NCBI GenBank assembly: GCA_964362175.1
Contig: CAYIDD010000002.1
Coordinates: 45,939-109,938, forward strand
Source of the DNA: an uncultured Candidatus Saccharibacteria bacterium
GTDB taxonomy: Bacteria > Patescibacteriota > Minisyncoccia > Phycocordibacterales > UBA2100
Length of the DNA stretch: 64,000 nt
Reading direction: 5' to 3'
The translations under genes and the position numbers were made by a program. Positions within the stretch are counted from its first letter, which is position 1; every line of letters begins with the position of its first letter. Below the pieces are notes generated by a model, which searched no databases, was not told the DNA's origin, and saw only the letters and a list, made by a program, of their open reading frames with translations. Positions 1 through 64,000 of this stretch are shown in pieces.

Positions 1-1448
1 AATTCATGCTCAACGTCGGCATCGAATACCTTACACTCGACCGCAAGGCCAATACGCTTTCGGGCGGCGAGGCGCAGCGTATCCGGCTCGCTTCCCAGCT
101 CGGGAGCGGCTTGGTGGGAGCTCTCTACGTTCTCGATGAGCCGACCATCGGTCTGCATCAGAGGGACAACGATAAGCTTATTCATACTCTCAAACACCTA
201 CGGGATCTCGGGAACACGGTATTAGTCGTCGAACACGATGAAGACACCATCTTTGCGTCAGACTACATTATCGACCTCGGGCCGGGTGCCGGCGTACACG
301 GGGGAGAGGTCGTCGTGTCGGGATGGCTTGAGGATCTGCTTACGGCAAAAACCAATAAATCTGGTTCACGCACGCTCGGATATTTGCGCGAAGAAGAGCG
401 CATAGAAATACCCGAGAAGCGTCGTACGGCCGATAGGGGGAAAATAAAGATACGCGGTGCCAACAAATTCAATATCAAGGGGATGAACGTCGACGTACCA
501 CTCGGAAAGTTCGTCGTTGTTTCGGGGGTTTCGGGTTCCGGAAAGTCCACATTTCTCTATGAGATACTGCATCGTAATTTGCAGGCGCGATTCGACAAGC
601 GGTATCGCACGGCAAAAACCTATAACGCCGCCGAATTTTCCGGCACGGAATATCTCGGGCGAGCGATATTGATAGACCAATCTCCTATCGGCCGTACACC
701 ACGCTCAAATCCCGCTACATACACCGGCGCCTGGACGCACATACGCGATATGTTCGCCATGAGCGAAGAGGCACGAGCGCGCGGCTGGGGGCCGGGGCGA
801 TTCTCATTCAATGTAAAGGGTGGGCGCTGCGAAGCGTGTCAGGGGAACGGGCTCGTGGCCGTGGAAATGCATTTCCTTCCGACCGTGTACGTAACCTGCG
901 ACGTGTGCAACGGGAAGCGATTCATGAAAGAGACATTGGAAGTGAAGTACAAAAGGAAGAGCATTCACGATGTGCTTTCGATGACGGTCGAAGAGGCGTA
1001 CGCATTCTTTGAGGATATTCCTGCCGTAGCCGATCGCATGCAGAGCTTGCTCGATGTGGGACTCGGGTATCTTGAGCTCGGGCAAAGCGCGACGACGCTC
1101 TCCGGAGGCGAAGCGCAGCGCGTGAAAATTGCCTCGGAGCTGTATCGCCCGTTCATCACGAAAAGTGTTTATCTTCTGGACGAACCCACGGTCGGGCTTC
1201 ACTACGACGACGTGGCGAAACTCATCGATATTTTGCAAAAATTGGTAGAGCGGGGAAATACCGTCATTACCATCGAGCACAACCTCGATGTATTGAAATG
1301 TGCCGATTACATCATCGACATGGGGCCGGAAGGCGGGGCAGGGGGCGGGAATATCGTCGCCAAAGGTACGCCGGAGGAAGTATCAAAGACGGACGGCTCA
1401 CACACGGGATACTATTTGAAGCGAATCTTGAAAAAGAGCGGGAAGTAG
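1..1448 (+). CDS. uvrA: Excinuclease ABC subunit A, C-terminal part (5' end lies outside the window)
   Basis: Two ABC signature motifs (LSGGEAQR twice), CxxC zinc-finger pairs and a C-terminal Walker B region. The ORF is open from the window edge. Confidence 0.9.
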   Translation, partial: FMLNVGIEYLTLDRKANTLSGGEAQRIRLASQLGSGLVGALYVLDEPTIGLHQRDNDKLIHTLKHLRDLGNTVLVVEHDEDTIFASDYIIDLGPGAGVHGGEVVVSGWLEDLLTAKTNKSGSRTLGYLREEERIEIPEKRRTADRGKIKIRGANKFNIKGMNVDVPLGKFVVVSGVSGSGKSTFLYEILHRNLQARFDKRYRTAKTYNAAEFSGTEYLGRAILIDQSPIGRTPRSNPATYTGAWTHIRDMFAMSEEARARGWGPGRFSFNVKGGRCEACQGNGLVAVEMHFLPTVYVTCDVCNGKRFMKETLEVKYKRKSIHDVLSMTVEEAYAFFEDIPAVADRMQSLLDVGLGYLELGQSATTLSGGEAQRVKIASELYRPFITKSVYLLDEPTVGLHYDDVAKLIDILQKLVERGNTVITIEHNLDVLKCADYIIDMGPEGGAGGGNIVAKGTPEEVSKTDGSHTGYYLKRILKKSGK

Positions 1449-1454
1449 GGGCTC

Positions 1455-4400
1455 TTACTTTTCCATTTTGTACTCTTCCCACGGCTTCGTCTTTAATCCA
1501 TCGCCCTCGCCCGTGGCCCGGCCACGGGCGAGGCTTTTTTGCTCCGCGAGCGCCATCACGAATGCTTCGGCGAGCTGCCGATTTGTGAGAAGCGGAATAT
1601 TCATGTCGACCGCCTTGCGACGGATGGTGAAGCCATCGGTGCTCTCGCTCGCCCCCGGACAGGTGGGGATATTGATGATGAGATCAAGGGCCCCCGCATT
1701 CAGAATGGTTGCAACGTTCGGCTCTTTTTTTGTGCTTATTTTGTAGACCTTCTCGCACGCGACATCGTTCTCTCGAAGGAAATCTGCCGTGTGCTCCGTG
1801 GCGATGAGGTTAAACCTCATCGTGGAGAGGGTTTTCATCGTGGATAGCAACTTGACCTTGCTCTCTTCACCCCCGACTGAGACCAAAATGTTCTTCTTCG
1901 GCAGTCGGAAACCGGCGGCCATCATTGATTTCAGGAGTGCTTCGGAATATGAGTCCCCGAAACAGGCGACCTCACCCGTCGAAGCCATCTCGACATTTGA
2001 GCGTGGGTCGGCTCCTTTGATGCGACTGTAGGAAAATTGCGGCGACTTCACGGCGACAAGGTCGAGCTCCAGAGTCCGGTAATTGCCGGAAATATCTTTG
2101 CCGAGCATTGCCCAAACAGCTTTTTCAATGAGGTTATAGCCTGTTACCTTGGAAACGAACGGGAAGCTGCGCGAGGCGCGTACATTGCACTCGATCACCT
2201 GAAGATTGTTGTCTTTCGCGATGAATTGGATGTTAAAGGGTCCGGTGATGTTGAGCGCCTTTACTATTAATTTCGTGATATGTTTTGCCCTTCGGGTGGT
2301 CTCGATGTAGGTTCTCTGTGGCGGCAACACGACCGTCGCATCGCCGGAGTGCGTCCCTGCATTTTCAACGTGCTCGGTGATCGCATAGAGTTTTAGGTTC
2401 CCTTTTGCAGCCACTCCGTCAATCTCGATCTCGCGCGCGTTCTCGATGAATTTTGATATGACCACCGGATGGTCGGAGGAGACATCGGCCGCGCGCTTCA
2501 AGAATTGGAGAAGGGAAGCCTCATCATACGCGATCTTCATCGCCGCACCTGAGAGCACGTATGAGGGGCGTACGAGGACCGGATAGCCCATTTTTGCCGC
2601 TATCTTCGCGGCGTCCGCATGCGTCCGCACCTCCGACCACGCAGGCTGATCCACGCCGAGCGTGTCGAGAAGCTTTGAGAACACGTGACGATCTTCAGCT
2701 CTGTCGATATCCCTTGGATCCGTTCCGAGGATCCTCACTTTTCTTTTGTGCAGTTTGAGCGCCAGGTTGTTCGGGATCTGCCCGCCGGTCGAGACGATAA
2801 CGCCTTTCGGGTCTTCAAATTCGATGATGTCGAGTACGCGTTCAAGCGAGAGTTCGTCAAAGTAGAGTCTGTCGGACATGTCGTAGTCCGTAGAAACAGT
2901 TTCCGGATTCGAGTTGATCATTATCGTGCCGAAGCCTTCGTGCTCAAGTGTTTTTAAGGCTTGTACACAGGACCAGTCGAACTCTACTGAGGAGCCGATC
3001 GCGTACGGACCACTCCCGAGTACGACCACTTGATCTTTCCCGCGGGAGATATCATTTTCTGTGCCGTGGTAGGTCATGTAGAGATAGTTGGTCTGTGCGG
3101 GGAATTCACCCGCCAGAGTATCGATCTGTTTGACCACCGGACGTACCTTGAGGCGGATACGCGCAGAGCGTATGTCTGTTTCCGTTTGCCCCTTCGTGTT
3201 CCCTATCTGAGCGTCGGAAAAGCCGGCTTTTTTTGCCCGCCGCATCGTATCCACAGTGAGCTTTGAGCGCTGAAGTTCCTTTTCGACCTCAATAATATTT
3301 TGCATTTTGGCAAGGAACCACGGGTCGATCTTTGAGAGTGCGCGTATCTTTTCGATAGACTCGCCCTCCCGAAACGCCTGCGCAAGCGCAAAGATGCGGC
3401 GTGTGGTCGGCTCCTGTATCTCCTTTAGGCAATCGGACACTTCGAAATCTTTTTTATTTTTCTGCGCCGTAAAACCGAGAGCGCCGATATTGAGCATACG
3501 CAGCGCCTTTTGAAGAGTTTCTTCGAACGAGCGCCCGATCGCCATCACTTCGCCGACACTTTTCATTTCAGTACCGATACAGGATGCCGCATTCTCGAAT
3601 TTTGCGAGATCCCACCGTGGCATTTTGAGCACAAGATAATCAAGCGCGGGCTCGAAACAGGCGGTAGTTTTTCCCGTGACAGAATTTCTGAGGTCAGTGA
3701 GTAGGTGTCCGAGTGCGAGTTTGGCAGCTACGAATGCGAGCGGATAGCCAGTGGCTTTTGAGGCAAGTGCCGATGAGCGTGAGAGACGCGCATTCACTTC
3801 AATGACGCGGTAGTCACTACTCCCCGGATGAAGCGCATACTGAATGTTGCACTCGCCGACGATGCCGAGGTGGCGGATAGTCTTGATCGCGATCTCGCGA
3901 AGGTTGTGATACTCGGCATTCGAGAGCGTCTGCGATGGTGCAACGACGATAGATTCACCCGTATGAATGCCCATAGGGTCAATATTTTCCATGTTGCAGA
4001 CCGTGATGCAGTTGTCCGCACGATCACGGACCACCTCATATTCGATCTCCTTCCATCCGCCAAGATATTCCTCTATCAGCACTTGCGAGGTTGAGCGGAA
4101 AACTTCGGGAAGCTTTGCCGAAAGTTCTGCAGCGTTTTTCACCATGCCCGATCCCTCACCGCCGAGCGCGAATCCGGAGCGCATCATGACGGGGTAGCCG
4201 ATCTCCTGCGCGGCTTGAAGTGCTTCGGCGACAGTGGTGGTGGCATGGCTGCGGGCGGTTTTTACGCCTATCTCATCCAAGCGCTTTACAAACAGATCAC
4301 GATCTTCAGTATCGCGGATCGTGGAAACGGGAGTACCGAGAACGCGCACATTGTATTTTTTTAGCACGCCGCTTTTTTCGAGCGAGAGACCGAGGTTGAG

Positions 4401-4676
4401 GGCGGTTTGTCCGCCGAACGAAAGAAGTATGGCATCCGGCCTTTCTTTCTCGATGACTTGGGTCGCAAAGTATTCTGTCAGAGGAAGGAAGTAGACCGTG
4501 TCGGCAAGGCCATTGTCGGTCTGAACTGTCGCGATGTTCGGATTTATCAGGATTATACGGATCCCCTCCTCTTTAAGTGCTTTGATCGCCTGTGAACCGG
4601 AGTAATCGAATTCACCCGCCTGACCGATCTTCAAGCCCCCTGAACCCAGTAGCAGTGCTTTTTTCGGTTTTCTCAT
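1455..4676 (-). CDS. carB: Carbamoyl-phosphate synthase large subunit
   Basis: 1073 aa. N-terminus MRKPKKALLLGSGGLKIGQAGEFDYSGSQA. Duplicated ATP-grasp halves and an MGS-like C-terminal domain. Confidence 0.95.
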   Translation of the reverse strand: MRKPKKALLLGSGGLKIGQAGEFDYSGSQAIKALKEEGIRIILINPNIATVQTDNGLADTVYFLPLTEYFATQVIEKERPDAILLSFGGQTALNLGLSLEKSGVLKKYNVRVLGTPVSTIRDTEDRDLFVKRLDEIGVKTARSHATTTVAEALQAAQEIGYPVMMRSGFALGGEGSGMVKNAAELSAKLPEVFRSTSQVLIEEYLGGWKEIEYEVVRDRADNCITVCNMENIDPMGIHTGESIVVAPSQTLSNAEYHNLREIAIKTIRHLGIVGECNIQYALHPGSSDYRVIEVNARLSRSSALASKATGYPLAFVAAKLALGHLLTDLRNSVTGKTTACFEPALDYLVLKMPRWDLAKFENAASCIGTEMKSVGEVMAIGRSFEETLQKALRMLNIGALGFTAQKNKKDFEVSDCLKEIQEPTTRRIFALAQAFREGESIEKIRALSKIDPWFLAKMQNIIEVEKELQRSKLTVDTMRRAKKAGFSDAQIGNTKGQTETDIRSARIRLKVRPVVKQIDTLAGEFPAQTNYLYMTYHGTENDISRGKDQVVVLGSGPYAIGSSVEFDWSCVQALKTLEHEGFGTIMINSNPETVSTDYDMSDRLYFDELSLERVLDIIEFEDPKGVIVSTGGQIPNNLALKLHKRKVRILGTDPRDIDRAEDRHVFSKLLDTLGVDQPAWSEVRTHADAAKIAAKMGYPVLVRPSYVLSGAAMKIAYDEASLLQFLKRAADVSSDHPVVISKFIENAREIEIDGVAAKGNLKLYAITEHVENAGTHSGDATVVLPPQRTYIETTRRAKHITKLIVKALNITGPFNIQFIAKDNNLQVIECNVRASRSFPFVSKVTGYNLIEKAVWAMLGKDISGNYRTLELDLVAVKSPQFSYSRIKGADPRSNVEMASTGEVACFGDSYSEALLKSMMAAGFRLPKKNILVSVGGEESKVKLLSTMKTLSTMRFNLIATEHTADFLRENDVACEKVYKISTKKEPNVATILNAGALDLIINIPTCPGASESTDGFTIRRKAVDMNIPLLTNRQLAEAFVMALAEQKSLARGRATGEGDGLKTKPWEEYKMEK

Positions 4677-4677
4677 A

Positions 4678-5712
4678 TCACTTTTTCAAAGATGCGATGA
4701 ATTCATTGAATATCCATGTGGTGTCGGTCGGTCCGGGAGAGGCTTCGGGATGAAATTGCACCGAACGCCACGGCTTTGATCGATGACGGATGCCCTCGTT
4801 GCTTCCGTCGTTCGCATTCGTGAACCATTTTTCCCAACCGGCAGGAAGCGATTTCGCATGCACCGCGTAGCCATGATTTTGGGAGGTAAGGTAACAGCGG
4901 CCAGTTTTTGCTTCTACGCATGGCTGATTTTGACCGCGATGCCCATATTTGAGCTTGTATGTTTTTGCGCCTGCGGCGAGCGCGAGGAGTTGATTGCCAA
5001 GGCAGATGCCAAGAATGGGTTTTTTCTCAGCCATCGCCTTCTTGATGGTTTCGATGGTTGCGGTGCATTTGGTAGGGTCGCCAGGACCGTTGGAAATAAA
5101 AAGTGCATCATATTTTTCATTTGTAAGATCGTAATTCCACGGCACACGAATGACCGTTGTCTCGGGGCGGGTGAGGGAGCGGACGATGTTTTCTTTCATG
5201 CCGCAGTCAATTGCGACGATCTTTATCGGGCCGCCGCCGTATACTTTTTTCTTCTTGGGGCTCACGCGCGCGACAAGATCCTCTTTGTTGGGGTCGGTAA
5301 ATGTGCCACGTTTTCCTGAATTGGCGAGTTGTCCCAACATTACACCGCGTTCCCGAAGACGTTTGGTGAGCGCCCGTGTGTCGATGCCGGTAATGGCGGG
5401 AATTCCGGATGCCTTCAGCCATGAGGCGAGTGATCGCTGTGCATCGTGATGAGAGTATTCGGGAGAATACTGTGCGACGACCAATCCAGCCACCTGGATC
5501 TTAGGAGATTCGAATGTGTCCGGTGCAGGTACGCCATAGTTGCCGATAAGGGGATATGTGCAAACAAGTATCTGTCCGGCGTACGAAGGGTCTGTAAGGG
5601 TCTCTACATAGCCTGTCATGCCGGTGTTAAATACTACTTCTCCGGCGGCCGACACATCGGCACCAAAACTTTCCCCTTCGAACACCGTGCCGTCTTTGAG
5701 GTAGAGCTTCAT
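4678..5712 (-). CDS. carA: Carbamoyl-phosphate synthase small subunit (glutamine amidotransferase)
   Basis: The 344-aa C-terminal part of the 602-aa track ORF ([18 protein letters not shown]...; GATase motif GICLGNQLL) is CarA. The ATG at 5712 is in frame and lies 2 nt upstream of carB. The N-terminal 258 codons of the track ORF are non-coding extension. Confidence 0.9.
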
Positions 5713-5871
5713 GCAAGAAAAAACCCGCGATCTGCGGGCAATCGGGAGAGATAAAAAAATACACCCATGCGGGTGTTCTCTGCGAGAAACTTTCCGGAGG
5801 TCATTAAAACTGAAGTGTAGCAAATTCATTGTCGCTGTCAAGCTTGGGGTGTTTTTGTGTATACTCCCCCC

Positions 5872-7095
5872 ATGACACGTAACGAACTGCAAAAATCCAA
5901 GCTTCCCGACAAGCCCGGAGTGTATATATTCCGCGGGAAGGGAAGAAAGATACTCTACATCGGAAAGGCGACATCGCTCCGAGATCGCCTGCGAAGTTAT
6001 TTTTCGTCCAATATTGCCTCTATCCGCAGCAGCGCGATCGCAAAAATGGTGGAAGAGGCTCGCTCGATCTCGTACAAAACCACAAAGTCGGTGCTCGAAG
6101 CGCTCATTCTTGAGGCGAACCTCATAAAGCAGCATCAGCCGCCGTACAATCTCGATGAGAAAGACAACAAAAGTTGGAATTACGTAGTCATAACGAAAGA
6201 GAACTTTCCCCGAATATTGCTTGTGCGCGGACGAGAACTGTATCAGAAATGGGATCTGAAGGATGTCGCACGTACATTTGGACCTTTTCCACACGGCAAA
6301 CAATTGCAGGAGGCAGTGAAAATCGTTCGGAAAATATTTCCGTTCCGCGACAAATGTACACCCTGTGGAGGTCCCGACGTGGTATGCAAGCCGTGCTTCA
6401 ACCGGCAGATAGGGCTGTGCCCTGGTGTGTGTTACGGCGAAGTATCGAAAGAAGAATATGCGCGCACCGTTCGGAACATCCATCAATTATTTTCCGGGAA
6501 CTTTAAGGGGCTCAAACGGCAACTTGCGCGTGACATGAAAGCAGCGGCGGAGGGGGAGCGCTTCGAGGCGGCATCCAGACTGCGCCAGCAAATTTCGGCG
6601 CTCGAACATATCCGCGACGTATCGCTGATAAAAAATGGATTGCCATCGAGCGGCGGAGGCACTCGCATTGAGGCCCTCGATGTGGCGCACACCGGAGGGT
6701 CTGAGACCGTTGCGGTGATGGTCGTTGTCAGCAACGGAGAGGCGGTAAAGAATGCATACAGAAAATTTAAGATACGTACCGCGGCAAATGACGATATTGC
6801 GGCGCTCAAGGAGGCACTAACTCGTCGCCTCACTCATCCGGAATGGCCTCTACCGCGGGTGTTCGTCGTTGATGGGGGCGTGGCCCAAATGAGAGCTGCA
6901 GCGTTGGTTTCCAAGGAAGCCGGGGTTGCTATTCCTATCGTGGGGGTCGTAAAGAATGAGTTCCACAAGCCGGAACGCCTCATCGGGGACGCGCGGGCCA
7001 TCGAGGCGTATGAAAAGGATATTCTGTTCGCGAACAGCGAAGCCCACAGGTTCGCTCTTCAGTGGCACCGCACGCGCCGTGACAAGATATACTGA
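5872..7095 (+). CDS. uvrC: Excinuclease ABC subunit C, short form lacking the C-terminal HhH domain
   Basis: GIY-YIG motif ([18 protein letters not shown]), the UvrBC-interaction region and the RNase H-like endonuclease domain are present. It is only about 407 aa from the ATG at 5872; the track start at 5857 is a GTG overlapping the -10 box. Confidence 0.85.
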
Positions 7096-7100
7096 GTACC

Positions 7101-7535
7101 ATGTATTGGACCTATGTACAAATACTCACGTTTCTCTCTATCCTCGCGGTTATATTTGGCGGGGGATATGTAGCATATCGAAACGCGACAACGCCGGAAA
7201 CAATGGATCTGTATGCTGCCGCAGACCTTGATCTTTCCCGGTTTCCCCCCACCGTCTGCAGGACCTCATGGAGTTCATTTGAGGCAGCCGGAAGCGCGGT
7301 TGCGTATATTGTGGAAGGTAAATTTCGTATGGATGTGCAAATGGTCGCGGGAAAAGATACGGCCGTCTACCATATCGTAAAGCTCCCCGGCAAAGCTATA
7401 GAGGCTTCGGGCAAGCGAAATAACGTTGAGAATATTGATCCCGCAGATATTGTATTACCGGAAGCGGAATTACGTACCGTTGCACAATGTGATCCGTGGT
7501 GGTTCCCCAACCGGTCTTTTTTCAACGTCTTGTGA
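7101..7535 (+). CDS. Hypothetical membrane-anchored protein
   Basis: 144 aa with an N-terminal TM helix (ILTFLSILAVIFGGGYVAY) and no recognisable domain. It has its own TATACT -10 box 7 nt upstream. Confidence 0.5.
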   Translation: MYWTYVQILTFLSILAVIFGGGYVAYRNATTPETMDLYAAADLDLSRFPPTVCRTSWSSFEAAGSAVAYIVEGKFRMDVQMVAGKDTAVYHIVKLPGKAIEASGKRNNVENIDPADIVLPEAELRTVAQCDPWWFPNRSFFNVL

Positions 7536-7578
7536 TCCGCATGATATTGGTACGGAAGTGTGATGGTACAATATCGGA

Positions 7579-8547
7579 ATGACACGGATGTCGGTCGGAA
7601 TTTTGCGCGGTGGAACATCAAGTGAATACAATCTGTCGCTGAGATCGGGTGCCGCGATCCTCAGTGCACTTCCCGATGATCGATACGATACGCGCGATAT
7701 TTTTGTAGACAGGCGTGGATACTGGCATTTACGGGGCACACCGATGGACGCCGCACGCGCGCTTTCCCAAGTTGATGTCGTGCTCAATGCACTGCACGGG
7801 GGGCCTGGTGAGGATGGTACGGTGCAGCGCATTCTCGAACGCGCCGGCATCCCGTATGCGGGTTCGCGCGCCTCCGCCTCCGCGCTCGCGCTCAATAAAA
7901 TTCGCGCGCGAAATGTTCTTGAAAAAGCCGGCATACGAATGCCGCGCGCTTCGTCGTTCACCATGCAAGACGATCTTACTACCGGACAGATGGCGCAGCT
8001 CGTGTTTGCCCGATTCGGCCCGCCCTACGTTGTGAAGCCCCCCAGCGAGGGGGCGGCAACCGGAGTTCGCATTGCGGGGACATTGTTGGACCTGCCCGAT
8101 CTTCTGGGAGACGTGCTCGATGCATACGGCGCGGCCCTGGTGGAAGAGTATGTGCGCGGACAGGAGGCGAGTGTCGGTGTCATCGAAAATTTCCGTGGGG
8201 AAGATCTCTACGCGTTGCCTCCGGCGCATGTCGTCCTTCCGGAGGGGTTCCACTTCATGGAACTGCGGCACCACGAAGAGGGAATGTTGCGGCACATGGT
8301 GCCAAGCAGTTTTCATCATGACGAAAAACAGGCTCTTTCAAATATGGCGCGTGCTGCTCACAGGGCACTCGGCTTGTCGCATTTCTCGCGCGCGGATATC
8401 ATCCTGACGTCCCGCGGCCCGTATCTCTTGGAAGCGAATGCGATTCCCGGTCTCTACAGGGGAGCATCTTTTCCGGCGATGCTCGAATCCGTGGGTTCCT
8501 CCGTACGCGAATTTCTCGAGCACGCGATACATTTGGCTCGGAAATAA
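7579..8547 (+). CDS. ddl: D-alanine--D-alanine ligase
   Basis: 322 aa. N-terminus MSVGILRGGTSSEY, HGGPGEDGTVQ motif and an ATP-grasp C-terminal domain. Confidence 0.9.
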   Translation: MTRMSVGILRGGTSSEYNLSLRSGAAILSALPDDRYDTRDIFVDRRGYWHLRGTPMDAARALSQVDVVLNALHGGPGEDGTVQRILERAGIPYAGSRASASALALNKIRARNVLEKAGIRMPRASSFTMQDDLTTGQMAQLVFARFGPPYVVKPPSEGAATGVRIAGTLLDLPDLLGDVLDAYGAALVEEYVRGQEASVGVIENFRGEDLYALPPAHVVLPEGFHFMELRHHEEGMLRHMVPSSFHHDEKQALSNMARAAHRALGLSHFSRADIILTSRGPYLLEANAIPGLYRGASFPAMLESVGSSVREFLEHAIHLARK

Positions 8548-8554
8548 AAAATTG

Positions 8555-8580
8555 AACCCTGCGGATTATGCCGCAGGGTT
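8555..8580. terminator. Bidirectional rho-independent terminator between convergent ddl and the pfkB-family kinase gene
   Basis: AACCCTGCGG-attatg-CCGCAGGGTT, a 10-bp perfect stem with an A-run upstream and a partial T-run downstream. Confidence 0.6.
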
Positions 8581-8609
8581 CGTTGTTGTCAGTGTTCGGT
8601 GAAGAACAT

Positions 8610-9524
8610 TCAGGCAGCCAGGCGAATGTCGTACTGCCGGAGCGTTTGGTACACTTGCCCGAGCGTAGGCGGTTCGTTTCCGAACCGCTGGATTTTGTGG
8701 GCCACGGCCGCGGTTGCAAATCGGAGATGGCGCTCCCAGGCTTGATCTGGGTACGTCAGATAGGAGTAGATGCGAGCGCCATTGAAGATGTCGCCGGAGC
8801 CGTTCTCGTCGATCACCGATTCTTCGGGAACCTTCAGTGCGTTCATATGCGTAATTGGTCCGTCGTCGACGAAGTATCGAAGGCCGTCCGCACCGAGTGT
8901 CACTATGCCGACCTCAGCATGTCGACGGAGATCAGATAGCATCCCATCCACGCTCTGTCCCATATCATCGCAGAAGCGCGCTGAAACAGTTGCGTGGGTG
9001 ATACGCGGCAAAAGTTTTTCGATACCCGGTCGAGCCCTTCCAAAGTCGCTTGATCTAGGAATGCCCAGGCGTTCTGCCTCGCCAAGATAATACTCTGCCG
9101 CGTCGAAGTGCCGACCGTCAACGTGGACGAGTCGGCAATTTTCGATGTTAAGCAGAGGAAAGTCCTGTAAGTAGCTTTCTCCCTCAGGCGGACTGATGAT
9201 CACGCGACCGGATTCGTTCGGAAGAATGATCGCGCTTGGCGTTTCTTCCATCAGCCGCGGATGCCAGTAGATACCGGCCTCCTTTACCACCTGCTCGATC
9301 ATTAAGCCCGCGATGTCCTTGCCGATGCCGCTGATGACATCGGGCTTGAGACCGAATACGGCGCAGGTCACCGCTGCCGTGAAAGCGTTGCCGCCGGAGC
9401 GAAAAGCTTTCTTTAACGCCACCGTTTTTTGGTCGCCCGTGGGAATGCTCTTGACGAGCGCCACGTCATCAAGGATCGCCTGACCGATAAACAGAACGCT
9501 TCCTCGAAGTTGGGTACGGTCCAT
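8610..9524 (-). CDS. PfkB/ribokinase-family carbohydrate or nucleoside kinase
   Basis: 304 aa. GG motif near the N-terminus and a C-terminal DENGSGDIFNGA (DTxGAGD-like) anion-hole motif. Confidence 0.7.
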   Translation of the reverse strand: MDRTQLRGSVLFIGQAILDDVALVKSIPTGDQKTVALKKAFRSGGNAFTAAVTCAVFGLKPDVISGIGKDIAGLMIEQVVKEAGIYWHPRLMEETPSAIILPNESGRVIISPPEGESYLQDFPLLNIENCRLVHVDGRHFDAAEYYLGEAERLGIPRSSDFGRARPGIEKLLPRITHATVSARFCDDMGQSVDGMLSDLRRHAEVGIVTLGADGLRYFVDDGPITHMNALKVPEESVIDENGSGDIFNGARIYSYLTYPDQAWERHLRFATAAVAHKIQRFGNEPPTLGQVYQTLRQYDIRLAA

Positions 9525-9658
9525 GGTTACTCCTCACCTGTTGCCGCTGTGCATTTTTTGAGCGCTATGAACTGACCGAATACTGTTCTAATCAAAAGCA
9601 TTGTCAATACCTTCCGCTTTGCGAATATGGTGAAGTCTGGTAGTTTAAAGCTTCGACT

Positions 9659-9733
9659 GGGCCAGTAGTTCAGTGGTAGAATGCCTCATTTGCAATGAGG
9701 AGGTCCGGGGTTCGATCCCCCGCTGGTCCACCA
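9659..9733 (+). tRNA. tRNA-Ala (anticodon UGC), CCA encoded
   Basis: Cloverleaf: acceptor GGGCCAG/CTGGTCC with the G3:U70 alanine identity pair. Anticodon stem CCTCA/TGAGG with loop TTTGCAA gives anticodon TGC. T-arm CGGGG-TTCGATC-CCCCG. Confidence 0.9.
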
Positions 9734-11991
9734 TGCATATCGTTGTTCCTATAAAAAACCTTCACGAACACATCGCTACGTTAGCACGGACCACGCCAAA
9801 AAAGATCGCGCTTGTCGCGACGGACGAACGGGGGACTACCACCGAGAAGATCACGTATGCCGACTTGCTCGAAAAGGTAGAAGCGGCGGCGGCGGAGTTG
9901 AGAGATCTCGGTTTGCAAAAGGGGGATCGTATCGCGCTCGCATTCCGTAATTCGCCCGCACTTCTTATATGGAGCTGGGCCGCATGGGCGATGGGCATAG
10001 TGACGGTGCCCATGGACACAAAGCGGGACACTCCGGAACTCTACGCGTATAAGATCAATCTCAATAAAGCGAAGGTGTTGATCCTTGAGCGGGGGATACA
10101 GGTAGATAAACTACCTGGCGTTCGTGTCAAAGTACATCTGGAATTCCCTTCCGAAGGAGGGTCCGCCTCTGGCGGAAAAGGTGCACCGGTTGCATGGGAG
10201 AAGGGGCTCTCGCATCAATCGCTCGTTCTCTTTACCTCCGGCACGACCGGCCATCCGAAGGGGGCGATGCTCTCCCTCGAGAATCTCATCGTCAATGCGA
10301 GCGGTATCTGTGAATGGTTACGGTTCACCGAGAATGATGTATTTCTCGTAAATCTGCCCCTGCACCACATCAACTCCACCACGTTCTGCCTCTCGACGCT
10401 CCTTGCGGGCGGTACGATCGCCATACCGCCGCAGTATTCGAATTCGCATTTTTGGGAGCAGAGCGGCAAAACGGGCGCTACCGTTACGTCTGTGGTGCAA
10501 TCGATCGTATTTGATCAGCTGAAGCGCGAAAAGGAGTTCGCGGCCGGGAAAAAACATGTAAAACTGAATAAAATACAAATAGGCTCTGCTCCGGTACTCG
10601 CACAGTCGGTGCAGGAATTCCAGAAGAAATTTGGCATCCGTCTCTATCAAGGCTACGGACAAACGGAGACGGCGCTTCGGGTGACCGGCGTTCCAATGGA
10701 CATTTCGGAGGAGCTCCACGAAAGACTTGTGGAGGAAAATTCCATCGGGACACCTATGCAATGGGCCGATCTGCAGGTATCGGACGATGAGGGAAAGCTA
10801 CTCGACGAGGGAGAGGAGGGGGAACTCATCGTCAAAGGTCCCGCGATCATGGAAGGGTACCTCGGACGCGAACCGGCGTTCCGCAACGACTACTTCCTTA
10901 CGGGGGACATCGGCTACTACCGTGTTATCGAGGGCCGGAAATATTTTTATCTCAAAGGCCGCAAACGGGAAATCATCATCAAGGGTGGTATCAACGTCTC
11001 GCCAGTCGCTGTCGAAAATGCTCTCAAGAAAATATCAGGAGATATAGATCAGGTACACGTTGTCCCCGTGCCTGATGAACGATATGGCGAGGAGGCTGGC
11101 GCCGTCATCTCATGGAAAACCGGTATAGATGAAATGCGCGCGAAACGGTACCTCAAGAGCACACTACTCCTCGGTACGCGATACCTCAGTGCATACGAGA
11201 CGCCCAAGTACATAACATCACTTTCAATAAGCGAGCTTCCGATGACCTCCACCGGAAAAGTGCAACGCGGCGTTCTGAAAGGCACCATTCCGTATGAAAA
11301 ATTCGAGTCAATATTCGGTCTCCTCAAGACACCTAAGTACCGCTTTACTGTGTTGCACCGCTATTCACGATGGACGGAGCCCTCATATGAACTACACAAA
11401 CGTTGCTGGGGGGATATTGCCGGCACGAGGGAGGAGTATGAAAAGAATATCCCCAAACAGCTCATTATCCTTGCGGCAAGGCCGGACGACACGATCGTCG
11501 GACAGATCGCCGTCGTTCGTACGAGCCTCCCGGAAAAGGAGCTTCTTCAAAAAAAATATGATGAATTGATCCCAGAAGCATCTGATCGTGAGGGAAATGC
11601 GCTTGTATGCGTTTCCATTTGCAACGCTGAATACACGCCAAGACCCATTCCTTCGGTGAATTTAATCCCGAAACCCGATGAGGTCCGCGCATATCTTTTA
11701 GGCGGGAACGACCCCGTCATGCGATTCCACGAAAAGCCGAAAGGAGGTCTTGCCGAGGGTGCAAAGCTTGTCGACGTCATTGAGAGTGGCCGGCCCAAAG
11801 ACAAAAGCTCGCTCGGATACAACATGCTTCTCAAATATCCGGAACCGAAAAATATTGTCATCCATACGCACGCACCCGTCCCCAACCAGCTCATTGAGAT
11901 GGTGCTTCTTCTTGCGGGCGATCTCGGTATCAAAAATGTGTACGCCTACTCGCGTCCTGGCGGCTTGGCGTCGTATGTATCCACAGGTTGA
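9733..11991 (+). CDS. AMP-forming acyl-CoA synthetase/ligase fused to an extra C-terminal domain of about 220 aa with no recognised family
   Basis: Motifs TSGTTGHPKG, YGQTE, GEL..KG.....GY and C-terminal TGKVQR of adenylate-forming enzymes end near residue 530. A further ~220 residues follow. The ATG at 9733 shares its A with the tRNA CCA; the track start at 9673 is a GTG inside the tRNA. Confidence 0.8.
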   Translation: MHIVVPIKNLHEHIATLARTTPKKIALVATDERGTTTEKITYADLLEKVEAAAAELRDLGLQKGDRIALAFRNSPALLIWSWAAWAMGIVTVPMDTKRDTPELYAYKINLNKAKVLILERGIQVDKLPGVRVKVHLEFPSEGGSASGGKGAPVAWEKGLSHQSLVLFTSGTTGHPKGAMLSLENLIVNASGICEWLRFTENDVFLVNLPLHHINSTTFCLSTLLAGGTIAIPPQYSNSHFWEQSGKTGATVTSVVQSIVFDQLKREKEFAAGKKHVKLNKIQIGSAPVLAQSVQEFQKKFGIRLYQGYGQTETALRVTGVPMDISEELHERLVEENSIGTPMQWADLQVSDDEGKLLDEGEEGELIVKGPAIMEGYLGREPAFRNDYFLTGDIGYYRVIEGRKYFYLKGRKREIIIKGGINVSPVAVENALKKISGDIDQVHVVPVPDERYGEEAGAVISWKTGIDEMRAKRYLKSTLLLGTRYLSAYETPKYITSLSISELPMTSTGKVQRGVLKGTIPYEKFESIFGLLKTPKYRFTVLHRYSRWTEPSYELHKRCWGDIAGTREEYEKNIPKQLIILAARPDDTIVGQIAVVRTSLPEKELLQKKYDELIPEASDREGNALVCVSICNAEYTPRPIPSVNLIPKPDEVRAYLLGGNDPVMRFHEKPKGGLAEGAKLVDVIESGRPKDKSSLGYNMLLKYPEPKNIVIHTHAPVPNQLIEMVLLLAGDLGIKNVYAYSRPGGLASYVSTG
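10156..10181 (+). repeat. Palindromic mini-element copy 1, in-frame in acs (encodes EGGSASGGKG)
   Basis: GGAGGG-TCCGCC-tct-GGCGGA-AAAGG. It matches 24 of 26 nt of the nspC copy. Confidence 0.7.
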
Positions 11992-12070
11992 TTTCAAAGG
12001 GTCTCGTGATACTGTGGAGGTACTAACTCATTGTTCGTTCATCAGCTCAAGCTCAGGAAAGGGGGCCGAA

Positions 12071-12226
12071 ATGGCCGATACCCAACACGACTCGAAGATC
12101 CCGACTTCATCCGACCCCAAGCAGAACCCCGTTTCTGCGCCGAACATACAACCGGTCGCCAAGCCGCCGGTTGAAAAAGCGGACCAACACATGAGTCAAG
12201 AGGCGCTCAGGGGTCTCAACAGCTAG
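12071..12226 (+). CDS. Small hypothetical protein (51 aa) with a canonical SD
   Basis: ATG preceded by AGGAAAGGGGG about 6 nt upstream and followed by a strong terminator. Proline/lysine-rich and low complexity. Confidence 0.35.
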   Translation: MADTQHDSKIPTSSDPKQNPVSAPNIQPVAKPPVEKADQHMSQEALRGLNS

Positions 12227-12268
12227 GCACCAGCGCCGAGCGTATTGTTCATTGCATACCTTCCATTA

Positions 12269-12306
12269 CACCACCAAGGTCCTATGATCTTGGTGGTGCA
12301 TTTTTT
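12269..12306 (+). terminator. Rho-independent terminator
   Basis: CACCACCAAG-gtcctatgat-CTTGGTGGTG followed by TTTTTT. Confidence 0.7.
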
Positions 12307-12480
12307 GTATGTGCATTTTAGCGTCATTTTGAGCCATATAATCAAGATTTCCACGGCTTAGATCTCCTGTCATTGCTTATTTCGGCGGATGCGGTAGGAT
12401 GTTTGCGAATGTAAGTTTTCCATACAAGTACGTGGAAAGGTTGGTTTACATCATTTTAGAGGAAACACACACAAAGAATC

Positions 12481-12828
12481 ATGGCTAAGAAGCTATACGT
12501 CGGCGGGCTGCCCTACAGCACGACCGATACGGAGCTCAAAGATGCTTTCGCGCAAGCGGGGACCGTCGAATCTGCTGTCATCATCATGGATAAGATGAGC
12601 GGCCGTTCAAAGGGTTTCGGCTTCGTTGAGATGTCTTCCGATGAGGATGCACAGAAGGCGATCGATATGTGGAACGGTAAGGATTTCGGCGGACGCTCTC
12701 TCACGGTAAATGAAGCGCGTCCGATGGAAGACCGACCGCGACGCGACTTTCGTAGCGGCGGCAATGACCGCGGCGGTTACGGAGGCGGACGGGGAGGCAA
12801 TGGAGGAGGTGGCGGCAGAAGCTGGTAA
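12481..12828 (+). CDS. RRM-type glycine-rich RNA-binding protein
   Basis: RNP2 LYVGGL and RNP1 KGFGFVEM motifs, with a C-terminal RGG/GGYGGG tail. Confidence 0.9.
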   Translation: MAKKLYVGGLPYSTTDTELKDAFAQAGTVESAVIIMDKMSGRSKGFGFVEMSSDEDAQKAIDMWNGKDFGGRSLTVNEARPMEDRPRRDFRSGGNDRGGYGGGRGGNGGGGGRSW

Positions 12829-13005
12829 GCGCTTCGCGCTTTTCACGTCGCCGCTCGCGGATCGTGAAAGTTCACTTTCACGATACCACTCGCTCGACGC
12901 GATAATCTTACCTCGTTTGTTTTTGGACGGCCCCCGAAAGGGGGCCGTTCGCGTTCACCGACATATCCACACAAGATTTCGAAGAAGTCCGATATTTCAT
13001 TCATA

Positions 13006-14217
13006 ATGGTGGCATCCGGTATGCGAGCTCAATTCGTGCGTGAACCAAGTCTGGCGAACCCGCTCCGTTCTGTTCGTGCACTCGAGCTCCACCGTTTCCT
13101 CTTGCGCGCGGCGCTGGCGGGGGTGAACATATTCGCATGGATGTTCGTCTTTCAGTATTTCTACCTCGTCGAAGCGGACATCGCGCACGCACTTGCGCGC
13201 ACCGCGCTCCTGTACGCGCTCTCACAGACCATCACATGCCTCGTCACTCCGTATGCCGCGCGGCGTCTTCGCGCGGGCGCGCGCAGCGCACTGATCCTGG
13301 GAACGCTCCTCGCGGCGGTCGCGTTCTTAACACTGAGGACGATGTTTGATGGATTCTGGCTTTCCGCATTCGCCACTGATGCGGTGCTAGGCTTCGCGCT
13401 CGCGATCGGACTGTACCGCGCGTTGTATTGGGTCCCGTATTCGGTCGAAGCCGCGGCGCATTTTCAAAAAAAACCATTGCTCATCGCGGAATTCCTGATC
13501 GCGTGCGCCCCTCTCGTCGGCGGCCTCTTCATCGCGGGGATCGGTATGGGGTTTGTGTGGATCCTGTACATCGGCGCTGCAATCATCGCGCTTTCTGCAA
13601 TTCCGGCATTTTTCATCCGCAATGTCCACGAAATATTTTCGTGGGGGTATCGCGAAACATTTTTACAGCTATTTGAATTTGAGAATCGGAGGATCGTGAC
13701 GGGGGGATTTTTGGAAGGCATTTCCGGTGCGGCAACGCTCCTCTTTTGGCCGCTTGCGGTATTTTTGATCGTTGATCAGTCATTCGGCATGCTCGGTATC
13801 ATCCTCACGCTCACGTTCTGGGTAGCGATATGGATGCGGAGGTTCATTCGCAGGATGCTGCGACGTCTCCGTCTTACCGGATCGTCAGCCGCGAATATCG
13901 TTTTTGCAATTACGCCGTGGCTGTTCCGTCTCGCCGTCGCCACCCCCCTCGGCATTATTTTTGTCGACTCATTTTTCTACACAACGACGCCGCGGCGCAT
14001 GGGGATCGATCCGCTTGCTTTTGAACAGGTTGCCGATGGAGGATCATACGTCGACGAGTTCACGGCCCTAAAGGAAGTTGCTCAAGCGCTTGGCAGGATC
14101 TCACTCTGTATTTTGGGGGCAACCGCCGTGCTTCTGGTTTCGGTTCCGACCGCGCTCGCGATGGTATTTTTTATCACGGCGCTTTCCGCAGCTGCGGGGG
14201 CGTATCGGTCGCGTTAG
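13006..14217 (+). CDS. Polytopic membrane protein, possibly an MFS-type transporter
   Basis: 403 aa with about 10-12 predicted TM helices and no diagnostic motif seen. Confidence 0.5.
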   Translation: MVASGMRAQFVREPSLANPLRSVRALELHRFLLRAALAGVNIFAWMFVFQYFYLVEADIAHALARTALLYALSQTITCLVTPYAARRLRAGARSALILGTLLAAVAFLTLRTMFDGFWLSAFATDAVLGFALAIGLYRALYWVPYSVEAAAHFQKKPLLIAEFLIACAPLVGGLFIAGIGMGFVWILYIGAAIIALSAIPAFFIRNVHEIFSWGYRETFLQLFEFENRRIVTGGFLEGISGAATLLFWPLAVFLIVDQSFGMLGIILTLTFWVAIWMRRFIRRMLRRLRLTGSSAANIVFAITPWLFRLAVATPLGIIFVDSFFYTTTPRRMGIDPLAFEQVADGGSYVDEFTALKEVAQALGRISLCILGATAVLLVSVPTALAMVFFITALSAAAGAYRSR

Positions 14218-14232
14218 TTACAAAACAAAAAA

Positions 14233-14268
14233 CCGCGTAAGGGGACGTACATAACATCCCTTACGCGG
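14233..14268 (-). terminator. Rho-independent terminator for the minus-strand 131-aa gene (bidirectional context)
   Basis: CCGCGTAAGGG ... CCCTTACGCGG 11-bp stem overlapping the stop codon. On the minus strand it is followed by TTTTTTGTTTTG. Confidence 0.65.
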
Positions 14269-14656
14269 CTCCAACATTCCCACGCGGTGGCCTCGCTTGT
14301 TTCGGCAGGTCAGAAAAGAGCATGGGTTGTTTCGTCTTCTTCCACGCCTTCTCAAAACGTTCGATCAGCTTGGCGAGTTTTCTTTTCCGTTCGGCAAGTT
14401 TGCGCTTACTGCGATAGGCTCTCGTTTTAGCCGCCTTCTTCGCCCACTTTGAACGGATTGCCAGTTCGACACGCCCGGTTGCCTTTTCGATCTCAAGGGG
14501 TGTCGGAGCATCATTCGGAACGTAATACTCGATGCGCAGATATGCCCGGATAGCATCCTTCAGGCCTCGTTTGTGCTTGAATGCCTCAGCGGTCTTTGCT
14601 TCCTTCCATTGGTAACTTCGGAAGAAAGCTACTACCAGCTCGTCATCTGGCTGCAT
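14261..14656 (-). CDS. Hypothetical basic protein (131 aa), second gene of an SD-bearing two-gene module
   Basis: ATG preceded by GGAGG at 7 nt. K/R-rich C-terminal helix (KTRAYRSKRKLAERKRKLAKLIERFEKAWKK). Followed by a terminator. Confidence 0.5.
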   Translation of the reverse strand: MQPDDELVVAFFRSYQWKEAKTAEAFKHKRGLKDAIRAYLRIEYYVPNDAPTPLEIEKATGRVELAIRSKWAKKAAKTRAYRSKRKLAERKRKLAKLIERFEKAWKKTKQPMLFSDLPKQARPPRGNVGAA

Positions 14657-14861
14657 GGCGCGGCCTCCGTGGCTCTGCGTTGTACCCGCGCATCTTCGTG
14701 CGGATTTGCCGCATGATGCGCTTGAGGTCGGGGCGATATGTCACGCCAGTACCACGAGCCACTTCGGCCGTGACATTGAAGAAACGCAATCGAGAACGGT
14801 CACTCGACGCAAACCACTTCTCCGCCGCCCTAGCGGTCAAAAGCTCAATGTTTGCTTTCAT
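14643..14861 (-). CDS. Hypothetical small protein (72 aa), first gene of the module
   Basis: ATG preceded by AGGGAG at 6 nt and a sigma70-like promoter TTGTGT-N17-TAGAAT (plus-strand coordinates about 14894-14922). Overlaps the next ORF by 14 nt. Confidence 0.45.
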   Translation of the reverse strand: MKANIELLTARAAEKWFASSDRSRLRFFNVTAEVARGTGVTYRPDLKRIMRQIRTKMRGYNAEPRRPRHAAR

Positions 14862-14933
14862 GTTCGGCTCCCTGTGCCGACTGCAGGAACGCGATTCTAC
14901 TGCATGGGACTATCCCACACAACGACTAACATT

Positions 14934-15389
14934 TCAAGATTTTAAAATATTTTGCACGACCTCCTTCACATCACTTCCATCCGCACCACCCGCAAACTCT
15001 TTCATCACGACACCCATGAGTTTGCCTGCGCCCGAAGCATCGGTGACGCCGAGCTCTGCCATTTTGGCACGCGCGACTTTTTCTATTTCGTCGTGTCCCG
15101 CCGTCCGCGGTAAATACTCCTCGATAACTTTCAGTTCGTTCGACTCTTTCTCCGCGAGTTCGGGTCTTCCACCTGCGGCAAATTGTTCGGCCGAATCTTT
15201 CCGCTGTTTTGCAAGCCGTTTCAATACCACCACCGCCTCGGCATCGGACATTTCTTCGGTCGGTTTCCTACCCTTGGCAACGAGTTCGTTGGTAAACGCT
15301 GAAAGCGCCCCGCGCAGAGTATCGCGCTTGAGGCCATCTTTTGCCTTCATCGCGGCAGTCATGTCGGCGCGGATTTTTTGGGTCAGCAT
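14934..15389 (-). CDS. yqeY: GatB/YqeY-domain protein
   Basis: The C-terminal 151 aa of the long minus-strand track ORF matches the YqeY domain (MLTQKIRADMTAAMKAKD...GKLMGVVMKEFAGGADG). ATG at 15389. The upstream part of the track ORF is non-coding. Confidence 0.75.
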   Translation of the reverse strand: MLTQKIRADMTAAMKAKDGLKRDTLRGALSAFTNELVAKGRKPTEEMSDAEAVVVLKRLAKQRKDSAEQFAAGGRPELAEKESNELKVIEEYLPRTAGHDEIEKVARAKMAELGVTDASGAGKLMGVVMKEFAGGADGSDVKEVVQNILKS

Positions 15390-15446
15390 GGCGGGATTAT
15401 AACCCAGTAGGCGATCGTACTCAATCGCATGTGCTAGAATCGCGAC

Positions 15447-16523
15447 ATGGAATCGCTCGTTGTTGGCCTCCTTGTGTTGATCGTGGCCCTTCTTGCATAT
15501 CTGCTTTGGTTCCGCAGAACGCCGCAGGAGACGCAAGGCATGGTCTTGCTTCAGCAGCGCATACAGGAGTTGGAGCGAAGTTTGGAAAGCAAACTTGGGG
15601 AGGGCACTAACCGCATGTTCGAATCCATGCGCGCACAATTTGGCGAGTCGCAGCGACTTGCGGGCGATATCAGGGATCTGGTCGCCAAACAGCTCACCGA
15701 GGTGCGTATCGAACAAACCAAAACAAATGAGTCGACGACGCGCTTCATGTCTATCGCCGAACAGCTCGCGAATTTGGAGAAAGTGCTCAAGCATCAAAAA
15801 CAGAGAGGAAATCTCGGCGAAGCATCGCTCGAGCTCATTCTCGGCAATATTTTGCCCCCCGGTTCGTACAAGATGCAATACGAATTTCCGGGAGGGGAGA
15901 CGGTAGACGCCGTTATTGAAACAAAAGAAGGTGTCATTCCGATAGATGCGAAATTCTCGCTCGATAATTATCAGCGACTGGTAAACGCGATAGATGATAC
16001 ACAACGCGCGGAGTTGGAAAAACAATTCAAGAATGACCTCAAGCTTCGCATAGACGAGACCTCAAAATACGTGCGGCCCAAGGACGGCACCTTGCCCTTT
16101 GCCTTCATGTACATCCCAGCCGAGGCTATTTATTACGATCTCCTCATCAATGAGGTGGGTTCGGTCAAGGTGAATACGCGCAATCTCATCGATTACGCGT
16201 ACAACGAAAAGAAGGTCATCATCGTCTCGCCCACGACCTTCGCAGCCTATCTGCAGTCCGTTCTTTACGGCTTTAAGGCGTTCAAGATCGAGGAGACGGC
16301 CAAGGATATAGCGAAAAACGTGGAAGCACTCGGTCGGCACCTGAATGCATATCAGGATTACTACAAAAAACTCGGTGCGTCTCTATCCACAACAGTGAAC
16401 CATTTCAACGCCGGCTCGAAGGAACTCGGCAAGATTGACAAAGATGTTCTCCGTATAACAGGGGAGTCGGCCGAGCTCGAAACACCACTTTTAGAGAAGC
16501 CAACCCTTGCAGGGGAAGGGTAA
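15447..16523 (+). CDS. rmuC: DNA recombination protein RmuC
   Basis: 358 aa with an N-terminal TM segment, coiled-coil and a conserved RmuC C-terminal region (FAFMYIPAEAIYYDLL). Confidence 0.8.
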   Translation: MESLVVGLLVLIVALLAYLLWFRRTPQETQGMVLLQQRIQELERSLESKLGEGTNRMFESMRAQFGESQRLAGDIRDLVAKQLTEVRIEQTKTNESTTRFMSIAEQLANLEKVLKHQKQRGNLGEASLELILGNILPPGSYKMQYEFPGGETVDAVIETKEGVIPIDAKFSLDNYQRLVNAIDDTQRAELEKQFKNDLKLRIDETSKYVRPKDGTLPFAFMYIPAEAIYYDLLINEVGSVKVNTRNLIDYAYNEKKVIIVSPTTFAAYLQSVLYGFKAFKIEETAKDIAKNVEALGRHLNAYQDYYKKLGASLSTTVNHFNAGSKELGKIDKDVLRITGESAELETPLLEKPTLAGEG

Positions 16524-16544
16524 GCGGGTTATAGTGTCCCCTTC

Positions 16545-16868
16545 ATGGCTAAGATAGCTATCATCGAGACAGGTGGGAAACAGTATGTTGTCACGCAGGA
16601 CAGCGTTTTAGATGTTGAGAGGATAACCGGCGTAAGCGGCGCCGGTTCCAAGATTTCTTTTGATAAGGTGCTTCTTACGGATGACGGGGAGGAGACCAAG
16701 GTCGGCGCGCCGTACATCAAGGGCGCCAAAGTCTCAGCCGAGCTTGTGGAGGAGGGGCGGGATGCAAAGGTGACGGTCATTAAATACAAGCAGAAAAGTC
16801 GCTATTTCAAAAAGGCGGGACACCGCCAGCCGTACGCAAAGGTACGCATTACGGCACTGCCGCAGTAA
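16545..16868 (+). CDS. rplU: 50S ribosomal protein L21
   Basis: N-terminus MAKIAIIETGGKQYVV, 107 aa. Confidence 0.9.
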   Translation: MAKIAIIETGGKQYVVTQDSVLDVERITGVSGAGSKISFDKVLLTDDGEETKVGAPYIKGAKVSAELVEEGRDAKVTVIKYKQKSRYFKKAGHRQPYAKVRITALPQ

Positions 16869-16937
16869 TCCCCAATAAAAGATGCCGGCGCTTGGTAGTT
16901 ACGGGTTATTTGAGATAAGCTCTAATGGCTGTACCTC

Positions 16938-17651
16938 ATGCCCATCTCACCCCTGCTTTTTGTCCTGACCTCATCGATTGTCGTCGCGGGCTTCGCGGGT
17001 CTGGTCGTTTTTCTCACGTCATTCCGAAAGGGAAGTATTTTCGCCAATCCGTTCTCACGTGACTGGGGCTTGGGCCTTCTCCTTTCATCTCTGATCAGAA
17101 TACCGACCGCCTCGGCGGTCGCAGGTATGCCGTTGAGTTCGACCATTGATGGCATGGCTCCGTATTATGCCGTGGGATCGGTCGCTTTGATCGGAGCACA
17201 CGCGCTGTTTTTTCGCGGGACCGTGCGATTTTTTACAGACAGCAGGTTTTGGATCAATTATTTCCCCCTTCTTTCCTTCCTATGTGTCAATGCGGTCGTT
17301 TTCTACTCTCTACAAGTTCTTCATCTGGGGCCCGGTTGGATAATTGTGGAAGTGGCAACGGTGGTCTCGCTGAATATCCTGTTCCTCGTTGGCGCCAACT
17401 ACAAACTCATTTGCGGGGAATGTTCCCACAGAGAGCGGGTCGGTTCCTGGCTCTTCGTCATCGGCTGGGTCATGTTTCTCCTTGCGCACACGTATATGAC
17501 ATTCATGCTCCACCGATATCCGACCGATTTTTGGTTCTTTGCTATAACATCCTTCCCGACAATTTTCATTTATAGCGGCTATACGATCTCGTACCTCTTA
17601 CTGCTGTCGGGTTTTATTCTCAACTGTACCTATAAGCGAAAAAGCACGTGA
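16938..17651 (+). CDS. Hypothetical polytopic membrane protein
   Basis: 237 aa, about 7 TM helices and no family recognised. Confidence 0.5.
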   Translation: MPISPLLFVLTSSIVVAGFAGLVVFLTSFRKGSIFANPFSRDWGLGLLLSSLIRIPTASAVAGMPLSSTIDGMAPYYAVGSVALIGAHALFFRGTVRFFTDSRFWINYFPLLSFLCVNAVVFYSLQVLHLGPGWIIVEVATVVSLNILFLVGANYKLICGECSHRERVGSWLFVIGWVMFLLAHTYMTFMLHRYPTDFWFFAITSFPTIFIYSGYTISYLLLLSGFILNCTYKRKST

Positions 17652-17666
17652 GGAACGTGTCATAAC

Positions 17667-18269
17667 TCACCGCCTGTTTTCCAGAGCACTTTTCAGAGTA
17701 TCCGAATCGGCATATTCAAGCTCGCTGCCAGTCGAAAGACCGCGGCCAAGGGTCGTAATACGCCATGGGGCGTCGCCCCGTTGTTTTTCAAGTTCCTCAC
17801 GCATATGAACTGCGGTGACATCGCCTTCCGGATTCGCGGGAAAGGCGAGAATTATCTCCTTCAGATTTTTTCGTCCGGAAATTGACTTACGTAAGGATGA
17901 AACACGGAGACCGTTGGTCTTTTCCGATGCAAGCGAGATCGTGCCACCGAGGACGAAGTAGTGCCCGCGGAATGTCCCGCTTCGCTCAAGTGCCGCGAGA
18001 TCGGCATCGGACGCAACGACGGCAAGGAGTGACGTGTCGCGCTGGAGATTCGAGCACATGCCGCACGTCTTTTTTTCGCCCGCGTGAAAGCGCATGCAGG
18101 AGGGGCACTGGTATACAGAATCGGACAAACCCTCAAGTGCATCAATAAGCTCCCGTCGCAGGGAGGGTGTGCTGCGGAGCAAGAACTGCACGAAGCGTTG
18201 TGCCTGGCGCGGCCCGATGCTCGGGAATTTTACGAACAAAGAGACGAGCCGCTCAAGGGAGTCGCTCAT
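17667..18269 (-). CDS. recR: Recombination protein RecR
   Basis: N-terminus MSDSLERLVSLFVKFPSIGPRQAQR, a C4 zinc finger (CPSC...CGMC) and a Toprim domain. ATG at 18269, 5 nt after the dnaB stop. Confidence 0.9.
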   Translation of the reverse strand: MSDSLERLVSLFVKFPSIGPRQAQRFVQFLLRSTPSLRRELIDALEGLSDSVYQCPSCMRFHAGEKKTCGMCSNLQRDTSLLAVVASDADLAALERSGTFRGHYFVLGGTISLASEKTNGLRVSSLRKSISGRKNLKEIILAFPANPEGDVTAVHMREELEKQRGDAPWRITTLGRGLSTGSELEYADSDTLKSALENRR

Positions 18270-18273
18270 GAGA

Positions 18274-19749
18274 TTAGAATGGCGAACCACCCTCGACCTC
18301 GGTTTCTGATATGAAATCTCCAAAGTCGCTCTTTTCGACTGACCGGAACGTGGTTTTTTCCTCGTCGAAACGCAAGTCTACCTTACCTGTTGGGCCATTT
18401 CGGTGTTTTTCGATGAGAATTTCCGCGATGTTGGTCTTTTCCGCTCCGCTGTCGGCGTTCATCTTGTCGTCGCGGTGAATGAACATGACCACATCCGCAT
18501 CCTGTTCGATCGAGCCGGAGTCTCTGAGATCGGAGAGCCGGGGACGCCCGCGGCGCTGTTCAACGGCGCGCGACAACTGAGAGAGAGCGAGCACGGGCAC
18601 ATCGAGCTCGCGCGCCATTGATTTGAGCGATCGTGAGATCTCGGTTATTTGCTGGACCAGGTTATCGCCGCCGCGGGAATGCGCGGGCGTAATGAGTTGG
18701 AGGTAGTCAACGATAATAAGTTGCAGACTCTTTTCGAGCTTCAGGCGGCGCGCTATGGAGCGCATTGAGAGGATCGTGGCACCCGGCTGATCATCGATGT
18801 AGATCGGCGCTTCGGAAAGCGCGGCCATACCTTCCTGCAAGCGCTGGAAATCCTCCTCTTTTTTTATCTTGCCGGTCCGTAATTTCCATGAATCAACATT
18901 TGACTGGGCGGAGAGCATTCTGTCCGTCAACTGCTGCGAGCTCATTTCGAGAGAGAAGATGCCGACAGCGGTTCCGTGTTTGATCGCCGTTTTGCGCGCA
19001 ATGTCGAGCGCGAGCGCGGTTTTACCCATCGAAGGTCGCGCTGCCAGTATGATAAGGTCGGATTTTTGGAAACCGGAAAGGCGGCTGTCGAGCTCGGGAA
19101 ATCCGGTCGATACGCCGCGCATGGCGTTCTCGTGTTTCTGGAGATGCTCAAGACGCTCCCACGCCTCGGTGAGTTCTTCTTTGATGACGCTGAATTTACG
19201 GAGTGAGGGAGCGCTCGCGACCGAAAAGATCGCCTGTTCCGCCTCTTCGAGGATCTCCTCAACGGCGCGGTCCTCGCTGTAACCCAATTCGCTGATCTGC
19301 CAGCCAACCGACAGGAGCGAACGCAAAATAAACTTGCTCTGAACGATGTCTGCGTAGTGTTTCGCGCTTCCGGGTGAAGAAGAAGAGGCGACGAGTTCCG
19401 ATAGATACGCTGATCCGCCGACATCGGAAAGTTGTCCGAGGTCCTTGAGTCGGTTTGAAACTGTTATGAGGTCTATCGACTGACCCTTTTCGTATAAGGT
19501 CAACATCGCGTCATAGATGCTGCGATGTTGACCGGCGTAAAATGAATCCTGTCGGATGATGTCCGCAACCTCGTACATGGCCTCGTGATTTATCATGAGC
19601 GCGCCGAGAAGTGCCCGCTCTGTATCGAGGCTCTGCGGTGGCACACGCATTCCCGAGGCGGGAGCGGGGGGAAATGCCGCGTGCTGCGGAGCACCCCCCC
19701 TGCCATGGGTTTTATCCCGATTGTGATCCGAAGCCGATGCCATAAGCAC
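18274..19749 (-). CDS. dnaB: Replicative DNA helicase DnaB
   Basis: 491 aa. N-terminal PPQSLDTERALLGALM and Walker A GFQKSDLIILAARPSMGKTALAL; RecA-like C-terminal domain. Confidence 0.9.
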   Translation of the reverse strand: MLMASASDHNRDKTHGRGGAPQHAAFPPAPASGMRVPPQSLDTERALLGALMINHEAMYEVADIIRQDSFYAGQHRSIYDAMLTLYEKGQSIDLITVSNRLKDLGQLSDVGGSAYLSELVASSSSPGSAKHYADIVQSKFILRSLLSVGWQISELGYSEDRAVEEILEEAEQAIFSVASAPSLRKFSVIKEELTEAWERLEHLQKHENAMRGVSTGFPELDSRLSGFQKSDLIILAARPSMGKTALALDIARKTAIKHGTAVGIFSLEMSSQQLTDRMLSAQSNVDSWKLRTGKIKKEEDFQRLQEGMAALSEAPIYIDDQPGATILSMRSIARRLKLEKSLQLIIVDYLQLITPAHSRGGDNLVQQITEISRSLKSMARELDVPVLALSQLSRAVEQRRGRPRLSDLRDSGSIEQDADVVMFIHRDDKMNADSGAEKTNIAEILIEKHRNGPTGKVDLRFDEEKTTFRSVEKSDFGDFISETEVEGGSPF

Positions 19750-19960
19750 ATCCTATCATTCGTTCGGTTTACGAAATATGGGGCGCATCGAAAGTATCGG
19801 CGTATAACAGTGCTGATAAGGTGTTTACACAGTGGGGATATGCAACTAGAATGCCAAAGCCCCGTATGCCTTGACGCCACCCGTTAATTTTGATACAACG
19901 TAAAACACAAGAACAGAAATAGTCAAATAAGCCCGAAAAACCCTTGTATACAGCCAAATT

Positions 19961-20983
19961 ATGCTTTCTTTCTCACCGAAATCAATCGCAAAAGACCTCC
20001 TTGCAGGGCTTCCTGAGCGTTCCCGCCGAGTACTTACCGACCGTTTCGGTCTTGCCGGAAAGGGTGAACGACGTACGCTGGATGCCATCGGGCAGGAATA
20101 CGGCATCACACGAGAGCGTATCCGACAGATCGAGAACCACGGGATCTCAAGCGTGCGTGATTCTGATGCCTACGGCTCTCTCGCGCAGAATTGGGAGCAT
20201 CTCAAAGCGGCGATCGCAACGCTCGGCGGGGTCTTGGCTGAAGAGACTATTCTTCAGGAGCTTTCCAAAAACGATATGGACCGTAATCACGTTCTCTTCC
20301 TTCTCACGGTGGGGCATCATTTCAACGACAGGCGCGAGGACAGTGATTACAAAGCACGATGGCATGTCGACGAGCAGCTTGCCGAGCAGGTGGAGGCGGC
20401 TCTCGGGAATCTCTACGCTTCTCTCGAACCCAACAAACTCACTCCCGAAGAGGAATTTCTTGAGCTTTTCGCAAAATACCTGAAACAGGAAGGGGTGAAA
20501 AATCGACCGCCGGAGGTTTTGCCCCGCTGGCTCCTTATTTCGAAACGGATCGGTCGCAATCCGCTCGGTGAATGGGGGAGACAGGATTCCCCGCATGTGC
20601 GTATCAAGAACACGCGTGATTTCGCATATCTTACGCTCAAGCGCCACGGTTCTCCGATGCACTTCACGGAGGTCGCGAAAAATATCGAAAAATTGTTCGG
20701 CCGCAAGACACACCCCGCGACCACGCACAATGAGCTCATTAAAGACGGTCGTTTTGTGCTCGTCGGCCGCGGTCTCTATGCGCTCAAGGAGTGGGGGTAT
20801 CAACCCGGTGTCGTGCGCGATGTCATCAGCGGTATTCTTGATCGGGAGGGGCCCCTGACACGCGAAGAGATCATCGAGCGCGTGAAGCGTGAGCGCTACG
20901 TGAAAGATGCGACCATCGCGGTCAATCTTCAGAACGGCATGTTCACGCGACTGCCGGACGGTAGGTACGCGCTTGCGAAATAG
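19961..20983 (+). CDS. DNA-binding protein with an N-terminal sigma-70 region 4-like HTH and a C-terminal HARE-HTH (RpoE delta-like) domain
   Basis: N-terminus RVLTDRFGL...RTLDAIGQEYGITRERIRQIENHGI resembles sigma region 4. C-terminus HFTEVAKNIEKLFG...LIKDGRFVLVGRGLYALKEWGY resembles HARE-HTH. Confidence 0.55.
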   Translation: MLSFSPKSIAKDLLAGLPERSRRVLTDRFGLAGKGERRTLDAIGQEYGITRERIRQIENHGISSVRDSDAYGSLAQNWEHLKAAIATLGGVLAEETILQELSKNDMDRNHVLFLLTVGHHFNDRREDSDYKARWHVDEQLAEQVEAALGNLYASLEPNKLTPEEEFLELFAKYLKQEGVKNRPPEVLPRWLLISKRIGRNPLGEWGRQDSPHVRIKNTRDFAYLTLKRHGSPMHFTEVAKNIEKLFGRKTHPATTHNELIKDGRFVLVGRGLYALKEWGYQPGVVRDVISGILDREGPLTREEIIERVKRERYVKDATIAVNLQNGMFTRLPDGRYALAK

Positions 20984-21055
20984 AGTTCGGGTTTCATCCC
21001 TGCGGGATTGTTAATAAGCGGCTTTTTCAGTGTCGCGAGATGGTAGAATCGCCAC

Positions 21056-22483
21056 ATGGTCTTCATAGGCGACTATGAGCAACAGGGGGTGATCACCACC
21101 GGTGATGTACGGGGCATTATCTCGGGGTTTCTTCATCTTGATCTACACAAGATAATCGACGGAACGGTGGGAAACTACTGGGGCATTTCGCGCGCGCTCC
21201 AACTCAGCATTCTCTTTTGGGGATTTATGGGTATCCTGTGGATCCAGATTCCCCACCTACCACTTTTTGCGGCTCAATGGCTTCTCGGAACAGCGCCTAT
21301 TTGGATGCCTATAGTGACGCTGGTCACAACATGGAAGATCTGGCTGTGGTATTCGCGCAGCATGTATCTCTTTAAGCGGGATTCGATGCTTCTCGAGGTG
21401 AAGATGCCGCGGGACATTACGCGTTCGCCGCGGGCGATGGAAAATGCGCTCTCGAAGCTTTGGACCGACTCGGGTGAGACGACATTCCTGAACCGCGTGT
21501 GGCAAGGTCAGTGCAGACCGTATTTTTCTCTGGAAATCGCTTCGTTCGGCGGCGAGATCCATTTCTATATATGGACGTGGCGTAACTGGAGACAGGTCGT
21601 GGAGTCAATGATGTATGCATACTATCCGGAGGTCGAGCTTGTGGAGGCCGAAGATTATGCCTCGAAGTTCAAATTCGATCCGGACACGCAGGAATGTTTT
21701 CCCACCGATTGGCGCTACGAGCCGCGCAACGACGCGTATCCCATACGCACCTACGTCGAATTCGAGCTCGATAAGGACCCCAAGGAGGAGTACAAGATCG
21801 ATCCTCTCGCAGAGGTGCTTGAGCGCATGAGTGGTCTCAGGCCAGATGAACAGATGTGGATACAGATAATCATCACGATGTGCAGGGATACTCGCGCAAA
21901 AAAAGGCGGGCATTGGTGGGAAACGGAAAATCGTTACACCGCATTGATCAAAGAAGAGATCGATGTGCTTCGCAAAGAGACGACCTCTGCCGATCCGGGT
22001 GATCGATCCGCACCTGATGCATGGAAGTCAATGGCTCGCGTCCCGATGCATCGCTACACGGAATTGATCAAGGCTATGGACCGCAACATGGGCAAGCACC
22101 CCTTCAACGTCGGCATGCGCGGCGTGTATATCTCGGATGCGAAGAATTTTGCGGGGCCGGGCTATACCGGCATGCGCTGGATATGGCGCCCTGTGGGAAA
22201 TCCGCAATATATGAACCAATTGCGTCCGCGTCGCTGGGGCAACCCATTCGACTGGCCGTGGCAGGATTATAAAGACATCCGGTGGCGCCTGATGCAGCGC
22301 AGATTTTTCGATTGTTATCGCAGGCGCTCCCATTTTTATTCTCCGTGGATCATGCCGCACAATATGATGAGCACCGAGATCATCGCGACACTGTGGCATC
22401 CGCCAAGCGCCGCGATCGGCGTTCCCGGCCTTGAGCGTATTCCCGCAAAGAAGGCGGAGCCGCCATCGAATTTGCCGAAATAA
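21056..22483 (+). CDS. Hypothetical Trp-rich membrane-anchored protein (475 aa)
   Basis: Two N-terminal TM helices, then about 370 aa that are W/R/Y-rich. No Walker or other known motif. Own TAGAAT -10 box 6 nt upstream. Confidence 0.5.
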   Translation: MVFIGDYEQQGVITTGDVRGIISGFLHLDLHKIIDGTVGNYWGISRALQLSILFWGFMGILWIQIPHLPLFAAQWLLGTAPIWMPIVTLVTTWKIWLWYSRSMYLFKRDSMLLEVKMPRDITRSPRAMENALSKLWTDSGETTFLNRVWQGQCRPYFSLEIASFGGEIHFYIWTWRNWRQVVESMMYAYYPEVELVEAEDYASKFKFDPDTQECFPTDWRYEPRNDAYPIRTYVEFELDKDPKEEYKIDPLAEVLERMSGLRPDEQMWIQIIITMCRDTRAKKGGHWWETENRYTALIKEEIDVLRKETTSADPGDRSAPDAWKSMARVPMHRYTELIKAMDRNMGKHPFNVGMRGVYISDAKNFAGPGYTGMRWIWRPVGNPQYMNQLRPRRWGNPFDWPWQDYKDIRWRLMQRRFFDCYRRRSHFYSPWIMPHNMMSTEIIATLWHPPSAAIGVPGLERIPAKKAEPPSNLPK

Positions 22484-22508
22484 ATTTTTAGTGTTGTATT
22501 GGTCTGCT

Positions 22509-23543
22509 ATGCCGCATCTGAATTCGATTTTGCAAAAAGCGTTTGATAGGGGTCATGTCCTGCTCGCGCGGCTTTCAACGCATTGGAAAGAGCACACGAA
22601 CAGGAGAACCGTGGCCATCATTCTTTCTGTCGGGGTATGTGCGACATCCGCGTATCTCTTCGGCATACGCCCGCCGGACAACTTTCCCGTGAATTCGCTC
22701 GTGTCAGTTCCGGAAGGATCCTCCCTGCAGGAAGTGGCGCGGAGGCTTGAGGTCGACGGGGTCGTACGTTCCGACGCGGTCTTTCGCGTACTTATCAGCG
22801 TGATGGGGAATGCACGGAACGTGCGCGCCGGTGACTACCTCTTTAAACAGCCTCGAGATGCGTTTGGGGTCGCCTACGCGCTTTCTACGGGCGCGTTCGG
22901 TCTTGAGCCGATCAGAATACGTATTTCTGAAGGCATGATGACAAAAGAAATGGCCGCCCTGCTCGACAGACAATTTGAACGTTTCGACGCGAAGAACTTC
23001 CTCGCAGAAGCGCAGCCCCAGGAAGGATATCTCTTTCCTGACACGTATTTCTTTATGCCCAATGCGACCGAGCGAACGATCATTCAGGCAATGCGCCAAA
23101 ATTTCGACCAACACCTTTCAGAGATCGAGCTGCGCCTCGCGAGCTCAACACATTCTCTCAAAGACATCGTTATTATGGCCTCCCTCATTGAGCGTGAGGC
23201 GCGCGACCCCAAGGACCGCCGTATCATTGCTGGCGTACTGTGGAATCGGCTCGCGCGGAAGATGCCACTACAGGTGGATGTGACGTTCCTCTATACGATA
23301 GGGAAAGATACATTCCAGCTGACGACGGTAGATCTCATTTCCGATTCCCCCTACAACACCTACAAGAACAAAGGACTCCCACCGACCCCCATCGGCAGCC
23401 CCTCGCTCGATTCACTGCTCGCCGCGGCAGAACCTACGAAAAATAACTACCTGTTTTACCTTGCGGACCACAATGGCGTGACGTATTTCAGTAGAACGTA
23501 CGAGGAGCATTTGCGGAAGAAACGACTGTATCTGGGGACGTAA
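22509..23543 (+). CDS. mltG: Endolytic murein transglycosylase MltG (YceG family)
   Basis: N-terminal TM, then a YceG-like domain (DIVIMASLIEREARDPKDRRIIAGVLWNRL; LQVDVTFLY). Confidence 0.8.
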   Translation: MPHLNSILQKAFDRGHVLLARLSTHWKEHTNRRTVAIILSVGVCATSAYLFGIRPPDNFPVNSLVSVPEGSSLQEVARRLEVDGVVRSDAVFRVLISVMGNARNVRAGDYLFKQPRDAFGVAYALSTGAFGLEPIRIRISEGMMTKEMAALLDRQFERFDAKNFLAEAQPQEGYLFPDTYFFMPNATERTIIQAMRQNFDQHLSEIELRLASSTHSLKDIVIMASLIEREARDPKDRRIIAGVLWNRLARKMPLQVDVTFLYTIGKDTFQLTTVDLISDSPYNTYKNKGLPPTPIGSPSLDSLLAAAEPTKNNYLFYLADHNGVTYFSRTYEEHLRKKRLYLGT

Positions 23544-23560
23544 TAGTGTATTCTGGCGCG

Positions 23561-24616
23561 ATGACGCAAAAGGTGTTCGTAGGACTTTCGGGCGGGGTCG
23601 ATTCCGCCGTTTCGGCCGCTCTTTTGAAAGAGCGGGGGTATGACGTCGTTGGCGTATTCATCAAAATATGGCAGCCGGAATTTCTGGAATGCAACTGGAG
23701 GGAAGAGCGGCTTGACGCGATGCGCGTTGCCGCGATACTCGACATCCCGTTTCGCGAGGTGGATCTTTCCGCGGAATACAAAAAAGAGGTTGTCGACGAT
23801 ATGGTGCGGGATTATGCCCGCGGTATTACACCGAACCCCGATGTACTATGCAATCGCCACATCAAATTCGGTGCGTTCGTCGCATGGGCCACTGAAGAGG
23901 GGGCGGATCATATTGCGACCGGGCATTATGCACAGATCAGGCAACGTGAGGGCGATTTTGAGCTGTTGCGTGGACGTGATGCGGAGAAGGATCAATCATA
24001 TTTTCTTCACACCCTTGATCAAAAACAGCTGGGACGCGCGCTCTTTCCCGTCGGAGCTTTGCTGAAAAAGGACGTTCGGGAAAAAGCGCGACGGCTTGGT
24101 TTGCCTCAGGCGGAAAAACCCGACAGTCAGGGATTGTGTTTCGTGGGGGAGGTTTCAATGGCTGATTTTCTTTCGCGCTTCATACCACTCGTTCCGGGTC
24201 CCGTTCTTTTGAACGGCTCCGCAATAGGGGAGCACCAAGGGGCCGCGCTCTATACGGTGGGACAGCGGCATGGGTTTTTGACGCATCGGGCGCCGCTGCC
24301 AGGACCGTACTACATCACGCGGATCGATGTCTCCACGAATACACTCTTTGTTTCTCTCAAGCGTTCCGATGCCGCCCGCTCTTCCGTATCGCTTGAACGC
24401 ATCCACTGGATATCCCATGAGCGAACGCTCCCCCTCAAAGCCTGCGCGCAGGCGCGGTATCGTGAGCAGCCGGTCGTCACCACGCTTTCGAAAACCCCGA
24501 AAGGCATCCTCGCCACATTCGAGGAACCCCACATCATCTCTCCCGGACAATCGCTTGTTCTATATGATGCTGAGGTGTGTCTGGGGGGCGGCATCATCGC
24601 AAAGTCGCGTCTGTGA
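23561..24616 (+). CDS. mnmA: tRNA 2-thiouridylase (tRNA-specific 2-thiouridine synthase)
   Basis: PP-loop VFVGLSGGVDSAVSA, conserved catalytic Cys and a C-terminal beta-barrel region. Confidence 0.9.
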   Translation: MTQKVFVGLSGGVDSAVSAALLKERGYDVVGVFIKIWQPEFLECNWREERLDAMRVAAILDIPFREVDLSAEYKKEVVDDMVRDYARGITPNPDVLCNRHIKFGAFVAWATEEGADHIATGHYAQIRQREGDFELLRGRDAEKDQSYFLHTLDQKQLGRALFPVGALLKKDVREKARRLGLPQAEKPDSQGLCFVGEVSMADFLSRFIPLVPGPVLLNGSAIGEHQGAALYTVGQRHGFLTHRAPLPGPYYITRIDVSTNTLFVSLKRSDAARSSVSLERIHWISHERTLPLKACAQARYREQPVVTTLSKTPKGILATFEEPHIISPGQSLVLYDAEVCLGGGIIAKSRL

Positions 24617-24659
24617 ATAGCTCGACATACGGGCGTTCGCACAGGCTACAATGGAAGCG

Positions 24660-25058
24660 ATGCTATTGCGCATGATGTGGTTTACCGCGATCTCAGTGGT
24701 AATTTCTTATGGGATATATCTTTTGGTAGGGAACACGCTCTACGCACGAGCGTCGGGGGCCTACGAGCCCATTCTCGTTCGGGATGTCATCGGCCCCGGC
24801 TCGCACTATTTATCCGGCATGATCATGGTGCCGACGCCGTGCGATGAGTTGTATGTGCGGACACACGCTGTTTCGAGCACCACTTTTCTCCTTTCGTTCA
24901 AGACATGGCGGGAGCCCTCGGTTAGTTGCACGGAAGATCGGACGCCGCGACCATTTCACGCGACCTTGTTCGGGCCCGCCACGGGGGTGAACTTTGGCGC
25001 GACTCTCGATGGGGTCGGCCAGCCCATCGTGGTACTGCCTGCCGTACCCATCGAGTGA
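24660..25058 (+). CDS. Hypothetical membrane-anchored protein
   Basis: About 132 aa with an N-terminal TM helix. A TACAAT -10 box overlaps the first track ATG, so the second ATG at 24660 is taken as the start. Confidence 0.4.
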   Translation: MLLRMMWFTAISVVISYGIYLLVGNTLYARASGAYEPILVRDVIGPGSHYLSGMIMVPTPCDELYVRTHAVSSTTFLLSFKTWREPSVSCTEDRTPRPFHATLFGPATGVNFGATLDGVGQPIVVLPAVPIE

Positions 25059-25064
25059 TCTTTC

Positions 25065-25967
25065 ATGTCTCACATTTCTTCGCACGCGCAGTTACAGCCG
25101 ACACACAAGGCATCGTCTCACGGAAGAGTGCGAATGCCCGGCACGCCCAGCATACTTATTACCAAGGCGGATGGAGAGCAGGAAGCATTCGATCCCGCCA
25201 AGCTTGAGCATTCTTTGCAGCTGGCGGGCGCTTCCAGCACCATGCGCGCTCGTGTGCTCGCGCATGTCATGCGCGAATTGCGTCCCGGCATGATGACGGA
25301 AGACATCTACCGCCATGCGTTCGACATTTTACGTCGCGAGGAAGTGACGCCGGTCGCAGCCCGCTATTCCATCAAACGCGCGGTTTTTGCACTTGGCCCT
25401 TCCGGATTTCCTTTCGAGCAATTTTTGGCGGAAGTATTGCGCGCCCATGGATGGAAGGCGCAGACAGGTGTCGCGCTCATGGGACGCTGCGCTCCGCACG
25501 AAGTGGATGTGTTCGCCGAGAAGGGCGACAAGCGGATCGGTATTGAGGCGAAATTCCATAACGATGCGGGTGGCAAAACGGACATCAAGGATGCGTTGTA
25601 TGTGCACGCGCGATACGAGGATCTCAAGAAGACGCCACTCGCCTCTTCACGTGTAGACGAGGGATGGCTTGTCACGAATACACGTTTTACGCGCAACGCC
25701 ATCCGCTACGCGCAGTGTGCGGGACTCACGCTTCTCGGATGGGATTACCCCCGAACCCGAGGGCTACTCACGCTTATCGAGGAGGCGCGAGTGCATCCGC
25801 TGACCTGTCTCACAACGCTCACGGAAAATGAAAAACAGAGGCTCTTGGAACAAAAGATCGTTTTGTGTAAGCACGTCCAAACTCCGCACATTCTTCGCGA
25901 ATTCGGCGTGAAGCCTGACCACATCCCCAAAGTGTTGGAAGAGGCGAGACAGTTATGCGGTATCTGA
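25065..25967 (+). CDS. ATP-cone domain fused to an Mrr-like restriction endonuclease catalytic domain
   Basis: N-terminal ILITKADGEQEAFDPAKLEHSLQLAG (ATP-cone). Central HEVDVFAEKGDKRIGIEAKFHN (D-x(n)-E-x-K Mrr_cat core). The start may be the downstream ATG at about 25134. Confidence 0.6.
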   Translation: MSHISSHAQLQPTHKASSHGRVRMPGTPSILITKADGEQEAFDPAKLEHSLQLAGASSTMRARVLAHVMRELRPGMMTEDIYRHAFDILRREEVTPVAARYSIKRAVFALGPSGFPFEQFLAEVLRAHGWKAQTGVALMGRCAPHEVDVFAEKGDKRIGIEAKFHNDAGGKTDIKDALYVHARYEDLKKTPLASSRVDEGWLVTNTRFTRNAIRYAQCAGLTLLGWDYPRTRGLLTLIEEARVHPLTCLTTLTENEKQRLLEQKIVLCKHVQTPHILREFGVKPDHIPKVLEEARQLCGI

Positions 25968-26026
25968 TTGAGCACAATCACCTACTGGGTGATAGAATAC
26001 GCGGTATGAGAGGAGCTACTGTATTC

Positions 26027-26509
26027 ATGGATCCGACGTTCGTGATGTTCGGGAAGTTGCTTCTTGCAATGGTGCTCGGCGGGATCATTGGTACGGAGCG
26101 CGCCGTGCTCGCAAAGCAATCCGCGGGAACGCGGACCTTCGGTCTTGTATCACTCGGCGCATGCCTCTTCGTCATCACCGGAAACTACGTCGACAGCGTA
26201 TATCTAGGCGTCGTCAACTTCCAACCGATGCAGATCGCCGCAGCTGTCGTCACAGGCATCGGATTCATCGGCGCCGGACTCATCATATTTCGCAATGACG
26301 CCGTACACGGCGTCACCACCGCTGCAGGCCTTTGGATCGCCGCCGGCGTCGGAGTCGCTGTGGGATTCGGCCTGTATGCAGTTGCCGCATTCGCGACCAT
26401 ACTTTCGCTCATCATGTTCACGGGTATGTGGTACGTCGAAAATCGGTTTAAGCATTGGTTTGCAGAGCATGCGCCGGATATACGCGAGACAGGCCCCTCA
26501 AGCCCATAA
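26027..26509 (+). CDS. MgtC/SapB-family membrane protein
   Basis: LLLAMVLGGIIGTERAVLAKQSAGTRTFGLVSLGACLF matches the MgtC N-terminal signature. Start ambiguous (ATGs at 25955, 26003 and 26027). Confidence 0.65.
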   Translation: MDPTFVMFGKLLLAMVLGGIIGTERAVLAKQSAGTRTFGLVSLGACLFVITGNYVDSVYLGVVNFQPMQIAAAVVTGIGFIGAGLIIFRNDAVHGVTTAAGLWIAAGVGVAVGFGLYAVAAFATILSLIMFTGMWYVENRFKHWFAEHAPDIRETGPSSP

Positions 26510-26532
26510 AGGGGAAGTGGTATACTGCCGCG

Positions 26533-27318
26533 ATGAGTTTGTTTAAAGCCTATAATCCCAACAGAAGTGCTGATTGGAACTACGGGGGCAACAAGTGGCG
26601 CCTCTCGCGCTCAAAGATCGATCTTTACATCGAGTGTCCGCGTTGCTTTTATCTCGATAATAGGCTCGGCACCGGACGGCCGCGTGGTCCTGCATTTACC
26701 CTCAACGTCGCGGTCGATGCGCTTTTGAAAAAAGAATTCGATGTGCATCGTGCCGCTAAGGAAGCGCATCCACTGATGACAAAATACGGTGTTGATGCGG
26801 TGCCGTTTGAGCATCCAGCACTCAATACATGGCGTGAAAACTTCAAGGGGCTTGAGCACAAGCATGAGACCGGTCTTACTGTCTCGGGCGCAGTGGACGA
26901 CGTTTGGGTCGATCCAAAGGGTAATCTTATCGTTGTCGACTACAAGGCAACCTCCAAAAACGGCACCATCGAAACACTTGCGGATTCCTCGTGGGAAGAG
27001 CAGTACAAACGGCAGATGGGCGTGTATCAGTGGCTTTTGCGCAAGAATGGCTTCTCCGTATCGGATAAGGGCTACTTCGTGTACGCGAACGCAAGCTCGG
27101 ACAAAGAGGCTTTCGATGGCCAGCTCGAATTTGAAGTGACGCTTGTTCCGTGTGAAGGGAGCGCCGATTGGATAGACGACATCCTTCCAAAAATCAAGGC
27201 ATGTCTCGACGGCGACGATCTACCAGAAATCGGACGATACTGCGAATTTTGTTCGTACCGCGAAGCTGCCGGCAAAAAACTGCAGGATCTCGTGAAGAAA
27301 CAAAAGAAACCCTCATGA
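26533..27318 (+). CDS. Cas4-like PD-(D/E)XK nuclease with a 4-Cys Fe-S cluster motif
   Basis: N-terminal CPRCFY and C-terminal CEFCSY cysteine pairs. VVDYKATSK (D..K) and QMGVYQWLL (Q..Y) nuclease motifs. Confidence 0.65.
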   Translation: MSLFKAYNPNRSADWNYGGNKWRLSRSKIDLYIECPRCFYLDNRLGTGRPRGPAFTLNVAVDALLKKEFDVHRAAKEAHPLMTKYGVDAVPFEHPALNTWRENFKGLEHKHETGLTVSGAVDDVWVDPKGNLIVVDYKATSKNGTIETLADSSWEEQYKRQMGVYQWLLRKNGFSVSDKGYFVYANASSDKEAFDGQLEFEVTLVPCEGSADWIDDILPKIKACLDGDDLPEIGRYCEFCSYREAAGKKLQDLVKKQKKPS

Positions 27319-27566
27319 TTTTCTCCGAAAAAGTCCGCGCGATCATCAGCAAGATTCCCAAAGGGAAATCAATGACGTACAAGGAAGTTGCCGCAAAGGC
27401 GGGAAATCCAAAAGCGGCGCGGGCGGTGGGTGCCATCATGCGCTCCAATTACAACCGTGATATCCCGTGCCATCGTGTCGTGCGCTCCGACGGCTCGCTT
27501 GGAAGCTACAACAGGGGTGGTACTGTCCGGAAAAGAGAACTTCTGAAAATGGAAGGCGCCTTATAA
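27315..27566 (+). CDS. Mini MGMT/Ogt-family methylated-DNA--protein-cysteine methyltransferase DNA-binding domain protein (83 aa)
   Basis: IPCHRVV active-site motif. Its ATG overlaps the stop of the upstream nuclease gene as ATGA. Confidence 0.75.
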   Translation: MIFSEKVRAIISKIPKGKSMTYKEVAAKAGNPKAARAVGAIMRSNYNRDIPCHRVVRSDGSLGSYNRGGTVRKRELLKMEGAL

Positions 27567-27630
27567 AAAGTTCAGCCCCCGCGAACGCCGCGGAGACTGA
27601 AGTCGTTGGCCGGTTGTCCGGCGAATGGAA

Positions 27631-28113
27631 TCACCTTCGGGGAAGCTCGAGGGCAATGAAACTGTCGCCCTTCTCGTTCCTTCCCATGCGGTAGGGTTTC
27701 CACCCACGGTCACACATCATGCGCATCCCGCTGAGGTTTTCGCCTGTTGCAATCACGCGACCGGGGCGATTTGAGACCCACTCCAGTCGGTGGACATAGA
27801 GCCGCTCCCAGATACCACGTCTGCGGTACTTGGGGTCGACCACTGCGAGCGCGAAATACATCGCGTCGCGGTCTTGACCGTCGGGGCTTGAGTGGTGGTC
27901 AGTGATGCATGCCGCGCCGACGAGTTTGTTGCCGACGAACGCGCCGAAGGCAACGAGGGCGTGCGGGATTTCTTCCATCCCACGTTTTGGGTATGGATCC
28001 TGCGGGGTTCCCCAGGATACGTTATCCAAGAGCCATGCCCACCTTGCGATTGCCGCTGCATCCCGCCTGCTCTTCGGATCAATCTGCCGAATCACGACTT
28101 TCTCGATCTTCAT
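27631..28113 (-). CDS. GNAT-family N-acetyltransferase
   Basis: 160 aa from the ATG at 28113. Contains a KYRRRGIWERLY motif-A-like segment. Confidence 0.6.
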   Translation of the reverse strand: MKIEKVVIRQIDPKSRRDAAAIARWAWLLDNVSWGTPQDPYPKRGMEEIPHALVAFGAFVGNKLVGAACITDHHSSPDGQDRDAMYFALAVVDPKYRRRGIWERLYVHRLEWVSNRPGRVIATGENLSGMRMMCDRGWKPYRMGRNEKGDSFIALELPRR

Positions 28114-28202
28114 GACACTCCCGTCATTGATAGTGGAATATTCCCTGCAACCGGCTGATTCCGGAACAGGACTGTGGCGCAATATGTGGTAATATCCGAC
28201 TC

Positions 28203-29378
28203 ATGTCAAACGAGCAAACCGTTGGTCAGTTCGCCAAAGCTCATCCGGAAATACGGACACCGTACTATCTCATAGACGAATCACTACTTCTGAAGAATCT
28301 TGAAAAGATCAAATACGTACGCGAAAAAAGTGGTGCGAGGTCGGTTATGGCACTCAAATGTTTCTCGACATGGTCAGTCTTCCCGCTCATGAGCAAATAC
28401 ATGGACGGGACCACGTCGAGTGCGCTTTATGAGGCACGACTCGGGCATGAGAAATTCGGAGGGGAGACACAGGCGTACAGTGTGGCGTGGTCGCAGAAAG
28501 ATATCGATGAAGTAAAAACATTCGCCGACAAGATCATATTCAACTCCATTTCGCAGCTGGACCGTTTCTACGACGAGGTGTCCTCCGGAGGAGGATCCGC
28601 CTCCGGCGGAAAAGGCATGAACATCGGCTTGCGGGCCAATCCCGGTATCAGTTACTCCCACTTCGATCTCGCTGATCCCGCTCGCAAGGCAAGCCGACTC
28701 GGTGTGAGAGACATCGCCGCAGTCGAAAAAGTTGCCGACAAAATACGGGGCCTGATGTTCCACGTAAACTGCGAGAACACGGATTTCGATGCTTTCTCGA
28801 AGATAGTCGACCAGATAGGTGAGAAGTACGGGTCGCTTCTCAAAAAAATGGAATGGGTGAGCCTCGGAGGCGGTATAGCGTTTACAAATGAAGGATACCC
28901 GCTCGACAAATTTTGCGAACGACTGAAAAAATTTGCGAACGACTACGACGTGCAGGTATATCTCGAGCCGGGTGAAGCTTCGGTCCTCGGTTCGGGTTTC
29001 TTGGTGACGCAAGTTCTTGATGTTGTGAAGAACGAGGCCGACATCGCCATTATCAATGCTGCCGTCGAGACTCACATGCTCGACAATCTCGTCTATCATG
29101 AAGATGCAACGCTCGCCAACCCCCAAAAGGGTCCCCACCGCTTCATGGTCGCCGGTAACACGTGTCTCGCGGGCGACGTATGGGGGACCTATGACTTGCC
29201 CGAACCGTTGAAGGTCGGTGATTATGTCGTGTTCGACAATGCGGCGCGCTATACAATGGTCAAGATGAGCTGGTTCAACGGTGTGCAGATGCCGAGTATC
29301 GTCGTGAAGCGGCTCGATGGAAAAGTTGACGTGGTGCGGGAATTTACATACGATGACTTCCGTAAAAGCCTGTCGTAA
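28203..29378 (+). CDS. nspC: Carboxynorspermidine/carboxyspermidine decarboxylase
   Basis: N-terminus TPYYLIDESLLLKNLEKIKYV...ALKCFSTWSVF; PLP-dependent fold III decarboxylase, 391 aa. Confidence 0.8.
   Translation: MSNEQTVGQFAKAHPEIRTPYYLIDESLLLKNLEKIKYVREKSGARSVMALKCFSTWSVFPLMSKYMDGTTSSALYEARLGHEKFGGETQAYSVAWSQKDIDEVKTFADKIIFNSISQLDRFYDEVSSGGGSASGGKGMNIGLRANPGISYSHFDLADPARKASRLGVRDIAAVEKVADKIRGLMFHVNCENTDFDAFSKIVDQIGEKYGSLLKKMEWVSLGGGIAFTNEGYPLDKFCERLKKFANDYDVQVYLEPGEASVLGSGFLVTQVLDVVKNEADIAIINAAVETHMLDNLVYHEDATLANPQKGPHRFMVAGNTCLAGDVWGTYDLPEPLKVGDYVVFDNAARYTMVKMSWFNGVQMPSIVVKRLDGKVDVVREFTYDDFRKSLS
28581..28615 (+). repeat. Palindromic mini-element copy 2, in-frame in nspC (encodes SSGGGSASGGKG)
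   Basis: TCCTCC-gga-GGAGGA-TCCGCC-tcc-GGCGGA-AAAGG, two tandem perfect 6-bp hairpins. Confidence 0.7.
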
Positions 29379-29392
29379 TCCTGACATCAGAA

Positions 29393-30757
29393 ATGAAGCC
29401 AAATGTTCGACTGAGCGTTGAGCGAAGAAGTACTGAGGCCAGCAGGCCGAATGTACTGATCGTGGGTGCCGGAGCCGTGGCCCACGTAGCGGCTCACAAA
29501 GCCGCGCAGAACAATGATGTTCTAGGGGATATTTGCATCGCGACACGCAAACGCGCTAAAGCGGACAAAATAATCGAAAGCATCAAGCGTAAAAAGAGCA
29601 TCAAGGATAAAAAGGGAAGGATATATTCCCGTGAAGTGGATGCGATGAATATTCCGGCGATGGTGAAGCTCATCAAAGACACCAATTCATCAATTGTCAT
29701 CAATCTTGGTACCGCGTACATCAATATGTCGGTCTTGGAGGCGTGCATCCGCGTCAGATCTGTCGGCGGTTGTCCGGTGACCTATATGGATACCGCCATC
29801 CACGAGGACCCGACCAAAGTCGCCGAGGATCCGCCATGGTATGCGAATTACGAGTGGAAAAAGCGCGCCGCATGCAAAAAGGCAGGCATCAACGCCATTC
29901 TCGGCGTCGGATTCGATCCGGGTGTCGTGAACGCCTATGCCGCGCTTGCGGTGAAGCATTACCTCGACAAAATAGACAGCATCGATATTCTGGACGTAAA
30001 CGCTGGCACGCACGGCCGGTACTTCGCGACCAACTTCGATCCCGAGATCAACTTCCGCGAGTTCAAGAAAGTGTGGACGTGGATAAACCGCAAGTGGGTG
30101 GAGCGCCCCGTGCACAGTGAACGATGGGATTACACTTTTCCGGTTGTAGGCTCACGCCCCGTCTACCTCAACGGCCACGACGAGCTACACTCGCTCTCAA
30201 AAAACATCAAAGCAAAAAGTATTCGCTTCTGGATGGGCTTCGGCGACCATTACCTCAATGTTTTCGGAGTTCTCCGCAATCTAGGGCTTCTTTCGGAAAA
30301 GCCAGTCATAACAGCCGAGGGGGTGAAGGTGGTACCGCTCAAGCTCCTCAAAGCGGTGTTGCCGGACCCCGCATCACTCGCGAAGACCTACACGGGATAC
30401 ACCTGCATCGCCGATCTCGTAAAGGGGTGGTATGACGGCAAGTGGCGCGAAGTGCTCATCTGGAACAACTGCGACCATGCGAAGTGCTACAAGGAAGTTG
30501 AGTCACAGGCTATCTCATACACCGCTGGCGTGCCGCCCATCGCGGCTGCAATGCTCGTGGCAAAGGGGATCTGGAACCCAAAAACTATGGTCAACGTCGA
30601 GGAATTGGACCCCGACCCGTTCTTGAAACTTCTGGGAAAGATAGGGTTGCCGACAAAAGTGAAAGACATCACTCCAAAGAACGGCAAACCAAGTAAGGAC
30701 GGCATGCCCGCCTCGGCTGCCAAATCCAACAGCATCAAGACACACTACGTGTGGTAA
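29393..30757 (+). CDS. Carboxynorspermidine synthase/dehydrogenase (saccharopine dehydrogenase family)
   Basis: Rossmann VLIVGAGAVAHVAAHK. Saccharopine-dehydrogenase-like C-terminal region. Adjacent to nspC. Confidence 0.75.
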   Translation: MKPNVRLSVERRSTEASRPNVLIVGAGAVAHVAAHKAAQNNDVLGDICIATRKRAKADKIIESIKRKKSIKDKKGRIYSREVDAMNIPAMVKLIKDTNSSIVINLGTAYINMSVLEACIRVRSVGGCPVTYMDTAIHEDPTKVAEDPPWYANYEWKKRAACKKAGINAILGVGFDPGVVNAYAALAVKHYLDKIDSIDILDVNAGTHGRYFATNFDPEINFREFKKVWTWINRKWVERPVHSERWDYTFPVVGSRPVYLNGHDELHSLSKNIKAKSIRFWMGFGDHYLNVFGVLRNLGLLSEKPVITAEGVKVVPLKLLKAVLPDPASLAKTYTGYTCIADLVKGWYDGKWREVLIWNNCDHAKCYKEVESQAISYTAGVPPIAAAMLVAKGIWNPKTMVNVEELDPDPFLKLLGKIGLPTKVKDITPKNGKPSKDGMPASAAKSNSIKTHYVW

Positions 30758-30760
30758 TCC

Positions 30761-31450
30761 ATGAATAATGAAGCACGGGAGGCGGATGTGAAAATAGAGT
30801 CTTCGTGGAAAGCAGTGCTCAAAGATGAGTTTGGACAAGATTACTTCAAGGCGCTCACAGAATTCGTCAGAGGCGAATATCAACACACTATCGTCTATCC
30901 GCCGCCGAAAAGTATTTTTCGCGCGTTCGAGCTTTGCCCGTTCGATAAAGTAGAGGTCGTCATTCTCGGCCAAGACCCGTACCACGGCGCTCACCAAGCC
31001 AACGGCCTCTGCTTCGCCGTAAGCGAAGGTGTGCCCCTGCCGCCGTCGCTGCAGAATATTTTTAAGGAGATAGCGGGCGATTTGGGACAAAAATTGGTCC
31101 ACAAAACAGGGGATTTGGAGCGCTGGGCCAAACAAGGAGTCCTGCTTCTCAACGCCACACTCACAGTGCGTGCGCGCACGGCGGGTTCGCACCAAGGGAA
31201 GGGATGGGAGGAATTCACCGACGCGGTCATCCGCAAACTTTCCGAAGAGCGTGAGGATCTTGTCTTCATCCTCTGGGGCAACTACGCCAAATCCAAAGGC
31301 GCGCACATCGACCGCGCCAAGCATCGTGTCATCGAATCTGCCCACCCCTCACCCTTTTCAGCATCAAACGGCTTCTTCGGCTCAAAACCTTTCAGCAAAA
31401 CCAACGACTATCTGGTGGAGCACAACAAAAAACCGATTGAGTGGCTATAG
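30761..31450 (+). CDS. ung: Uracil-DNA glycosylase, family 1
   Basis: GQDPYHG water-activating motif and HPSPFS leucine-loop motif. Confidence 0.9.
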   Translation: MNNEAREADVKIESSWKAVLKDEFGQDYFKALTEFVRGEYQHTIVYPPPKSIFRAFELCPFDKVEVVILGQDPYHGAHQANGLCFAVSEGVPLPPSLQNIFKEIAGDLGQKLVHKTGDLERWAKQGVLLLNATLTVRARTAGSHQGKGWEEFTDAVIRKLSEEREDLVFILWGNYAKSKGAHIDRAKHRVIESAHPSPFSASNGFFGSKPFSKTNDYLVEHNKKPIEWL

Positions 31451-31474
31451 GGCAAAATAAGTTAGAATGAAGGC

Positions 31475-31870
31475 GTGATTGCACTAGAACCAACACCAAG
31501 GCCCGAACTATCACTTGAGGAGGCAGTGCAGAGTGCACTATCCAGAAGTGGCATCGGTGATACTTCGAATAATTTTAATGGTGTCAGAATGTCACTGGAG
31601 ATTCCAGAATTCTGGTCGAAAATTAAACCTGTCAGGACGTATGAGGAGTACATTCGGAACAAATACGAACGCCGACCGGATATTGCAGATAGGGTCCTTA
31701 AAGAATCTGACAAGGTGTTTGTTGCTAACTACGATGTGGCGGTCGCTAAGATCAACGATGCTATTGGAACAGGAGTAGGCAACGAGGAACAAGCTCAGAA
31801 AGTGCAATTGTTCTGTGAGGAGGCTCGAAAAGTCGTGGTGGATTTTTGCGGAACAATCGAACGCAATTAG
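31475..31870 (+). CDS. Hypothetical protein (131 aa) in a locally low-GC segment
   Basis: No recognisable domain. Local GC is visibly lower than the flanks. Confidence 0.4.
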   Translation: MIALEPTPRPELSLEEAVQSALSRSGIGDTSNNFNGVRMSLEIPEFWSKIKPVRTYEEYIRNKYERRPDIADRVLKESDKVFVANYDVAVAKINDAIGTGVGNEEQAQKVQLFCEEARKVVVDFCGTIERN

Positions 31871-31878
31871 CAGAGATT

Positions 31879-33159
31879 TTACACACGCAAAGACGAAAGC
31901 AGCTTGTCTTTGTGCAAATGCGGGCCGATGATGGCGAGGTTGAGGGCGTTGGTCTTTAGGATGTCCTGCGCCACGCGTTGAATATCGTCGACTGTTACTT
32001 TGTCGATGTGTTTGATGACTTCCTCTAGGGGACGGACCCTTCCGAGCGTGATCAGGGAAGTTGCGGCGTTCTGGGCTATCTCGTCGCTCGTTTCGAGCGA
32101 AAGGGTAAGGGTTCCCTTGATGTAAGACTTGGCCTTCTCAAGCTCGGTCGCGGATATTTTCGTCCGCTTTATCTTTTTGAACTCCGTGAGAATAGTCTCG
32201 ATGGTTTTCTCAAGTTTTGAGTGTTCCACGCCAGCCTGCACGACGAAATATCCAACATCTGGATATTTGTCGGCCCATGCATGCACGGAATAAGCGAGCC
32301 CGCGCTTCTCGCGCACTTCGAGGAAGAGCCTGCTGCTCATGCCGCCGCCGAGTATCGTCGTGAGGACCGCTAAGGCGTATTCGTCTTTGTGCTCGTACGG
32401 GTAGGCGGGCACGCCGAGCATGAGTTGCGTCTGGTCGGTCTTTTTCTCTTTTATGGAGACGCGCGGTGCGCTCTGCGAACCGGAAAAGGGGAGGAAACTG
32501 GGGGCGGGGGCAGGTTTGAGGCGGCCGAATTCCTTTTTTACTTTCGCGAGCACTTTGACGGATGAGAACGAGCCTGCGATGCAGACGACCGTATTGGCGG
32601 GTACGTAGTTACGTTTCAAATACGTCGCGAAGTCTCTGCGTGAGAATGCGCGGATATTCTCTTTCGGCCCTAATATCGTGCGGCCGAGCGCGTGCTCACC
32701 GAAAATGAGTGCATCAAAGACGTTGTCTACTATGCGCATCGGCATGTCCTCGTACATGTCGATCTCTTGGATGATGGCGCCGCGCTCTTTTGTGATTTCT
32801 TTTTGCGGCAACATTGAATTGAGAAAGATGTCGCTGATGACATCGAGTGCGGTATCGAGGTAGCGCGCGCTTACCTTGGCATAATAGGCAGTTCTGTCTT
32901 TCGAAGTGAATGCGTTGTAGATGCTGCCCGTCGCGTCGAGCTCTTCGCTGATGGCGCGCGCGGTGGGGCGTTTTTTGGTGCCCTTGAAGAACATATGTTC
33001 GAGAAAGTGTGCAAGGCCGTTTTCTTGCATATTTTCGTAGCGCGAGCCAGTGCCCGACATCACCACCACGGTGGCGGTGGTCGTGTCCGGCATAGGAGAA
33101 AGGACGACGCGAAGACCATTCTTCAGAGTGTGGATGTCGTATTTCATTTCGCTGAGCAT
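31879..33159 (-). CDS. M16-family zinc metallopeptidase (insulinase-like)
   Basis: HFLEHMFFKGT (HxxEH) zinc-binding motif. About 426 aa from the ATG at 33159. Confidence 0.8.
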   Translation of the reverse strand: MLSEMKYDIHTLKNGLRVVLSPMPDTTTATVVVMSGTGSRYENMQENGLAHFLEHMFFKGTKKRPTARAISEELDATGSIYNAFTSKDRTAYYAKVSARYLDTALDVISDIFLNSMLPQKEITKERGAIIQEIDMYEDMPMRIVDNVFDALIFGEHALGRTILGPKENIRAFSRRDFATYLKRNYVPANTVVCIAGSFSSVKVLAKVKKEFGRLKPAPAPSFLPFSGSQSAPRVSIKEKKTDQTQLMLGVPAYPYEHKDEYALAVLTTILGGGMSSRLFLEVREKRGLAYSVHAWADKYPDVGYFVVQAGVEHSKLEKTIETILTEFKKIKRTKISATELEKAKSYIKGTLTLSLETSDEIAQNAATSLITLGRVRPLEEVIKHIDKVTVDDIQRVAQDILKTNALNLAIIGPHLHKDKLLSSLRV

Positions 33160-33211
33160 AGTACCTTTCGCTCTGTTGCACAAACGACTGAGACACGATA
33201 CGTTTACTCAA

Positions 33212-35134
33212 ATGACGATAAATGAAATTCGCACGAAGTATCTTGAATTCTTCGAGGCTCGCGGGCACACCATTATTCCCTCGGCGCCCATCGTGCCGCA
33301 GAACGACCCGACGACACTTTTCACCGGAAGCGGTATGCAACCGCTCGTACCCTATCTTCTGGGCCAGCCGCATCCGAAGGGGAGTCGCCTCGTGAACAGC
33401 CAAAAAAGCTTTCGTGCCGAAGACATTGAGGAAGTGGGGGATAATCGGCACACGACATTTTTTGAGATGCTCGGCAACTGGTCGCTTGGTGATTATTTCA
33501 AAAAGGAACAGTTGCTGTGGTTCTTCGAATTTTTGACCGAAGAGATAGGGCTCGATCCGAAAAAACTGTACGTGACTGCTTTCATCGGCGACGAAAAAAA
33601 TAACGTTCCGCGCGATACGGAATCTGCGGAGATATGGACGAAACTTTTTGCGAGTAAGGGAATTGACGCAAAAGTCGTTGCCATCGGCTCTGAGGCAGAC
33701 GGATATCGCTTAGGTATGCAGGGCGGCCGTGTATTCTTCTACGACGCGAAGAAAAATTGGTGGAGCAGGGCCGGAGTGCCGGAAAATATGCCCGCGGGAG
33801 AGCCCGGCGGACCCGATTCGGAGGTGTTTTATGATTTTGGCACGCCGCACGACCCGAAATTCGGCATCGAGTGCCATCCCAACTGTGACTGCGGGCGCTT
33901 TCTGGAAATAGGGAACTCAGTTTTCATGCAGTATCTCAAGCAACCCGATGCTTCATTTGGACTGCTTCCCAAACGAAACGTGGATTTCGGCGGCGGGCTC
34001 GAGCGCATAGCTGCTGCGGCAGCAGGAGACCCTGACGTGTTCGCCATCGATGTATTTGCCGAAACGATAGGCCTTCTTGTGCACTTCTCCGAAAAAAATT
34101 ATGAAGACAGTCGATACAAGCGCTCGTTCCGCATCGTTGCCGACCACATGCGTGCGGCCACCTTTATGCTCAGTGCCGGCGTGCGTCCTTCGAACACGGA
34201 GCGTGGCTATGTGCTGCGCCGATTGCTCCGCCGCGCGGCGCAGCACGCGCAAAAGCTCGGCGTCGAGCACGGGGAGGGCAGGGAAAGTATGCTCGTGAAA
34301 TGCGCCATGAATTTTATCGAAAAATACAAGCAGGCGTATTCCGAGTTGGAAAGTGAGGAGGCGTACCAGCAGATCACCGATGAGATCTGGAAAGAGGAGA
34401 AGCAATTCGCGCACACACTTGAAAGCGGCATGAAGGAATTCGAAAAAGTCGCGCGGACAGGCCACATCTCGGGCGCTGCGGCATCGACGCTGTTCACCAC
34501 GCACGGATTCCCGTTCGAAATGACGACAGAACTTGCGAAAGAGCGCGGTATCGATGTCGACGAGGAGGGCTTCAGGGCGGAGATGAAAAAGCACCAGCAA
34601 CTCTCGCGGGCTGGAAGCGAGCAGAAATTCAAAGGAGGACTTGCGGATACGTCCGAAAAAACAACCCGCTTGCACACGGCGCACCACCTTCTGCTCAAAG
34701 CGCTGCAGATGGTGCTGGGTCCTGCGGTAAAGCAGCGCGGCAGCAACATCACGCAAGAGCGCCTGCGTATCGACTTCTCTTACGGAGCCAAGACGACGCC
34801 TGAGCAGATAAAAGAAGTCGAGCGGATAGTGAACGAAAAGATCAACGAAGCGATACCGATGACCCGTTCGACACTGCCCAAAAACGAGGCGGAAAAACTC
34901 GGCGCCGAGCACGAATTCGGCGCAAAATATCCCGACATGGTCTCTGTCTACTCATTGGGCCCCAAGGGAGCAACGCAAGAAGATCCCCAATTCGACAAAG
35001 CGTTCTCAATAGAATTCTGCGGCGGGCCTCACGTTCTGAATACGCGTGAAATAGGGGAGAGTGGCGTCTTCAAAATCAAAAAAGAAGAAGCGGTTGCCGC
35101 GGGGATCCGTCGCATCAAGGCGGTGTTGGAATAA
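33212..35134 (+). CDS. alaS: Alanine--tRNA ligase, short form lacking the C-Ala domain
   Basis: N-terminus MTINEIRTKYLEFFEARGH, class II core, editing domain (HTAHHLL...CGGPHV). Ends right after the editing domain at about 640 aa. Confidence 0.85.
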   Translation: MTINEIRTKYLEFFEARGHTIIPSAPIVPQNDPTTLFTGSGMQPLVPYLLGQPHPKGSRLVNSQKSFRAEDIEEVGDNRHTTFFEMLGNWSLGDYFKKEQLLWFFEFLTEEIGLDPKKLYVTAFIGDEKNNVPRDTESAEIWTKLFASKGIDAKVVAIGSEADGYRLGMQGGRVFFYDAKKNWWSRAGVPENMPAGEPGGPDSEVFYDFGTPHDPKFGIECHPNCDCGRFLEIGNSVFMQYLKQPDASFGLLPKRNVDFGGGLERIAAAAAGDPDVFAIDVFAETIGLLVHFSEKNYEDSRYKRSFRIVADHMRAATFMLSAGVRPSNTERGYVLRRLLRRAAQHAQKLGVEHGEGRESMLVKCAMNFIEKYKQAYSELESEEAYQQITDEIWKEEKQFAHTLESGMKEFEKVARTGHISGAAASTLFTTHGFPFEMTTELAKERGIDVDEEGFRAEMKKHQQLSRAGSEQKFKGGLADTSEKTTRLHTAHHLLLKALQMVLGPAVKQRGSNITQERLRIDFSYGAKTTPEQIKEVERIVNEKINEAIPMTRSTLPKNEAEKLGAEHEFGAKYPDMVSVYSLGPKGATQEDPQFDKAFSIEFCGGPHVLNTREIGESGVFKIKKEEAVAAGIRRIKAVLE

Positions 35135-35195
35135 TTACTCACACATAACTCGGGAGTGCGCCTCTATGTACCCGTAGGCACGATATACTGACGAA

Positions 35196-36362
35196 ATGTT
35201 CGGAACACATCTCGGGCGCGGGCGCGGGAAGATAGTCGCTGTCGCCGATATTGGAAGCGGAAGCGCGGGTGTCGCAATACTCGGCATTCATCCCGGCGAG
35301 CCGGTATCGGTCCTTGCTGCCGAACGCGCCATCCTTTCCATGGAGGATCGTGGGGAAGAGGCAACAACGACGGGGGTCGCCGATCAACTCGTAAAAGCGG
35401 GAGAAGCCGTCAGAAAAAAATTCACTAATCTGGGCAAGGATGCACATCCCATACATGAACTCTACGTCATCATACGGGCGCCGTGGAGCCATTCCGAGAC
35501 GAAACGTGTCTCGACGACATTCAAAGAGCAAATCACGGTTACCGATCATATGATCGGCGAGCTTGCCGAGCGAGCGCTCGCCGAGGTGAGGGAGCTCGAT
35601 CGTGGGAACTTTCTGGAAGCCAAGGTGATACGGGTCGAGCTCAACGGGTACTCGTGTGCGAAACCCGTGGGCAAGCACGCAACGGAGATCTCGGCATTTG
35701 TGCTGATAAGCGGTTGGCACTCGACCATCCGCGCCAAAATAGAGGCGTCTTTGCAAAAGGTGTTTCCCCACCTTTCCCCCGCATTCCGCTCTTCAGTATG
35801 GGCGGCGATCGCGGTGTTGCGGGAGGGAATGTCGCAAGAATATGATTATCTCATCGTCGACATGTCGAGCGAGGGGACAGCATTCGTGGCGATCCGCGAT
35901 GGTGTCGCCACCGAACACATGCTTATTCAGGAGGGGGTGCGCACCATACTGAAACGTGTCTCCGGATCGGGAATGCCTGAAGAGGCTCTGAACCTCATCC
36001 GCATGCTTTCGTCGGATCAATGCTCGAGCGCCGCGTGCGAGGCTACCCGCGAGTCGCTCGCTCGTGCGGAGCCGGAACTTGTACGGGTCTTCGGGGAAGC
36101 GCTCGGCACATGCGCATCGGAACAACGATTACCAAACACGCTCATTCTATTCGTTCATCCCGATGTTGCCACGTGGCTTTCGCGTTTCTTTTCACGTATC
36201 GACTTTTCGCAATTCACGAAAACGGCGCAACCGTTCCAGGTGAGGATCGTCGGCACTACTGACCTTTCGACATGGGTGGCACCGTCGGGCGGCATGGTAT
36301 TGGATCCGGGACTCGCGCTTGGAAGCGCACTTGTCAACATCGAGAAGCGGAGGGGGCAATGA
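35196..36362 (+). CDS. Actin-like (ASKHA-superfamily) ATPase, FtsA/PilM/Ppx-like
   Basis: Phosphate-1 VAVADIGSGSAGVAILGI and phosphate-2 LIVDMSSEGTAFVAI motifs, 388 aa. Exact family unresolved. Confidence 0.5.
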   Translation: MFGTHLGRGRGKIVAVADIGSGSAGVAILGIHPGEPVSVLAAERAILSMEDRGEEATTTGVADQLVKAGEAVRKKFTNLGKDAHPIHELYVIIRAPWSHSETKRVSTTFKEQITVTDHMIGELAERALAEVRELDRGNFLEAKVIRVELNGYSCAKPVGKHATEISAFVLISGWHSTIRAKIEASLQKVFPHLSPAFRSSVWAAIAVLREGMSQEYDYLIVDMSSEGTAFVAIRDGVATEHMLIQEGVRTILKRVSGSGMPEEALNLIRMLSSDQCSSAACEATRESLARAEPELVRVFGEALGTCASEQRLPNTLILFVHPDVATWLSRFFSRIDFSQFTKTAQPFQVRIVGTTDLSTWVAPSGGMVLDPGLALGSALVNIEKRRGQ

Positions 36363-36383
36363 GGTTTGGTATACTGAGTCGCT

Positions 36384-37736
36384 ATGGCTAAGGACTATTT
36401 TCAAGACATTATGCCACCGTCCCACGACCCCGAAGAGGCGCGGGAGATCCCGATCCGCCACAGCGACGAGGATGAGATCGAGGTACAGACAGAGCTCGTT
36501 CGCGGTATACGCAATATCTCATCCCCCGCTCGAATGCGTCCGGCCCCTCGTCCTGTTCAGGTGCCGGTCGGAGATGAACGCGAGATCCACCGACCCTCTC
36601 GTCTCTGGATCTGGGCCGTGGCGGCAGTTCTGGCGTTGGTCCTCTCTGTCTTTGCTCTCCTCATGTTCCGCTCAACGAGCGTGACCATTACGCCCAAATC
36701 ACGTCTCACATCCTTTACCGATACGATCCTTTACAATGCGTATCCTGCCGGTGCGGCGGACGGGTCGCTCCCATACACGGTTCAGAGTTTTGATATAGAG
36801 GATTCGGAAGTTGTTCCTTCCCAGGGGACGGTTCATGTTGAGAGAAAGGCTTCGGGAAGCATCACGGTATTCAATGAGCATTCCAGCGCGGTCGTGCGTC
36901 TGATCAAAAATACCCGCTTCGAGACGCCTGAGGGCCTCATTTTCCGGACCCCTGCGGATATCGTCGTACCAGGAAAGACGAGCGCCGGGCCGGGGACCGT
37001 GAACGTGACGGTTGTCGCAGATCAGGTGGGGGAAAAGTACAACATCGGGCCTGTTGCGCGCTTTAATCTGCCGGGGCTCAAATCGGGGGAAATGTATACG
37101 AAGGTTTACGCAAAATCGAACACTGCCATGTCGGGGGGATTCGCGGGTGAGGAGCCGGGTACAGCGCCCGGAGCACTCAACGCCGCTATCGCAGCGGTGC
37201 GTGGTCGGCTGGAATCCAACGCCCGTGAATCCGTACGCACGCTTATCACTGCGGACTCCGTCGCGTTCCCTGAGATCGTCCGGATCACCTATCAGTCGCT
37301 GCCGAACACACAGGAAGCCGGGCCCGGTGTACGGATCCATGAAAAAGCGCACGTCGAGGTTCCTATATTACCGGCGGATGTCTTTGCCGCGATCATCGCT
37401 CAATCCACGGCTGCGGATACGGGCAATTCGTCCATAAAACTCATTCCAGGCAAGGATTTTGGGGCTCGTTTGGCGACCACGGCCCCCATCTCCCTTGGGG
37501 CTGATCCACTTACATTCGTCTTGATCGGCCAGGCCCGTTTGGTGTGGAACGTCGATGAAAAAGCGCTCGCAGAGGCTCTTGCGGGCCATGACAGCGACGC
37601 GTTCCAGACCATCGTCAACGGTTTCTCGGGCGTTCAGGAAGCACATGCAAGAATAGAACCATTTTGGAAAAAAGCATTCCCCAAAGACGCGGCGGATATC
37701 AAAATAACGATCAAGGAATTCGAGATGGAGCCGTAG
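36384..37736 (+). CDS. Bitopic membrane protein with a large extracytoplasmic domain (450 aa), probably in an operon with the upstream actin-like ATPase
   Basis: About 75-aa acidic cytoplasmic N-terminus, single TM (LWIWAVAAVLALVLSVFALLMF), then a 350-aa beta-rich domain. Starts 21 nt after the previous gene. Confidence 0.5.
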   Translation: MAKDYFQDIMPPSHDPEEAREIPIRHSDEDEIEVQTELVRGIRNISSPARMRPAPRPVQVPVGDEREIHRPSRLWIWAVAAVLALVLSVFALLMFRSTSVTITPKSRLTSFTDTILYNAYPAGAADGSLPYTVQSFDIEDSEVVPSQGTVHVERKASGSITVFNEHSSAVVRLIKNTRFETPEGLIFRTPADIVVPGKTSAGPGTVNVTVVADQVGEKYNIGPVARFNLPGLKSGEMYTKVYAKSNTAMSGGFAGEEPGTAPGALNAAIAAVRGRLESNARESVRTLITADSVAFPEIVRITYQSLPNTQEAGPGVRIHEKAHVEVPILPADVFAAIIAQSTAADTGNSSIKLIPGKDFGARLATTAPISLGADPLTFVLIGQARLVWNVDEKALAEALAGHDSDAFQTIVNGFSGVQEAHARIEPFWKKAFPKDAADIKITIKEFEMEP

Positions 37737-37784
37737 CGTTTGACGAACTCCTCTCCAGCTGCTATATTTCTCCCCGCAGATCGT

Positions 37785-37991
37785 ATGTCCGAACCAGAGG
37801 TTGTTACGGGAGTTGTCGATGAGGCACTTCCCAATACTCTATTTCGGGTCAAGCTCGAGGGCGGAGAAAGCGTATTAGCGTACCTTGCCGGCAAGATGCG
37901 TCTGCACAGGATCAAGGTGCTTGTCGGTGATCGCGTTGAGGTCCGACTCGATCCGTACGGAGGCCGGGCCCGTGTCACCAGGCGTTTATAA
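37785..37991 (+). CDS. infA: Translation initiation factor IF-1
   Basis: The 68-aa C-terminal part of the track ORF (EVVTGVVDEALPNTLFRVKLEGGESVLAYLAGKMRLHRIKVLVGDRVEV) is IF-1. Confidence 0.9.
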   Translation: MSEPEVVTGVVDEALPNTLFRVKLEGGESVLAYLAGKMRLHRIKVLVGDRVEVRLDPYGGRARVTRRL

Positions 37992-38082
37992 GATCTTCGG
38001 TCCCAAAATTTTTGAAGCTCAAAAATCCGGGTGCATTGAAAAGACTTCCGAGTTCACAAGGTTCACCAAAAATCTCTAACAC

Positions 38083-38196
38083 ATGAAAGTAAAGTCTTCA
38101 GTAAAAAAGATCTGCACCCATTGCCGCACGGTCAGACGCCGGGGGCGTGTGTGGGTCATTTGCAAAAATCCACGACATAAGCAGCGACAAGGATAA
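38083..38196 (+). CDS. rpmJ: 50S ribosomal protein L36
   Basis: Not in the ORF track because it is only 37 aa. Manual translation gives [37 protein letters not shown]. It lies between infA and rpsM. Confidence 0.9.
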
Positions 38197-38208
38197 CCCA
38201 ATCATCAC

Positions 38209-38589
38209 ATGCGTATCGCAGGAATAACCATACCGGACACAAAACGGCTTGAGATCGGGCTGACCGCCATTTATGGCGTCGGTCGACCGCGCGCGCTTTC
38301 GACGTTGGCCGGATTGGAGATCGATGCCGGTAAGCGCCCGAAGGATCTGACGCCCGTCGAGGAAACCGCCTTGCGCGAGGCCATCGAAAAATTCTCTCTC
38401 GAGGGCGAACTGCGCCGGGACATCAGTTCCAACATCCGCCGTCTCAAGGACATCAAATCATACCGCGGCAGTCGCCACGCAAAACACCTTCCGGCGCGCG
38501 GACAGCGTTCAAAGACCAATTCCCGCACCGTTCGGGGCAACGTACGTAAGACGATGACCAGCGGACGCCGTAAGCTCGAAAAGACATGA
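38209..38589 (+). CDS. rpsM: 30S ribosomal protein S13
   Basis: MRIAGITIPDTKRLEIGLTAIYGVG. Confidence 0.95.
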   Translation: MRIAGITIPDTKRLEIGLTAIYGVGRPRALSTLAGLEIDAGKRPKDLTPVEETALREAIEKFSLEGELRRDISSNIRRLKDIKSYRGSRHAKHLPARGQRSKTNSRTVRGNVRKTMTSGRRKLEKT

Positions 38590-38610
38590 TCCAAAAAAAT
38601 AATTGAATCT

Positions 38611-39045
38611 ATGGGAAAGAAACGCATCATTCGAAAATCAGGCGGCACCGTCGACCAGGGACTCAAATCCCGCTCTCTCGCGCGCGTCGCGAAGAAGAAT
38701 ATCATCGCGGGCACGCTCCATATCCATGCGACGTACAACAATACAAAAGTGTTGCTCACCGATAAGACTGGCAATGCTATTGCATGGTCTTCTTCCGGCG
38801 CACTCGGTTTTTCCGGTGCCAAGAAAGGCACTCCGTTCGCCGCCGCAAAAGTGGGGGAGCTCGTAGGGGACAAAGCCGCCATTATCGGGGTCAAGGAGGT
38901 GGATGTCGTCATCCGCGGCGTTGGCGCCGGTCGGGAGTCTGCGCTTCGTGGATTCGCGGGAAAAGGCATCGAAGTCACCCGTATCGCCGACGATACGCCG
39001 ATCCCGCACAATGGCCCTCGTCCGCCGAAGCCTCGACGTGTATAA
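38611..39045 (+). CDS. rpsK: 30S ribosomal protein S11
   Basis: GTLHIHATYNNTKVLLTDKTGNAIAWSSSG. Confidence 0.95.
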   Translation: MGKKRIIRKSGGTVDQGLKSRSLARVAKKNIIAGTLHIHATYNNTKVLLTDKTGNAIAWSSSGALGFSGAKKGTPFAAAKVGELVGDKAAIIGVKEVDVVIRGVGAGRESALRGFAGKGIEVTRIADDTPIPHNGPRPPKPRRV

Positions 39046-39059
39046 TCCACACCAATCAT

Positions 39060-39677
39060 ATGTTGCTCATCAAATCAAAATTTAAGATCGCCAAGCGTCT
39101 CGGCGCGGCTATTTTTGAGAAAACGCAGAGCCAAAAATTCGCGCTCTCTGAAGCGCGCTCGCCTGCAAAGAGGGGCCGCGGTGGCAGAGGGGGCGGAAGC
39201 GATTACGGTCGCCAACTCCTTGAGAAGCAGCGCGTCCGGTTTACCTACGGCCTCTCCGAACGCCAGCTTTCGAACTATGCTGAGGCGGCGTTTGCCCAGC
39301 CCGACCCGTCCACGAGCCTTCATCGAGCGCTTGAAATGCGCGCGGATAGCGCGGTGTATCGCGCAGGACTCTCTCCGACGCGACGCGCAAGCCGACAGGC
39401 TGTTTCTCACGGCCACATCACGGTAAATGGAAAACGGATAACAACGCCCTCCTACCACGTTCGCAAGGGTGACGTGTTGGCAGTGAGAGAGGGGAGTCGC
39501 ACCAGCCCGCTGTTCTCAACGCTCGCCGAGAATAAGGAACAAAACACCCGCCTTGTCCCGCAGTGGCTCAATGTCGATCTCAATCTTTTGAAGGCAGAGG
39601 TTGTGGGAGAGCCTTCATATAATCAGATCGAGGTTGGGCTCGACTATCCGACAGTATTTGAGTTTTACAGCAGATAG
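39060..39677 (+). CDS. rpsD: 30S ribosomal protein S4
   Basis: The C-terminal 205 aa of the track ORF (LLEKQRVRFTYGLSERQL; S4 domain HGHITVNGKRI). ATG at 39060 is in frame. Confidence 0.9.
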   Translation: MLLIKSKFKIAKRLGAAIFEKTQSQKFALSEARSPAKRGRGGRGGGSDYGRQLLEKQRVRFTYGLSERQLSNYAEAAFAQPDPSTSLHRALEMRADSAVYRAGLSPTRRASRQAVSHGHITVNGKRITTPSYHVRKGDVLAVREGSRTSPLFSTLAENKEQNTRLVPQWLNVDLNLLKAEVVGEPSYNQIEVGLDYPTVFEFYSR

Positions 39678-39721
39678 GTTATAATTGCTGGCGATTTTTA
39701 CTATTAGCTTGACATCTTTAT

Positions 39722-40702
39722 TTGTTTATGTCCGACTACCACATCGCACTGCCAAGCAAGCCCCGCGTCGTCTCTGAATCAGAGCGAAGTGGTATCTACG
39801 AGGTCGACGGTCTCTACCCCGGGTATGGTTATACGCTGGGCAATTCCTTGCGCCGTATTATTCTCTCCTCGCTTCCGGGAGCTGCCGTTACGCACGTAAA
39901 GATCCCCGGTGTTGCACATGAGTTCTCGACCATCGAAGGCGTCAAGGAAGATGTCGTGACCATACTCCTCAATATCCGCAAAATACGACTCAAATTGCTC
40001 ACTGATGAACCCCAGACGATCTCCCTCTCGATCAAAGGTCCGAAAGAGGTAACCGCGGCTGATCTCAAATTGCCCGGACAAGTCGAGATCCTCAATCCGG
40101 AGCAGCACATTGCGAGTGTGACTGGTAAGGCGAATCTTGAGATCGAGCTTCGTGCCGAGCGGGGACTTGGTTACATCCCGAAAGAGGCACACCAAAAAGA
40201 GCGTGTCGAGATCGGCACGATTGCGCTCGACGCGATCTTCTCTCCCATCCGCCGCGTGAACTACGAGGTGGAGAACATGCGTGTCGGAGACCGCACGGAT
40301 TTCAATCGTCTACGCATTGTTATCGAAACCGATGGCACCATCGCGCCGCGCGAGGCGCTTGAAAACGCGATCGAGACCATGATCCATCAGCTCCGATCGA
40401 TCGTCGGTTTCAAAGAGGACGAAGCTCCCGAATCAATGGCGCTGCCGGAAAGCACGCGCGGGGCCCGCGAAGACAAAGCGACAGCGCTCGATGCAGAAAT
40501 TCTCAAGACCCGTATTACCGAGCTTTCGCTTCCACAACGCGTAGAAATGGCGCTCGACAACGCCTCCATCCGCACGGTGGGCGGCCTCGTACGAAAGCGC
40601 GAAGATGATCTGCTTGCGATCGAGGGTTTGGGCCAGAAGGGGTTGCAGGATATCAAGCGCGCGCTTTCCAACATGGGTCTCACACTCCGCACTGATAAGT
40701 AA
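39722..40702 (+). CDS. rpoA: DNA-directed RNA polymerase subunit alpha
   Basis: N-terminal domain ...[33 protein letters not shown] plus a C-terminal domain. Confidence 0.95.
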   Translation: [326 protein letters not shown]

Positions 40703-40720
40703 ACTGTAACAAAATCTAAC

Positions 40721-41077
40721 ATGCAGCACCACAAGCGCAACAGAAAATTGGGACGCGAGAGGGGGCAGCGCACGGCGCTCCTGCGCTCTCTCGCGCGCTC
40801 ACTCGTGCTTGAGGAGGGCATTACGACCACCGTTGCGAAAGCCAAGGAACTTCGTCCCTTCATCGAGCGGCTCGTCTCCACCAGCAAGAAAAATTCCCTC
40901 GCCTCCCGTCGCGTAGTTGCCGCCCGCATGGGGGGCGCCGCCGAGGTCGTGAAGAAACTTCACGGGGAGATTTCGGAAAGATTCGCGAAGCGCTCCGGCG
41001 GTTATACGCGCATCGTGCGTCTTGGAAGAGTGGGAAAGCGCGCTATCGAATCCGCGCGCATCGAATTCGTGAAATAA
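40721..41077 (+). CDS. rplQ: 50S ribosomal protein L17
   Basis: MQHHKRNRKLGRERGQRTALLRSLARSL. Confidence 0.95.
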   Translation: MQHHKRNRKLGRERGQRTALLRSLARSLVLEEGITTTVAKAKELRPFIERLVSTSKKNSLASRRVVAARMGGAAEVVKKLHGEISERFAKRSGGYTRIVRLGRVGKRAIESARIEFVK

Positions 41078-41081
41078 CAGT

Positions 41082-41438
41082 ATGAAGACACAATCGACAT
41101 ATCAGATAGACGCAGCGGGAAAGACGCTCGGCCGCGTCGCTTCAGAGGCGGCAAAAGCACTCATGGGTAAAATGCGCGCCGACTACACTCCGAACATCGA
41201 TTCGAACGTGAAGGTATCGATCGAAAACGCGGGCAAATTGTATATCCGTGAACACAAACGCACCCAAAAAATATATACGACGTATTCCGGCCACCCCGGA
41301 GGTCTGAAGCGTGAAAGTCTTGCTTCGCTGAGCGCGCGCAAGGGTCGTGGAGAAGCTATTCGTCGCGCCGTGGCCCGAATGCTGCCGCGCAACACCATGC
41401 ACACCCCACGTTTGAAAAATTTAATCATCACCGAATAA
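41082..41438 (+). CDS. rplM: 50S ribosomal protein L13
   Basis: YQIDAAGKTLGRVASEAAKALMGK. Confidence 0.9.
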   Translation: MKTQSTYQIDAAGKTLGRVASEAAKALMGKMRADYTPNIDSNVKVSIENAGKLYIREHKRTQKIYTTYSGHPGGLKRESLASLSARKGRGEAIRRAVARMLPRNTMHTPRLKNLIITE

Positions 41439-41440
41439 TT

Positions 41441-41836
<396 letters not shown>

Positions 41837-41860
41837 AAAAAGCAAACTGCTTTGCTTTTT
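41837..41860 (+). terminator. Rho-independent terminator after rpsI
   Basis: AAAAAGCAAA-ctgc-TTTGCTTTTT, 10-bp stem with a T-run immediately after the stop codon. Confidence 0.75.
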
Positions 41861-42009
41861 CTTGACGCTTCGACGGCCGGAGCGATGTTTCGCCAGTGGG
41901 CGAAACCGCGAGGCGGGGTCGCGACCGAGCCGCGCTGGCGCGGCGAGAGTTGTGACGGAAGCGCTAGATTTCTTTTCTTGAAAGTCTGCGCGTGCTATAC
42001 TCGCCCGGC

Positions 42010-42573
42010 ATGAAGAAGGAGCATAACGGTGGGGCTCCTGAAGAGGAGCTCCCGGAAGTCGATTTTGAACCCGAGGAAGAAATGGGGGGTATTGTCGCTG
42101 CGCAGGCAAAACTAAAAAAGCTCAAAGTCGAGCTTGCGAAGGCGAAACAGGAGCGGCAGGAATACTTGGATGGCTGGCAGCGGTGTAAGGCCGACTCAAT
42201 AAACACACGGAAGGAGAGCTTCACGAATGCCGAACGCATGGGTGTGCGCGCGAAAGAGGCGCTCGTTGAGGAGATGATCCCCGTCCTGGATGGTTTTGAT
42301 ATGGCCGCCGGCTCACCGGCATGGGAATCGGTAGATGCGCAGTGGCGGAGCGGTATCGATCAGATACGAAATCAGCTTCTCGACGTACTTTCGCGCAACG
42401 GGGTTGAGCGATTTGGCAAGATCGGCGATGTTTTCGACCACGCAATGCACGAGGCGGTGGAAGAACGTGACGACATGGCGGGTAAGTCAGGCTCCATCGT
42501 GCGCATTTTGCGTTACGGATACAAAATGAACGGACGGATCGTGCGTCCGGCGCAAGTCATCATGAAAAAATAG
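42010..42573 (+). CDS. grpE: Nucleotide exchange factor GrpE
   Basis: Coiled-coil N-terminus and a conserved C-terminal beta domain (FDHAMHEAVEE...VRILRYGYKMNGRIVRPAQV). ATG at 42010; the track start at 41992 is a GTG overlapping the -10 box. Confidence 0.9.
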   Translation: MKKEHNGGAPEEELPEVDFEPEEEMGGIVAAQAKLKKLKVELAKAKQERQEYLDGWQRCKADSINTRKESFTNAERMGVRAKEALVEEMIPVLDGFDMAAGSPAWESVDAQWRSGIDQIRNQLLDVLSRNGVERFGKIGDVFDHAMHEAVEERDDMAGKSGSIVRILRYGYKMNGRIVRPAQVIMKK

Positions 42574-42612
42574 TGCCAAATACTTGACAAGCACTACTTC
42601 CGAGCGTATACA
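42571..42612 (+). promoter_or_regulatory. dnaK promoter: consensus -35 TTGACA (42584-42589), 17-nt spacer, -10 TATACA (42607-42612). A 6-bp inverted repeat TAGTGC ... GCACTA (42571-42596) overlaps the -35
   Basis: Direct sequence reading. A 53-nt leader runs to the dnaK ATG. Confidence 0.55.
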
Positions 42613-42665
42613 ATATTCTCCATCGGTAAATCGTGCTTAACAAAATAATCTCGAACAAATCGCAT

Positions 42666-44552
42666 ATGGCAAAAATACTCGGCATAGACCTCGGTACGAC
42701 CAACTCCGCGATGGCGGTCGTCAAGGGCGGCGAGCCGGAGATCATAGAGAATGCGGAGGGTGCGCGCACGACGCCTTCGACCGTTGCCATTTCCAAGACC
42801 AACGAGCGTTTGGTCGGTCTTTTGGCGAAGCGCCAGGGCGTCACGAACCCAAAGAACACCGTATACCAGATAAAGCGCTTTATCGGTCATAATTTTGACG
42901 AAGCGGCGGTCGGGAAAGATCGTGCGGCGGTGCCGTTTGAGACACAAAAATCCGCAAATGGCGGGATCGAGGTGAAAATGGGGGACAAATGGCACCGACC
43001 CGAGGAAATTTCGGCGATGATATTACAGAAATTGAAGCAGGATGCGGAAGCCCGGTTGGGGGAGACGATAACGGAGGCTGTCATCACCGTTCCGGCCTAT
43101 TTTAACGACTCCCAGCGTCAGGCGACAAAAGACGCGGGCAAGATCGCGGGCTTGGACGTAAAGCGCATCATCAACGAGCCGACCGCCGCCGCGCTTGCCT
43201 ATGGCTTCAACAAAAAGAAGAACGAGAAAATCGCGGTCTTCGATTTTGGCGGCGGCACCTTCGATGTTTCCATACTCGAGGTGGGGGATGATGTGATCGA
43301 AGTTCGCTCGACCGATGGCGACGCACACTTGGGCGGCAGGGACATCGACCAGAAAATAATGGAATGGCTCGCGGAACAATTCAAGAAAGAATCGGGCATC
43401 GATGTGCGCAAAGATCCATTGGCGCGCCAGCGACTCGACGAGGCCGCTGAAAAAGCGAAGATCGAGCTTTCGAGCGCCGTTGATACCGAAGTCAATATTC
43501 CGTTCATCACGTCGACCGACGCGGGACCTCAGCACCTACTTATCAAAATGAGCCGTGCGAAGTTGGAGGAGCTCTCAAATGAGTTCGTAGAACGGGCGAT
43601 GACAATTACCAAGCGCGCCATCGAAGCATCTCCGTTCAAAGTGGACGACCTCAACGAAGTCATTCTTGTCGGCGGACAAACACGCATGCCAGCCCTGCAG
43701 CAAGCGGTCGAAAAATTCTTCGGCAAGAAGCCCAACATGAGCGTGAATCCGGATGAGGTGGTCGCTATCGGCGCGGCAATTCAGGGTGGTATTCTCCAGG
43801 GTGACGTGAAGGATGTGCTCTTGCTTGATGTCATCCCGCTTTCTCTCGGCATCGAGACTATGGGCGGAGTTGCCACCAAACTCATTGAACGTAACACGAC
43901 TATTCCCACATCTCGCTCACAGACATTCTCGACCGCCTCTGACAATCAACCATCGGTCGAAATACATGTCGTACAAGGCGAACGTCCGATGGCAGGAGAC
44001 AACAAATCGCTCGGCCGCTTCAATCTCGACGGCATCCCGCCGGCGCCGCGCGGTACGCCGCAAATAGAGGTTTCCTTTGATATCGACGCCAACGGCATTC
44101 TCTCCGTGAAAGCAAAGGACAAGTCGACCAACAAGGAGCAATCCATCCGCATCGAAGCGACATCCGGTTTGTCGGACGTCGAGGTGGAAAAGATGCGCAA
44201 GGACGCCGAGGCAAATGCCGACGCAGACCAAAAGAAGAAAGAGCTTGTCGAGGCACACAATGCCGCCGATCAGGTGCTTTATGCGGCAGAAAAAGCGCTG
44301 AAGGAACACGGGGACAAGGTGGGCGAAGACATAAAAAAGAATGTGCAGGAGAAGCTCGATGCCCTCAAAGCCGCGCGCGGAAGTGGCGATGTCGCGGCCA
44401 TCAAGTCTGCCGCCGAGGCACTCTCAACGGCCATGAGCACCATCGGGGAGGCGATGTCGAAAAATCCTCCACCGTCCGCCGAAGGCGGATCCTCCTCTGG
44501 AGGAAAGGACGACCAAAAACCGCCGGAGAGTGGCGACGCCGATAAGAAGTAA
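42666..44552 (+). CDS. dnaK: Chaperone DnaK (Hsp70)
   Basis: [26 protein letters not shown] and substrate-binding domain. The G/S-rich C-terminal tail contains a copy of the palindromic mini-element. Confidence 0.95.
44475..44508 (+). repeat. Palindromic mini-element copy 3, in-frame in the dnaK C-terminal tail (encodes [12 protein letters not shown])
   Basis: TCCGCC-gaa-GGCGGA-TCCTCC-tct-GGAGGA-AAGG. Same two hairpin modules in the opposite order. Confidence 0.6.
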
Positions 44553-44562
44553 AATGCGCCGC

Positions 44563-44592
44563 TTGCTCCCTACCTCTAGCGGGCACTATAAT
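44563..44592 (+). promoter_or_regulatory. dnaJ promoter: -35 TTGCTC (44563-44568), 18-nt spacer, -10 TATAAT (44587-44592), 7 nt upstream of the dnaJ ATG (leaderless geometry)
   Basis: Direct sequence reading. Confidence 0.5.
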
Positions 44593-44599
44593 TAAGTAC

Positions 44600-45673
44600 A
44601 TGAAGAACTATTACGAGATACTTGGCATAGCCAAGGGCGCGAGTGACGAGGAGATAAAGAGTGCATTCAGAAAGCTGGCCCACAAGTATCATCCGGATAA
44701 GAAAGGCGGCAACGAGGCGAAGTTCAAAGAGGTGAGCGAGGCTTACTCGGTGCTTTCCGATAAGAAGAAGCGCGCTGAATATGATACCTACGGCAAGACG
44801 TTCGCCGGAGGTGGGGGGCCACAAGGCGGGGGTTTCGGAGGATTCGATTTCTCCAATTTCCAAGGATTCGGCGGACAGAACGGGCAGGCATTTGAGTTCG
44901 ACTTGGGCGATATATTCGGCGATGTATTCGGCGGAGGACAGGCCCAGGCGCGTCGAGGGCGTGATATTTCGATAGACCTTGAACTTTCATTCCGTGAGGG
45001 AGTTTTCGGTGCCGAGCGCCGCGTTCTCCTCTCTAAAATGAGCGCCTGCGATGTTTGCGGTGGCACCGGCGCGAAGAAAGGCGCGAAGATGGTGACGTGT
45101 ACGGGCTGCAACGGCAAGGGCGAAATACGCGAGTCACGCAATTCTTTCTTCGGCACCTTTACATCATCGCGCTCCTGCCCGCGCTGTCACGGCCGCGGGG
45201 AGATACCGGAGATCCCCTGCGATTCGTGCCGCGGCGAAGGCGTGCGCAAGCGCGAAGAGGAAATACATGTGGTGGTTCCCGCAGGCGTCGAAGACGGCGA
45301 GATGATACGCATGCCCGGCCGCGGAGAAGCCGCGACAGGGGCGAGTGCGGGAGATCTCTACGTCAAACTTCACATCAAATCCGACGCGCGATTCTCGCGC
45401 GATGGCAACAATCTCGTTACATCACTCCCCGTGCGGCTCACCGACGCTCTCTTGGGCAGGGAATATAGTATCGATACGCTTGATGGCAAAGAGACCATTT
45501 ATGTAAATCCGGGCATCGCGCATGGGGAAATTATTCGCGTACGGGGCAGGGGGGTACCACACGGCCGGGGAAGTCGCGGCGACCTTTTGGTGCGCGTTGA
45601 TATCGAATTCCCGAAAAAACTCTCGAAAGGTGCGCGTGAATTGATAGAAAAATTGCGCACAGAGGGGCTCTAA
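44600..45673 (+). CDS. dnaJ: Chaperone DnaJ
   Basis: J-domain with HPD (KYHPDKK), G/F-rich region and four CxxCxGxG zinc-finger repeats. Confidence 0.95.
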
Positions 45674-45712
45674 AATGGGTTCATACGCCCAGAAATGTAG
45701 TAAGATAGCGAG

Positions 45713-46201
45713 ATGGACTTCCACGCATGGTGGGCTTTGGCGGAACAGTGGCCGACGGATTGGATCATTATCGGCGCACTGGTCACCTTTGTGGCACTCG
45801 ACGCGCTCCGTTCCGGCTCCGCCCGCGCGGCCGCTCTCGCTTTATCACTTCCCGCGGCGCTGGTTGTGACGAACGCATTGCCGCAAGCATTCTTTCTCGG
45901 TCCCCTTACTGCGGAATTCACCGCGCCCATGATACACGTGGCGATATTTTCCGGAATATTCGTACTTCTCTATTTTGCAACGCATCGAAGTATCTTCACG
46001 TTCTCGGTCGGTGGAGGCATTATCCAATCTATCGTCGCGGGTATCGCAGCGATCATCGTTCTCATTCTGATTTGGCTCCAAATTCCCACGCTTGATTCGG
46101 TGTGGAATTTTGGCGGACAGGTGCGTGCTGTCTTCGCTCCGGCCTATCAATTTTGGTGGTTCTTTGTGGCTTTCCTCGGTCTGACTTTTGCGAGGAGTTA
46201 A
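45713..46201 (+). CDS. Hypothetical polytopic membrane protein
   Basis: 162 aa, about 5 TM helices. Confidence 0.45.
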   Translation: MDFHAWWALAEQWPTDWIIIGALVTFVALDALRSGSARAAALALSLPAALVVTNALPQAFFLGPLTAEFTAPMIHVAIFSGIFVLLYFATHRSIFTFSVGGGIIQSIVAGIAAIIVLILIWLQIPTLDSVWNFGGQVRAVFAPAYQFWWFFVAFLGLTFARS

Positions 46202-46430
46202 TTATTGGCGGTCCCCCTTGGCCAGCGCGGGGTTTCGCCTGTGAATTGTGTCTCTGTTCCGATATATACTACAAACCATGCAAAACCCGATTTTTCCGCT
46301 AGTCGCTTGGATTCGCCGACACAGCTAGTCTTTTGCACCGCATATCACTTCCCAGAGCTTGCGGGGTTAGGGGCCACTAAACGAACACGGGGGGCTTGTT
46401 TTATACCTTTTTTGGTATAGTGTTTGATCG

Positions 46431-47078
46431 ATGGGGATGGTCGAGTCGGGAATCATTGCCGCAGCGCTTCAGGTTGCAGGATACCTTTTTTATGGCTCCA
46501 AGGTCCTTCGCGAAGATATACTCCCGAATCCGGCATCCTGGTTGATGTTTGCCTACGGAACTCTATTTCTCTTCATCGTCGAGTGGGATCGGGATGCGAG
46601 TTTCGCGATCCTAGCGCTTCCTGCGGCCTGTGCGATCTCCAGTATTGCAGTCGCCCTCTATACCCTGCGGAAGCAACGCGGGTGGTGGCCGGAACATATT
46701 CTCGAGAAATTTTCATTCGGGCTCGACATCCTCTTGACGGTCGCGTATGTTTCTGCCTGGTTTTTCTTTACGGGAGATCTTATCAGTGCGGATATGAGAG
46801 AGGCGGCTACGATAATTATTCTTTTATGTTGGAACGTGGGTATATTCACGTCCTTTTTCCCGCTGCTGCGCCAGGTGTACCACCATCCGAGGACAGAGCA
46901 TGCACTTCCGTGGATAGTCTGGACGGGCGCGTACGTCATGCTTGCAACAGTTACGGTGATGGAAGTAGGTGGTATCAATGAGCTTTTCTTATACCCCGTT
47001 ATCAACGCCTGCGTACATGGACTCATCGCCATCCGTACGGCATACTGGCACCACTCTCACGGACTCTCCATAGTATGA
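46431..47078 (+). CDS. Hypothetical polytopic membrane protein, translationally coupled to the downstream SET-domain gene
   Basis: 215 aa, about 6 TM helices. Its stop overlaps the next ATG as ATGA. Confidence 0.5.
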   Translation: MGMVESGIIAAALQVAGYLFYGSKVLREDILPNPASWLMFAYGTLFLFIVEWDRDASFAILALPAACAISSIAVALYTLRKQRGWWPEHILEKFSFGLDILLTVAYVSAWFFFTGDLISADMREAATIIILLCWNVGIFTSFFPLLRQVYHHPRTEHALPWIVWTGAYVMLATVTVMEVGGINELFLYPVINACVHGLIAIRTAYWHHSHGLSIV

Positions 47079-47554
47079 AACGAATAAAAGTGTTCAAAAG
47101 CTCTATTCACGGCCGAGGTATATTTGCCGACGAGACAATCTCCAAAGGCGAGCGCATTACCTACATCCGCGGGCCCATAAAACAGAAAACTCCTCGGGGT
47201 CCGCGCGACTCAAAAATTATCGGTAACTGGATCGGTGTTGCAAAAGATACTTGGATCAAACCGGAGGCACCGTATATGTACCTAAACCACTCCTGTAATC
47301 CTAACTCCGCATTGATAACCAAGCGTTTACTTATCGCACTTCGACCGATAGCGCGAAACGAGGAAATTACTATGGATTACTCATTGACCGATAGTGATTT
47401 GCACTGGGGGATACGTTGTTCGTGCGGGGCCAGAAATTGTCGCAAGCATATTCGAGCAATACAAACGCTCTCTCCCCGGATTTTTCGGCACTACCTCCCG
47501 CATATACCGCCCTACTTTCAGAAAGTGTACGCAAAGGCCCACACCCACGGATAA
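47075..47554 (+). CDS. SET-domain protein (putative lysine methyltransferase)
   Basis: NHSCNPN pseudoknot motif and EEITMDY; post-SET-like CSCGARNC cysteine cluster. 159 aa. Confidence 0.7.
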   Translation: MKRIKVFKSSIHGRGIFADETISKGERITYIRGPIKQKTPRGPRDSKIIGNWIGVAKDTWIKPEAPYMYLNHSCNPNSALITKRLLIALRPIARNEEITMDYSLTDSDLHWGIRCSCGARNCRKHIRAIQTLSPRIFRHYLPHIPPYFQKVYAKAHTHG

Positions 47555-47606
47555 TTGTTCGACAAGTTGCCTTTGAGGATCTCTAAGCTCCTCGTATACT
47601 TGTGCC

Positions 47607-49406
47607 ATGGTGAATGGAAGATCTCGGATGCTGTACGCTGCACTACTTGTTGCCGTTGCAATATCCGTGGGAGGGATTTTTCTGCGGTCTTTTGTTTTTC
47701 AGAGTTACGCGATCGATGTCAATGAATCGGTCATCAGTCATGGGGAAAGTTCGCGCCAGCTCATCGCAAACGATGCGCTGGCGTGCGAGTGGGCACCTGA
47801 TCCTTTTTTAATATTTTCTGCCAACGTATTTTCACCCCTGATTTACTATTCCCACCTGTTCCCCGCTTTAGCGAGCGTCCTGCTCGGATTCTTTATTTGG
47901 CGACAACGGAAAAAATCGCTTTTGAATGGGTTATTCGTATTTCTCGTCAGTATATTCGCCGCGTGGTCGCTGTATGATCTCGTCCTGTGGGCTACGGCAA
48001 ATCCCGACGTGACCATTTTTGTATGGTCAGTGCAGATATTTCTCGATGTCGGCGTGTATATGAGTGCCGGGTACCTCTGCTATGTATTCTTCTATGAACG
48101 AGATCTGTCGTTCACGATGAAGGTTATTGCCGTCGCGGCGCTCATTCCCGTCATCTTTCTTGCTCCAACTGCACTTAATCTTGCTTCTTTCGATTACACT
48201 ACCTGCGACCGTGAGGCGACCGAAGGAGGATTGTGGCACTACGTCTATCTGTTCGAGATTCTCATCGTGCTTTGGGTGGCTGCGCACGCCGTCCGCGCCT
48301 TCCGCGCCGCAACAACTCCAGAGCGCAAAAAGCAGATACTTTCATTCGCCCCCGCAATCATTCTGTTCCTCGTCGCCTTCTCGTGGGGCAACATCGTAGG
48401 CAGTCTTACCTCGGATTGGTCCATCCCCCAATACGGACTTTTTGGGATGCCTATCTTCCTTGCCGTAACGCTGTACCTCATCGTCAAATATCAAACCTTC
48501 CAAGTACAGACGATCGCCGCCTCAGCACTCGTGAGCGGCCTCTGGACACTTCTATTCTCCATACTTTTCCTAGCGGACATGGAGACTGCGCGCCCGGTCA
48601 TTGTGATAACGCTGGTATTCTTCGCGATGATGGGGTTGCTCTTGGTGCGGAGTGTGCGTCGCGAGATTGCACAACGCCACTTGATCGAGAAGCAGGAGAA
48701 AGAGCTGGAGATCGTGAACAAGCAGCAGGAAAATCTACTCCACTTCATGAGCCACGAGGTCAAGGGGTACCTAACCGAAGGGCAGGCGGGGTTTGCTTCG
48801 ATAGTCGAAGGGGATTATGGCGCAGTGCCGGATTCTCTCAAGACGATGGCGACGAACGCGCTCGTGAAAGTACGAAAGGGTGTGGCGACTATCATGGACA
48901 TCCTGAAAGCATCCGATATGAAAAAGGGTACGGTGGCGTACAAAAAAGACTCCTTTAACTTTAGGAAAGCGGTGGAAACCATCGCGGGTGAACAAAAGGC
49001 GGCTGCATTGGAAAAAGGTCTTGGATTTGAGGTGAACATCGCGGAAGGGAAGTACGTAATGACGGGGGATGCGGAGAAGGTGCGCGACCACGTCATCCGC
49101 AATCTTATGGACAATGCTGTCCGCTACTCTCCGACCGGTACGATCCATGTCGAGCTTTCCGACGGAGGAGGGAAGATACGCTTTTCAGTAAAAGACAACG
49201 GGGTCGGTATCACAGAGGAAGACATGCAACATCTCTTTACTGAGGGCGGTCATGGAAAGGACTCGATAAAGGTCAACGTCCATTCGACTGGCTACGGCCT
49301 CTTTATCGCGAAACAGGTCGTCGACGCCCACGGCGGCAAAATTTGGGCGGAATCAGAGGGGGAAGGCAAGGGTGCCACGTTCATTGCAGAATTTCACGCC
49401 ATATAG
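47607..49406 (+). CDS. Sensor histidine kinase with an N-terminal polytopic membrane sensor domain. No cognate response regulator is present in the window
   Basis: About 8 TM helices. HisKA H-box FMSHEVKG. HATPase_c N, G1 and G2 boxes (DNGVGI, GYGLFIAKQVVDAHGG). Confidence 0.8.
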   Translation: MVNGRSRMLYAALLVAVAISVGGIFLRSFVFQSYAIDVNESVISHGESSRQLIANDALACEWAPDPFLIFSANVFSPLIYYSHLFPALASVLLGFFIWRQRKKSLLNGLFVFLVSIFAAWSLYDLVLWATANPDVTIFVWSVQIFLDVGVYMSAGYLCYVFFYERDLSFTMKVIAVAALIPVIFLAPTALNLASFDYTTCDREATEGGLWHYVYLFEILIVLWVAAHAVRAFRAATTPERKKQILSFAPAIILFLVAFSWGNIVGSLTSDWSIPQYGLFGMPIFLAVTLYLIVKYQTFQVQTIAASALVSGLWTLLFSILFLADMETARPVIVITLVFFAMMGLLLVRSVRREIAQRHLIEKQEKELEIVNKQQENLLHFMSHEVKGYLTEGQAGFASIVEGDYGAVPDSLKTMATNALVKVRKGVATIMDILKASDMKKGTVAYKKDSFNFRKAVETIAGEQKAAALEKGLGFEVNIAEGKYVMTGDAEKVRDHVIRNLMDNAVRYSPTGTIHVELSDGGGKIRFSVKDNGVGITEEDMQHLFTEGGHGKDSIKVNVHSTGYGLFIAKQVVDAHGGKIWAESEGEGKGATFIAEFHAI

Positions 49407-49438
49407 AATAAGTGTTTTTTCTGCTATTATTTGCCAAT

Positions 49439-50380
49439 ATGCAGAAAAAACGCCTCTTCACTGGCCTTCAGCCCTCCGGCCCCCTCCACATTGGCAACTA
49501 TTTGGGGGCGCTCAAACAAACGGTTGAAATACTCAAAGATTCTGATGGGCTCGTGATGATAGCCGACTACCACGCCCTGACGACACTTCGTGCACCGGAA
49601 GAGCTGCGAAAGAATATATTGGGAGTAGCGCGGGATTACATTGCGGTCGGGCTTGATCCAAAAAAGATCGCTATTTTCAAACAATCGGACGTACCGGAAC
49701 ACACGGAGCTTGCGTGGATATTCGATTGCCTCGTAACCGTCCCATTTTTACAGCAAGCGCACGCGTACAAAGACAAAGTTGCAAAAGGTCTTGACGCGAA
49801 TGCGGGACTTTTCACATACCCGATGCTTATGGCAGCCGACATCCTGCTCTACGATACCGATGTGGTGCCTGTCGGTGCCGACCAGCGACAGCACGTGGAA
49901 TACGCGCGTGAAGCTGCTGCAAAGTTCAATACGGCGTTCGGGGAGACATTCAAAGAACCACAGGAGCGGATACTGGAGGCTGTTGCAGTCGTGCCGGGCA
50001 CCGACGGAAAGAAAATGAGCAAGAGTTACGGCAATACAATACCACTTTTCGGAACGCGGGAAGAGATACAAAAGGCGGTGATGGGCATCGTCACGGACTC
50101 AAATGCGGAGAGCCCCGAAAATGTATACAACATCCACAAATTCTTCCGCTCCGGCGACGAGCTCGTAACGCTCTACAAAGAGAACAAGGGAAAATACAAA
50201 GCCCTCAAGGAAGCGCTTATCGAGGACATTGAGGCAGTGGTGGGCCCGATGCGGGAAAGGCGTGCAAATATCTCCGATTCCGATGTGAAGGCAATACTCA
50301 AAGACGGAGGGGAAAGAGCCCGCGCTCAAGCGGCAGTAAAAATGGCCGATGTACGGGCAAAAGTAGGAGTCACGCTTTAA
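49439..50380 (+). CDS. trpS: Tryptophan--tRNA ligase
   Basis: Class I motifs: PSGPLHIGNYLGAL (HIGH-like) and KMSKS. 313 aa from the ATG at 49439. Confidence 0.9.
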   Translation: MQKKRLFTGLQPSGPLHIGNYLGALKQTVEILKDSDGLVMIADYHALTTLRAPEELRKNILGVARDYIAVGLDPKKIAIFKQSDVPEHTELAWIFDCLVTVPFLQQAHAYKDKVAKGLDANAGLFTYPMLMAADILLYDTDVVPVGADQRQHVEYAREAAAKFNTAFGETFKEPQERILEAVAVVPGTDGKKMSKSYGNTIPLFGTREEIQKAVMGIVTDSNAESPENVYNIHKFFRSGDELVTLYKENKGKYKALKEALIEDIEAVVGPMRERRANISDSDVKAILKDGGERARAQAAVKMADVRAKVGVTL

Positions 50381-50384
50381 TACT

Positions 50385-51785
50385 ATGCAACGAACATTTA
50401 TAAAAGATCTGCGCGAACATATCGGTGAAACCGTCCTCATCAAGGGCTGGGTAGCCGTGCGGCGCGACCAAGGCAAGATGGTCTTTTTTGATCTCCGCGA
50501 TATGACGGGGGAGGTGCAGGGTGTCGTGCTTTCGGGGAGCCCCGCCATAGGGACAGCAAAAAACACAAGCAGGGAGAGTGTCGTGAGCGTTACGGCCGAG
50601 GTGAAAAAGCGTCCCGAAAAGAACACGCAGACGGGCAAACTCAACGGCGACATTGAGATCGTGGTGAACGAACTCGTGGTGGAAAGTCCCGCGGCAGTGC
50701 TTCCTTTTGAGGTCAACGAAGATACGTCCGGTATCGGGGAGGAGGTGCGGCTCGCGCACCGATACCTAGACCTGCGTAGCGAACGCATGCAGCGCAACAT
50801 CCGCTTGCGGAGCGAATTCGTCCGCCGGTGCCGTGAGTTCCTCTTTGGACAGCAGTTTACCGAGATCGAGACCCCGCTTCTGACCGAGTCGACCCCCGAA
50901 GGCTCCCGCGATTTCGTCGTACCATCGCGCTTGCACCCCGGCAAATTCTACGCCCTGCCGCAATCACCCCAGCAATACAAACAGCTGCTCATGGTCGGCG
51001 GATTCGAGCGCTATTTTCAGATAGCGCGCGCCGTGCGCGATGAAGACTTGCGGGCTGATAGAGGATTCGAGCATACTCAGATCGATGTCGAGATGTCGTT
51101 CGTGAGCCAAGAGGACGTGATGAACACCGTCGAGACTATGATAACGACTGCCGTCGAGGGAATGGGCTATACCGTCAAAGAAAAACCCTTTCCCCGCTTC
51201 ACGTATGCGGAAGCAATGGAAAAATTCGGTGCCGATAAATTCGACCTCCGAACAGAAGATGAGAAGCAGCGGGGGATACTCGCGTATGCGTGGGTCTACA
51301 AATTCCCGTTCTTCGAAAAGACTACCGAGGGAGGATGGACGTTCACACACAATCCGTTCTCGATGCCGCTCCCCGAACACGTTGAGGATCTTTTGCAGAA
51401 AAAAAATGTTGGGGAGATTTTGACTACCCAGTACGATCTTGTCTGCAATGGATTCGAAGCAGCTGGCGGAAGTATCCGCGCGCACAAACCAGAGCTTCTC
51501 AAGGCGGTATACGAGATCATGGGCTATTCAGAAGAGGAGACGCGTGAACGCATCGGCCATATGCTGGATGCATTCCGATACGGAACGCCGCCCCACGGCG
51601 GCATCGCGATAGGGGTCGAACGCATTATCATGAACCTTACGGGCGAGTCGCATCTGCGCGAGGTGCAGGCATTTCCCATGACGCGCGGGGGGCAGACGGC
51701 AGTTATGAGGGCGCCCAAGCCGCTCACCAAAGAGCAATTGGAAGAGCTCGGTATTCAGATAAAACCCGGAAAGAAACATGACTGA
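50385..51785 (+). CDS. aspS: Aspartate--tRNA ligase, short (archaeal/eukaryote-like, GAD-less) class IIb type; asparagine specificity cannot be excluded
   Basis: N-terminal OB-fold anticodon-binding domain and class II motifs 1-3 (FRNE-like region, GGSIR). 466 aa, without the bacterial insertion domain. Confidence 0.7.
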   Translation: MQRTFIKDLREHIGETVLIKGWVAVRRDQGKMVFFDLRDMTGEVQGVVLSGSPAIGTAKNTSRESVVSVTAEVKKRPEKNTQTGKLNGDIEIVVNELVVESPAAVLPFEVNEDTSGIGEEVRLAHRYLDLRSERMQRNIRLRSEFVRRCREFLFGQQFTEIETPLLTESTPEGSRDFVVPSRLHPGKFYALPQSPQQYKQLLMVGGFERYFQIARAVRDEDLRADRGFEHTQIDVEMSFVSQEDVMNTVETMITTAVEGMGYTVKEKPFPRFTYAEAMEKFGADKFDLRTEDEKQRGILAYAWVYKFPFFEKTTEGGWTFTHNPFSMPLPEHVEDLLQKKNVGEILTTQYDLVCNGFEAAGGSIRAHKPELLKAVYEIMGYSEEETRERIGHMLDAFRYGTPPHGGIAIGVERIIMNLTGESHLREVQAFPMTRGGQTAVMRAPKPLTKEQLEELGIQIKPGKKHD

Positions 51786-52506
51786 GAAATTTGCGGTAAC
51801 GACACCGACTTTCGCCGGCCCGCTCGAAACGCTTCTCAATATGATCGAGGAGCGCAAGATGTCTGTTTCCGATATCTCACTCGCAGAAGTCACGGATGCA
51901 TATCTTGCGCACGTTGAAAAATTGCCGGAGCTCCCTCTCGGAGAAACGGCTCAGTTCATTTTAGTCGCTTCCACGCTTCTCCTCATCAAATCACGCTCGC
52001 TCCTACCCACACTTGAACTCTCCGAAGACGAGCGCGAGAGCGTTGAGGAGCTTGAGCGCAGACTCGCACGTTATGCGCTTTTCCGTAAAGCGGCAAAACT
52101 ATTGCGCCGGGAGTGGGGGAGGGCACTGCTCCTCCTTGCGCGTCGCGCCCCGCTTCGCCCCGCCGTGTTCAGTCCGGCTGATGCCGCACTCGCCTCGATC
52201 GCAGGAGCCGCACGGCGCTTGGTAAGCATCCTGCCGAAGCCTGAGGCGCTTGCAAAGGCCGCCGTGGCTCCCGTACTCGCGCTCGAAGACGTTATCGTCC
52301 ACATGAAAAAGCGTCTCACGAGCGCCTTCAGGGCTCGTTTTAGCGAGCTGACCAAGTCGCGCAGCCGGAACGAGGTCATCGTCTATTTTCTCGCCATGCT
52401 TGAGCTCGTGCGCGGCGGACATGCGAGCGTCTCACAGGAAAAACTTTTTGAAGACATCACGATCGAGATAGAAAATGTGACTGGCGCTCCGCGCTACGGA
52501 ACATAA
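51778..52506 (+). CDS. scpA: Segregation and condensation protein A
   Basis: Conserved ScpA N-terminus (FAGPLETLLNMIEERKMSVSDISLAEVTDAYL). Its ATG overlaps the aspS stop as ATGA. Confidence 0.8.
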   Translation: MTEKFAVTTPTFAGPLETLLNMIEERKMSVSDISLAEVTDAYLAHVEKLPELPLGETAQFILVASTLLLIKSRSLLPTLELSEDERESVEELERRLARYALFRKAAKLLRREWGRALLLLARRAPLRPAVFSPADAALASIAGAARRLVSILPKPEALAKAAVAPVLALEDVIVHMKKRLTSAFRARFSELTKSRSRNEVIVYFLAMLELVRGGHASVSQEKLFEDITIEIENVTGAPRYGT

Positions 52507-52507
52507 T

Positions 52508-53125
52508 ATGGCGAACAATATCGCATCCCGTATCCATGCATTCCTCTTTAGCGAGGGGGGTTCGCTCGCAAAACGTAAGCTCGCACAGCTCGTGGAAATC
52601 AAAGAATCGGAGCTCCCAGGTGCGCTTCAAGAGCTTTCCGCACGGCTCGAAGGAAGCGGGCTCGCTCTCATACAGACAAATACCGAAGTTACTCTCGCGG
52701 TAGCTCGCGAGACTTCTGTCGCGGTACGGGCGGCATTCGAACGTGAGCTGGGGAGCGCCATTGGAGACGCCGGCCTCGAAGTTCTGGCGATCGTTCTCTA
52801 TCGTGGACCATCCACACGCGCTCAGATCGATTACATTCGCGGTGTGAATACAAGCTCTACGATCCGCACACTGCTGGGAAGGGGGCTTCTTGAGCGCACG
52901 GGAAATCCCGATGACGGCCGCGAGTACCTGTACCGTCCGACCGTTGAGCTCCTTGCGCACATCGGCGCGCGTACCGAAAACGAACTACCCGATTACGAGA
53001 ATATTAGGACGGAATTGACGGCTTTTGAGGCCCTCGATCGCGGCCCCGGCGAGACAACGCACACGACCGATGGATCTCCCGATATGCCACCAAAAGAACA
53101 CCATGGAAGAAACGATGCCGACTGA
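52508..53125 (+). CDS. scpB: Segregation and condensation protein B
   Basis: Two winged-helix repeats (LEVLAIVLYRGPSTRAQIDYIRGVNTSSTIRTLLGRGLLE). Confidence 0.8.
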   Translation: MANNIASRIHAFLFSEGGSLAKRKLAQLVEIKESELPGALQELSARLEGSGLALIQTNTEVTLAVARETSVAVRAAFERELGSAIGDAGLEVLAIVLYRGPSTRAQIDYIRGVNTSSTIRTLLGRGLLERTGNPDDGREYLYRPTVELLAHIGARTENELPDYENIRTELTAFEALDRGPGETTHTTDGSPDMPPKEHHGRNDAD

Positions 53126-54083
53126 ACAGGTGTCTGCGGAAGGACGGAGACAATCTCCTCCTCCATGGCCGACGGCCGTTGTGTTCGCGCTGCTTTTCGT
53201 TTCGGCGGCCGCACTCTCAGCCATATATTTTTTTGAAGATGCGCGTCTTCAAAATCCCTCCCAAACGGCAGCTGCGGCCGCCGCCAATCCGTTCGCAGAC
53301 ATCGCCCTGGAAGCAGACAGCGTGGTCGTAGTGGATCTCGCGACCGATCATATTCTCTATTCCCGAAACCCCGATGTGCAACTGCCCCTCGCCTCGTTGA
53401 CCAAAGTACCGATGGCGTTCGTCGCCTCAGAGGTGCTGCTGCCGGACGCGATCCTCACCATTCCCGAACACGAAACGCCGGACGGGGCGTCGATCCGCTT
53501 ACCTGCCGGATTAAAATTCCTCGCTCGGGACCTCATGGATTTTACGCTGGTTGCCTCCTCGAACGAGGGGGCGGAGATCGTGGCTTCAGCCGCGCGGGGG
53601 GGGATCAAAAGAAAATATCCCGAGGCCGATCAGAACCGTACCGTGCTGTGGCGCATGAACAACCTTGCGCGTAATCTCGGACTCACACGTACATATTTTT
53701 TGAATCTGAGCGGACTCGATCTCAGCACAACGCAAGCTGGCGCGTATGGATCCGCCAACGACACCGCCCGTCTTTTTGCATATATTGCGTCAACCTCTCC
53801 GCACATATTCGAGCAAACATCACGCAACGAGGTTCAGATCCGCGCGCTTTCGGGCGAAACGATACGAGCGGTGAATACCGACGAGGCGCTGCCGTCCATC
53901 CCCGGCCTCATCATGGGGAAAACCGGATATACAGACCTCGCGGGCGGCAACCTTGCCATCGTGTTTGAGGTCGGTCCGGCACGTCCGGTCGCGATCGTTG
54001 TTCTTCATTCTTCGCTTCAGGGCCGTTTCGACGATGTGCGTAAGCTCGTGGCGGCAACACAAGCCGCGATTGCCGCACAATAA
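53103..54083 (+). CDS. D-alanyl-D-alanine carboxypeptidase (S11 peptidase, PBP5/6-like)
   Basis: SLTK (SxxK) active-site motif and an N-terminal membrane anchor. The ATG at 53103 overlaps the scpB 3' end by 23 nt in another frame. Confidence 0.75.
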   Translation: MEETMPTEQVSAEGRRQSPPPWPTAVVFALLFVSAAALSAIYFFEDARLQNPSQTAAAAAANPFADIALEADSVVVVDLATDHILYSRNPDVQLPLASLTKVPMAFVASEVLLPDAILTIPEHETPDGASIRLPAGLKFLARDLMDFTLVASSNEGAEIVASAARGGIKRKYPEADQNRTVLWRMNNLARNLGLTRTYFLNLSGLDLSTTQAGAYGSANDTARLFAYIASTSPHIFEQTSRNEVQIRALSGETIRAVNTDEALPSIPGLIMGKTGYTDLAGGNLAIVFEVGPARPVAIVVLHSSLQGRFDDVRKLVAATQAAIAAQ

Positions 54084-54116
54084 ACTGATAACTATACCCG
54101 TAGTACAATACCCACC

Positions 54117-55181
54117 ATGCTCCCACCTCTCGTCCTTGTCCTAGTGCCCGCAGCAATTGCCTTTTTGGTCGGTATTATTGCGACCCCGATCCTCACCCAC
54201 TACCTGTACGCGTACAAAGCATGGAAAAAACGCCCCGGCAAACAAGCCTTCGACGGCAATGTGGCACACGAATTTAATCGTCTCCACGCTGAAAACGAAG
54301 TGCGCGCACCGCGCATGGGTGGCATCGTGGTGTGGGGTTCGGTCGTGATCACCACCCTTGGGATCTCCGGCATCGCGTATCTTTTTCCATCTCCCTCCAT
54401 CTTCCAACTTGATTTTCTGAGCAGAAGCCAGACGTGGTTGCCGCTCGCGACACTGATCGTCGGAGCATGTGTGGGACTCCTTGACGACATGATGGTCATA
54501 CGCCCGAACGGCGAGGGGTTGCGCTTGAGACATCGCCTCCTGATCGTAATAACCCTCTCCTCCTTCATCGGATGGTGGTTCTGGGAGAAGCTCGACGTGA
54601 CCGCCGTCAACATCCCTTTCTCCTCTCCGTTCGAATTGGGATGGTTCATTATTCCGTTTTTCGTCTTCGTCTCGCTTGCACTCTACGCGTCTGGAGTCAT
54701 CGACGGCATCGACGGTCTTTCGGGCGGCGTGTTCGCTTCGATCTTTGCCTCATACACCATCATTGCGTTCGCTCAGGGACAGACGGACCTTGCGGCGTTC
54801 ACCGCGTGTATTCTCGGCGGCCTCCTCGCGTTCCTGTGGTTCAACGTGCCGCCTGCGCGGTTCTACATGAGCGACACCGGCACAATGGGGCTCACGCTTG
54901 CGCTTGGCACTATCGCGTTCATGACCGATGACCTCGGCGGGGGATTCGGTATCGCCGTGCTGCCCGTCATCGGAGCGCTTCTCGTCGCAACCGTGCTTTC
55001 GGATGTTGCGCAGCTGTTCTCAAAAAAGTTCTTCGGAAAAAAACTGCTCCGTATAGCGCCACTCCACCATCACTTCGAGGCGATCGGATGGCCCGGACAT
55101 AAGGTCGTGATGCGCTATTGGATACTCTCCATCGTATTTGCCTTCGCGGGAGTCATTGTCGCGCTTTCCGCGCTCTCTTGA
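54117..55181 (+). CDS. mraY: Phospho-N-acetylmuramoyl-pentapeptide transferase
   Basis: DDMMVIR and IDGIDGLSGG motifs, 10 TM. Confidence 0.9.
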   Translation: MLPPLVLVLVPAAIAFLVGIIATPILTHYLYAYKAWKKRPGKQAFDGNVAHEFNRLHAENEVRAPRMGGIVVWGSVVITTLGISGIAYLFPSPSIFQLDFLSRSQTWLPLATLIVGACVGLLDDMMVIRPNGEGLRLRHRLLIVITLSSFIGWWFWEKLDVTAVNIPFSSPFELGWFIIPFFVFVSLALYASGVIDGIDGLSGGVFASIFASYTIIAFAQGQTDLAAFTACILGGLLAFLWFNVPPARFYMSDTGTMGLTLALGTIAFMTDDLGGGFGIAVLPVIGALLVATVLSDVAQLFSKKFFGKKLLRIAPLHHHFEAIGWPGHKVVMRYWILSIVFAFAGVIVALSALS

Positions 55182-55206
55182 ATTCGTGAGTGGTACTATT
55201 CAGTTC

Positions 55207-56310
55207 ATGCGAGGTCGTTTGGATAAAACACTGCTTTTTCTGCTCATCGCCCTGATCGTCGGGGGATGCTTTATCTTTGCTTCGGCGGCATTTGGGTTGC
55301 TTGCGCGCGGACAAAGTGGCATGACCTCAATCGTTTTGAACCACCTCGTACTCGGCGTGGGCCTCGGCCTTGTCCTGCTCGTCATGCTCTCCGTGTTTGA
55401 CTACCGCCATTGGCGCATCGTCGCGCCGTACCTGTTCGGCCTTTCCCTTTTCGCAACGGCGCTCGTGTTCGTGCCACAGATCGGTTTTACACACGGGGGC
55501 GGAACCCGCTGGCTCGATATTTTCGGACTCTCGGTGCAGCCTTCGGAAGCACTCAAAATAACCTCCGTGATCCTCGCGGCAGCATATTTTTCCGCTGTCC
55601 GGGGCCGCGCGGAATCTCTCACGCGGGGCTTGGGCGGCTTTTTTGCCATTATCGCACCTTCTGCTCTTCTGCTTCTTCTTCAACCTGACATTGGAACACT
55701 CTTTATCATCTGCATTCCGGTCTTTGCGGTGTATGTGGCCGCAGGCGCGCGATGGCGCGACATCGCGATCGCGGCGATCGTAGCGCTCATATGCCTCTCG
55801 GCCATCCTGTATTTCAAAGATCATGCGCGCCAGCGTCTGATGACCTTTCTCGACCCCTCGCGGAACCAGCAGGCTTCCGGCTATCAGATACGACAATCGC
55901 TGATCGCCATCGGCTCCGGCGAATTTTTGGGGCGCGGCTTCGGGCAGGGCGTGCAGAAATTTACATACCTGCCGGAACCGATGGGGGATTCTATATTCGC
56001 TGTAGCGGCCGAAGAATTGGGGTTTGTGGGCTCCGTCACAATCGTTCTTACCTTTCTTGGGTTCGTATTGCGGGGGTACGGCATCGCCGCTCGCGCCCCT
56101 GACTTTTTCGCCGGCCTTCTCGCGGTTGGGATTTCCACCTACCTCGTAAGCGAGGCATTCATCAATATCGCTGCCATGCTCGGGGTCGCGCCCCTCACGG
56201 GCATCCCGCTTACGTTCGTCTCGCAAGGCGGCACTGCCATGCTCGTATCTCTCGCGAGTGCCGGTATTTTGCTCAATATCTCCCGTCATCGTCGGGCGTC
56301 AAACGCATAA
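55207..56310 (+). CDS. ftsW: SEDS-family peptidoglycan glycosyltransferase FtsW/RodA
   Basis: Polytopic SEDS topology with conserved C-terminal PLTGIPLTFVSQGGTAML. Confidence 0.8.
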   Translation: MRGRLDKTLLFLLIALIVGGCFIFASAAFGLLARGQSGMTSIVLNHLVLGVGLGLVLLVMLSVFDYRHWRIVAPYLFGLSLFATALVFVPQIGFTHGGGTRWLDIFGLSVQPSEALKITSVILAAAYFSAVRGRAESLTRGLGGFFAIIAPSALLLLLQPDIGTLFIICIPVFAVYVAAGARWRDIAIAAIVALICLSAILYFKDHARQRLMTFLDPSRNQQASGYQIRQSLIAIGSGEFLGRGFGQGVQKFTYLPEPMGDSIFAVAAEELGFVGSVTIVLTFLGFVLRGYGIAARAPDFFAGLLAVGISTYLVSEAFINIAAMLGVAPLTGIPLTFVSQGGTAMLVSLASAGILLNISRHRRASNA

Positions 56311-56407
56311 GATACGCAAAGGAAGAGCCGTCACCGACGTTTGGATCCCCTGGGGGAAGCCGCTAGAATGACAGTGGTTGGCCTCCCGCATATGATAAAA
56401 TACCCCG

Positions 56408-57550
56408 ATGCGCATCGTGCTCATCGGAGGGGGGAGTGGGGGGCATTTTTACCCCCTCATTGCCGTCGCGGAGGCGATTGAGGACATATGCCTCGAGCGC
56501 ACACTCCTTGAACCCGAACTCTACTATATCGGTCCGCCGGCATTCGATGCAGAAGCGCTTCTGGAGCACGACATTGTATATATCCCCGGCAGTGTGGGCA
56601 AAATGCGCCGGTACCCAAGCGTTCTGAACGTCTTAAGCGTTTTTTCCAACGCGATCGGCATCATCCGCTCCACACTGCAACTCTTCCGTCTGTACCCTGA
56701 CGCGATCTTCTCGACCGGCGGTTATGCCTCATTTCCCACCCTCTACGCGGCGCGTATCTTGCGTATTCCCGTCATTATCTACGACGCCGATGCCGTGCCG
56801 GGAAGGGTCTCTCTGTGGTCTTCCACATTTGCGCGCTATATCGGACTCGCTCATCCGGACGCAGCGGAAAAATTTCCTAAAAAAGTACACGGCAAAATAG
56901 CACGTATTGGACATCCCATACGAAAAGAGATCATCGCCCCGACCAAAGAGGGCGGACACGAATTCCTCCATCTCAATCCCTCCATCCCCACCATTTTTAT
57001 AATGGGCGGTTCCCAAGGCGCACGCGCCATCAACGAGGTCGTGCTCGATGCATTGCCGGAACTCGTATCGGAATTTAACGTTGTTCATCAGGCGGGGACG
57101 GCAAACCTGAAGGAAACGAGTGATATTTCTTCAGTAATCCTCAAAAACTCCCGCTTTGCGGAGCACTACAAAATATTCGGCCTCCTCAACACGCTTGCGC
57201 TGCGCATGGCGGCGGGCATCAGTTCACTCGTCGTGGCGCGCGCAGGTTCGGGCACCATATTTGAAATAGCAAGTTGGGGCCTGCCCTCGATCCTCATCCC
57301 CATCCCAAAGGATGTATCGCACGATCAGATAGAGAACGCCTTTTCGTATGCCCGTTCCGGAGCATCAGCTGTCGTGGAGCAACAAAATCTCACTCCCCAC
57401 CTCCTCGTATCGGAGATACGACGCGTTATGGGCGACGAGGCACTACGCTCAAAAATGGCCGGCGCTGCTCGCGCATTTGCGCGTCCCGATGCTGCCCGAA
57501 AGATCGCAACCATGCTTCTCGAAATCTCCATAGCGCATGAGCCCGTATAA
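56408..57550 (+). CDS. murG: UDP-N-acetylglucosamine--N-acetylmuramyl-(pentapeptide) pyrophosphoryl-undecaprenol N-acetylglucosamine transferase
   Basis: MRIVLIGGGSGGHFYPLIAVAEA; GT-B fold. Confidence 0.9.
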   Translation: MRIVLIGGGSGGHFYPLIAVAEAIEDICLERTLLEPELYYIGPPAFDAEALLEHDIVYIPGSVGKMRRYPSVLNVLSVFSNAIGIIRSTLQLFRLYPDAIFSTGGYASFPTLYAARILRIPVIIYDADAVPGRVSLWSSTFARYIGLAHPDAAEKFPKKVHGKIARIGHPIRKEIIAPTKEGGHEFLHLNPSIPTIFIMGGSQGARAINEVVLDALPELVSEFNVVHQAGTANLKETSDISSVILKNSRFAEHYKIFGLLNTLALRMAAGISSLVVARAGSGTIFEIASWGLPSILIPIPKDVSHDQIENAFSYARSGASAVVEQQNLTPHLLVSEIRRVMGDEALRSKMAGAARAFARPDAARKIATMLLEISIAHEPV

Positions 57551-57553
57551 CGT

Positions 57554-58876
57554 ATGAACGTCCGCGTGAGATTTCCTCCCAGCCCCACGGGCTATTGCCA
57601 CGTCGGTACTGCCAGAATGGCGATCCTGAACTATCTCTTTGCACGCAAACAGGGCGGAAAAATCATCTTTCGCAGTGAGGACACCGACAAGGAGCGAAGT
57701 AAACGGGAATTCGAGGCCGACATCATGGAGAGCATTACGTGGCTCGGACTTTCGTGGGATGAATTCTATCGGCAATCAGAACGTACCGCCGTGTATCGAG
57801 CGGCTCTTGAACGACTCATCGGAGAGGGAAAGGCCTACGTTTCAGAGGAGGAGAGTAAGAAGGAGCCGGGCGTCATGGTGAAGCCGGTGCGACTCAAGAA
57901 TGCCGGTAAAAAAATAACGTTCACCGACCTCATCAGGGGGGGGATAACGTTCGACACGACGGAGCTTAAGGATTTTGTGATCGCGCGCTCCATAGACGAC
58001 CCGTTGTATCACCTTGCGGTCGTCGTGGATGACGCGGATATGGACATAACCCATGTGATCCGGGGAGAAGATCATATCTCGAATACGCCGCGACAAATAT
58101 TGATCCAAGAGGCACTCGGATTGCCTCGACCCGCGTATGCTCACTATCCACTCCATCTCTCCGCGGAGCGGTCAAAGCTCTCGAAGCGCACGGGCGATGT
58201 CGCGGTGCGCTCCTACCGTGAAAAAGGATATCTTCCCGAAGCGCTCCTCAACTATCTCTCTGTCCTCGGCTGGACACCGCCTTCGGGTAACGAGATCCTG
58301 TCGCTCGAAGAAATGATCACTGAATTCGAACTTCGCGATATCCACAAAAGCGGAGCGGTATTCGATATTGAAAAATTGAATTGGTTCAACCACTCATATC
58401 TCGCGCGCCTGTCGATCGGAGAATATGAACAACGACTCGTTGAGTTTGCGGGAGCGAAGGGGAGCAAACTTCCGGACATTGAGCGAATATCCCACGATCT
58501 CCAACAGCGCGGACGAACGCTTGAGGAGGCACTCCAGCTGTATGAGGACGAATACAAGGGCCTGCAGTCGGCTCCACGCTACGACGTCGCGTTACTCCTG
58601 CGCGGCGCAAAGGTGGACGCGGGTACGGTAAAGAAACACCTCCAGTTTACGTCTACTGCATTGGGCGCCGTGCCCGACGATATGGAATTCAGTGCCGAAC
58701 GCGTCAAAAAAGAGATCTTCGACTATGCGACGGAACATGGCAGAGGCTCGGTCCTCTGGCCACTGCGCGTCGCACTTACCGGAAGAGAGAAGTCCCCCGA
58801 TCCATTCACGGTCGCGGGGTATCTGGGCAAAGAAGAAACCCTTCGGCGCATCAACAATGCAATAGGGATGGTATGA
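57554..58876 (+). CDS. gltX: Glutamate--tRNA ligase
   Basis: PSPTGYCHVGTARMAIL (HIGH region variant) and KLSKR (KMSKS). Confidence 0.9.
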   Translation: MNVRVRFPPSPTGYCHVGTARMAILNYLFARKQGGKIIFRSEDTDKERSKREFEADIMESITWLGLSWDEFYRQSERTAVYRAALERLIGEGKAYVSEEESKKEPGVMVKPVRLKNAGKKITFTDLIRGGITFDTTELKDFVIARSIDDPLYHLAVVVDDADMDITHVIRGEDHISNTPRQILIQEALGLPRPAYAHYPLHLSAERSKLSKRTGDVAVRSYREKGYLPEALLNYLSVLGWTPPSGNEILSLEEMITEFELRDIHKSGAVFDIEKLNWFNHSYLARLSIGEYEQRLVEFAGAKGSKLPDIERISHDLQQRGRTLEEALQLYEDEYKGLQSAPRYDVALLLRGAKVDAGTVKKHLQFTSTALGAVPDDMEFSAERVKKEIFDYATEHGRGSVLWPLRVALTGREKSPDPFTVAGYLGKEETLRRINNAIGMV

Positions 58877-60162
58877 GCGTATCCCGTTCCACGTATACGA
58901 TACTCGCCGTTCTCATGATCCTCGTGCTTTCGGCACCCGATACCTTCGGCGGAGAACTAAGCGCGGAAGAGTTGCAACGACAGATCAACGAGCACAACGC
59001 CCAGATAGCCGCGCTCGACAAAGAGATCGCGCAATATCAGGTGCAACTCGACGCAGTGGGAACCAAGAAAAAAACACTCCAGAACGCACTCTCGCAGTTG
59101 GATCTGTCCATAAAGAAGACCAACGCTTCCATAAGTTCGACAAAAAGCAAAATAAAAACGACCCAGTTGGAAATCCAGCAACTCGCCAACGGTATCGCGC
59201 GTAAGGAAACGTCCATCGAAACGGGGGGACGGGGTTTGCAGGAATCACTCCGGCGCCTCAACGAGACCGAGACGGAGCCCCTCGTGGTTCGCATACTTGC
59301 CGCCGGTGATATATCGGATGCTTGGGTTGATGCGGACGCGACGCAGACGCTTCAAGTGGCGATCGGTGAGCAGATCGATAAACTTTCGGTTGAGAAACAA
59401 TCACTTACCGACAGCAAAACGGCCACGGAAAAAAAGAAAGCGGAGCTTGTGAAGCAGCAAAACACGCTCTTGGCACAGCAGGGTTCTCTGAACGCCCAGA
59501 AAAAGGCGCAAAGCGAGCTCCTTGCACAGACCAAGTCGCAGGAATCCACCTATCAGTCAATACTTGCGCAAAAACAAGCGGCTCGCGCAAGCTTCGAGGC
59601 GGCCCTCGGGGATCTTAAAGCACAGTTCCAGCGCGCTGTTAATCCCTCAGATATTCTTGCTGCGGGCAAGGGAATATTGCGTTGGCCTGTCGACAACGTT
59701 CGCATCACCCAGCAATTCGGCAATACCACTTTTGCCGCCGCGGGCGCGTACAACGGCAAGGGTCACAATGGCATTGATCTCGCAGCCCCCATCGGCACGC
59801 CCCTCAGGGCTGCGCTCACGGGCAGGGTGCTTGGCACAGGCAATACCGATAGCGTGCGCGGTTGCTATTCGTTCGGTAAATGGGTGATGATACAACACAA
59901 CAACGGGCTCAACACCATGTACTCGCACCTTTCGCAGATCAATGTGTCTACGGGACAATCGGTGGGAACGGGAGAGATCATCGGCTATAGCGGGGAAACG
60001 GGTTATGCCACGGGCCCGCACCTGCACTTCGGCGTCTATGTGTCATCGGCGACACAAATAGTAAAGCTCGGCTCGGCCACCAACTCCACAACTCCCTGCG
60101 CCCAGGCCGTGATGCCCGTGGCCCCCCTTGCCGCCTACCTGAACCCGATGAATTATCTGTGA
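58873..60162 (+). CDS. M23-family metallopeptidase with an N-terminal coiled-coil (EnvC-like)
   Basis: Signal/anchor, long coiled-coil (QLDAVGTKKKTLQNALSQLD...) and C-terminal HNGIDLAAPIGTPL...HLHFGVY M23 motifs. Confidence 0.85.
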   Translation: MSVSRSTYTILAVLMILVLSAPDTFGGELSAEELQRQINEHNAQIAALDKEIAQYQVQLDAVGTKKKTLQNALSQLDLSIKKTNASISSTKSKIKTTQLEIQQLANGIARKETSIETGGRGLQESLRRLNETETEPLVVRILAAGDISDAWVDADATQTLQVAIGEQIDKLSVEKQSLTDSKTATEKKKAELVKQQNTLLAQQGSLNAQKKAQSELLAQTKSQESTYQSILAQKQAARASFEAALGDLKAQFQRAVNPSDILAAGKGILRWPVDNVRITQQFGNTTFAAAGAYNGKGHNGIDLAAPIGTPLRAALTGRVLGTGNTDSVRGCYSFGKWVMIQHNNGLNTMYSHLSQINVSTGQSVGTGEIIGYSGETGYATGPHLHFGVYVSSATQIVKLGSATNSTTPCAQAVMPVAPLAAYLNPMNYL

Positions 60163-60818
60163 CGTTTTCCGTCGCGGGACCACTCTACTGTTTTCATTGC
60201 GCGCAATTCTACGCGTGCAGCTTTTCGCAGTAGACGGAGATTTTTTTTGGGTGCAATAGGGAAGTGGCGAGAGTCGTCGAGGGCGTCTACGAGCCACACG
60301 AGGTCCTCTTCCTCCGTGACCCACTTTTTGGGAGCGAATTTTGATAGGTCGTAGGGCGCAGAATAATTCCGGAGCGATTTTTTACCGTTCCATTCAAGAT
60401 ACTCATGGAAATACGATAGCGCGAGCTCGCGCGGGGATCCGTACACCGGATCGCGGTAGCGGAGTATTGCGTGATTGGTCTTACTTATCGCACCCCAGCG
60501 GCCGGCCTGCTTAAAAAGAGTGACCACATGATCCTCATCTTCGGGAACCGTCTGAAAATCCATCAAAATCGGTTTGTGGCCGTGGAAAGCCAAGGCGGCC
60601 GCTGCCAACAAAGCACCCTCAAAACAATGTGCTGTTTTTGCGCGAATAACTCGTCGCGGAGACATATACGTCTCGCCTCTGCGTTCAAAATTTATCGGGA
60701 GTGTGTCTAAATAATTTTGGATTTTTTGCGGAGTCGCGAGTCCCCTGAAAAATTTGTTTTCGGAGGGGGAGAGGATGATCCCCATTTCCTTTACGTAACT
60801 CATGCGAACATTAAACAT
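60153..60818 (-). CDS. Hypothetical protein with a putative Cys-His (papain/transglutaminase-like) motif
   Basis: 221 aa. AHCFEGALLAAAALAFHGHKP suggests a catalytic Cys...His pair. Family not recognised. Confidence 0.45.
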   Translation of the reverse strand: MFNVRMSYVKEMGIILSPSENKFFRGLATPQKIQNYLDTLPINFERRGETYMSPRRVIRAKTAHCFEGALLAAAALAFHGHKPILMDFQTVPEDEDHVVTLFKQAGRWGAISKTNHAILRYRDPVYGSPRELALSYFHEYLEWNGKKSLRNYSAPYDLSKFAPKKWVTEEEDLVWLVDALDDSRHFPIAPKKNLRLLRKAARVELRAMKTVEWSRDGKRHR

Positions 60819-61223
60819 TATATGGGATATGGGCGCAGTCAGTCGGCTGACCCATACCGAAAAGTCAGCTCTAGCAGTATACTCAAATCTTGGATTCTGG
60901 GGTAGACGAAGAGTTCGGGGGACGCGGGCGGGGGGCGTGGGTGAATGGGGCGGGAAAACCTACCTCTCGATGCCCAAACGAAGCTCCTGAGGCATTTTAG
61001 AGCCCGTCATGAGCGAGGGTGGGAGGCGCGCGATGCACAGGTCTGTACTAAATTATACGTCGCAAAAGATATATTGTGCGACGTGCCATATCTCGGCGTC
61101 CCGACATATTAGACCACACCCCTGTCAACACTCTCTCCCCCTATGTAAGCCGCGGGTGGAAAATAAATCCGAAGCCGTAAGAATAAATTTGTTTAGAAAT
61201 ATCCTACACATGATTTCTCCTGC

Positions 61224-61252
61224 GAAAAAAATCGGGTCAGAAAAAGAGACCC
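61224..61252 (-). terminator. Rho-independent terminator for the minus-strand exonuclease gene
   Basis: Minus strand reads GGGTC-tctttttct-GACCC followed by GATTTTTTT. Confidence 0.6.
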
Positions 61253-61299
61253 ACCACCCTCCCCTATGGGGCGCCTACCCAAAAAAGAGATTTTTTAGA

Positions 61300-61896
61300 T
61301 TACGCGACTTTCCATGGAATTTCGAATTGGGAAAATTCCGGTAGCAATTTTCTGCCGTACAACAATCGTGCAATGACTTCCGCGTGACACAGTGCACCGG
61401 TAAGAGCGTTGTGAGGAGACGGTTCCTCCGGGATACCGCAGTAGTTGAGGACCGCGTCCAGATTAAGTGCCGAACGGCGATGTTTGACCGGCGGTTGTAT
61501 TCCTTTGTGCACCATGTGGACATAGCACATGGTGTGCGTGTCGAGCGTGCGGTGTGCGAACGGCCACTCTGTGTGTCCGGCACGCTCTGCCGCCTCTTTC
61601 AAGAAATCACGATCGAAGGAAACATTCTGTCCGGCGAATGTTCTTTCCTCCACACCCTCGCTCCATGCGAGAAATGCGTGGGTGAGATCCGCCTCGCTCG
61701 GTTTCGACGCATCATTGATCTGATCGCGTGTAAAACCATTTATCTCGAGCGCCTCATCCATGATATGTGCGCCATCCCATACGCGACACTCCATGTAAAA
61801 ACGGTTCGTCGGATTTGCAAGATCGAGAGCTCCAATACTCACAATGGAGTGTTTCTTGGGTTCGACACCCGTTGCCTCGACATCAAGGACGATCAT
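61300..61896 (-). CDS. DEDDh-family 3'-5' exonuclease (DnaQ/epsilon-like)
   Basis: Exo I motif VLDVEATG and Exo III motif HNALTGALCHAEV. 198 aa. Confidence 0.8.
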   Translation of the reverse strand: MIVLDVEATGVEPKKHSIVSIGALDLANPTNRFYMECRVWDGAHIMDEALEINGFTRDQINDASKPSEADLTHAFLAWSEGVEERTFAGQNVSFDRDFLKEAAERAGHTEWPFAHRTLDTHTMCYVHMVHKGIQPPVKHRRSALNLDAVLNYCGIPEEPSPHNALTGALCHAEVIARLLYGRKLLPEFSQFEIPWKVA

Positions 61897-61932
61897 GTAC
61901 GGAGTATAGCCTATCGCCTAAAAACACTGAAA

Positions 61933-62295
61933 TCACTCGAGTCCTTGGCAGTTTTTTGCGGGTTGATATCCCGCAGCGCGAGCGGACTTTTCACTTGCAA
62001 ACCAGATCTGGTTTTGAGGAAGTATCTTCGCCGCACCGGAGCACCAGGGGTAGTAATATGCGTTGCCCGTGCGGGCTGCCATCAAAAGACCACCCGACAC
62101 GAGGGCTCGCGGCCGCGCATCCACAGAGGCCTGCGCTATTGAAACAGGGGGCTGTACCTCCTCTAGCGCCGACAGACGACCCAGCCCGAAGGAGGAAAAC
62201 GCTACGAGGAAGACAATGACAACAAGACCCCATTCGTGTATGCCGCCCTCAAGAAGAAACTTGATTTTCTGCCCCCATTCGTGTATATTTGGCAT
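61933..62295 (-). CDS. Membrane-anchored protein with an Ada N-terminal-like (metal-binding fold) domain that keeps only two of the four Cys
   Basis: N-terminal TM. YYYPWCSGAAKI...NQIWFASEKSARAAGYQPAKNCQG aligns with the Ada FCRPSC...FYA...AAGFRPCKRC pattern. Confidence 0.45.
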   Translation of the reverse strand: MPNIHEWGQKIKFLLEGGIHEWGLVVIVFLVAFSSFGLGRLSALEEVQPPVSIAQASVDARPRALVSGGLLMAARTGNAYYYPWCSGAAKILPQNQIWFASEKSARAAGYQPAKNCQGLE

Positions 62296-62321
62296 GTTAG
62301 ATTTTCAGCAGTAACAGCATT

Positions 62322-62594
62322 ATGGCACATACCAAAGCAGGAGGAACAGCGCGCAACCTCAACGATTCAAACCCAAAGTATCTCGGCGTTAAGCGCTCTG
62401 ACGGTCAAAAAGTCGGCGTGGGCGAGATAATCGTGCGTCAGCGCGGTACCGCCATCATGGCGGGGAAAAACATCGGGGTGGGTGTGGACCACACGCTCTT
62501 TGCACGAATTGCGGGAACGGTCCATTTTCGTACCAAGAGAAAAACCAACTTCGACGGACGCTCCGCGAGCCGTCGTATCGTCGACGTGATCTAA
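62322..62594 (+). CDS. rpmA: 50S ribosomal protein L27
   Basis: [29 protein letters not shown]. Confidence 0.95.
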
Positions 62595-63037
62595 GCATTC
62601 GCGATTATCGCGAGCGCTATCTCCGCCTTTATCTCACCGGACTGAACAACGACGGTGTGTTCGCCTGTTTGTTTTATCGGCCTCGGCAGCACTATCGCCT
62701 CTTCCGGAATTCGTGCGCCCTTTTGCTCAGAGAGCGCCTTTACAATATCTCCCGCCACGATCGATCTGAATAGGCCGCCTTTTTCTGTAGCACGCGCAAA
62801 AATGGTGATACGAGCCCCCTCAACACTTTGGATAGCCGATGTGAGCGCTCTCTGTGCCAGTTCACGTGCGTCCCCCTCCCTCTTTGCGGCCGCTGCGTGG
62901 GCGGCGACTTTCTCCGGCGTCGCCTGGATGGCAAGTCCGCGCGCAATAAGAAAATTAAGCGCATATCCGTCGGAAACTTCCTGTATCGTCCCATGCTGCC
63001 CCACTTTTGCGACATCTTTGAGCAGGATGACTTTCAT
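62591..63037 (-). CDS. rplI: 50S ribosomal protein L9
   Basis: [31 protein letters not shown]. Confidence 0.9.
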
Positions 63038-63039
63038 AG

Positions 63040-64000
63040 TTACATGCCCTTAAGCATCTCAACGGCTTTATCGAGCTGCGGATCCTTGCCTGCTTCCGCA
63101 TCTTTTTCGGATATCTCCACTTTCACATCCGGCACTATTCCATCCCGAGGAATTTGCATGTCATCCGGTCCGAGCCATCGGGCAACCGTGATCTTGAGCG
63201 CTGTCTTCGGAGTTATCTCCACCAATTCCTGCACGGAACCTTTCCCGAATGTGTTGGTTCCCACGATCTTTCCCACGCCGTGGTAGCGAAGCGCTGCGGC
63301 AAGAATTTCCGAGGCAGAAGCAGAACCGCGATCGGTAAGAATGATCATTTTCAGGTGTTCGTTGAACACATTGTAACCGAGAGAGCGGTGCGCGACGTTG
63401 CGCGTATGCCCCGCATAGTCTTCGGTTACCACGATCTTCCCGCTCGGCAAGAACCAGCTCGCCATATCCACGGCGGCCTCCAGATATCCACCGGGATTTC
63501 CGCGCATATCAAGAATAAGCCTGCTGTATCCCGATTCAACAAATTCACGAAGCGCCGAACGGAAAAGGTCAGGCGCATTGGAGGTGAAGGTCATCAGTTG
63601 GATAACGAACACGCCATCCGGACGCTTGGTCGTGACGACGGTCGGCACGTTGATGACGTCGCGCACGACCTTGACCTCTTTCGGCCCGTCTACGGCGGGG
63701 CGCTGAATTATGAAGGTAACCGTTGTCCCCTTCGGGCCGCGAATTTTGTGTACGGCTGTACTGACGTCCATCCCTTCGGTCGAGACCCCATCGATCTTCA
63801 AAATGAGATCTAGGGCTTTTATGCCGGCCCTGTCCGCGGGTGTCCCCTTCAGCGGCGAGACAACTGTGAGTACCTGATCGCGCACCGCGATCTCCATCCC
63901 AACACCCTCAAAACTCCCGCTCATTTCTGTGGTGAACTCTTCGTTCTCGGCCGGAGGCAAGAAGAATGTATAGGGGTCGTTCAAAGATGCGGCAAGACCC
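63040..64000 (-). CDS. ctpA: Carboxyl-terminal processing (tail-specific) protease, S41 family; partial, the N-terminus lies beyond the window end
   Basis: PDZ domain and S41 catalytic region (GNPGGYL, ILTDRGSASASEILAAAL; Ser/Lys dyad). Confidence 0.85.
   Translation of the reverse strand, partial: GLAASLNDPYTFFLPPAENEEFTTEMSGSFEGVGMEIAVRDQVLTVVSPLKGTPADRAGIKALDLILKIDGVSTEGMDVSTAVHKIRGPKGTTVTFIIQRPAVDGPKEVKVVRDVINVPTVVTTKRPDGVFVIQLMTFTSNAPDLFRSALREFVESGYSRLILDMRGNPGGYLEAAVDMASWFLPSGKIVVTEDYAGHTRNVAHRSLGYNVFNEHLKMIILTDRGSASASEILAAALRYHGVGKIVGTNTFGKGSVQELVEITPKTALKITVARWLGPDDMQIPRDGIVPDVKVEISEKDAEAGKDPQLDKAVEMLKGM

What the first reader, a model, noticed from the sequence alone, without database searches (positions are those of the whole stretch)
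10156..10181. Family of tandem-hairpin mini-elements inserted in-frame into unrelated housekeeping genes (acs, nspC, dnaK)
Seen directly: a 26-nt core is shared between acs (10156-10181, GGAGGGTCCGCCTCTGGCGGAAAAGG) and nspC (28590-28615, GGAGGATCCGCCTCCGGCGGAAAAGG). 24 of the 26 nt are identical. Each core contains a perfect 6-bp hairpin TCCGCC-N3-GGCGGA. nspC carries a second module TCCTCC-gga-GGAGGA immediately upstream. The dnaK 3' tail (44475-44508) carries the same two modules in reversed order (TCCGCC-gaa-GGCGGA then TCCTCC-tct-GGAGGA-AAGG). All three copies are in frame and encode a flexible GGS(A/S)SGGK linker placed at loop or tail positions of otherwise conserved enzymes. Chance identity of this length between unrelated genes is negligible. 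The pattern resembles a miniature version of the Rickettsia palindromic elements that insert in-frame into ORFs, but much shorter. It could be a novel selfish or recombinogenic coding-region palindrome, a guide or target site for a DNA- or RNA-level process, or a structured mRNA motif.
Basis: seen in the sequence. Interest (0 to 1): 0.7.

Follow-up and report, generated by a model that had tools for sequence, protein, structure and literature searches.

The report
Tiny palindromic insert spreading inside genes
A 30-base, GC-rich double-hairpin DNA palindrome has been inserted cleanly into unrelated genes of this uncultured bacterium, adding a 10-residue Gly/Ser loop each time, and near-identical copies occur in genomes of many other uncultured bacterial phyla; it behaves like a very small mobile element that I could not find described in the searches run here.

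Summary
The real unit is a 30-nt element made of two 15-nt hairpin modules, TCC[G/T]CC-NNN-GG[C/A]GGA twice.

In the window (a Kaiserbacteria-like CPR MAG) there are three copies: an AMP-binding enzyme (10147-10176, 3 substitutions), nspC (28581-28610) and the dnaK tail (44475-44504).

For nspC, 120 homologues lack exactly these 10 codons. Empty-site DNA shows a precise 30-nt insertion with no target duplication.

All are MAGs: about half CPR, plus Omnitrophota, PVC groups, Ignavibacteriota/Bacteroidota and others.

The entity is DNA, not a peptide motif. Its codons are invariant where background synonymous sites vary (p~1e-7). Copies exist in other frames and in non-coding DNA. Host GC spans 33-70%.

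Insertion prefers TTY|RAN junctions. Copies within one genome share rare variants, and copies decay by point mutation.

Best reading: a non-autonomous mobile mini-palindrome whose in-frame survivors read S-A-x-G-G-S-A-x-G-G. The mobilising enzyme is unknown.

The parts
28581..28610 (.). 30-nt element in nspC: module TCCTCC-GGA-GGAGGA (28581-28595) plus module TCCGCC-TCC-GGCGGA (28596-28610). It is translated as SSGGGSASGG.
   Evidence: It is exactly the 10 codons missing from all 120 closest homologues. Empty-site DNA of L125 and L126 reads GTG|CAG and GTG|AAG, while the window reads GTG[30 nt]AAA, with no target duplication. It folds as two tandem 6-bp hairpins, -11.2 kcal/mol, z -3.0. It lies in the loop between helix 116-127 and strand 140-145 of the AF2 model, where pLDDT dips.
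44475..44504 (.). 30-nt element in the dnaK C-terminal tail: TCCGCC-GAA-GGCGGA (44475-44489) plus TCCTCC-TCT-GGAGGA (44490-44504). It is translated as [10 protein letters not shown].
   Evidence: It is absent from about 110 of 120 Kaiserbacteria DnaK tails and present at other tail positions in a few. All 8 stem codons are identical in four genomes, whereas only 13% of invariant S/A/G columns share a codon. It folds at -11.2 kcal/mol, z -3.7.
10147..10176 (.). 30-nt element, a decayed copy with 3 substitutions, in the AMP-binding enzyme: CCTTCC-GAA-GGAGGG (10147-10161, imperfect) plus TCCGCC-TCT-GGCGGA (10162-10176, perfect). It is translated as PSEGGSASGG.
   Evidence: The relaxed scan scores it at 3 mismatches, and 20 codon-shuffled windows gave 0 hits. 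It lies at GAA TTC|AAA GGT, whereas relatives read GAA TTC|ACT CCA... in a loop of variable length. None of 120 homologues has it.
9733..11991 (+). Host gene 1: class I adenylate-forming (AMP-binding) enzyme, 752 aa, with a C-terminal extension that has no Pfam match.
   Evidence: Pfam PF00501 and PF13193. It is 100% identical to the NCBI MAG protein P0121.
28203..29378 (+). Host gene 2: carboxynorspermidine decarboxylase (nspC), 391 aa.
   Evidence: Pfam PF00278 and PF02784. The source's own name for P0001, and homologues of 381 aa.
42666..44552 (+). Host gene 3: dnaK, 628 aa counted from MAKILGID.
   Evidence: Pfam HSP70 at 813.6 bits. It is 100% identical to P0241.

Best explanation
The three sites are copies of a 30-bp non-autonomous mobile DNA palindrome. 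It consists of two abutted 15-nt hairpin modules with consensus TCCGCC-RRA-GGCGGA|TCCGCC-TYY-GGCGGA, centred on GGATCC. Kaiserbacteria mostly carry a variant in which one module is TCCTCC...GGAGGA.

Shown:
- It enters DNA as an exact 30-bp insertion without target-site duplication.
- It prefers junctions of the form T-T-Y|R-A-N.
- It has inserted repeatedly and independently, at different positions of the same gene in different lineages.
- Copies within one genome share rare sequence signatures in either orientation.
- Copies then decay by point mutation.
- Each module is its own reverse complement. A phase-0 insertion in either orientation therefore reads Ser-Ala/Ser-x-Gly-Gly twice, a flexible decapeptide that is tolerated in loops and tails.
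- Copies in the other two phases read PPxADPPxAE or RRRRIRLRRK and are rare. Copies whose loop is a stop codon occur only outside intact ORFs or truncate their host.

Inferred:
- The strong excess of frame-0 copies results from purifying selection on random insertions. The coding copies are tolerated passengers, not adaptations.
- Mobilisation is in trans, by an enzyme that recognises hairpin or cruciform DNA. A TSD-less HUH (IS200/RAYT-like) single-strand transposase is the most natural candidate, but no association was shown.
- The near-identical consensus across phyla reflects horizontal spread of the element, of its mobiliser, or of both.
For: Precise insertion without duplication:
- nspC.
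- L17 of L120 compared with the window, GAATTCGTT[E]AAATAA against GAATTCGTG|AAATAA.
- T9SS sorting domains split at NPF|NPST and V.F|[DN].

Recurrent independent insertion:
- At least four positions in Kaiserbacteria DnaK tails.
- Five T9SS domains in five MAGs at two sites.

DNA-level entity, not a peptide:
- 8 of 8 stem codons are identical in four dnaK genes, against a 13% background.
- The decapeptide is encoded by canonical codons in 137 of 139 cases.
- Host loci span 33-70% GC.
- 43 of 128 copies are out of frame 0 or not in a long ORF.

Abundance:
- Over 119 loci, against fewer than 2 expected by my calculation (about 43 bits of pattern in 1.2e12 positions).
- Codon-shuffled and reversed-sequence nulls give 0.

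Target preference:
- Position -2 is T in 83% of copies and position +32 is A in 77%. Both hold in 79 of 125 copies.
- These flanks are ancestral residues in conserved domains.

Copying within genomes:
- 6 of 44 within-genome pairs with unrelated flanks are identical, against 2.8% of between-genome pairs. They include rare variants in opposite orientation.

Decay:
- The mismatch spectrum of extra copies is 14, 15, 6, 2, 1, 1 for 0 to 5 mismatches.
- The acs-like copy has 3 substitutions.

Patchy presence among close relatives:
- L120 has 5 copies in 22 kb. L125, L126, L128 and L129 have 0 in 78 kb.

Tolerated positions:
- The NspC insert is a low-confidence surface loop.
- 22 of 53 copies lie within 40 aa of an ORF end, against 11.6 expected.
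Against: - No mobilising enzyme was found. No gene family recurs near copies. The Y1/HUH-like gene seen in L125 and L044 is absent from the window and is not flanked by the element.
- No presence/absence polymorphism within a population was seen.
- A near-invariant consensus across more than ten phyla is unusual for a selfish repeat, since REP families are usually lineage-specific.
- At homologous T9SS sites the flanks have diverged at synonymous positions while the stems are intact. That could mean selection on the palindrome, not recent insertion.
- About 8% of copies sit in period-7 tandem arrays that this model does not explain.
- All hits are MAGs. No cultured genome, plasmid or phage record carries the element, so nothing is experimentally anchored.
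Confidence: 0.62

Rival explanations
1. The palindrome is a functional DNA site. A conserved DNA-binding or DNA-processing protein recognises it, for example a DNA-uptake signal in these competence-dependent small-genome bacteria, or a nucleoid or segregation site. It spreads because it benefits the host or through biased uptake and recombination. The coding copies are sites placed where the encoded peptide does no harm.
For: The consensus is near-invariant across phyla, as with parS-type sites, which is established knowledge. It is a symmetric 30-bp palindrome with four GGCGGA hexamers, and the flank preference is symmetric. Stems remain intact at homologous T9SS sites whose flanks have diverged. 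It occurs in both coding and non-coding DNA.
Against: Copies arise as 30-bp insertions, not by point mutation of existing sequence. Presence among close relatives is very patchy, 0 copies in 78 kb against 5 in 22 kb. Copies decay. One copy truncates its host gene. No cognate protein is known.
Confidence: 0.14
2. The 30-mer is filler DNA captured during double-strand-break repair. An abundant self-complementary oligonucleotide, or a 15-nt hairpin added to each broken end, is ligated into blunt breaks at TTY|RAN. The dimer is then a repair scar and not a transposon.
For: The insertion is scarless with no target duplication. The element is a dimer of two self-complementary modules. Its two variable dinucleotides do not covary, with 23 perfect pairs against 17 +/- 3.7 expected, as if each half were made independently. 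The target half-sites are symmetric. Single modules are rare.
Against: Nothing explains why the same 12 stem bases would be generated in unrelated phyla. Within-genome copies share whole-element signatures, including rare variants in inverted orientation, which points to copying of existing copies. No source of such an oligonucleotide is known.
Confidence: 0.1
3. The element is retained for an RNA- or protein-level function. Either it is a structured mRNA hairpin, for translational pausing or mRNA stability, or it is a deliberately recruited flexible Gly/Ser linker in loops and tails.
For: The predicted hairpins are stable. 85 of 128 copies are in the Gly/Ser frame. Copies lie in loops, tails and the DnaJ G/F region, where flexibility is used.
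Against: Copies exist in other frames and in non-coding DNA. Copies decay, including stem-breaking changes: the acs-like copy, the DnaJ copies of L120, and S to P in P0245. Close relatives do without the insert in the same enzymes. One copy introduces a stop codon.
Confidence: 0.07
4. The similarity is coincidental. Gly/Ser-rich low-complexity linkers arose independently by slippage, and codon bias made them look alike.
For: The peptide is low-complexity, and TCC, GCC, GGC and GGA are common codons in this genome.
Against: DNA-level expectation is 0.02 and 0.00 per window. Codon-shuffled nulls give 0. The decapeptide is encoded by canonical codons in 137 of 139 cases, across hosts of 33-70% GC. 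The p-value for codon identity in dnaK is about 1e-7. Copies occur out of frame.
Confidence: 0.02
5. The element is a sequencing, library or assembly artefact confined to metagenome-assembled genomes.
For: All 119 loci are MAGs. The sequence contains a BamHI site and resembles synthetic linkers. There is no match in plasmid or phage records of cultured organisms.
Against: The flanks are contiguous halves of the same gene, in frame. It is found by many laboratories and assemblers, and in Nanopore-based bins with contigs of 0.7-1.6 Mb (L014, L036, L085, L089). The same protein is recovered in independent NCBI, ENA and Logan assemblies. There are lineage-specific subfamilies and mutationally decayed copies.
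Confidence: 0.03

Closest known systems
Rickettsia palindromic elements (RPE; Ogata et al. 2000, recalled from memory; discussed in PMC1779305 and PMC10969869, which one search listed but I did not read)
   Same: These are short palindromic repeats that insert in frame into unrelated, often essential protein-coding genes. They are translated as extra surface peptide segments without destroying function.
   Different: RPEs are roughly 100-150 bp, confined to one genus, and not self-complementary at codon resolution. This element is 30 bp, reads the same peptide on both strands, and has one consensus across many phyla.
REP/BIME elements and REPINs mobilised by RAYT tyrosine (HUH) transposases (PMC3733652)
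   Same: They are 20-40 bp GC-rich hairpins, often paired in inverted orientation, non-autonomous, occasionally intragenic, and leave no target duplication.
   Different: REPs carry an unpaired GTAG or CGTC tag, are mostly extragenic, and belong to lineage-specific families with a flanked RAYT gene. Here the tags are absent (3 and 4 of 125 copies), two thirds of copies are inside ORFs, and no associated RAYT was found.
Mitochondrial GC clusters and double-hairpin elements (yeast var1 GC clusters; Allomyces DHEs, Paquin et al. 2000, recalled from memory; the term occurs in papers listed)
   Same: They are very short (about 30-80 bp) GC-rich elements that fold into one or two hairpins. They are mobile, patchily distributed, and found in intergenic DNA and occasionally inside coding sequences.
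   Different: They are organellar and species-specific in sequence, often with short target duplications or AT-rich targets. This element is bacterial, found across phyla, and scarless at TTY|RAN.
[quoted passage not shown]
   Same: These are coding DNA with dyad symmetry that is horizontally distributed among disparate microbes.
   Different: PARCELs are 25-residue units in tandem arrays within dedicated, mostly membrane-targeted ORFs. This element is a single 10-codon insert in unrelated housekeeping genes.
DNA uptake sequences (Neisseria DUS, Pasteurellaceae USS; established knowledge)
   Same: They are short over-represented motifs found in both coding and non-coding DNA, enriched in reading frames that encode harmless peptides.
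   Different: DUS and USS are 10-12 nt cores that arise by point mutation, occur about once per kb, and are family-specific. This element arrives as a 30-bp insertion and is far sparser.

Membership tests
REP / REPIN (RAYT-mobilised) | An unpaired GTAG or CGTC tetranucleotide tag at one end of the hairpin | tested here: not met
   GTAG lies within 8 nt in 3 of 125 copies and CGTC in 4 of 125, which is chance level. The flank consensus is TTY...RAA.
REP / REPIN (RAYT-mobilised) | A RAYT (Y1/HUH) gene in the genome, itself flanked by the repeats | tested here: inconclusive
   An HUH-type 232-aa gene occurs in L125, with a homologue in L044. Neither is flanked by the element and the 64-kb window has none. 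Whole genomes could not be read.
REP / REPIN (RAYT-mobilised) | Predominantly extragenic location | tested here: not met
   85 of 128 copies lie inside ORFs of at least 100 aa, in frame 0.
MITE (DDE-transposase derived) | Terminal inverted repeats plus a target-site duplication of fixed length | tested here: not met
   The clean insertions (nspC, L17, T9SS domains) have no duplication. 103 of 133 copies have 0-1 nt of flanking repeat. 10 of 133 have repeats of 6 nt or more, mostly 6-8 nt, but these sit in period-7 tandem arrays.
Rickettsia palindromic elements | In-frame insertion of a palindromic repeat into unrelated coding genes that stay intact | tested here: met
   The NspC, DnaK, AMP-ligase, L17, AlaRS, DnaJ and T9SS domains all keep their reading frames.
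Rickettsia palindromic elements | Sequence homology to RPE-1 to RPE-8 (about 100-150 bp) and restriction to Rickettsia | tested here: not met
   The element is 30 bp, and its hosts are CPR, Omnitrophota, PVC groups, FCB groups and others. No sequence comparison with RPE consensus sequences was run.
IS200/IS605-type single-strand (HUH) transposition | No target duplication, hairpin-bearing ends, and insertion 3' of a short specific target on one strand | tested here: inconclusive
   The absence of duplication and the hairpins are met. The flank preference, however, is symmetric on both sides (79 of 125 copies have both), which a one-strand target does not predict unless the palindrome hides it.
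DNA uptake sequence | Sites arise within existing sequence by substitution, at a density near 1 per kb, and are specific to one family | tested here: not met
   Sites arise as 30-bp insertions. Density ranges from 0 to about 1 per 4-20 kb. The same consensus is found across phyla.
CRISPR or other interspaced repeat arrays | Regularly spaced repeats in an array | tested here: not met
   Copies are solitary and dispersed. Only one locus (L033) shows an abutted run of modules.
Known RNA families (Rfam) | A match to a curated covariance model | tested here: not met
   The only Rfam hit in the window is tRNA-Ala at 9659-9730.

The most novel reading that the evidence does not exclude
This may be one of the smallest mobile DNA elements seen in bacteria. 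It would be a 30-bp double hairpin that a horizontally shared, or possibly universal, hairpin- or cruciform-recognising machinery integrates scarlessly at TTY|RAN sites. It would be active across more than ten phyla of mostly uncultured, small-genome bacteria. In effect it would be a natural linker-scanning mutagen that sprinkles 10-residue Gly/Ser loops into proteins, and its mobiliser would be a new kind of sequence-specific, duplication-free DNA insertion enzyme.
Probability: 0.3. Interest if true: 0.9.

Novelty: new variant of a known kind. Interest (0 to 1): 0.8.

Why it matters
If this is right, a single 30-bp sequence is moving through the genes of a large part of the uncultured bacterial world, including the ribosomal-protein, chaperone and tRNA-synthetase genes of streamlined CPR genomes.

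- **An open mechanistic question.** What inserts a defined 30-mer without a scar and with a 6-bp target preference? The answer could be a new insertion enzyme of biotechnological interest.
- **Protein evolution.** It would be a source of flexible loops that evolution can then build on.
- **Practical uses.** The element could serve as a marker of horizontal exchange between phyla that share habitats. It could also confound alignment-based phylogenomics and annotation of CPR proteins.
- **A clean test case.** It shows how selection filters insertions by reading frame.

Tried and rejected
- **Codon-bias or low-complexity coincidence.** Rejected by shuffles, codon statistics and out-of-frame copies.
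- **REP/RAYT membership.** The tags are absent, and the Y1-like genes in L125 and L044 are not flanked by the element and are absent from the window.
- **A longer parent element bracketed by half-modules.** Only 22 of 286 modules are single, and most of those have a degenerate partner.
- **A gene family recurring near copies.** None was found beyond housekeeping genes.
- **A phage or plasmid vector.** There were 2 hits in IMG/VR, and none in INPHARED phages or PLSDB plasmids. BLAST's low-complexity filter may reduce sensitivity.
- **Presence/absence polymorphism.** Exact empty alleles are not on record. The window's nspC junction is absent from JGI metagenomes. The L031 junction was found once, filled.
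- **Loop covariation supporting one long hairpin.** Not significant.
- **Prior description in the literature.** 'GGCGGATCCGCC' and 'GGSASGG' return only cloning primers and synthetic linkers. Keyword searches on CPR with palindromes found nothing relevant.
- **Rfam.** No family matches.
- **tRNA origin.** The L033 array next to a tRNA-Ser-like half is not called as a tRNA.
Full report
**1. The observation**

The three quoted sequences are at the stated coordinates. TCCGCC-N3-GGCGGA occurs three times in the 64-kb window against 0.02 expected from dinucleotide-preserving shuffles. TCCTCC-N3-GGAGGA occurs twice against 0.00 expected. The 26-mer occurs twice with 2 differences. These five modules are 5 of the window's 31 hairpins with a 6-bp stem and 3-nt loop. 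All lie in frame in long ORFs.

The hosts are a class I adenylate-forming AMP-binding enzyme (not a demonstrated acs), carboxynorspermidine decarboxylase, and DnaK. The source is a Patescibacteria (CPR) MAG whose nearest relatives are Kaiserbacteria.

**2. The true unit**

All 120 closest NspC homologues (62-85% identity) lack exactly ten residues, SSGGGSASGG. At the DNA level two relatives read ...GTG|CAG GGA ATG and ...GTG|AAG GGT ATG. The window reads ...GTG[30 nt]AAA GGC ATG. The insert is therefore exactly 28581-28610, which is two abutted 15-nt palindromic modules, with no target-site duplication.

The dnaK copy is 44475-44504.

The AMP-ligase copy is 10147-10176. Its upstream module (CCTTCC-GAA-GGAGGG) is degenerate, giving 3 mismatches to the family consensus. 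It lies at GAA TTC|AAA GGT in a loop whose length varies among relatives.

**3. It is a DNA entity, not a peptide motif**

- Kaiserbacteria DnaK tails were retrieved by protein similarity alone. A scattered minority of them carry SA[EGQ]GGSSSGG, at several different positions in the tail.
- In the four genomes for which DNA was available, the element follows CCG, CCG, CAG and ATG, and is followed by AAG, CAA, CAA and AAT. All eight stem codons are identical and only the two loop codons vary.
- In the same four genes only 17 of 127 invariant Ser/Ala/Gly columns share a codon in all four. This gives p of about 1e-7 for the element.
- Across about 1 Mb of fetched DNA the decapeptide S[AS]xGGS[AS]xGG is encoded by the canonical palindromic codons in 137 of 139 occurrences. 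The other two are single-base variants.

**4. Distribution**

These contain 128 copies. The pattern carries about 43 bits, so I calculate fewer than 2 chance matches.

All 119 loci are MAGs. By my count of the record titles:
- about 61 are CPR of many classes
- 11 are Omnitrophota
- 11 are PVC groups (Kiritimatiellae, Lentisphaerae, Planctomycetes, Verrucomicrobiota)
- 11 are labelled 'uncultured Gammaproteobacteria'
- the rest include Ignavibacteriota/Bacteroidota, Elusimicrobia, Chloroflexota, Firmicutes-type, Margulisbacteria and Firestonebacteria, plus 12 records titled only 'bacterium'

Several loci come from Nanopore-based bins with contigs of 0.7-1.6 Mb. Five copies lie in bona fide T9SS type A sorting domains (TIGR04183, 31.8-55.2 bits with the element removed). 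The non-CPR hits are therefore not mis-binned CPR DNA.

Host loci range from 33 to 70% GC. IMG/VR gave only two hits. Plasmid and phage records gave none.

**5. Anatomy**

The consensus is t-T-y | TCCGCC-r-r-A-GGCGGA-TCCGCC-T-y-y-GGCGGA | r-A-a. The stems were fixed by the search pattern, so only the other positions are informative. Positions 9 (A, 95%) and 22 (T, 96%) are conserved. Only two dinucleotides vary, and they do not covary significantly (23 perfect pairs against 17 +/- 3.7 expected).

As single-stranded DNA, the canonical form with complementary loops folds into one 16-bp hairpin (-16.9 kcal/mol, z -6). The window's heterodimeric copies fold into two tandem 6-bp hairpins (-11.2 kcal/mol, z about -3 to -3.7).

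Modules almost always come in pairs. Only 22 of 286 are single, and most of those have a degenerate partner.

**6. Reading frame**

Of the 128 copies:
- 85 lie in an ORF of at least 100 aa in the frame that reads S-A-x-G-G-S-A-x-G-G
- 22 lie in the other two frames (PPxADPPxAE or RRRRIRLRRK), and many of these are within a few codons of an ORF start
- 21 have no long spanning ORF

Each module is its own reverse complement, so both orientations give the same peptide class. Loops that would be stop codons in frame 0 (TGA, TAG) occur only in copies outside intact frame-0 ORFs. One of these (L025) truncates a T9SS domain.

Frame-0 copies are enriched near ORF ends, with 22 of 53 within 40 aa against 11.6 expected. 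In an AlphaFold model of NspC (pLDDT 82.6) the insert is the loop between helix 116-127 and strand 140-145, with a local drop in confidence. I infer that this is the non-catalytic face of the barrel.

**7. Target**

The flank bias is symmetric. Position -2 is T in 83% of copies and position +32 is A in 77%. Both hold in 79 of 125 copies.

In conserved contexts the flanking codons are ancestral:
- NPF|NPST and V.F|[DN] in T9SS domains
- V|K in NspC and L17
- EF|K in the AMP-ligase

So TTY|RAN is a target preference, and the element proper is 30 bp.

**8. Evidence of movement and decay**

- Independent insertions occur at different positions of the same tail or domain in different lineages.
- Synteny gives further filled-versus-empty pairs: L17 is a clean +10 aa, and AlaRS and DnaJ carry additional small indels.
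- Density differs sharply among relatives. L120 has 5 copies in 22 kb and the window has 3 in 64 kb. L125, L126, L128 and L129 have 0 in 78 kb.
- Within-genome pairs with unrelated flanks are identical in 6 of 44 cases, against 2.8% of between-genome pairs. I calculate p of about 0.002. They include rare variants in opposite orientation.
- Copies other than the one that brought each locus into the set show a decay spectrum of 14, 15, 6, 2, 1, 1 copies at 0 to 5 mismatches. A reversed-sequence null gives none.

**9. What remains open**

- No mobilising gene was found. ORF clustering over the loci shows no recurring non-housekeeping family. An HUH/Y1-like gene in L125 and L044 is not associated with the element.
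- No population-level polymorphism was detected.
- Ten of 133 copies have flanking direct repeats of 6 nt or more, against 0.6 expected. Nearly all of these sit within period-7 tandem arrays whose sequence differs per genome. This could mean a 7-bp duplication with repeated insertion and excision in some contexts, insertion into microsatellites, or hairpin-induced slippage.
- The cross-phylum constancy of the consensus, and the intact stems at homologous T9SS sites with diverged flanks, leave room for a functional-site reading.

**10. Comparison with known systems**

Functionally it resembles Rickettsia palindromic elements, intragenic REPs, and mitochondrial GC clusters and double-hairpin elements. 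It fails the defining REP tag test and the MITE duplication test. It is far shorter than RPEs, and it is not an Rfam family. Full-text searches for the sequence, the peptide and relevant keywords found no prior description.

**11. Verdict**

The feature is best described as a new, extremely small and unusually widespread variant of the palindromic mini-element kind. Its mechanism of mobilisation is still unknown.

Noticed in passing
L041 ~3353-3410, L042 ~1170-1227, L044, L071 ~2444-2515, L072, L073 ~7350-7407, L092, L118 (both copies): A subset of non-coding or out-of-frame copies sits in the middle of short tandem arrays of roughly 7-nt units, such as GAGAACC, AGGATTT, AAAAGTC and GAAGATT. 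The units continue on both sides and differ per genome. 10 of 133 copies have flanking repeats of 6 nt or more, against 0.6 expected.
   Followed up: partly
L033 7381-7480: A sequence resembling the 5' half of a tRNA-Ser (acceptor, D arm, anticodon stem) is interrupted in the anticodon loop by an abutted run of about 4.5 modules. ARAGORN calls no tRNA there.
   Followed up: partly
L025 1239-1268: A copy inserted at the NPF|NP motif of a T9SS sorting domain has TGA as its first loop codon. It would truncate the protein before its secretion signal.
   Followed up: partly
L125 2994-3692 (-) and L044 591-998: A 232-aa protein with an HUH motif ('NHFHFV') has a faint Y1_Tnp (IS200/RAYT-type) Pfam hit, and there is a 39%-identical homologue in a Doudnabacteria locus. 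Neither gene is flanked by the element.
   Followed up: partly
L005 4569-4752 and 6390-6572; L061 ~7325: In one Kiritimatiellae MAG the 30-mer is embedded in a direct repeat of about 180 nt, present twice 1,820 nt apart. The same repeat occurs inverted on another contig.
   Followed up: partly
window 9659-9733: tRNA-Ala(TGC) abuts the annotated start (9733) of the AMP-binding gene. The mechanical ORF from 9673 overlaps the tRNA.
   Followed up: yes
window 11350-11988 (about aa 540-752 of the AMP-binding enzyme): A C-terminal extension of about 210-230 aa has no Pfam match. It is conserved across Kaiserbacteria homologues of 740-760 aa.
   Followed up: no
DnaK tails of P0242-P0244, P0250, P0321, P0328; L121 DnaK, about codon 107: Other lineage-specific inserts unrelated to the element: 'PAVAKAKADEEAMAK' in several DnaK tails, and 'DAVKTPDGSSTGQGK' in the nucleotide-binding domain of one DnaK.
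   Followed up: no
L120 12250-12345 (DnaJ G/F region); L083 2919: The Gly/Phe-rich linker of DnaJ carries element copies in two distant CPR lineages, two in a Kaiserbacteria locus and one in a Saccharibacteria locus. With a TTC or TTT loop the element itself encodes G/F-like sequence (SAxGGSAFGG).
   Followed up: partly
All copies (consensus positions 7-9 and 22-24): On each strand the 5' module carries an RRA loop closed by a C-G pair, which is the GNA-type triloop known to be unusually stable in DNA. The 3' module carries TYY. This symmetry may bear on how single-stranded forms are recognised.
   Followed up: no

What the first reader, a model, noticed from the sequence alone, without database searches (positions are those of the whole stretch)
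14261..14933. Two-gene module with its own sigma70 promoter and canonical Shine-Dalgarno sites, boxed between terminators: a foreign-looking insertion
Minus strand. Promoter: TTGTGT-N17-TAGAAT (plus-strand coordinates 14894-14922). First gene: AGGGAG-N6-ATG, 72-aa ORF (14643-14861). It overlaps by 14 nt a second, 131-aa ORF (14261-14656) that is preceded by GGAGG-N7-ATG. A strong terminator follows (14233-14268). Almost every other gene in the window lacks an SD, so translational signals here are atypical for the host. The proteins are small, basic and family-less; the second has a K/R-rich C-terminal helix. This fits a horizontally acquired module (TA-like pair, phage or plasmid remnant, or small nucleic-acid-binding regulator pair). 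Alternatively it is one gene broken by a frameshift in the 14-nt overlap.
Basis: partly seen in the sequence, partly recalled or inferred. Interest (0 to 1): 0.5.

Follow-up and report, generated by a model that had tools for sequence, protein, structure and literature searches.

The report
Swappable orphan gene pair after yqeY
Two small, very basic, overlapping genes of unknown family sit in a slot downstream of yqeY that in related groundwater Patescibacteria is either empty or filled with differently combined small gene pairs; the second protein ends in a short docking peptide that resembles the motif other proteins use to bind the DNA sliding clamp.

Summary
The sequence features are real: both ORFs, both Shine-Dalgarno sites, the TTGTGT-N17-TAGAAT promoter and a strong terminator (-28 kcal/mol). 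There is only one terminator, so the module is not "boxed". Most other genes in the window are leaderless, so these translation signals are indeed unusual for the host.

Both ORFs are genuine separate genes, not a frameshifted single gene. ORF1 has homologues in six other loci. ORF2 belongs to about 25 clusters among 1.84 billion representatives, all without Pfam, PDB, phage or plasmid matches.

Every relative whose context I checked lies in the same place: yqeY -> A -> B -> <- membrane protein, in Kaiserbacteria-type Patescibacteria. Of 50 loci with this synteny, including the window, 23 have an empty slot. The other 27 hold unrelated A and B families in shuffled combinations, with one sharp recombination breakpoint at an A/B junction.

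Composition is host-like, and no repeats or mobility genes are present. This is a lineage-internal, fast-turnover cassette slot, not a foreign insertion.

ORF2 has a conserved N-terminal domain, a K/R-rich helix of variable length and a C-terminal peptide (QPMLF). The peptide resembles a beta-clamp-binding motif.

The architecture is toxin-antitoxin-like. The function is inferred, not shown.

The parts
14894..14922 (-). Sigma-70-type promoter TTGTGT-N17-TAGAAT. Its -10 box plus the 8 nt downstream (AGTAGAATCGCGTTCC, 14901-14886) is a conserved element.
   Evidence: Read directly. The 15-mer GTAKAAYCGCGTTYC occurs once per locus at the same position in L008, L019, L021 and L035, and the same element was read in L088. 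It occurs nowhere else in the window.
14862..14893 (-). Inferred 5' leader of about 25 nt containing the SD AGGGAG (14873-14868), 6 nt before the ATG.
   Evidence: The SD and ATG context is conserved in the ORF1 homologues of L008 and L019. No conserved leader structure was found.
14643..14861 (-). ORF1 ('A' gene, family A5): 72 aa, pI 11.8, predicted three short helices and a basic tail.
   Evidence: Homologues lie in L008, L014, L019, L089 and L091 at the same position.
14261..14656 (-). ORF2 ('B' gene, family B0a): 131 aa, pI 10.4. It has a conserved N-terminal domain (about residues 1-75), a K/R-rich helix (about 68-109) and the C-terminal peptide QPMLF-SDLP.Q..PPRGNVGAA. The SD GGAGG (14668-14664) lies inside ORF1, and the start overlaps the ORF1 end by 14 nt.
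14233..14268 (-). Intrinsic terminator hairpin followed by a T-run (14232-14222). Its 5' arm overlaps the ORF2 stop codon.
   Evidence: Related hairpins follow the B genes in L005, L035, L039, L021 and L014.
14934..15389 (-). yqeY, the conserved left flank of the slot.
   Evidence: Pfam YqeY, E = 6e-40. Synteny.
13006..14217 (+). Convergent multi-pass membrane protein gene with no Pfam family, the conserved right flank of the slot.

Best explanation
SHOWN. ORF1 and ORF2 are a real, translationally coupled two-gene operon (A then B). It occupies a hypervariable cassette slot between the convergent genes yqeY and a membrane-protein gene in Kaiserbacteria-type Patescibacteria.

In relatives the slot is either empty, with the two stop codons overlapping, or filled. 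Filled slots hold small A/B pairs drawn from at least four unalignable A families and four B families in shuffled combinations.

B can be exchanged independently of A, with a sharp breakpoint at the A/B junction. Exchange happens between conserved boundaries: a promoter 15-mer on the left and a terminator on the right. All members whose context was checked stay in this one slot, and composition is host-like. Turnover therefore looks like homologous recombination within the lineage, not import by a mobile element.

INFERRED. ORF2 is a tethered docking protein with three parts: a small conserved N-terminal domain, a K/R-rich helix of very variable length that probably binds nucleic acid, and a C-terminal peptide (QPMLF).

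In homologues this peptide reads xPx[LF][FL] or Q-type (QLDLF, QLTLPL, QLVLI, QRRLF). The most likely target is the hydrophobic cleft of the beta sliding clamp (DnaN).

Docked there, ORF2 would compete with polymerases and repair factors and so slow or block replication. The known clamp-targeting TA toxins SocB and RipA act on the same target. ORF1, made in fixed ratio through coupling, would be the neutralising or regulatory partner.
For: Genes are real:
- ORF2 is 49% identical to a Kaiserbacteria protein.
- It matches 25 clusters in a full HMMER scan.
- ORF1 has homologues with a conserved SD/ATG context.

Synteny and the slot:
- Synteny is shown.
- 23 slots are empty and 27 occupied, of 50 loci.
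- A and B families are shuffled, and hhalign finds no link between the families.
- L020 and L023 share 80% DNA identity through yqeY and the A gene. The identity stops at the A/B junction and resumes in the membrane gene.
- The promoter 15-mer is shared by modules with three different A families.
- Terminator remnants are shared by different B genes.

Origin within the lineage:
- GC and GC3 are host-like.
- There are no flanking repeats.
- There are no phage, plasmid or viral hits.

Docking peptide:
- 31 of 34 B proteins carry the C-terminal motif.
- A CBM-like pattern occurs in the last 25 residues of 7 of 14 B proteins, spanning all four B families. It occurs in 0 of 13 A proteins and 6 of 472 control ORFs.
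- About a third of homologues end exactly at the motif. The basic linker varies from about 10 to 70 residues.

Literature:
- The CBM consensus QL(S/D)LF at C-termini, and SocB binding the clamp through a CBM, are described in PMC9690074.
- The RipA toxin acting on DnaN is described in PMC12795458.
Against: - No binding or toxicity data exist.
- Most homologues have S, R, E or N, not Q, at motif position 1, and P at position 2. That departs from QL[SD]LF.
- The short forms (EPTFL-COOH) resemble the FtsZ C-terminal peptide at least as well.
- I defined the motif pattern after seeing the sequences.
- A and B families shuffle freely, which is awkward if A must bind B specifically.
- The shared promoter element argues against each A family having its own operator.
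- No similarity to any known toxin or antitoxin family was found.
- The AF2 models have low confidence: pLDDT 68 and 64.
- Strict linkage to yqeY could instead mean a housekeeping-related role.
Confidence: 0.4

Rival explanations
1. The pair are lineage-specific, non-toxic accessory nucleic-acid-binding proteins tied functionally to yqeY, for example in RNA, tRNA, ribosome or nucleoid biology. They would be inherited vertically, evolve fast under weak constraint and often be lost. The C-terminal peptide would bind some other partner.
For: - Every homologue whose context was checked lies directly downstream of yqeY.
- In several loci the A gene starts 15 nt after, or overlapping, the yqeY stop with no promoter of its own (L005, L039, L012, L030).
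- Both proteins are very basic.
- Composition is host-like.
Against: - 23 of 50 relatives lack any gene in the slot, so the pair is dispensable.
- B is swapped for unrelated families between close relatives. Turnover of that kind is typical of conflict or accessory cassettes rather than housekeeping partners.
Confidence: 0.25
2. ORF2 mimics the conserved C-terminal peptide of FtsZ (core P-x-F-L, from my own recollection). It would act as a cell-division modulator or inhibitor by competing for FtsA, SepF or similar anchors.
For: - Nine or more homologues end in EPTFL, APKFL, EPMFL or EPKFL at the very C-terminus.
- The architecture (domain, variable linker, conserved peptide, variable tail) parallels FtsZ's linker, CTT and CTV as described in PMC3418248.
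Against: - The window protein and most long forms read P-x-L-F, not P-x-F-L.
- The hydrophobic residue that precedes P in FtsZ is missing.
- Members without P have Q-type, clamp-like motifs (QLTLPL, QLDLF, QDLLF).
- No FtsZ from this lineage was available for comparison.
Confidence: 0.12
3. The module is a recent horizontal insertion from a phage, plasmid or other mobile element.
For: - It has its own promoter, SDs and terminator, unlike the leaderless host genes.
- Its distribution is patchy.
Against: - No homologues in phage, plasmid or viral-contig collections.
- Host-like GC3.
- No repeats or recombinase genes.
- All relatives belong to the same lineage and slot, with divergence comparable to the neighbouring membrane protein: 48% against 38% identity.
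Confidence: 0.05
4. ORF1 and ORF2 are one gene broken by a frameshift or assembly error in the 14-nt overlap.
For: The 14-nt overlap, and the fact that three of four gene callings omit ORF1.
Against: - Four independent assemblies carry the identical ORF2.
- All relatives keep two ORFs with a stop/start overlap or junction.
- ORF1-family genes are followed by unrelated B families (L008, L019), and ORF2-family genes are preceded by unrelated A families (L005, L035, L021).
Confidence: 0.02

Closest known systems
Type II toxin-antitoxin operons, in particular clamp-targeting ones (SocAB of Caulobacter; RipA/RipB of S. pneumoniae)
   Same: - Two small adjacent genes with overlapping stop and start, and an own promoter.
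- Patchy distribution.
- Mix-and-match of upstream and downstream families.
- The downstream protein carries a clamp-binding-like peptide, as reported for SocB (PMC9690074). DnaN is also the reported target of RipA (PMC12795458).
   Different: - No sequence or profile similarity to any TA or defence family.
- Never found outside one chromosomal slot.
- Toxicity, neutralisation and autoregulation are untested.
- In SocAB the antitoxin is a protease adaptor, and nothing indicates that here.
Bacterial beta-clamp-binding motif proteins (QL[SD]LF / QLxLxL)
   Same: - A short hydrophobic peptide sits at or near the C-terminus, after a flexible or variable linker.
- It is the only element shared across otherwise unalignable families.
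- Some members match the consensus exactly in pattern (QLDLF, QLTLPL, QLVLI).
   Different: The window protein has QPMLF, with P at position 2. Most homologues lack Q. No binding evidence exists.
Accessory-gene or defence 'hotspots' between conserved core genes
   Same: Conserved flanks, alternative unrelated cargo, empty alleles, and sharp recombination breakpoints.
   Different: - The cargo is only 0.4-1.5 kb of orphan small genes.
- It contains no known defence genes or integrases.
- It occurs in reduced-genome CPR bacteria.
FtsZ C-terminal conserved peptide (CTT)
   Same: A P-x-F-L core at the extreme C-terminus of the short homologues, with a variable linker preceding it.
   Different: The order is L-F rather than F-L in the window protein. 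The upstream hydrophobic and acidic context differs. The rest of the protein is unrelated to FtsZ.

Membership tests
Type II toxin-antitoxin system | Two small co-directional genes in one operon, usually with overlapping or abutting stop and start | tested here: met
   The window has a 14-nt overlap with the SD of ORF2 inside ORF1. Relatives have ATGA/GTGA overlaps.
Type II toxin-antitoxin system | Homology of at least one partner to a known toxin or antitoxin family | tested here: not met
   Pfam, NCBIfam, PADLOC and PHROGs gave nothing above noise for the window pair. Pfam gave nothing for 34 slot proteins or for 26 ORF2-family members.
Type II toxin-antitoxin system | Toxicity of one partner, neutralised by direct binding of the other | not testable with these tools
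   Needs expression experiments. Free shuffling of A and B families is a caution.
Type II toxin-antitoxin system | Patchy, mobile distribution, often at many sites or on mobile elements | tested here: inconclusive
   The distribution is patchy: 23 slots empty and 27 occupied. It is always in the same slot, and never on phages, plasmids or viral contigs.
Beta-clamp-binding (CBM) proteins | Pentapeptide QL[SD]LF or hexapeptide QLxLxL | tested here: inconclusive
   The window has QPMLF, which matches Q1, L4 and F5. Of 34 B proteins, 10 carry a Q-type peptide and 23 carry xPx[LFM][FL], two of them both. The consensus is taken from PMC9690074.
Beta-clamp-binding (CBM) proteins | Motif at a terminus or in an unstructured segment, conserved while its surroundings vary | tested here: met
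   The motif lies in the last 25 residues, and at the extreme C-terminus in about a third of homologues. The preceding linker varies from 10 to 70 residues.
Beta-clamp-binding (CBM) proteins | Physical binding to the DnaN hydrophobic cleft | not testable with these tools
   No dnaN gene is in the held sequences, and no complex prediction was available.
Rho-independent terminator | GC-rich hairpin followed by a U-tract | tested here: met
   An 11-bp perfect stem extends to 17 pairs, at -28 kcal/mol and z = -6.2, followed by TTTTTTGTTTT.
Mobile-element insertion (IS, prophage remnant or integrative element) | Flanking direct or inverted repeats, a recombinase or transposase, and atypical composition | tested here: not met
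   No flanking repeats, no such genes nearby, and host-like GC3.

The most novel reading that the evidence does not exclude
Kaiserbacteria-type CPR bacteria keep a dedicated recombination slot behind yqeY. In it they exchange small two-gene cassettes whose effector proteins share only a C-terminal hub-docking peptide. This would be a previously undescribed family of sliding-clamp-targeting (or divisome-targeting) toxin/regulator pairs that modulate replication in ultra-small bacteria. The conserved promoter element AGTAGAAYCGCGTTYC would be their common control site.
Probability: 0.25. Interest if true: 0.7.

Novelty: new variant of a known kind. Interest (0 to 1): 0.42.

Why it matters
CPR/Patescibacteria have tiny genomes in which a large share of genes has no known function. 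This locus shows that even these genomes keep a fast-turnover accessory slot with combinatorially exchanged small-gene cassettes. It also defines two new protein families with a testable molecular handle, the C-terminal docking peptide.

If the peptide binds DnaN, the pairs would be a new class of replication-targeting modules in organisms that cannot be cultured alone. They would also supply natural clamp-binding peptides with unusual sequence (xPxLF).

If it does not bind DnaN, the finding remains a well-delimited example of orphan-gene turnover, of modest general interest.

Tried and rejected
- Family searches: Pfam, PHROGs, NCBIfam and PADLOC on both proteins gave only sub-threshold noise, such as PGDYG and the Cas9 bridge helix. 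Pfam on 34 slot proteins and on 26 ORF2-family members gave nothing.
- PDB sequence searches, both single-sequence and profile, gave nothing.
- Structure: AF2 gave an all-helical ORF2 model at pLDDT 68 and an ORF1 model at pLDDT 64. Foldseek against the PDB gave no match with E < 1.
- RNA: Rfam on the region found no RNA family. A conserved leader RNA structure upstream of the A genes was not found.
- Mobile-element origin: phage and plasmid tblastn and two viral-contig scans gave no hits.
- Homology between window ORF1 and the 106-aa ORF in the Kaiserbacteria locus was rejected. BLASTP gave E = 0.27 and tblastx gave nothing. They belong to different A families.
- hhalign between the A families and between the B families was not significant, with a best probability of 14%.
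- A LexA/Cheo-box reading of the promoter 15-mer (GAAC-N3-GTTC) was considered and dropped. The spacer is 3 nt rather than 4, and no other copy exists in the window.
- A search for ftsZ or dnaN in the held sequences, to compare lineage-specific motifs, found none.
- Flanking repeats around the module: none.

Full report
**1. What is in the sequence**

On the minus strand I read the following features:
- TTGTGT (14922-14917), 17 nt, TAGAAT (14899-14894).
- A leader of about 25 nt with AGGGAG, then 6 nt, then the ATG of ORF1 (14861-14643, 72 aa).
- GGAGG, then 7 nt, then the ATG of ORF2 (14656-14261, 131 aa). ORF2 overlaps ORF1 by 14 nt.
- A hairpin, CCGCGTAAGGG/CCCTTACGCGG (14268-14233), that starts at the ORF2 stop codon and is followed by TTTTTTGTTTT.

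The hairpin folds at -28 kcal/mol, z = -6.2 against shuffles. The pattern scanner missed it only because its loop is long.

No terminator lies between yqeY (14934-15389) and ORF1. "Boxed between terminators" is therefore wrong.

Both proteins are very basic, with pI 11.8 and 10.4.

**2. Host context**

The window is a Patescibacteria MAG from Hainich groundwater. Four independent assemblies carry the identical ORF2, which NCBI labels a hypothetical protein.

About 25 of 61 long ORFs have a -10 box (TAnnnT, often TGnTAnnnT) ending 4-9 nt before the start codon. That arrangement marks leaderless mRNAs. It occurs at only 4.6% of internal control ATG/GTG codons. Strong SDs are rare.

The module is therefore unusual in having a leader and SDs. 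Its GC and GC3 are nonetheless host-like: 0.64 and 0.56 against 0.62 +/- 0.04.

**3. Both ORFs are real and separate genes**

ORF2:
- It has a 49%-identical homologue in a Candidatus Kaiserbacteria genome.
- A full HMMER scan of 1.84 billion representatives with the two-sequence profile found 25 clusters.
- A profile search of 5.8 billion proteins with a broader alignment found 8 clusters, all Patescibacteria, Kaiserbacteria or Parcubacteria.

ORF1:
- A direct search found nothing beyond itself.
- Homologues turned up among ORFs at the same position in related contigs: L008, L014, L019, L089 and L091.
- In L008 and L019 the AGGAG-N-ATG start context is conserved.

ORF1-family genes are followed by unrelated downstream genes in L008 and L019. 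ORF2-family genes are preceded by unrelated upstream genes in L005, L035 and L021. This excludes the frameshift reading.

**4. The slot**

A metagenome scan with a YqeY alignment gave 80 related loci. The order RmuC <- yqeY -> [slot] <- membrane protein <- RRM protein is widely conserved.

Of 50 loci, including the window, where both flanks could be placed:
- 23 have the two stop codons overlapping or less than 70 nt apart, so the slot is empty.
- 27 hold 0.4-1.5 kb of cargo.

The empty group includes close relatives with 90-91% RmuC identity, such as L031, L041 and L043.

The cargo is usually a coupled pair: a small A gene, then a B gene with an ATGA/GTGA-type overlap. Clustering gives at least four A families and four B families. 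hhalign cannot connect them.

The combinations are shuffled:

| A family | B family | Loci |
|---|---|---|
| A5 | B0a | window, L091 |
| A5 | B0b | L014, L089 |
| A5 | B18 | L008, L019 |
| A6 | B0a | L035 |
| A6 | B0b | L039, L088 |
| A3 | B0a | L021 |
| A3 | B0b | L023 |
| A3 | B23 | L020 |
| A11 | B0a | L005 |

L020 and L023 are 80% identical in DNA through yqeY and the A3 gene. The identity stops at the A/B junction and resumes in the membrane gene. This is a clean cassette swap.

The boundaries of the slot are conserved:
- Left: the element AGTAGAAYCGCGTTYC, which is the -10 box plus 8 nt. The 15-mer pattern occurs once per locus in the window, L008, L019, L021 and L035, and the same element was read in L088. 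It is present regardless of A family and is nowhere else in the window.
- Right: a related terminator hairpin. Its 5' arm and loop encode the ...PRGNVA tail, which persists even behind earlier stop codons or behind unrelated B genes.

Every family member whose context I could retrieve lies in this same slot, including the most divergent ones.

There are no phage, plasmid or viral-contig relatives, no flanking repeats and no recombinase genes.

I conclude that this is a cassette slot internal to the lineage, turned over by homologous recombination and deletion. It is not an imported element.

**5. What the proteins look like**

No member of any slot family hits Pfam or PDB sequences.

The AF2 models are helical and of low confidence:
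- ORF2: pLDDT 68, helices at residues 3-22, 30-43 and 53-109.
- ORF1: pLDDT 64, three short helices.

Foldseek found nothing.

The 26-sequence alignment of the ORF2 family shows three parts:
- A conserved N-terminal domain of about 75 residues. W17 is invariant, and S14, R68 and S69 are nearly so, as in the motif IRSRWxKKAAxTR.
- A K/R-rich segment whose length varies from about 10 to 70 residues.
- A C-terminal hydrophobic peptide.

About a third of members stop right after the peptide (EPTFL, APKFL, EPMFL, QLTLPL, QGKLFE). The others continue with LPxQx[KR]P...VA.

Across 34 B proteins from the B0a, B0b, B18 and B23 groups, 31 carry such a peptide. Of these, 23 carry xPx[LFM][FL] and 10 carry a Q-type peptide, with two carrying both. 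Q-type examples are QPMLF in the window, QLDLF, QLVLI, QRRLF, QYRMF, QDLLF and QLTLPL.

A clamp-binding-like pattern occurs in the last 25 residues as follows:
- 7 of 14 B proteins, spanning all four B families.
- 0 of 13 A proteins.
- 6 of 472 control ORFs from the same loci.

I chose the pattern after seeing the sequences, although it follows the published consensus.

**6. Mechanism**

The bacterial clamp-binding motif is QL(S/D)LF, typically C-terminal and tolerant of variation. The TA toxin SocB uses such a motif to block replication (PMC9690074). RipA is another TA toxin acting on DnaN (PMC12795458).

Four observations fit a clamp-docking protein that interferes with replication, with ORF1 as its partner:
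- the architecture of domain, variable basic tether and terminal peptide;
- the recurrence of the peptide across otherwise unalignable B families;
- the coupled two-gene organisation;
- the patchy, swappable distribution.

This is inference only.

Several points count against it:
- Most homologues lack the Q.
- P at position 2 is unusual. From memory, E. coli MutL has QPLLIP.
- The short forms look like the FtsZ C-terminal peptide P-x-F-L. That core is from my own knowledge. The FtsZ architecture is described in PMC3418248.
- A/B shuffling and the shared promoter element do not fit a simple model of a specific antitoxin and operator.
- Strict linkage to yqeY may instead indicate a housekeeping-related accessory role.

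I could not compare with this lineage's own DnaN or FtsZ, because neither is in the held sequences.

**7. Verdict**

- Right: an accessory, TA-like, variable module with empty sites in relatives.
- Wrong: foreign, phage or plasmid origin, and the frameshift alternative.

The families are new and uncharacterised. The phenomenon, an accessory cassette hotspot with a TA-like pair, is of a known kind. The possible hub-docking peptide is the part worth an experiment.

Noticed in passing
whole window, e.g. 7081-7103, 21036-21058, 35176-35198, 36364-36386, 44580-44602, 54097-54119: Many genes have an extended -10 box (TGnTAnnnT) ending 4-9 nt before the ATG and no SD. This applies to about 25 of 61 long ORFs, against 4.6% of internal control codons. 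Leaderless mRNAs appear to be the default in this Patescibacteria genome.
   Followed up: partly
window 14886-14901 (-); L008 551-565; L019 4468-4482; L021 4423-4437; L035 4467-4481; L088 ~622-637: The conserved non-coding element AGTAGAAYCGCGTTYC (-10 box plus 8 nt, containing GAAC-N3-GTTC) sits at the cassette promoter in six independent loci, whatever A family follows. Its role is unexplained; it may be an operator, a discriminator or a recombination boundary.
   Followed up: partly
L021 5183-5230; L014 3256-3300; L030 ~2320-2344: The terminator hairpin next to the membrane-gene stop encodes a ...PRGNVA-like tail. The remnant persists after earlier stop codons, or at the end of an unrelated B gene. 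The right cassette boundary therefore seems to lie inside the terminator.
   Followed up: partly
L020 2240-2974 (-), L026, L040 1487-2029 (-), L054, L064, L083, L085: In several relatives a conserved minus-strand gene of about 180-240 aa also sits in or beside the slot (cluster FAM1). By eye it resembles a 3-methyladenine DNA glycosylase, but I did not check it against Pfam.
   Followed up: no
window 4678-6483 (-): The CarA-like small subunit of carbamoyl-phosphate synthase has an N-terminal extension of about 250 aa with no Pfam match before the CPSase_sm_chain domain. CarB follows at 1455-4667.
   Followed up: no
L013, L019, L022, L033, L035, L038, L039, L044 versus the other loci: The RmuC gene divergent from yqeY falls into two identity classes relative to the window copy, about 75-95% and about 50%. 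The neighbouring yqeY and RRM genes stay similar. This suggests replacement of RmuC by a paralogue or xenologue in some lineages.
   Followed up: no
window 12481-12828 (+): An RRM_1 RNA-binding protein with a glycine/arginine-rich tail is the most conserved neighbour, with up to 96% amino-acid identity across relatives.
   Followed up: no
window 14655-14945 (+): A 96-aa ORF antisense to ORF1 and the promoter region has no homologues. It is most likely spurious.
   Followed up: partly

What the first reader, a model, noticed from the sequence alone, without database searches (positions are those of the whole stretch)
21056..22483. Trp-rich, membrane-anchored 475-aa protein of unknown family with its own promoter
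Two N-terminal TM helices are followed by about 370 aa that are very rich in W, R and Y (for example WIWRPVGNPQYMNQLRPRRWGNPFDWPWQDYKDIRWRLMQRRFF). There is no nucleotide-binding or catalytic motif I can recognise. It sits between the HTH protein and mltG, so it is possibly cell-envelope related. This is a good candidate for a lineage-specific protein family.
Basis: partly seen in the sequence, partly recalled or inferred. Interest (0 to 1): 0.5.

Follow-up and report, generated by a model that had tools for sequence, protein, structure and literature searches.

The report
Motor-less secretion-ATPase N-domain next to mltG
This Trp-rich membrane protein is not an orphan: it is the complete front half of a type IV secretion "coupling protein" ATPase with the motor missing, and across a large group of ultra-small (CPR) bacteria it is always encoded directly upstream of the cell-wall-cutting enzyme MltG, so it is probably a membrane adaptor whose exact role is still untested.

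Summary
There is a 475-aa ORF at 21056-22483 (+) with a TM hairpin. It is 5.5% Trp against about 1.1% in the window's long ORFs, has no P-loop, and lies between a sigma70_r4/HARE-HTH gene and yceG/mltG. A conserved extended -10 sits 6 nt before the ATG.

The window protein stops one residue after the conserved PPxNLP linker, where the motor begins in relatives. It is under purifying selection. The sampled stand-alone proteins form one split, and the family carries a Trp-rich insertion.

In every one of 80 loci with enough downstream sequence, plus the divergent members checked, mltG follows immediately. It is distinct from the published "TrsD-like" T4SS component.

Most likely function (inferred): a non-catalytic membrane scaffold working with MltG.

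The parts
21041..21049 (+). Extended -10 promoter element TGGTAGAAT, 6 nt upstream of the ATG. This geometry implies a leaderless or near-leaderless transcript.
   Evidence: Sequence read. The same element and spacing occur in 60 of 80 related loci versus 9.1% of control ORFs.
21056..22483 (+). CDS of 475 aa (stop codon included): stand-alone DUF8128 protein, a motor-less N-terminal module of a T4CP-like ATPase.
21191..21340 (+). Membrane anchor, residues about 46-95, a two-helix hairpin. The following domain is predicted to be cytoplasmic.
   Evidence: Hydropathy and charge distribution. AlphaFold helices 46-64 and 68-106. The family HMM from position 45 onwards also matches the TM region of full-length ATPases.
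21356..22435 (+). DUF8128 alpha/beta domain, residues about 101-460, with a VirB4-N-domain-like fold.
22241..22291 (+). Trp-rich insertion specific to the stand-alone family, residues 396-412 (NPFDWPWQDYKDIRWRL).
   Evidence: It appears as a 17-column gap in the full-length family in the profile-profile alignment. The strict motif [FVM]D[YWF]P[WYHF]QD is present in 33 of 33 close members, 28 of 150 representatives and 0 of 120 full-length ATPases.
22370..22405 (+). Family signature STEIIATLWHPP, residues 439-450 (consensus TTEELATIxHxP).
   Evidence: Nearly invariant across the family. In full-length relatives the same motif (EELASIFHLP) lies 66-73 residues upstream of the Walker A.
22424..22480 (+). 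C-terminal tail PGLERIPAKKAEPPSNLPK, residues 457-475. It is predicted disordered but almost invariant, and is equivalent to the linker that precedes the motor domain in full-length relatives. The protein ends one residue after NLP.
   Evidence: pLDDT below 50 for residues 464-475. Column conservation. Side-by-side comparison with full-length sequences. 128 of 150 representatives end at P.NLP plus at most 3 residues.
19961..20983 (+). Upstream partner gene of the conserved triad: a 340-aa sigma-70 region 4 + HARE-HTH protein.
   Evidence: Pfam hits. Immediately upstream on the same strand in 78 of 86 loci, and in divergent L007 and L095.
22509..23543 (+). Downstream partner gene yceG/mltG (endolytic transglycosylase family). 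The probable ATG start is 25 nt after the DUF8128 stop, with no terminator between them.
   Evidence: Pfam YceG E 1.7e-77. Sequence read. No terminator-like site in the gap. Immediately downstream on the same strand in 80 of 86 loci; the other 6 end too soon after the gene for a downstream gene to be detected.

Best explanation
Identity (shown, about 0.95). The gene encodes a membrane-anchored, ATPase-less paralogue of the N-terminal module (Pfam DUF8128) of the VirD4/TrwB-type coupling-protein-like ATPases of Patescibacteria. It contains everything those ATPases have up to the linker PPxNLP: the membrane anchor, an alpha/beta domain with the VirB4 N-domain fold, and the EELAxxxHxP signature. 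It then stops where the P-loop motor would begin. It has also gained a Trp-rich insertion.

Expression (supported). It is transcribed from its own extended -10 promoter as a leaderless message. Most probably it is co-transcribed with mltG, which starts 25 nt downstream with no terminator between.

Mechanism (inferred, about 0.35). It is a non-catalytic scaffold or adaptor. The hairpin holds the domain at the cytoplasmic face of the membrane. There it keeps the protein-protein contacts that the N-module makes in the motor proteins, by analogy with the VirB4 N-domain, which docks on VirB3 and VirB8 at the base of the secretion channel. Through its membrane helices and/or the new Trp-rich surface it forms a complex with the single-pass MltG. 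In this way it would position or gate glycan-strand cleavage, for example where an envelope-spanning machine must pass the wall, or during wall synthesis. The conserved disordered tail would be a docking peptide for a partner.
For: Homology: the precomputed Pfam tag PF26449 is on the identical protein and on many members. 34 of 45 members hit phrog_5156, best E 1e-10. hhalign versus phage G gp156 gives 97.4% probability, E 1.3e-11. The family HMM hits 115 of 120 full-length T4CP-like proteins, median E 2.7e-31, covering HMM positions 45-445 of 445. Profile-profile comparison gives 100% probability, E 6e-53. The tail and signature motif are shared, and the protein ends at the domain boundary.

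Not a remnant: there are 70 invariant columns in A1. pN is far below pS. The stand-alone proteins form one split in 37 of 40 bootstraps. All of the best 150 representatives are 250-500 aa and lack a Walker A.

Link to MltG: mltG is adjacent on the same strand in 80 of 86 loci, and the other 6 end too soon after the gene for a downstream gene to be detected. The calculated distances range from -90 to 240 nt, most under 100 nt. The adjacency is kept in members with only 27-34% identity whose outer flanks differ.

Promoter.

Background: according to PMC12102498, T4CP-like genes occur in 2,918 of 3,035 Patescibacteria genomes, mostly away from virB4, and may have been exapted.
Against: No experiment or interaction prediction links the protein to MltG. 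Conserved adjacency in small, slowly rearranging genomes can overstate functional coupling. The flanking genes mnmA, dnaB and recR are also often conserved, although they are lost in the divergent loci whereas mltG is not.

The role assigned to the N-module rests on analogy with the VirB4 N-domain at 7% sequence identity. The tool did not show which TrwK residues were aligned. The assignment to the N-domain is deduced from the absence of any P-loop structure among the hits.

The retained linker motif could instead point to a partner ATPase acting in trans.

I could not verify that a full-length T4CP-like gene coexists in this particular genome. None is present in the 64-kb window.
Confidence: 0.5

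Rival explanations
1. Two-piece coupling protein. The N-module works in trans with a motor-only (N-terminally truncated) T4CP- or HerA-type ATPase encoded elsewhere in the genome. The conserved PPxNLP tail docks onto that motor. The adjacency to mltG is incidental or only regulatory.
For: The protein ends exactly at the module boundary and keeps the linker motif, which is nearly invariant although predicted disordered. At least one T4CP-like relative without a PF26449 tag exists (P0392).
Against: No ATPase-domain ORF lies near the gene in the window or in about 1.2 Mb of 86 related loci, and split genes usually stay adjacent. The stand-alone clade is old and diverse and has its own insertion, which suggests a new role rather than a simple split.
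Confidence: 0.2
2. Structural accessory of the patescibacterial type IV secretion system. A motor-less N-domain subunit joins the inner-membrane complex alongside VirB3/PrgI, VirB4 and VirB6, in the way TrsD is thought to relate to VirB4. Under this reading MltG serves as the system's wall-opening enzyme (a VirB1 analogue).
For: The fold matches the VirB4 N-domain, and also EccE of type VII secretion, which likewise has two TM helices plus a cytoplasmic domain. A full-length DUF8128 ATPase sits beside a PrgI/VirB4/M23 cluster in L092. T4SSs need a dedicated peptidoglycan hydrolase, and VirB1 homologues are rarely found near virB4 in Patescibacteria (PMC12102498).
Against: The gene is never next to T4SS genes in 86 loci plus the divergent members. 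The published T4SS cluster of Paceibacteria lies near dnaA/dnaN (PMC12102498). MltG is a near-universal housekeeping enzyme, not a secretion-specific one. The true TrsD-like gene of a patescibacterial cluster is a different small ORF.
Confidence: 0.15
3. Regulatory decoy. The motor-less module co-assembles with, or competes against, the full-length T4CP-like ATPase for its membrane docking site and tunes its activity.
For: It shares the full N-module, including the membrane anchor. Motor-less paralogues that modulate ring ATPases are known in other systems (general knowledge, not tested here).
Against: It does not explain the strict linkage to mltG or the gain of a conserved insertion. There is no evidence of co-regulation with a T4CP gene.
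Confidence: 0.08
4. Orphan, lineage-specific envelope protein unrelated to any known system, or a decaying remnant of a truncated ATPase gene.
For: There were no hits in the local Pfam, NCBIfam, PADLOC or PDB sequence searches.
Against: Homology to T4CP-like N-modules is unambiguous. The local Pfam copy evidently lacks the PF26449 model, because none of the precomputed hits reproduce. Strong purifying selection and hundreds of intact, same-length relatives exclude a pseudogene.
Confidence: 0.02

Closest known systems
Patescibacterial coupling-protein-like ATPases (DUF8128 + TrwB_AAD_bind + DUF87 + T4SS-DNA_transf + TraG-D_C). Sources annotate them as 'type IV secretion system DNA-binding domain-containing protein' or 'TraM recognition domain-containing protein'. 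An example is Berkelbacteria US94_C0010G0005 (P0322).
   Same: The whole window protein (anchor, DUF8128 domain, EELAxxxHxP signature, PPxNLP linker) aligns with their first ~390 residues: 100% probability, E 6e-53.
Bacillus phage G gp156 (phrog_5156)
   Same: Its N-terminal residues 43-319 are homologous to window residues 149-460, including the signature motif. It carries PF26449.
   Different: It is an 825-aa protein with a HerA/TraG-like ATPase region (Pfam hits weak, below the curated cut-offs). It is encoded beside a VirB4-type ATPase (gp155) and a TrbL/VirB6-like protein (gp153) in a jumbo phage.
N-terminal domain of VirB4 (TrwK of plasmid R388, PDB 7O42/7O41/8RTB)
   Different: Sequence identity is 7%. 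There is no hit to Pfam CagE_TrbE_VirB. VirB4 always carries its ATPase domain.
TrsD/TraD of staphylococcal plasmids pGO1/pSK41 (Pfam PF26593) and the 'TrsD-like' proteins next to virB4 in Patescibacteria
   Same: The concept is the same: a separately encoded, motor-less protein reported to be remotely related to the N-terminal part of a T4SS ATPase, with no assigned function (PMC12102498).
   Different: There is no sequence or profile similarity and no NCBIfam TrsD/TraD hit. TrsD is 227 aa, and its homologues in Patescibacteria are reported mostly next to virB4 (PMC12102498). In a patescibacterial T4SS cluster the TrsD profile finds a different 88-aa ORF, and the DUF8128 profile does not find it.
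EccE of mycobacterial ESX (type VII) secretion systems
   Different: The match is much weaker, with no sequence similarity and no ESX genes nearby.

Membership tests
Pfam DUF8128 (PF26449) | Significant match to the PF26449 model | tested here: met
   The precomputed PF26449.1 tag is on the identical protein P0001 and on many relatives. It is listed without a weak or faint mark on L003, L007, L009, L094 and L095 genes. It was not reproducible with the local hmmscan, which appears to lack this model, since gp156 and other tagged proteins also fail.
Pfam DUF8128 (PF26449) | Homology to other proteins carrying the domain | tested here: met
   hhalign gives 100% probability versus 39 PF26449-tagged ATPases and 97.4% versus gp156.
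Type IV coupling protein (VirD4/TrwB/TraG, T4CP) | P-loop nucleotide-binding domain (Walker A/B; Pfam T4SS-DNA_transf, TrwB_AAD_bind, TraG-D_C) | tested here: not met
   There is no Walker A and no Pfam or NCBIfam hit. An HMM of the motor part of the relatives finds nothing in the window. The protein ends before the motor.
Type IV coupling protein (VirD4/TrwB/TraG, T4CP) | N-terminal membrane anchor | tested here: met
   A two-helix hairpin at residues 46-95.
VirB4 family | N-terminal domain fold | tested here: met
VirB4 family | Sequence match to the VirB4 models (CagE_TrbE_VirB, P-loop_TraG) and a C-terminal ATPase | tested here: not met
   No hit. hhalign versus pGO1 TrsE found nothing.
TrsD/TraD (PF26593; NCBIfam TrsD/TraD family) | Sequence or profile similarity to TrsD | tested here: not met
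   NCBIfam scan gave 0 hits. hhalign of A1 and A3 versus TrsD and versus a 12-member TrsD alignment gave probability below 1%.
TrsD/TraD (PF26593; NCBIfam TrsD/TraD family) | Encoded next to virB4 within a T4SS cluster | tested here: not met
   No VirB4- or Trs-like ORF in the window or in 86 loci. In L092 the TrsD-like ORF is a different gene.
EccE (type VII secretion) | Sequence match to the EccE family and an ESX gene neighbourhood | tested here: not met
MltG-associated module (proposed here, not an established family) | Immediate same-strand adjacency to yceG/mltG | tested here: met
   80 of 86 loci, and the other 6 end too soon after the gene for a downstream gene to be detected. Divergent members also keep it.
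MltG-associated module (proposed here, not an established family) | Physical or functional interaction with MltG | not testable with these tools
   This needs multimer prediction, two-hybrid tests or co-purification.

The most novel reading that the evidence does not exclude
The HTH-DUF8128-mltG triad is a secretion-machine part that has been exapted for cell-wall control. Under this reading, a coupling-protein N-module that lost its motor became the cytoplasmic regulator or positioning factor of the glycan-strand terminase MltG in a large clade of ultra-small bacteria. This would be a new class of MltG regulator, and a documented case of a type IV secretion ATPase domain recruited to peptidoglycan metabolism.
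Probability: 0.25. Interest if true: 0.7.

Novelty: new variant of a known kind. Interest (0 to 1): 0.5.

Why it matters
Type IV secretion genes are among the few functions shown to be essential for the epibiotic life of Patescibacteria. Those genomes also carry thousands of 'orphan' coupling-protein-like ATPases of unknown role (PMC12102498).

This finding shows that the uncharacterised front half of those ATPases (DUF8128) has the VirB4 N-domain fold. It also shows that this front half exists as an independent, strongly conserved, motor-less protein that is always encoded next to mltG.

That gives a concrete, testable handle on two open points. The first is what the N-module of these ATPases binds. 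The second is how cell-wall cleavage is controlled or coupled to envelope machines in bacteria that lack most known wall-synthesis regulators.

It also improves annotation: hundreds of 'hypothetical proteins' can be described as motor-less T4CP N-module proteins.

Tried and rejected
1. Local Pfam, NCBIfam, PADLOC and PDB-sequence scans of the protein and of the A1 profile gave nothing usable. The local Pfam copy seems to lack PF26449.

2. tblastn of the window protein against phage and plasmid collections found no match. A divergent member (P0262) was needed to reach phage G.

3. A scan of IMG/VR viral contigs with A1 found no relatives.

4. TrsD hypothesis. It was prompted by PMC12102498 and tested with single sequences and with a TrsD family profile. 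All comparisons were negative, and the true TrsD-like ORF in L092 is a different gene. Rejected as membership, kept as an analogy.

5. My recollection that the EELAxxxHxP motif precedes the Walker A in T4SS ATPases was not found in pGO1 TrsE or TrsK. It was later confirmed in the patescibacterial T4CP-like proteins and in gp156.

6. I tried to look up Kaiserbacteria entries in Table S3 of PMC12102498, but the stored file is cut before those genomes.

7. R388 was not available in the plasmid collection, so the TrwK residue ranges could not be aligned by sequence.

8. The afdb50 fold library was unavailable.

9. A3 was too divergent for the search for related loci, so A1 was used instead.

10. 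There are no Rfam families in the region.

11. The first NJ runs timed out or contained NaN distances. Only the capped re-run is cited.

12. Pseudogene or truncation artefact: rejected.
Full report
**1. The observation**

It is the most Trp-rich long ORF in the window, at 5.5% W against 1.06% on average. Tyr is also enriched (4.6% against 2.8%), but Arg is not (8.0% against 7.8%). The quoted peptide is at residues 375-418.

One strongly hydrophobic helix (residues 47-65) and a second, Trp-rich helix (about 68-95) form a hairpin in the AlphaFold model, which has pLDDT 77 and pTM 0.75. The charge distribution puts the C-terminal ~370 residues in the cytoplasm. There is no Walker A or other nucleotide-binding motif.

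The neighbours are a sigma70_r4 + HARE-HTH protein upstream and YceG/MltG downstream. The rest of the window is ordinary chromosomal housekeeping: carAB, ddl, alaS, rpsD, rpoA, dnaKJ, several aminoacyl-tRNA synthetases, mraY, ftsW and murG. The identical protein is deposited as a hypothetical protein of a Patescibacteria MAG, and its closest named relatives are Kaiserbacteria.

**2. The promoter**

The generic promoter scan found nothing upstream of the gene. However, TGGTAGAAT, an extended -10, lies 6 nt before the ATG. The same element at the same distance is present in 60 of 80 distinct related loci, with a gap of exactly 6 nt in 40 of them. It is present at only 9.1% of control ORFs.

This supports the 'own promoter' claim and implies a leaderless or near-leaderless mRNA. 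mltG starts 25 nt after the stop codon, with no terminator-like structure between.

**3. It is a real, constrained gene of a large family**

A word-indexed search found 1,030 relatives. An exhaustive profile search found 1,938 clusters at 50% identity, 740 of them with E ≤ 1e-30. The best 150 are all 250-500 aa and matched to the end of the profile. The weaker tail of that list probably includes full-length ATPases, so the number of stand-alone clusters lies somewhere between 150 and 1,938 and I cannot say where.

Thirty-three members at 51-79% identity share 70 invariant columns. Against seven relatives, synonymous sites are saturated (pS 0.76-0.81) while pN is 0.14-0.18.

**4. What it is**

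Local Pfam, NCBIfam, PADLOC and PDB-sequence searches were empty. Even so, the protein collection carries a precomputed PF26449 (DUF8128) tag on the identical protein and on many relatives. The local Pfam copy evidently lacks that model.

Two independent lines then converged.

*Sequence.* 34 of 45 diverse members hit phrog_5156, an 824-position profile of unknown function, colinearly over its first ~290 positions. A divergent member led to Bacillus phage G gp156. The family profile aligns with gp156 at 97.4% probability (E 1.3e-11), mapping window residues 149-460 onto gp156 residues 43-319. gp156 continues into a HerA/TraG-type ATPase region (weak Pfam hits, below the curated cut-offs). It is flanked by a VirB4-type ATPase and a TrbL/VirB6-like protein.

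Searching with gp156 returned about 90 Patescibacteria proteins of 720-1000 aa with the architecture DUF8128 + TrwB_AAD_bind + DUF87 + T4SS-DNA_transf + TraG-D_C. Sources name them 'type IV secretion system DNA-binding domain-containing protein' or 'TraM recognition domain-containing protein'.

**5. Anatomy relative to the full-length relatives**

The near-invariant signature (consensus TTEELATIxHxP; window STEIIATLWHPP, residues 439-450) lies 66-73 residues upstream of the Walker A in the ATPases. The following tail, …SKK·EPPxNLP, is also shared.

The ATPases then continue with (T/S)EG··LG···RG····V·I···DR·RH·Y·IG·TGTGKS. The window protein ends …AKKAEPPSNLPK-stop. So the protein is the complete N-module, cut one residue after the linker motif. 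128 of 150 representatives end the same way, and none has a Walker A.

The family also has a 17-residue insertion (window residues 396-412, NPFDWPWQDYKDIRWRL) that the ATPases lack. The strict FDYPWQD-type motif is present in 33 of 33 close members, 28 of 150 representatives and 0 of 120 full-length proteins.

In a neighbour-joining analysis of N-modules, the stand-alone proteins form a single split in 37 of 40 bootstraps. The Berkelbacteria-type ATPases (P0318, P0320, P0322) are the nearest full-length relatives. This fits one ancient loss of the motor, or one ancient split.

**6. Genomic context**

I examined 86 loci, 80 of them from different GTDB species representatives: Kaiserbacteria, Paceibacterota, Parcubacteria and other Patescibacteria MAGs, some labelled Nomurabacteria or Saccharibacteria. 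yceG/mltG is immediately downstream on the same strand in 80 of them. The other six end too soon after the gene for a downstream gene to be detected.

The HTH gene is immediately upstream in 78. recR and dnaB lie further upstream in 61-65, and mnmA further downstream in 67.

All divergent members examined (27-34% identity) keep DUF8128→mltG, with gaps of 3-28 nt or a small overlap. Where enough upstream sequence is available, most also keep the HTH gene, although their outer flanks are different. So the triad behaves as a module.

No T4SS-like gene and no motor-domain ORF occurs in the window or in these loci. Three full-length DUF8128 ATPases were examined. One sits beside a PrgI/VirB4/M23 T4SS cluster, one next to dnaX, and one near gyrBA. 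None is in the HTH-X-mltG slot.

**7. Relation to published work**

Quinonero-Coronel et al. 2025 (PMC12102498) report 5,713 VirD4-like T4CP homologues in 2,918 of 3,035 Patescibacteria genomes. These are mostly far from virB4 and possibly exapted. The full-length relatives found here fit that description.

The same paper reports that the most abundant T4SS component is a homologue of TrsD, 'remotely homologous to the N-terminal portion of VirB4', with no known function, usually next to virB4.

I tested whether the window protein is that component, and it is not. TrsD proper is a narrow family with its own Pfam entry (PF26593). No profile similarity exists between it and the window protein's family. 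In a patescibacterial T4SS cluster the TrsD profile detects a separate 88-aa ORF beside virB4, and the DUF8128 profile does not detect it.

Neither that paper, a 2025 T4SS review (PMC12857230), nor the Southlakia Tn-seq paper (PMC10633639) mentions MltG/YceG in this connection. 'DUF8128' occurs in no paper of the library.

**8. Mechanism**

Shown: the protein is the motor-less N-module of a coupling-protein-like ATPase. It is membrane-anchored and conserved under selection. It has its own leaderless-type promoter and is invariably followed by mltG.

Inferred: it acts as a non-catalytic scaffold or adaptor at the cytoplasmic face of the membrane. In VirB4 the equivalent domain docks the ATPase on VirB3 and VirB8 at the base of the channel (established knowledge from the R388 structures). 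EccE, the second structural match, is likewise a non-catalytic membrane subunit of an FtsK/HerA-driven machine.

The strict linkage to mltG, the probable co-transcription and the gain of a conserved surface insertion make MltG the most likely partner. The complex could position or gate glycan-strand cleavage.

I put about 0.95 on the identity and about 0.35 on this mechanism. The rivals are:
- a two-piece coupling protein whose motor is encoded elsewhere (0.2);
- a T4SS accessory subunit, with MltG acting as a VirB1 analogue (0.15);
- a regulatory decoy of the full-length ATPase (0.08).

**9. Verdict**

It is a new variant of a known kind. It is a motor-less derivative of type IV coupling-protein-like ATPases, it already sits in Pfam as a DUF, and it has a conserved association with mltG that I could not find described anywhere in the searched literature.

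Interest is moderate (0.5). It gives a clear annotation and a testable hypothesis in a biologically topical group, but no function has been demonstrated.

Noticed in passing
Related loci L001-L089; window 21041-21049 and 19824-19852: About 9% of control ORFs of at least 150 aa in the Kaiserbacteria-type loci also have an extended -10 (TGnTAnnAT) 4-10 nt before an in-frame start codon. Leaderless transcription may therefore be common in these genomes. By contrast, the upstream HTH gene has a conventional TTTACA-17-TAGAAT promoter about 110 nt before its start.
   Followed up: partly
L090 (Bacillus phage G, JN638751 87772-93336): Jumbo phage G encodes a T4SS-like trio: gp153 (TrbL/VirB6-like), gp155 (VirB4-type P-loop_TraG ATPase) and gp156 (DUF8128 N-module + HerA/TraG-type ATPase). 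gp156 is annotated only as 'MsbA-like'.
   Followed up: partly
window 25065-25967 (+): An ATP-cone domain fused to an Mrr-type restriction-endonuclease fold (300 aa). It is conserved a few genes downstream in 59 of 86 related loci, which is an unusual housekeeping-like conservation for a nuclease-fold protein.
   Followed up: no
window 19961-20983 (+): A 340-aa protein combining sigma-70 region 4 with a HARE-HTH domain (the fold of the RNA polymerase delta subunit). It has no sigma region 2 and is conserved immediately upstream of the DUF8128 gene in 78 of 86 loci. It is possibly an RNA-polymerase-associated factor.
   Followed up: partly
L091 6519-6998 and L093 6651-6995: A small ORF without Pfam hits (159 aa and 114 aa) ends 2-5 nt before the full-length DUF8128-ATPase gene in two unrelated Patescibacteria. 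It may be a conserved small partner, perhaps VirB3-like.
   Followed up: no
L092 3264-5188 (-): In this patescibacterial T4SS cluster the VirB4 homologue is called as two abutting ORFs (387 aa and 231 aa, both P-loop_TraG). This is either a frameshift or assembly error, or a genuinely split virB4.
   Followed up: no
window 13006-14217, 16938-17651, 24651-25058, 35196-36362, 36384-37736, 41183-42109: Six further ORFs of 135-450 aa gave no Pfam hit at the thresholds used. The 135-aa ORF at 24651-25058 keeps its position in the related locus L001.
   Followed up: no
tool behaviour (versus 8, 19, 98): The local Pfam hmmscan library does not return PF26449 for any protein that carries the precomputed PF26449 tag. 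An empty local Pfam result is therefore not evidence that no Pfam family exists.
   Followed up: yes
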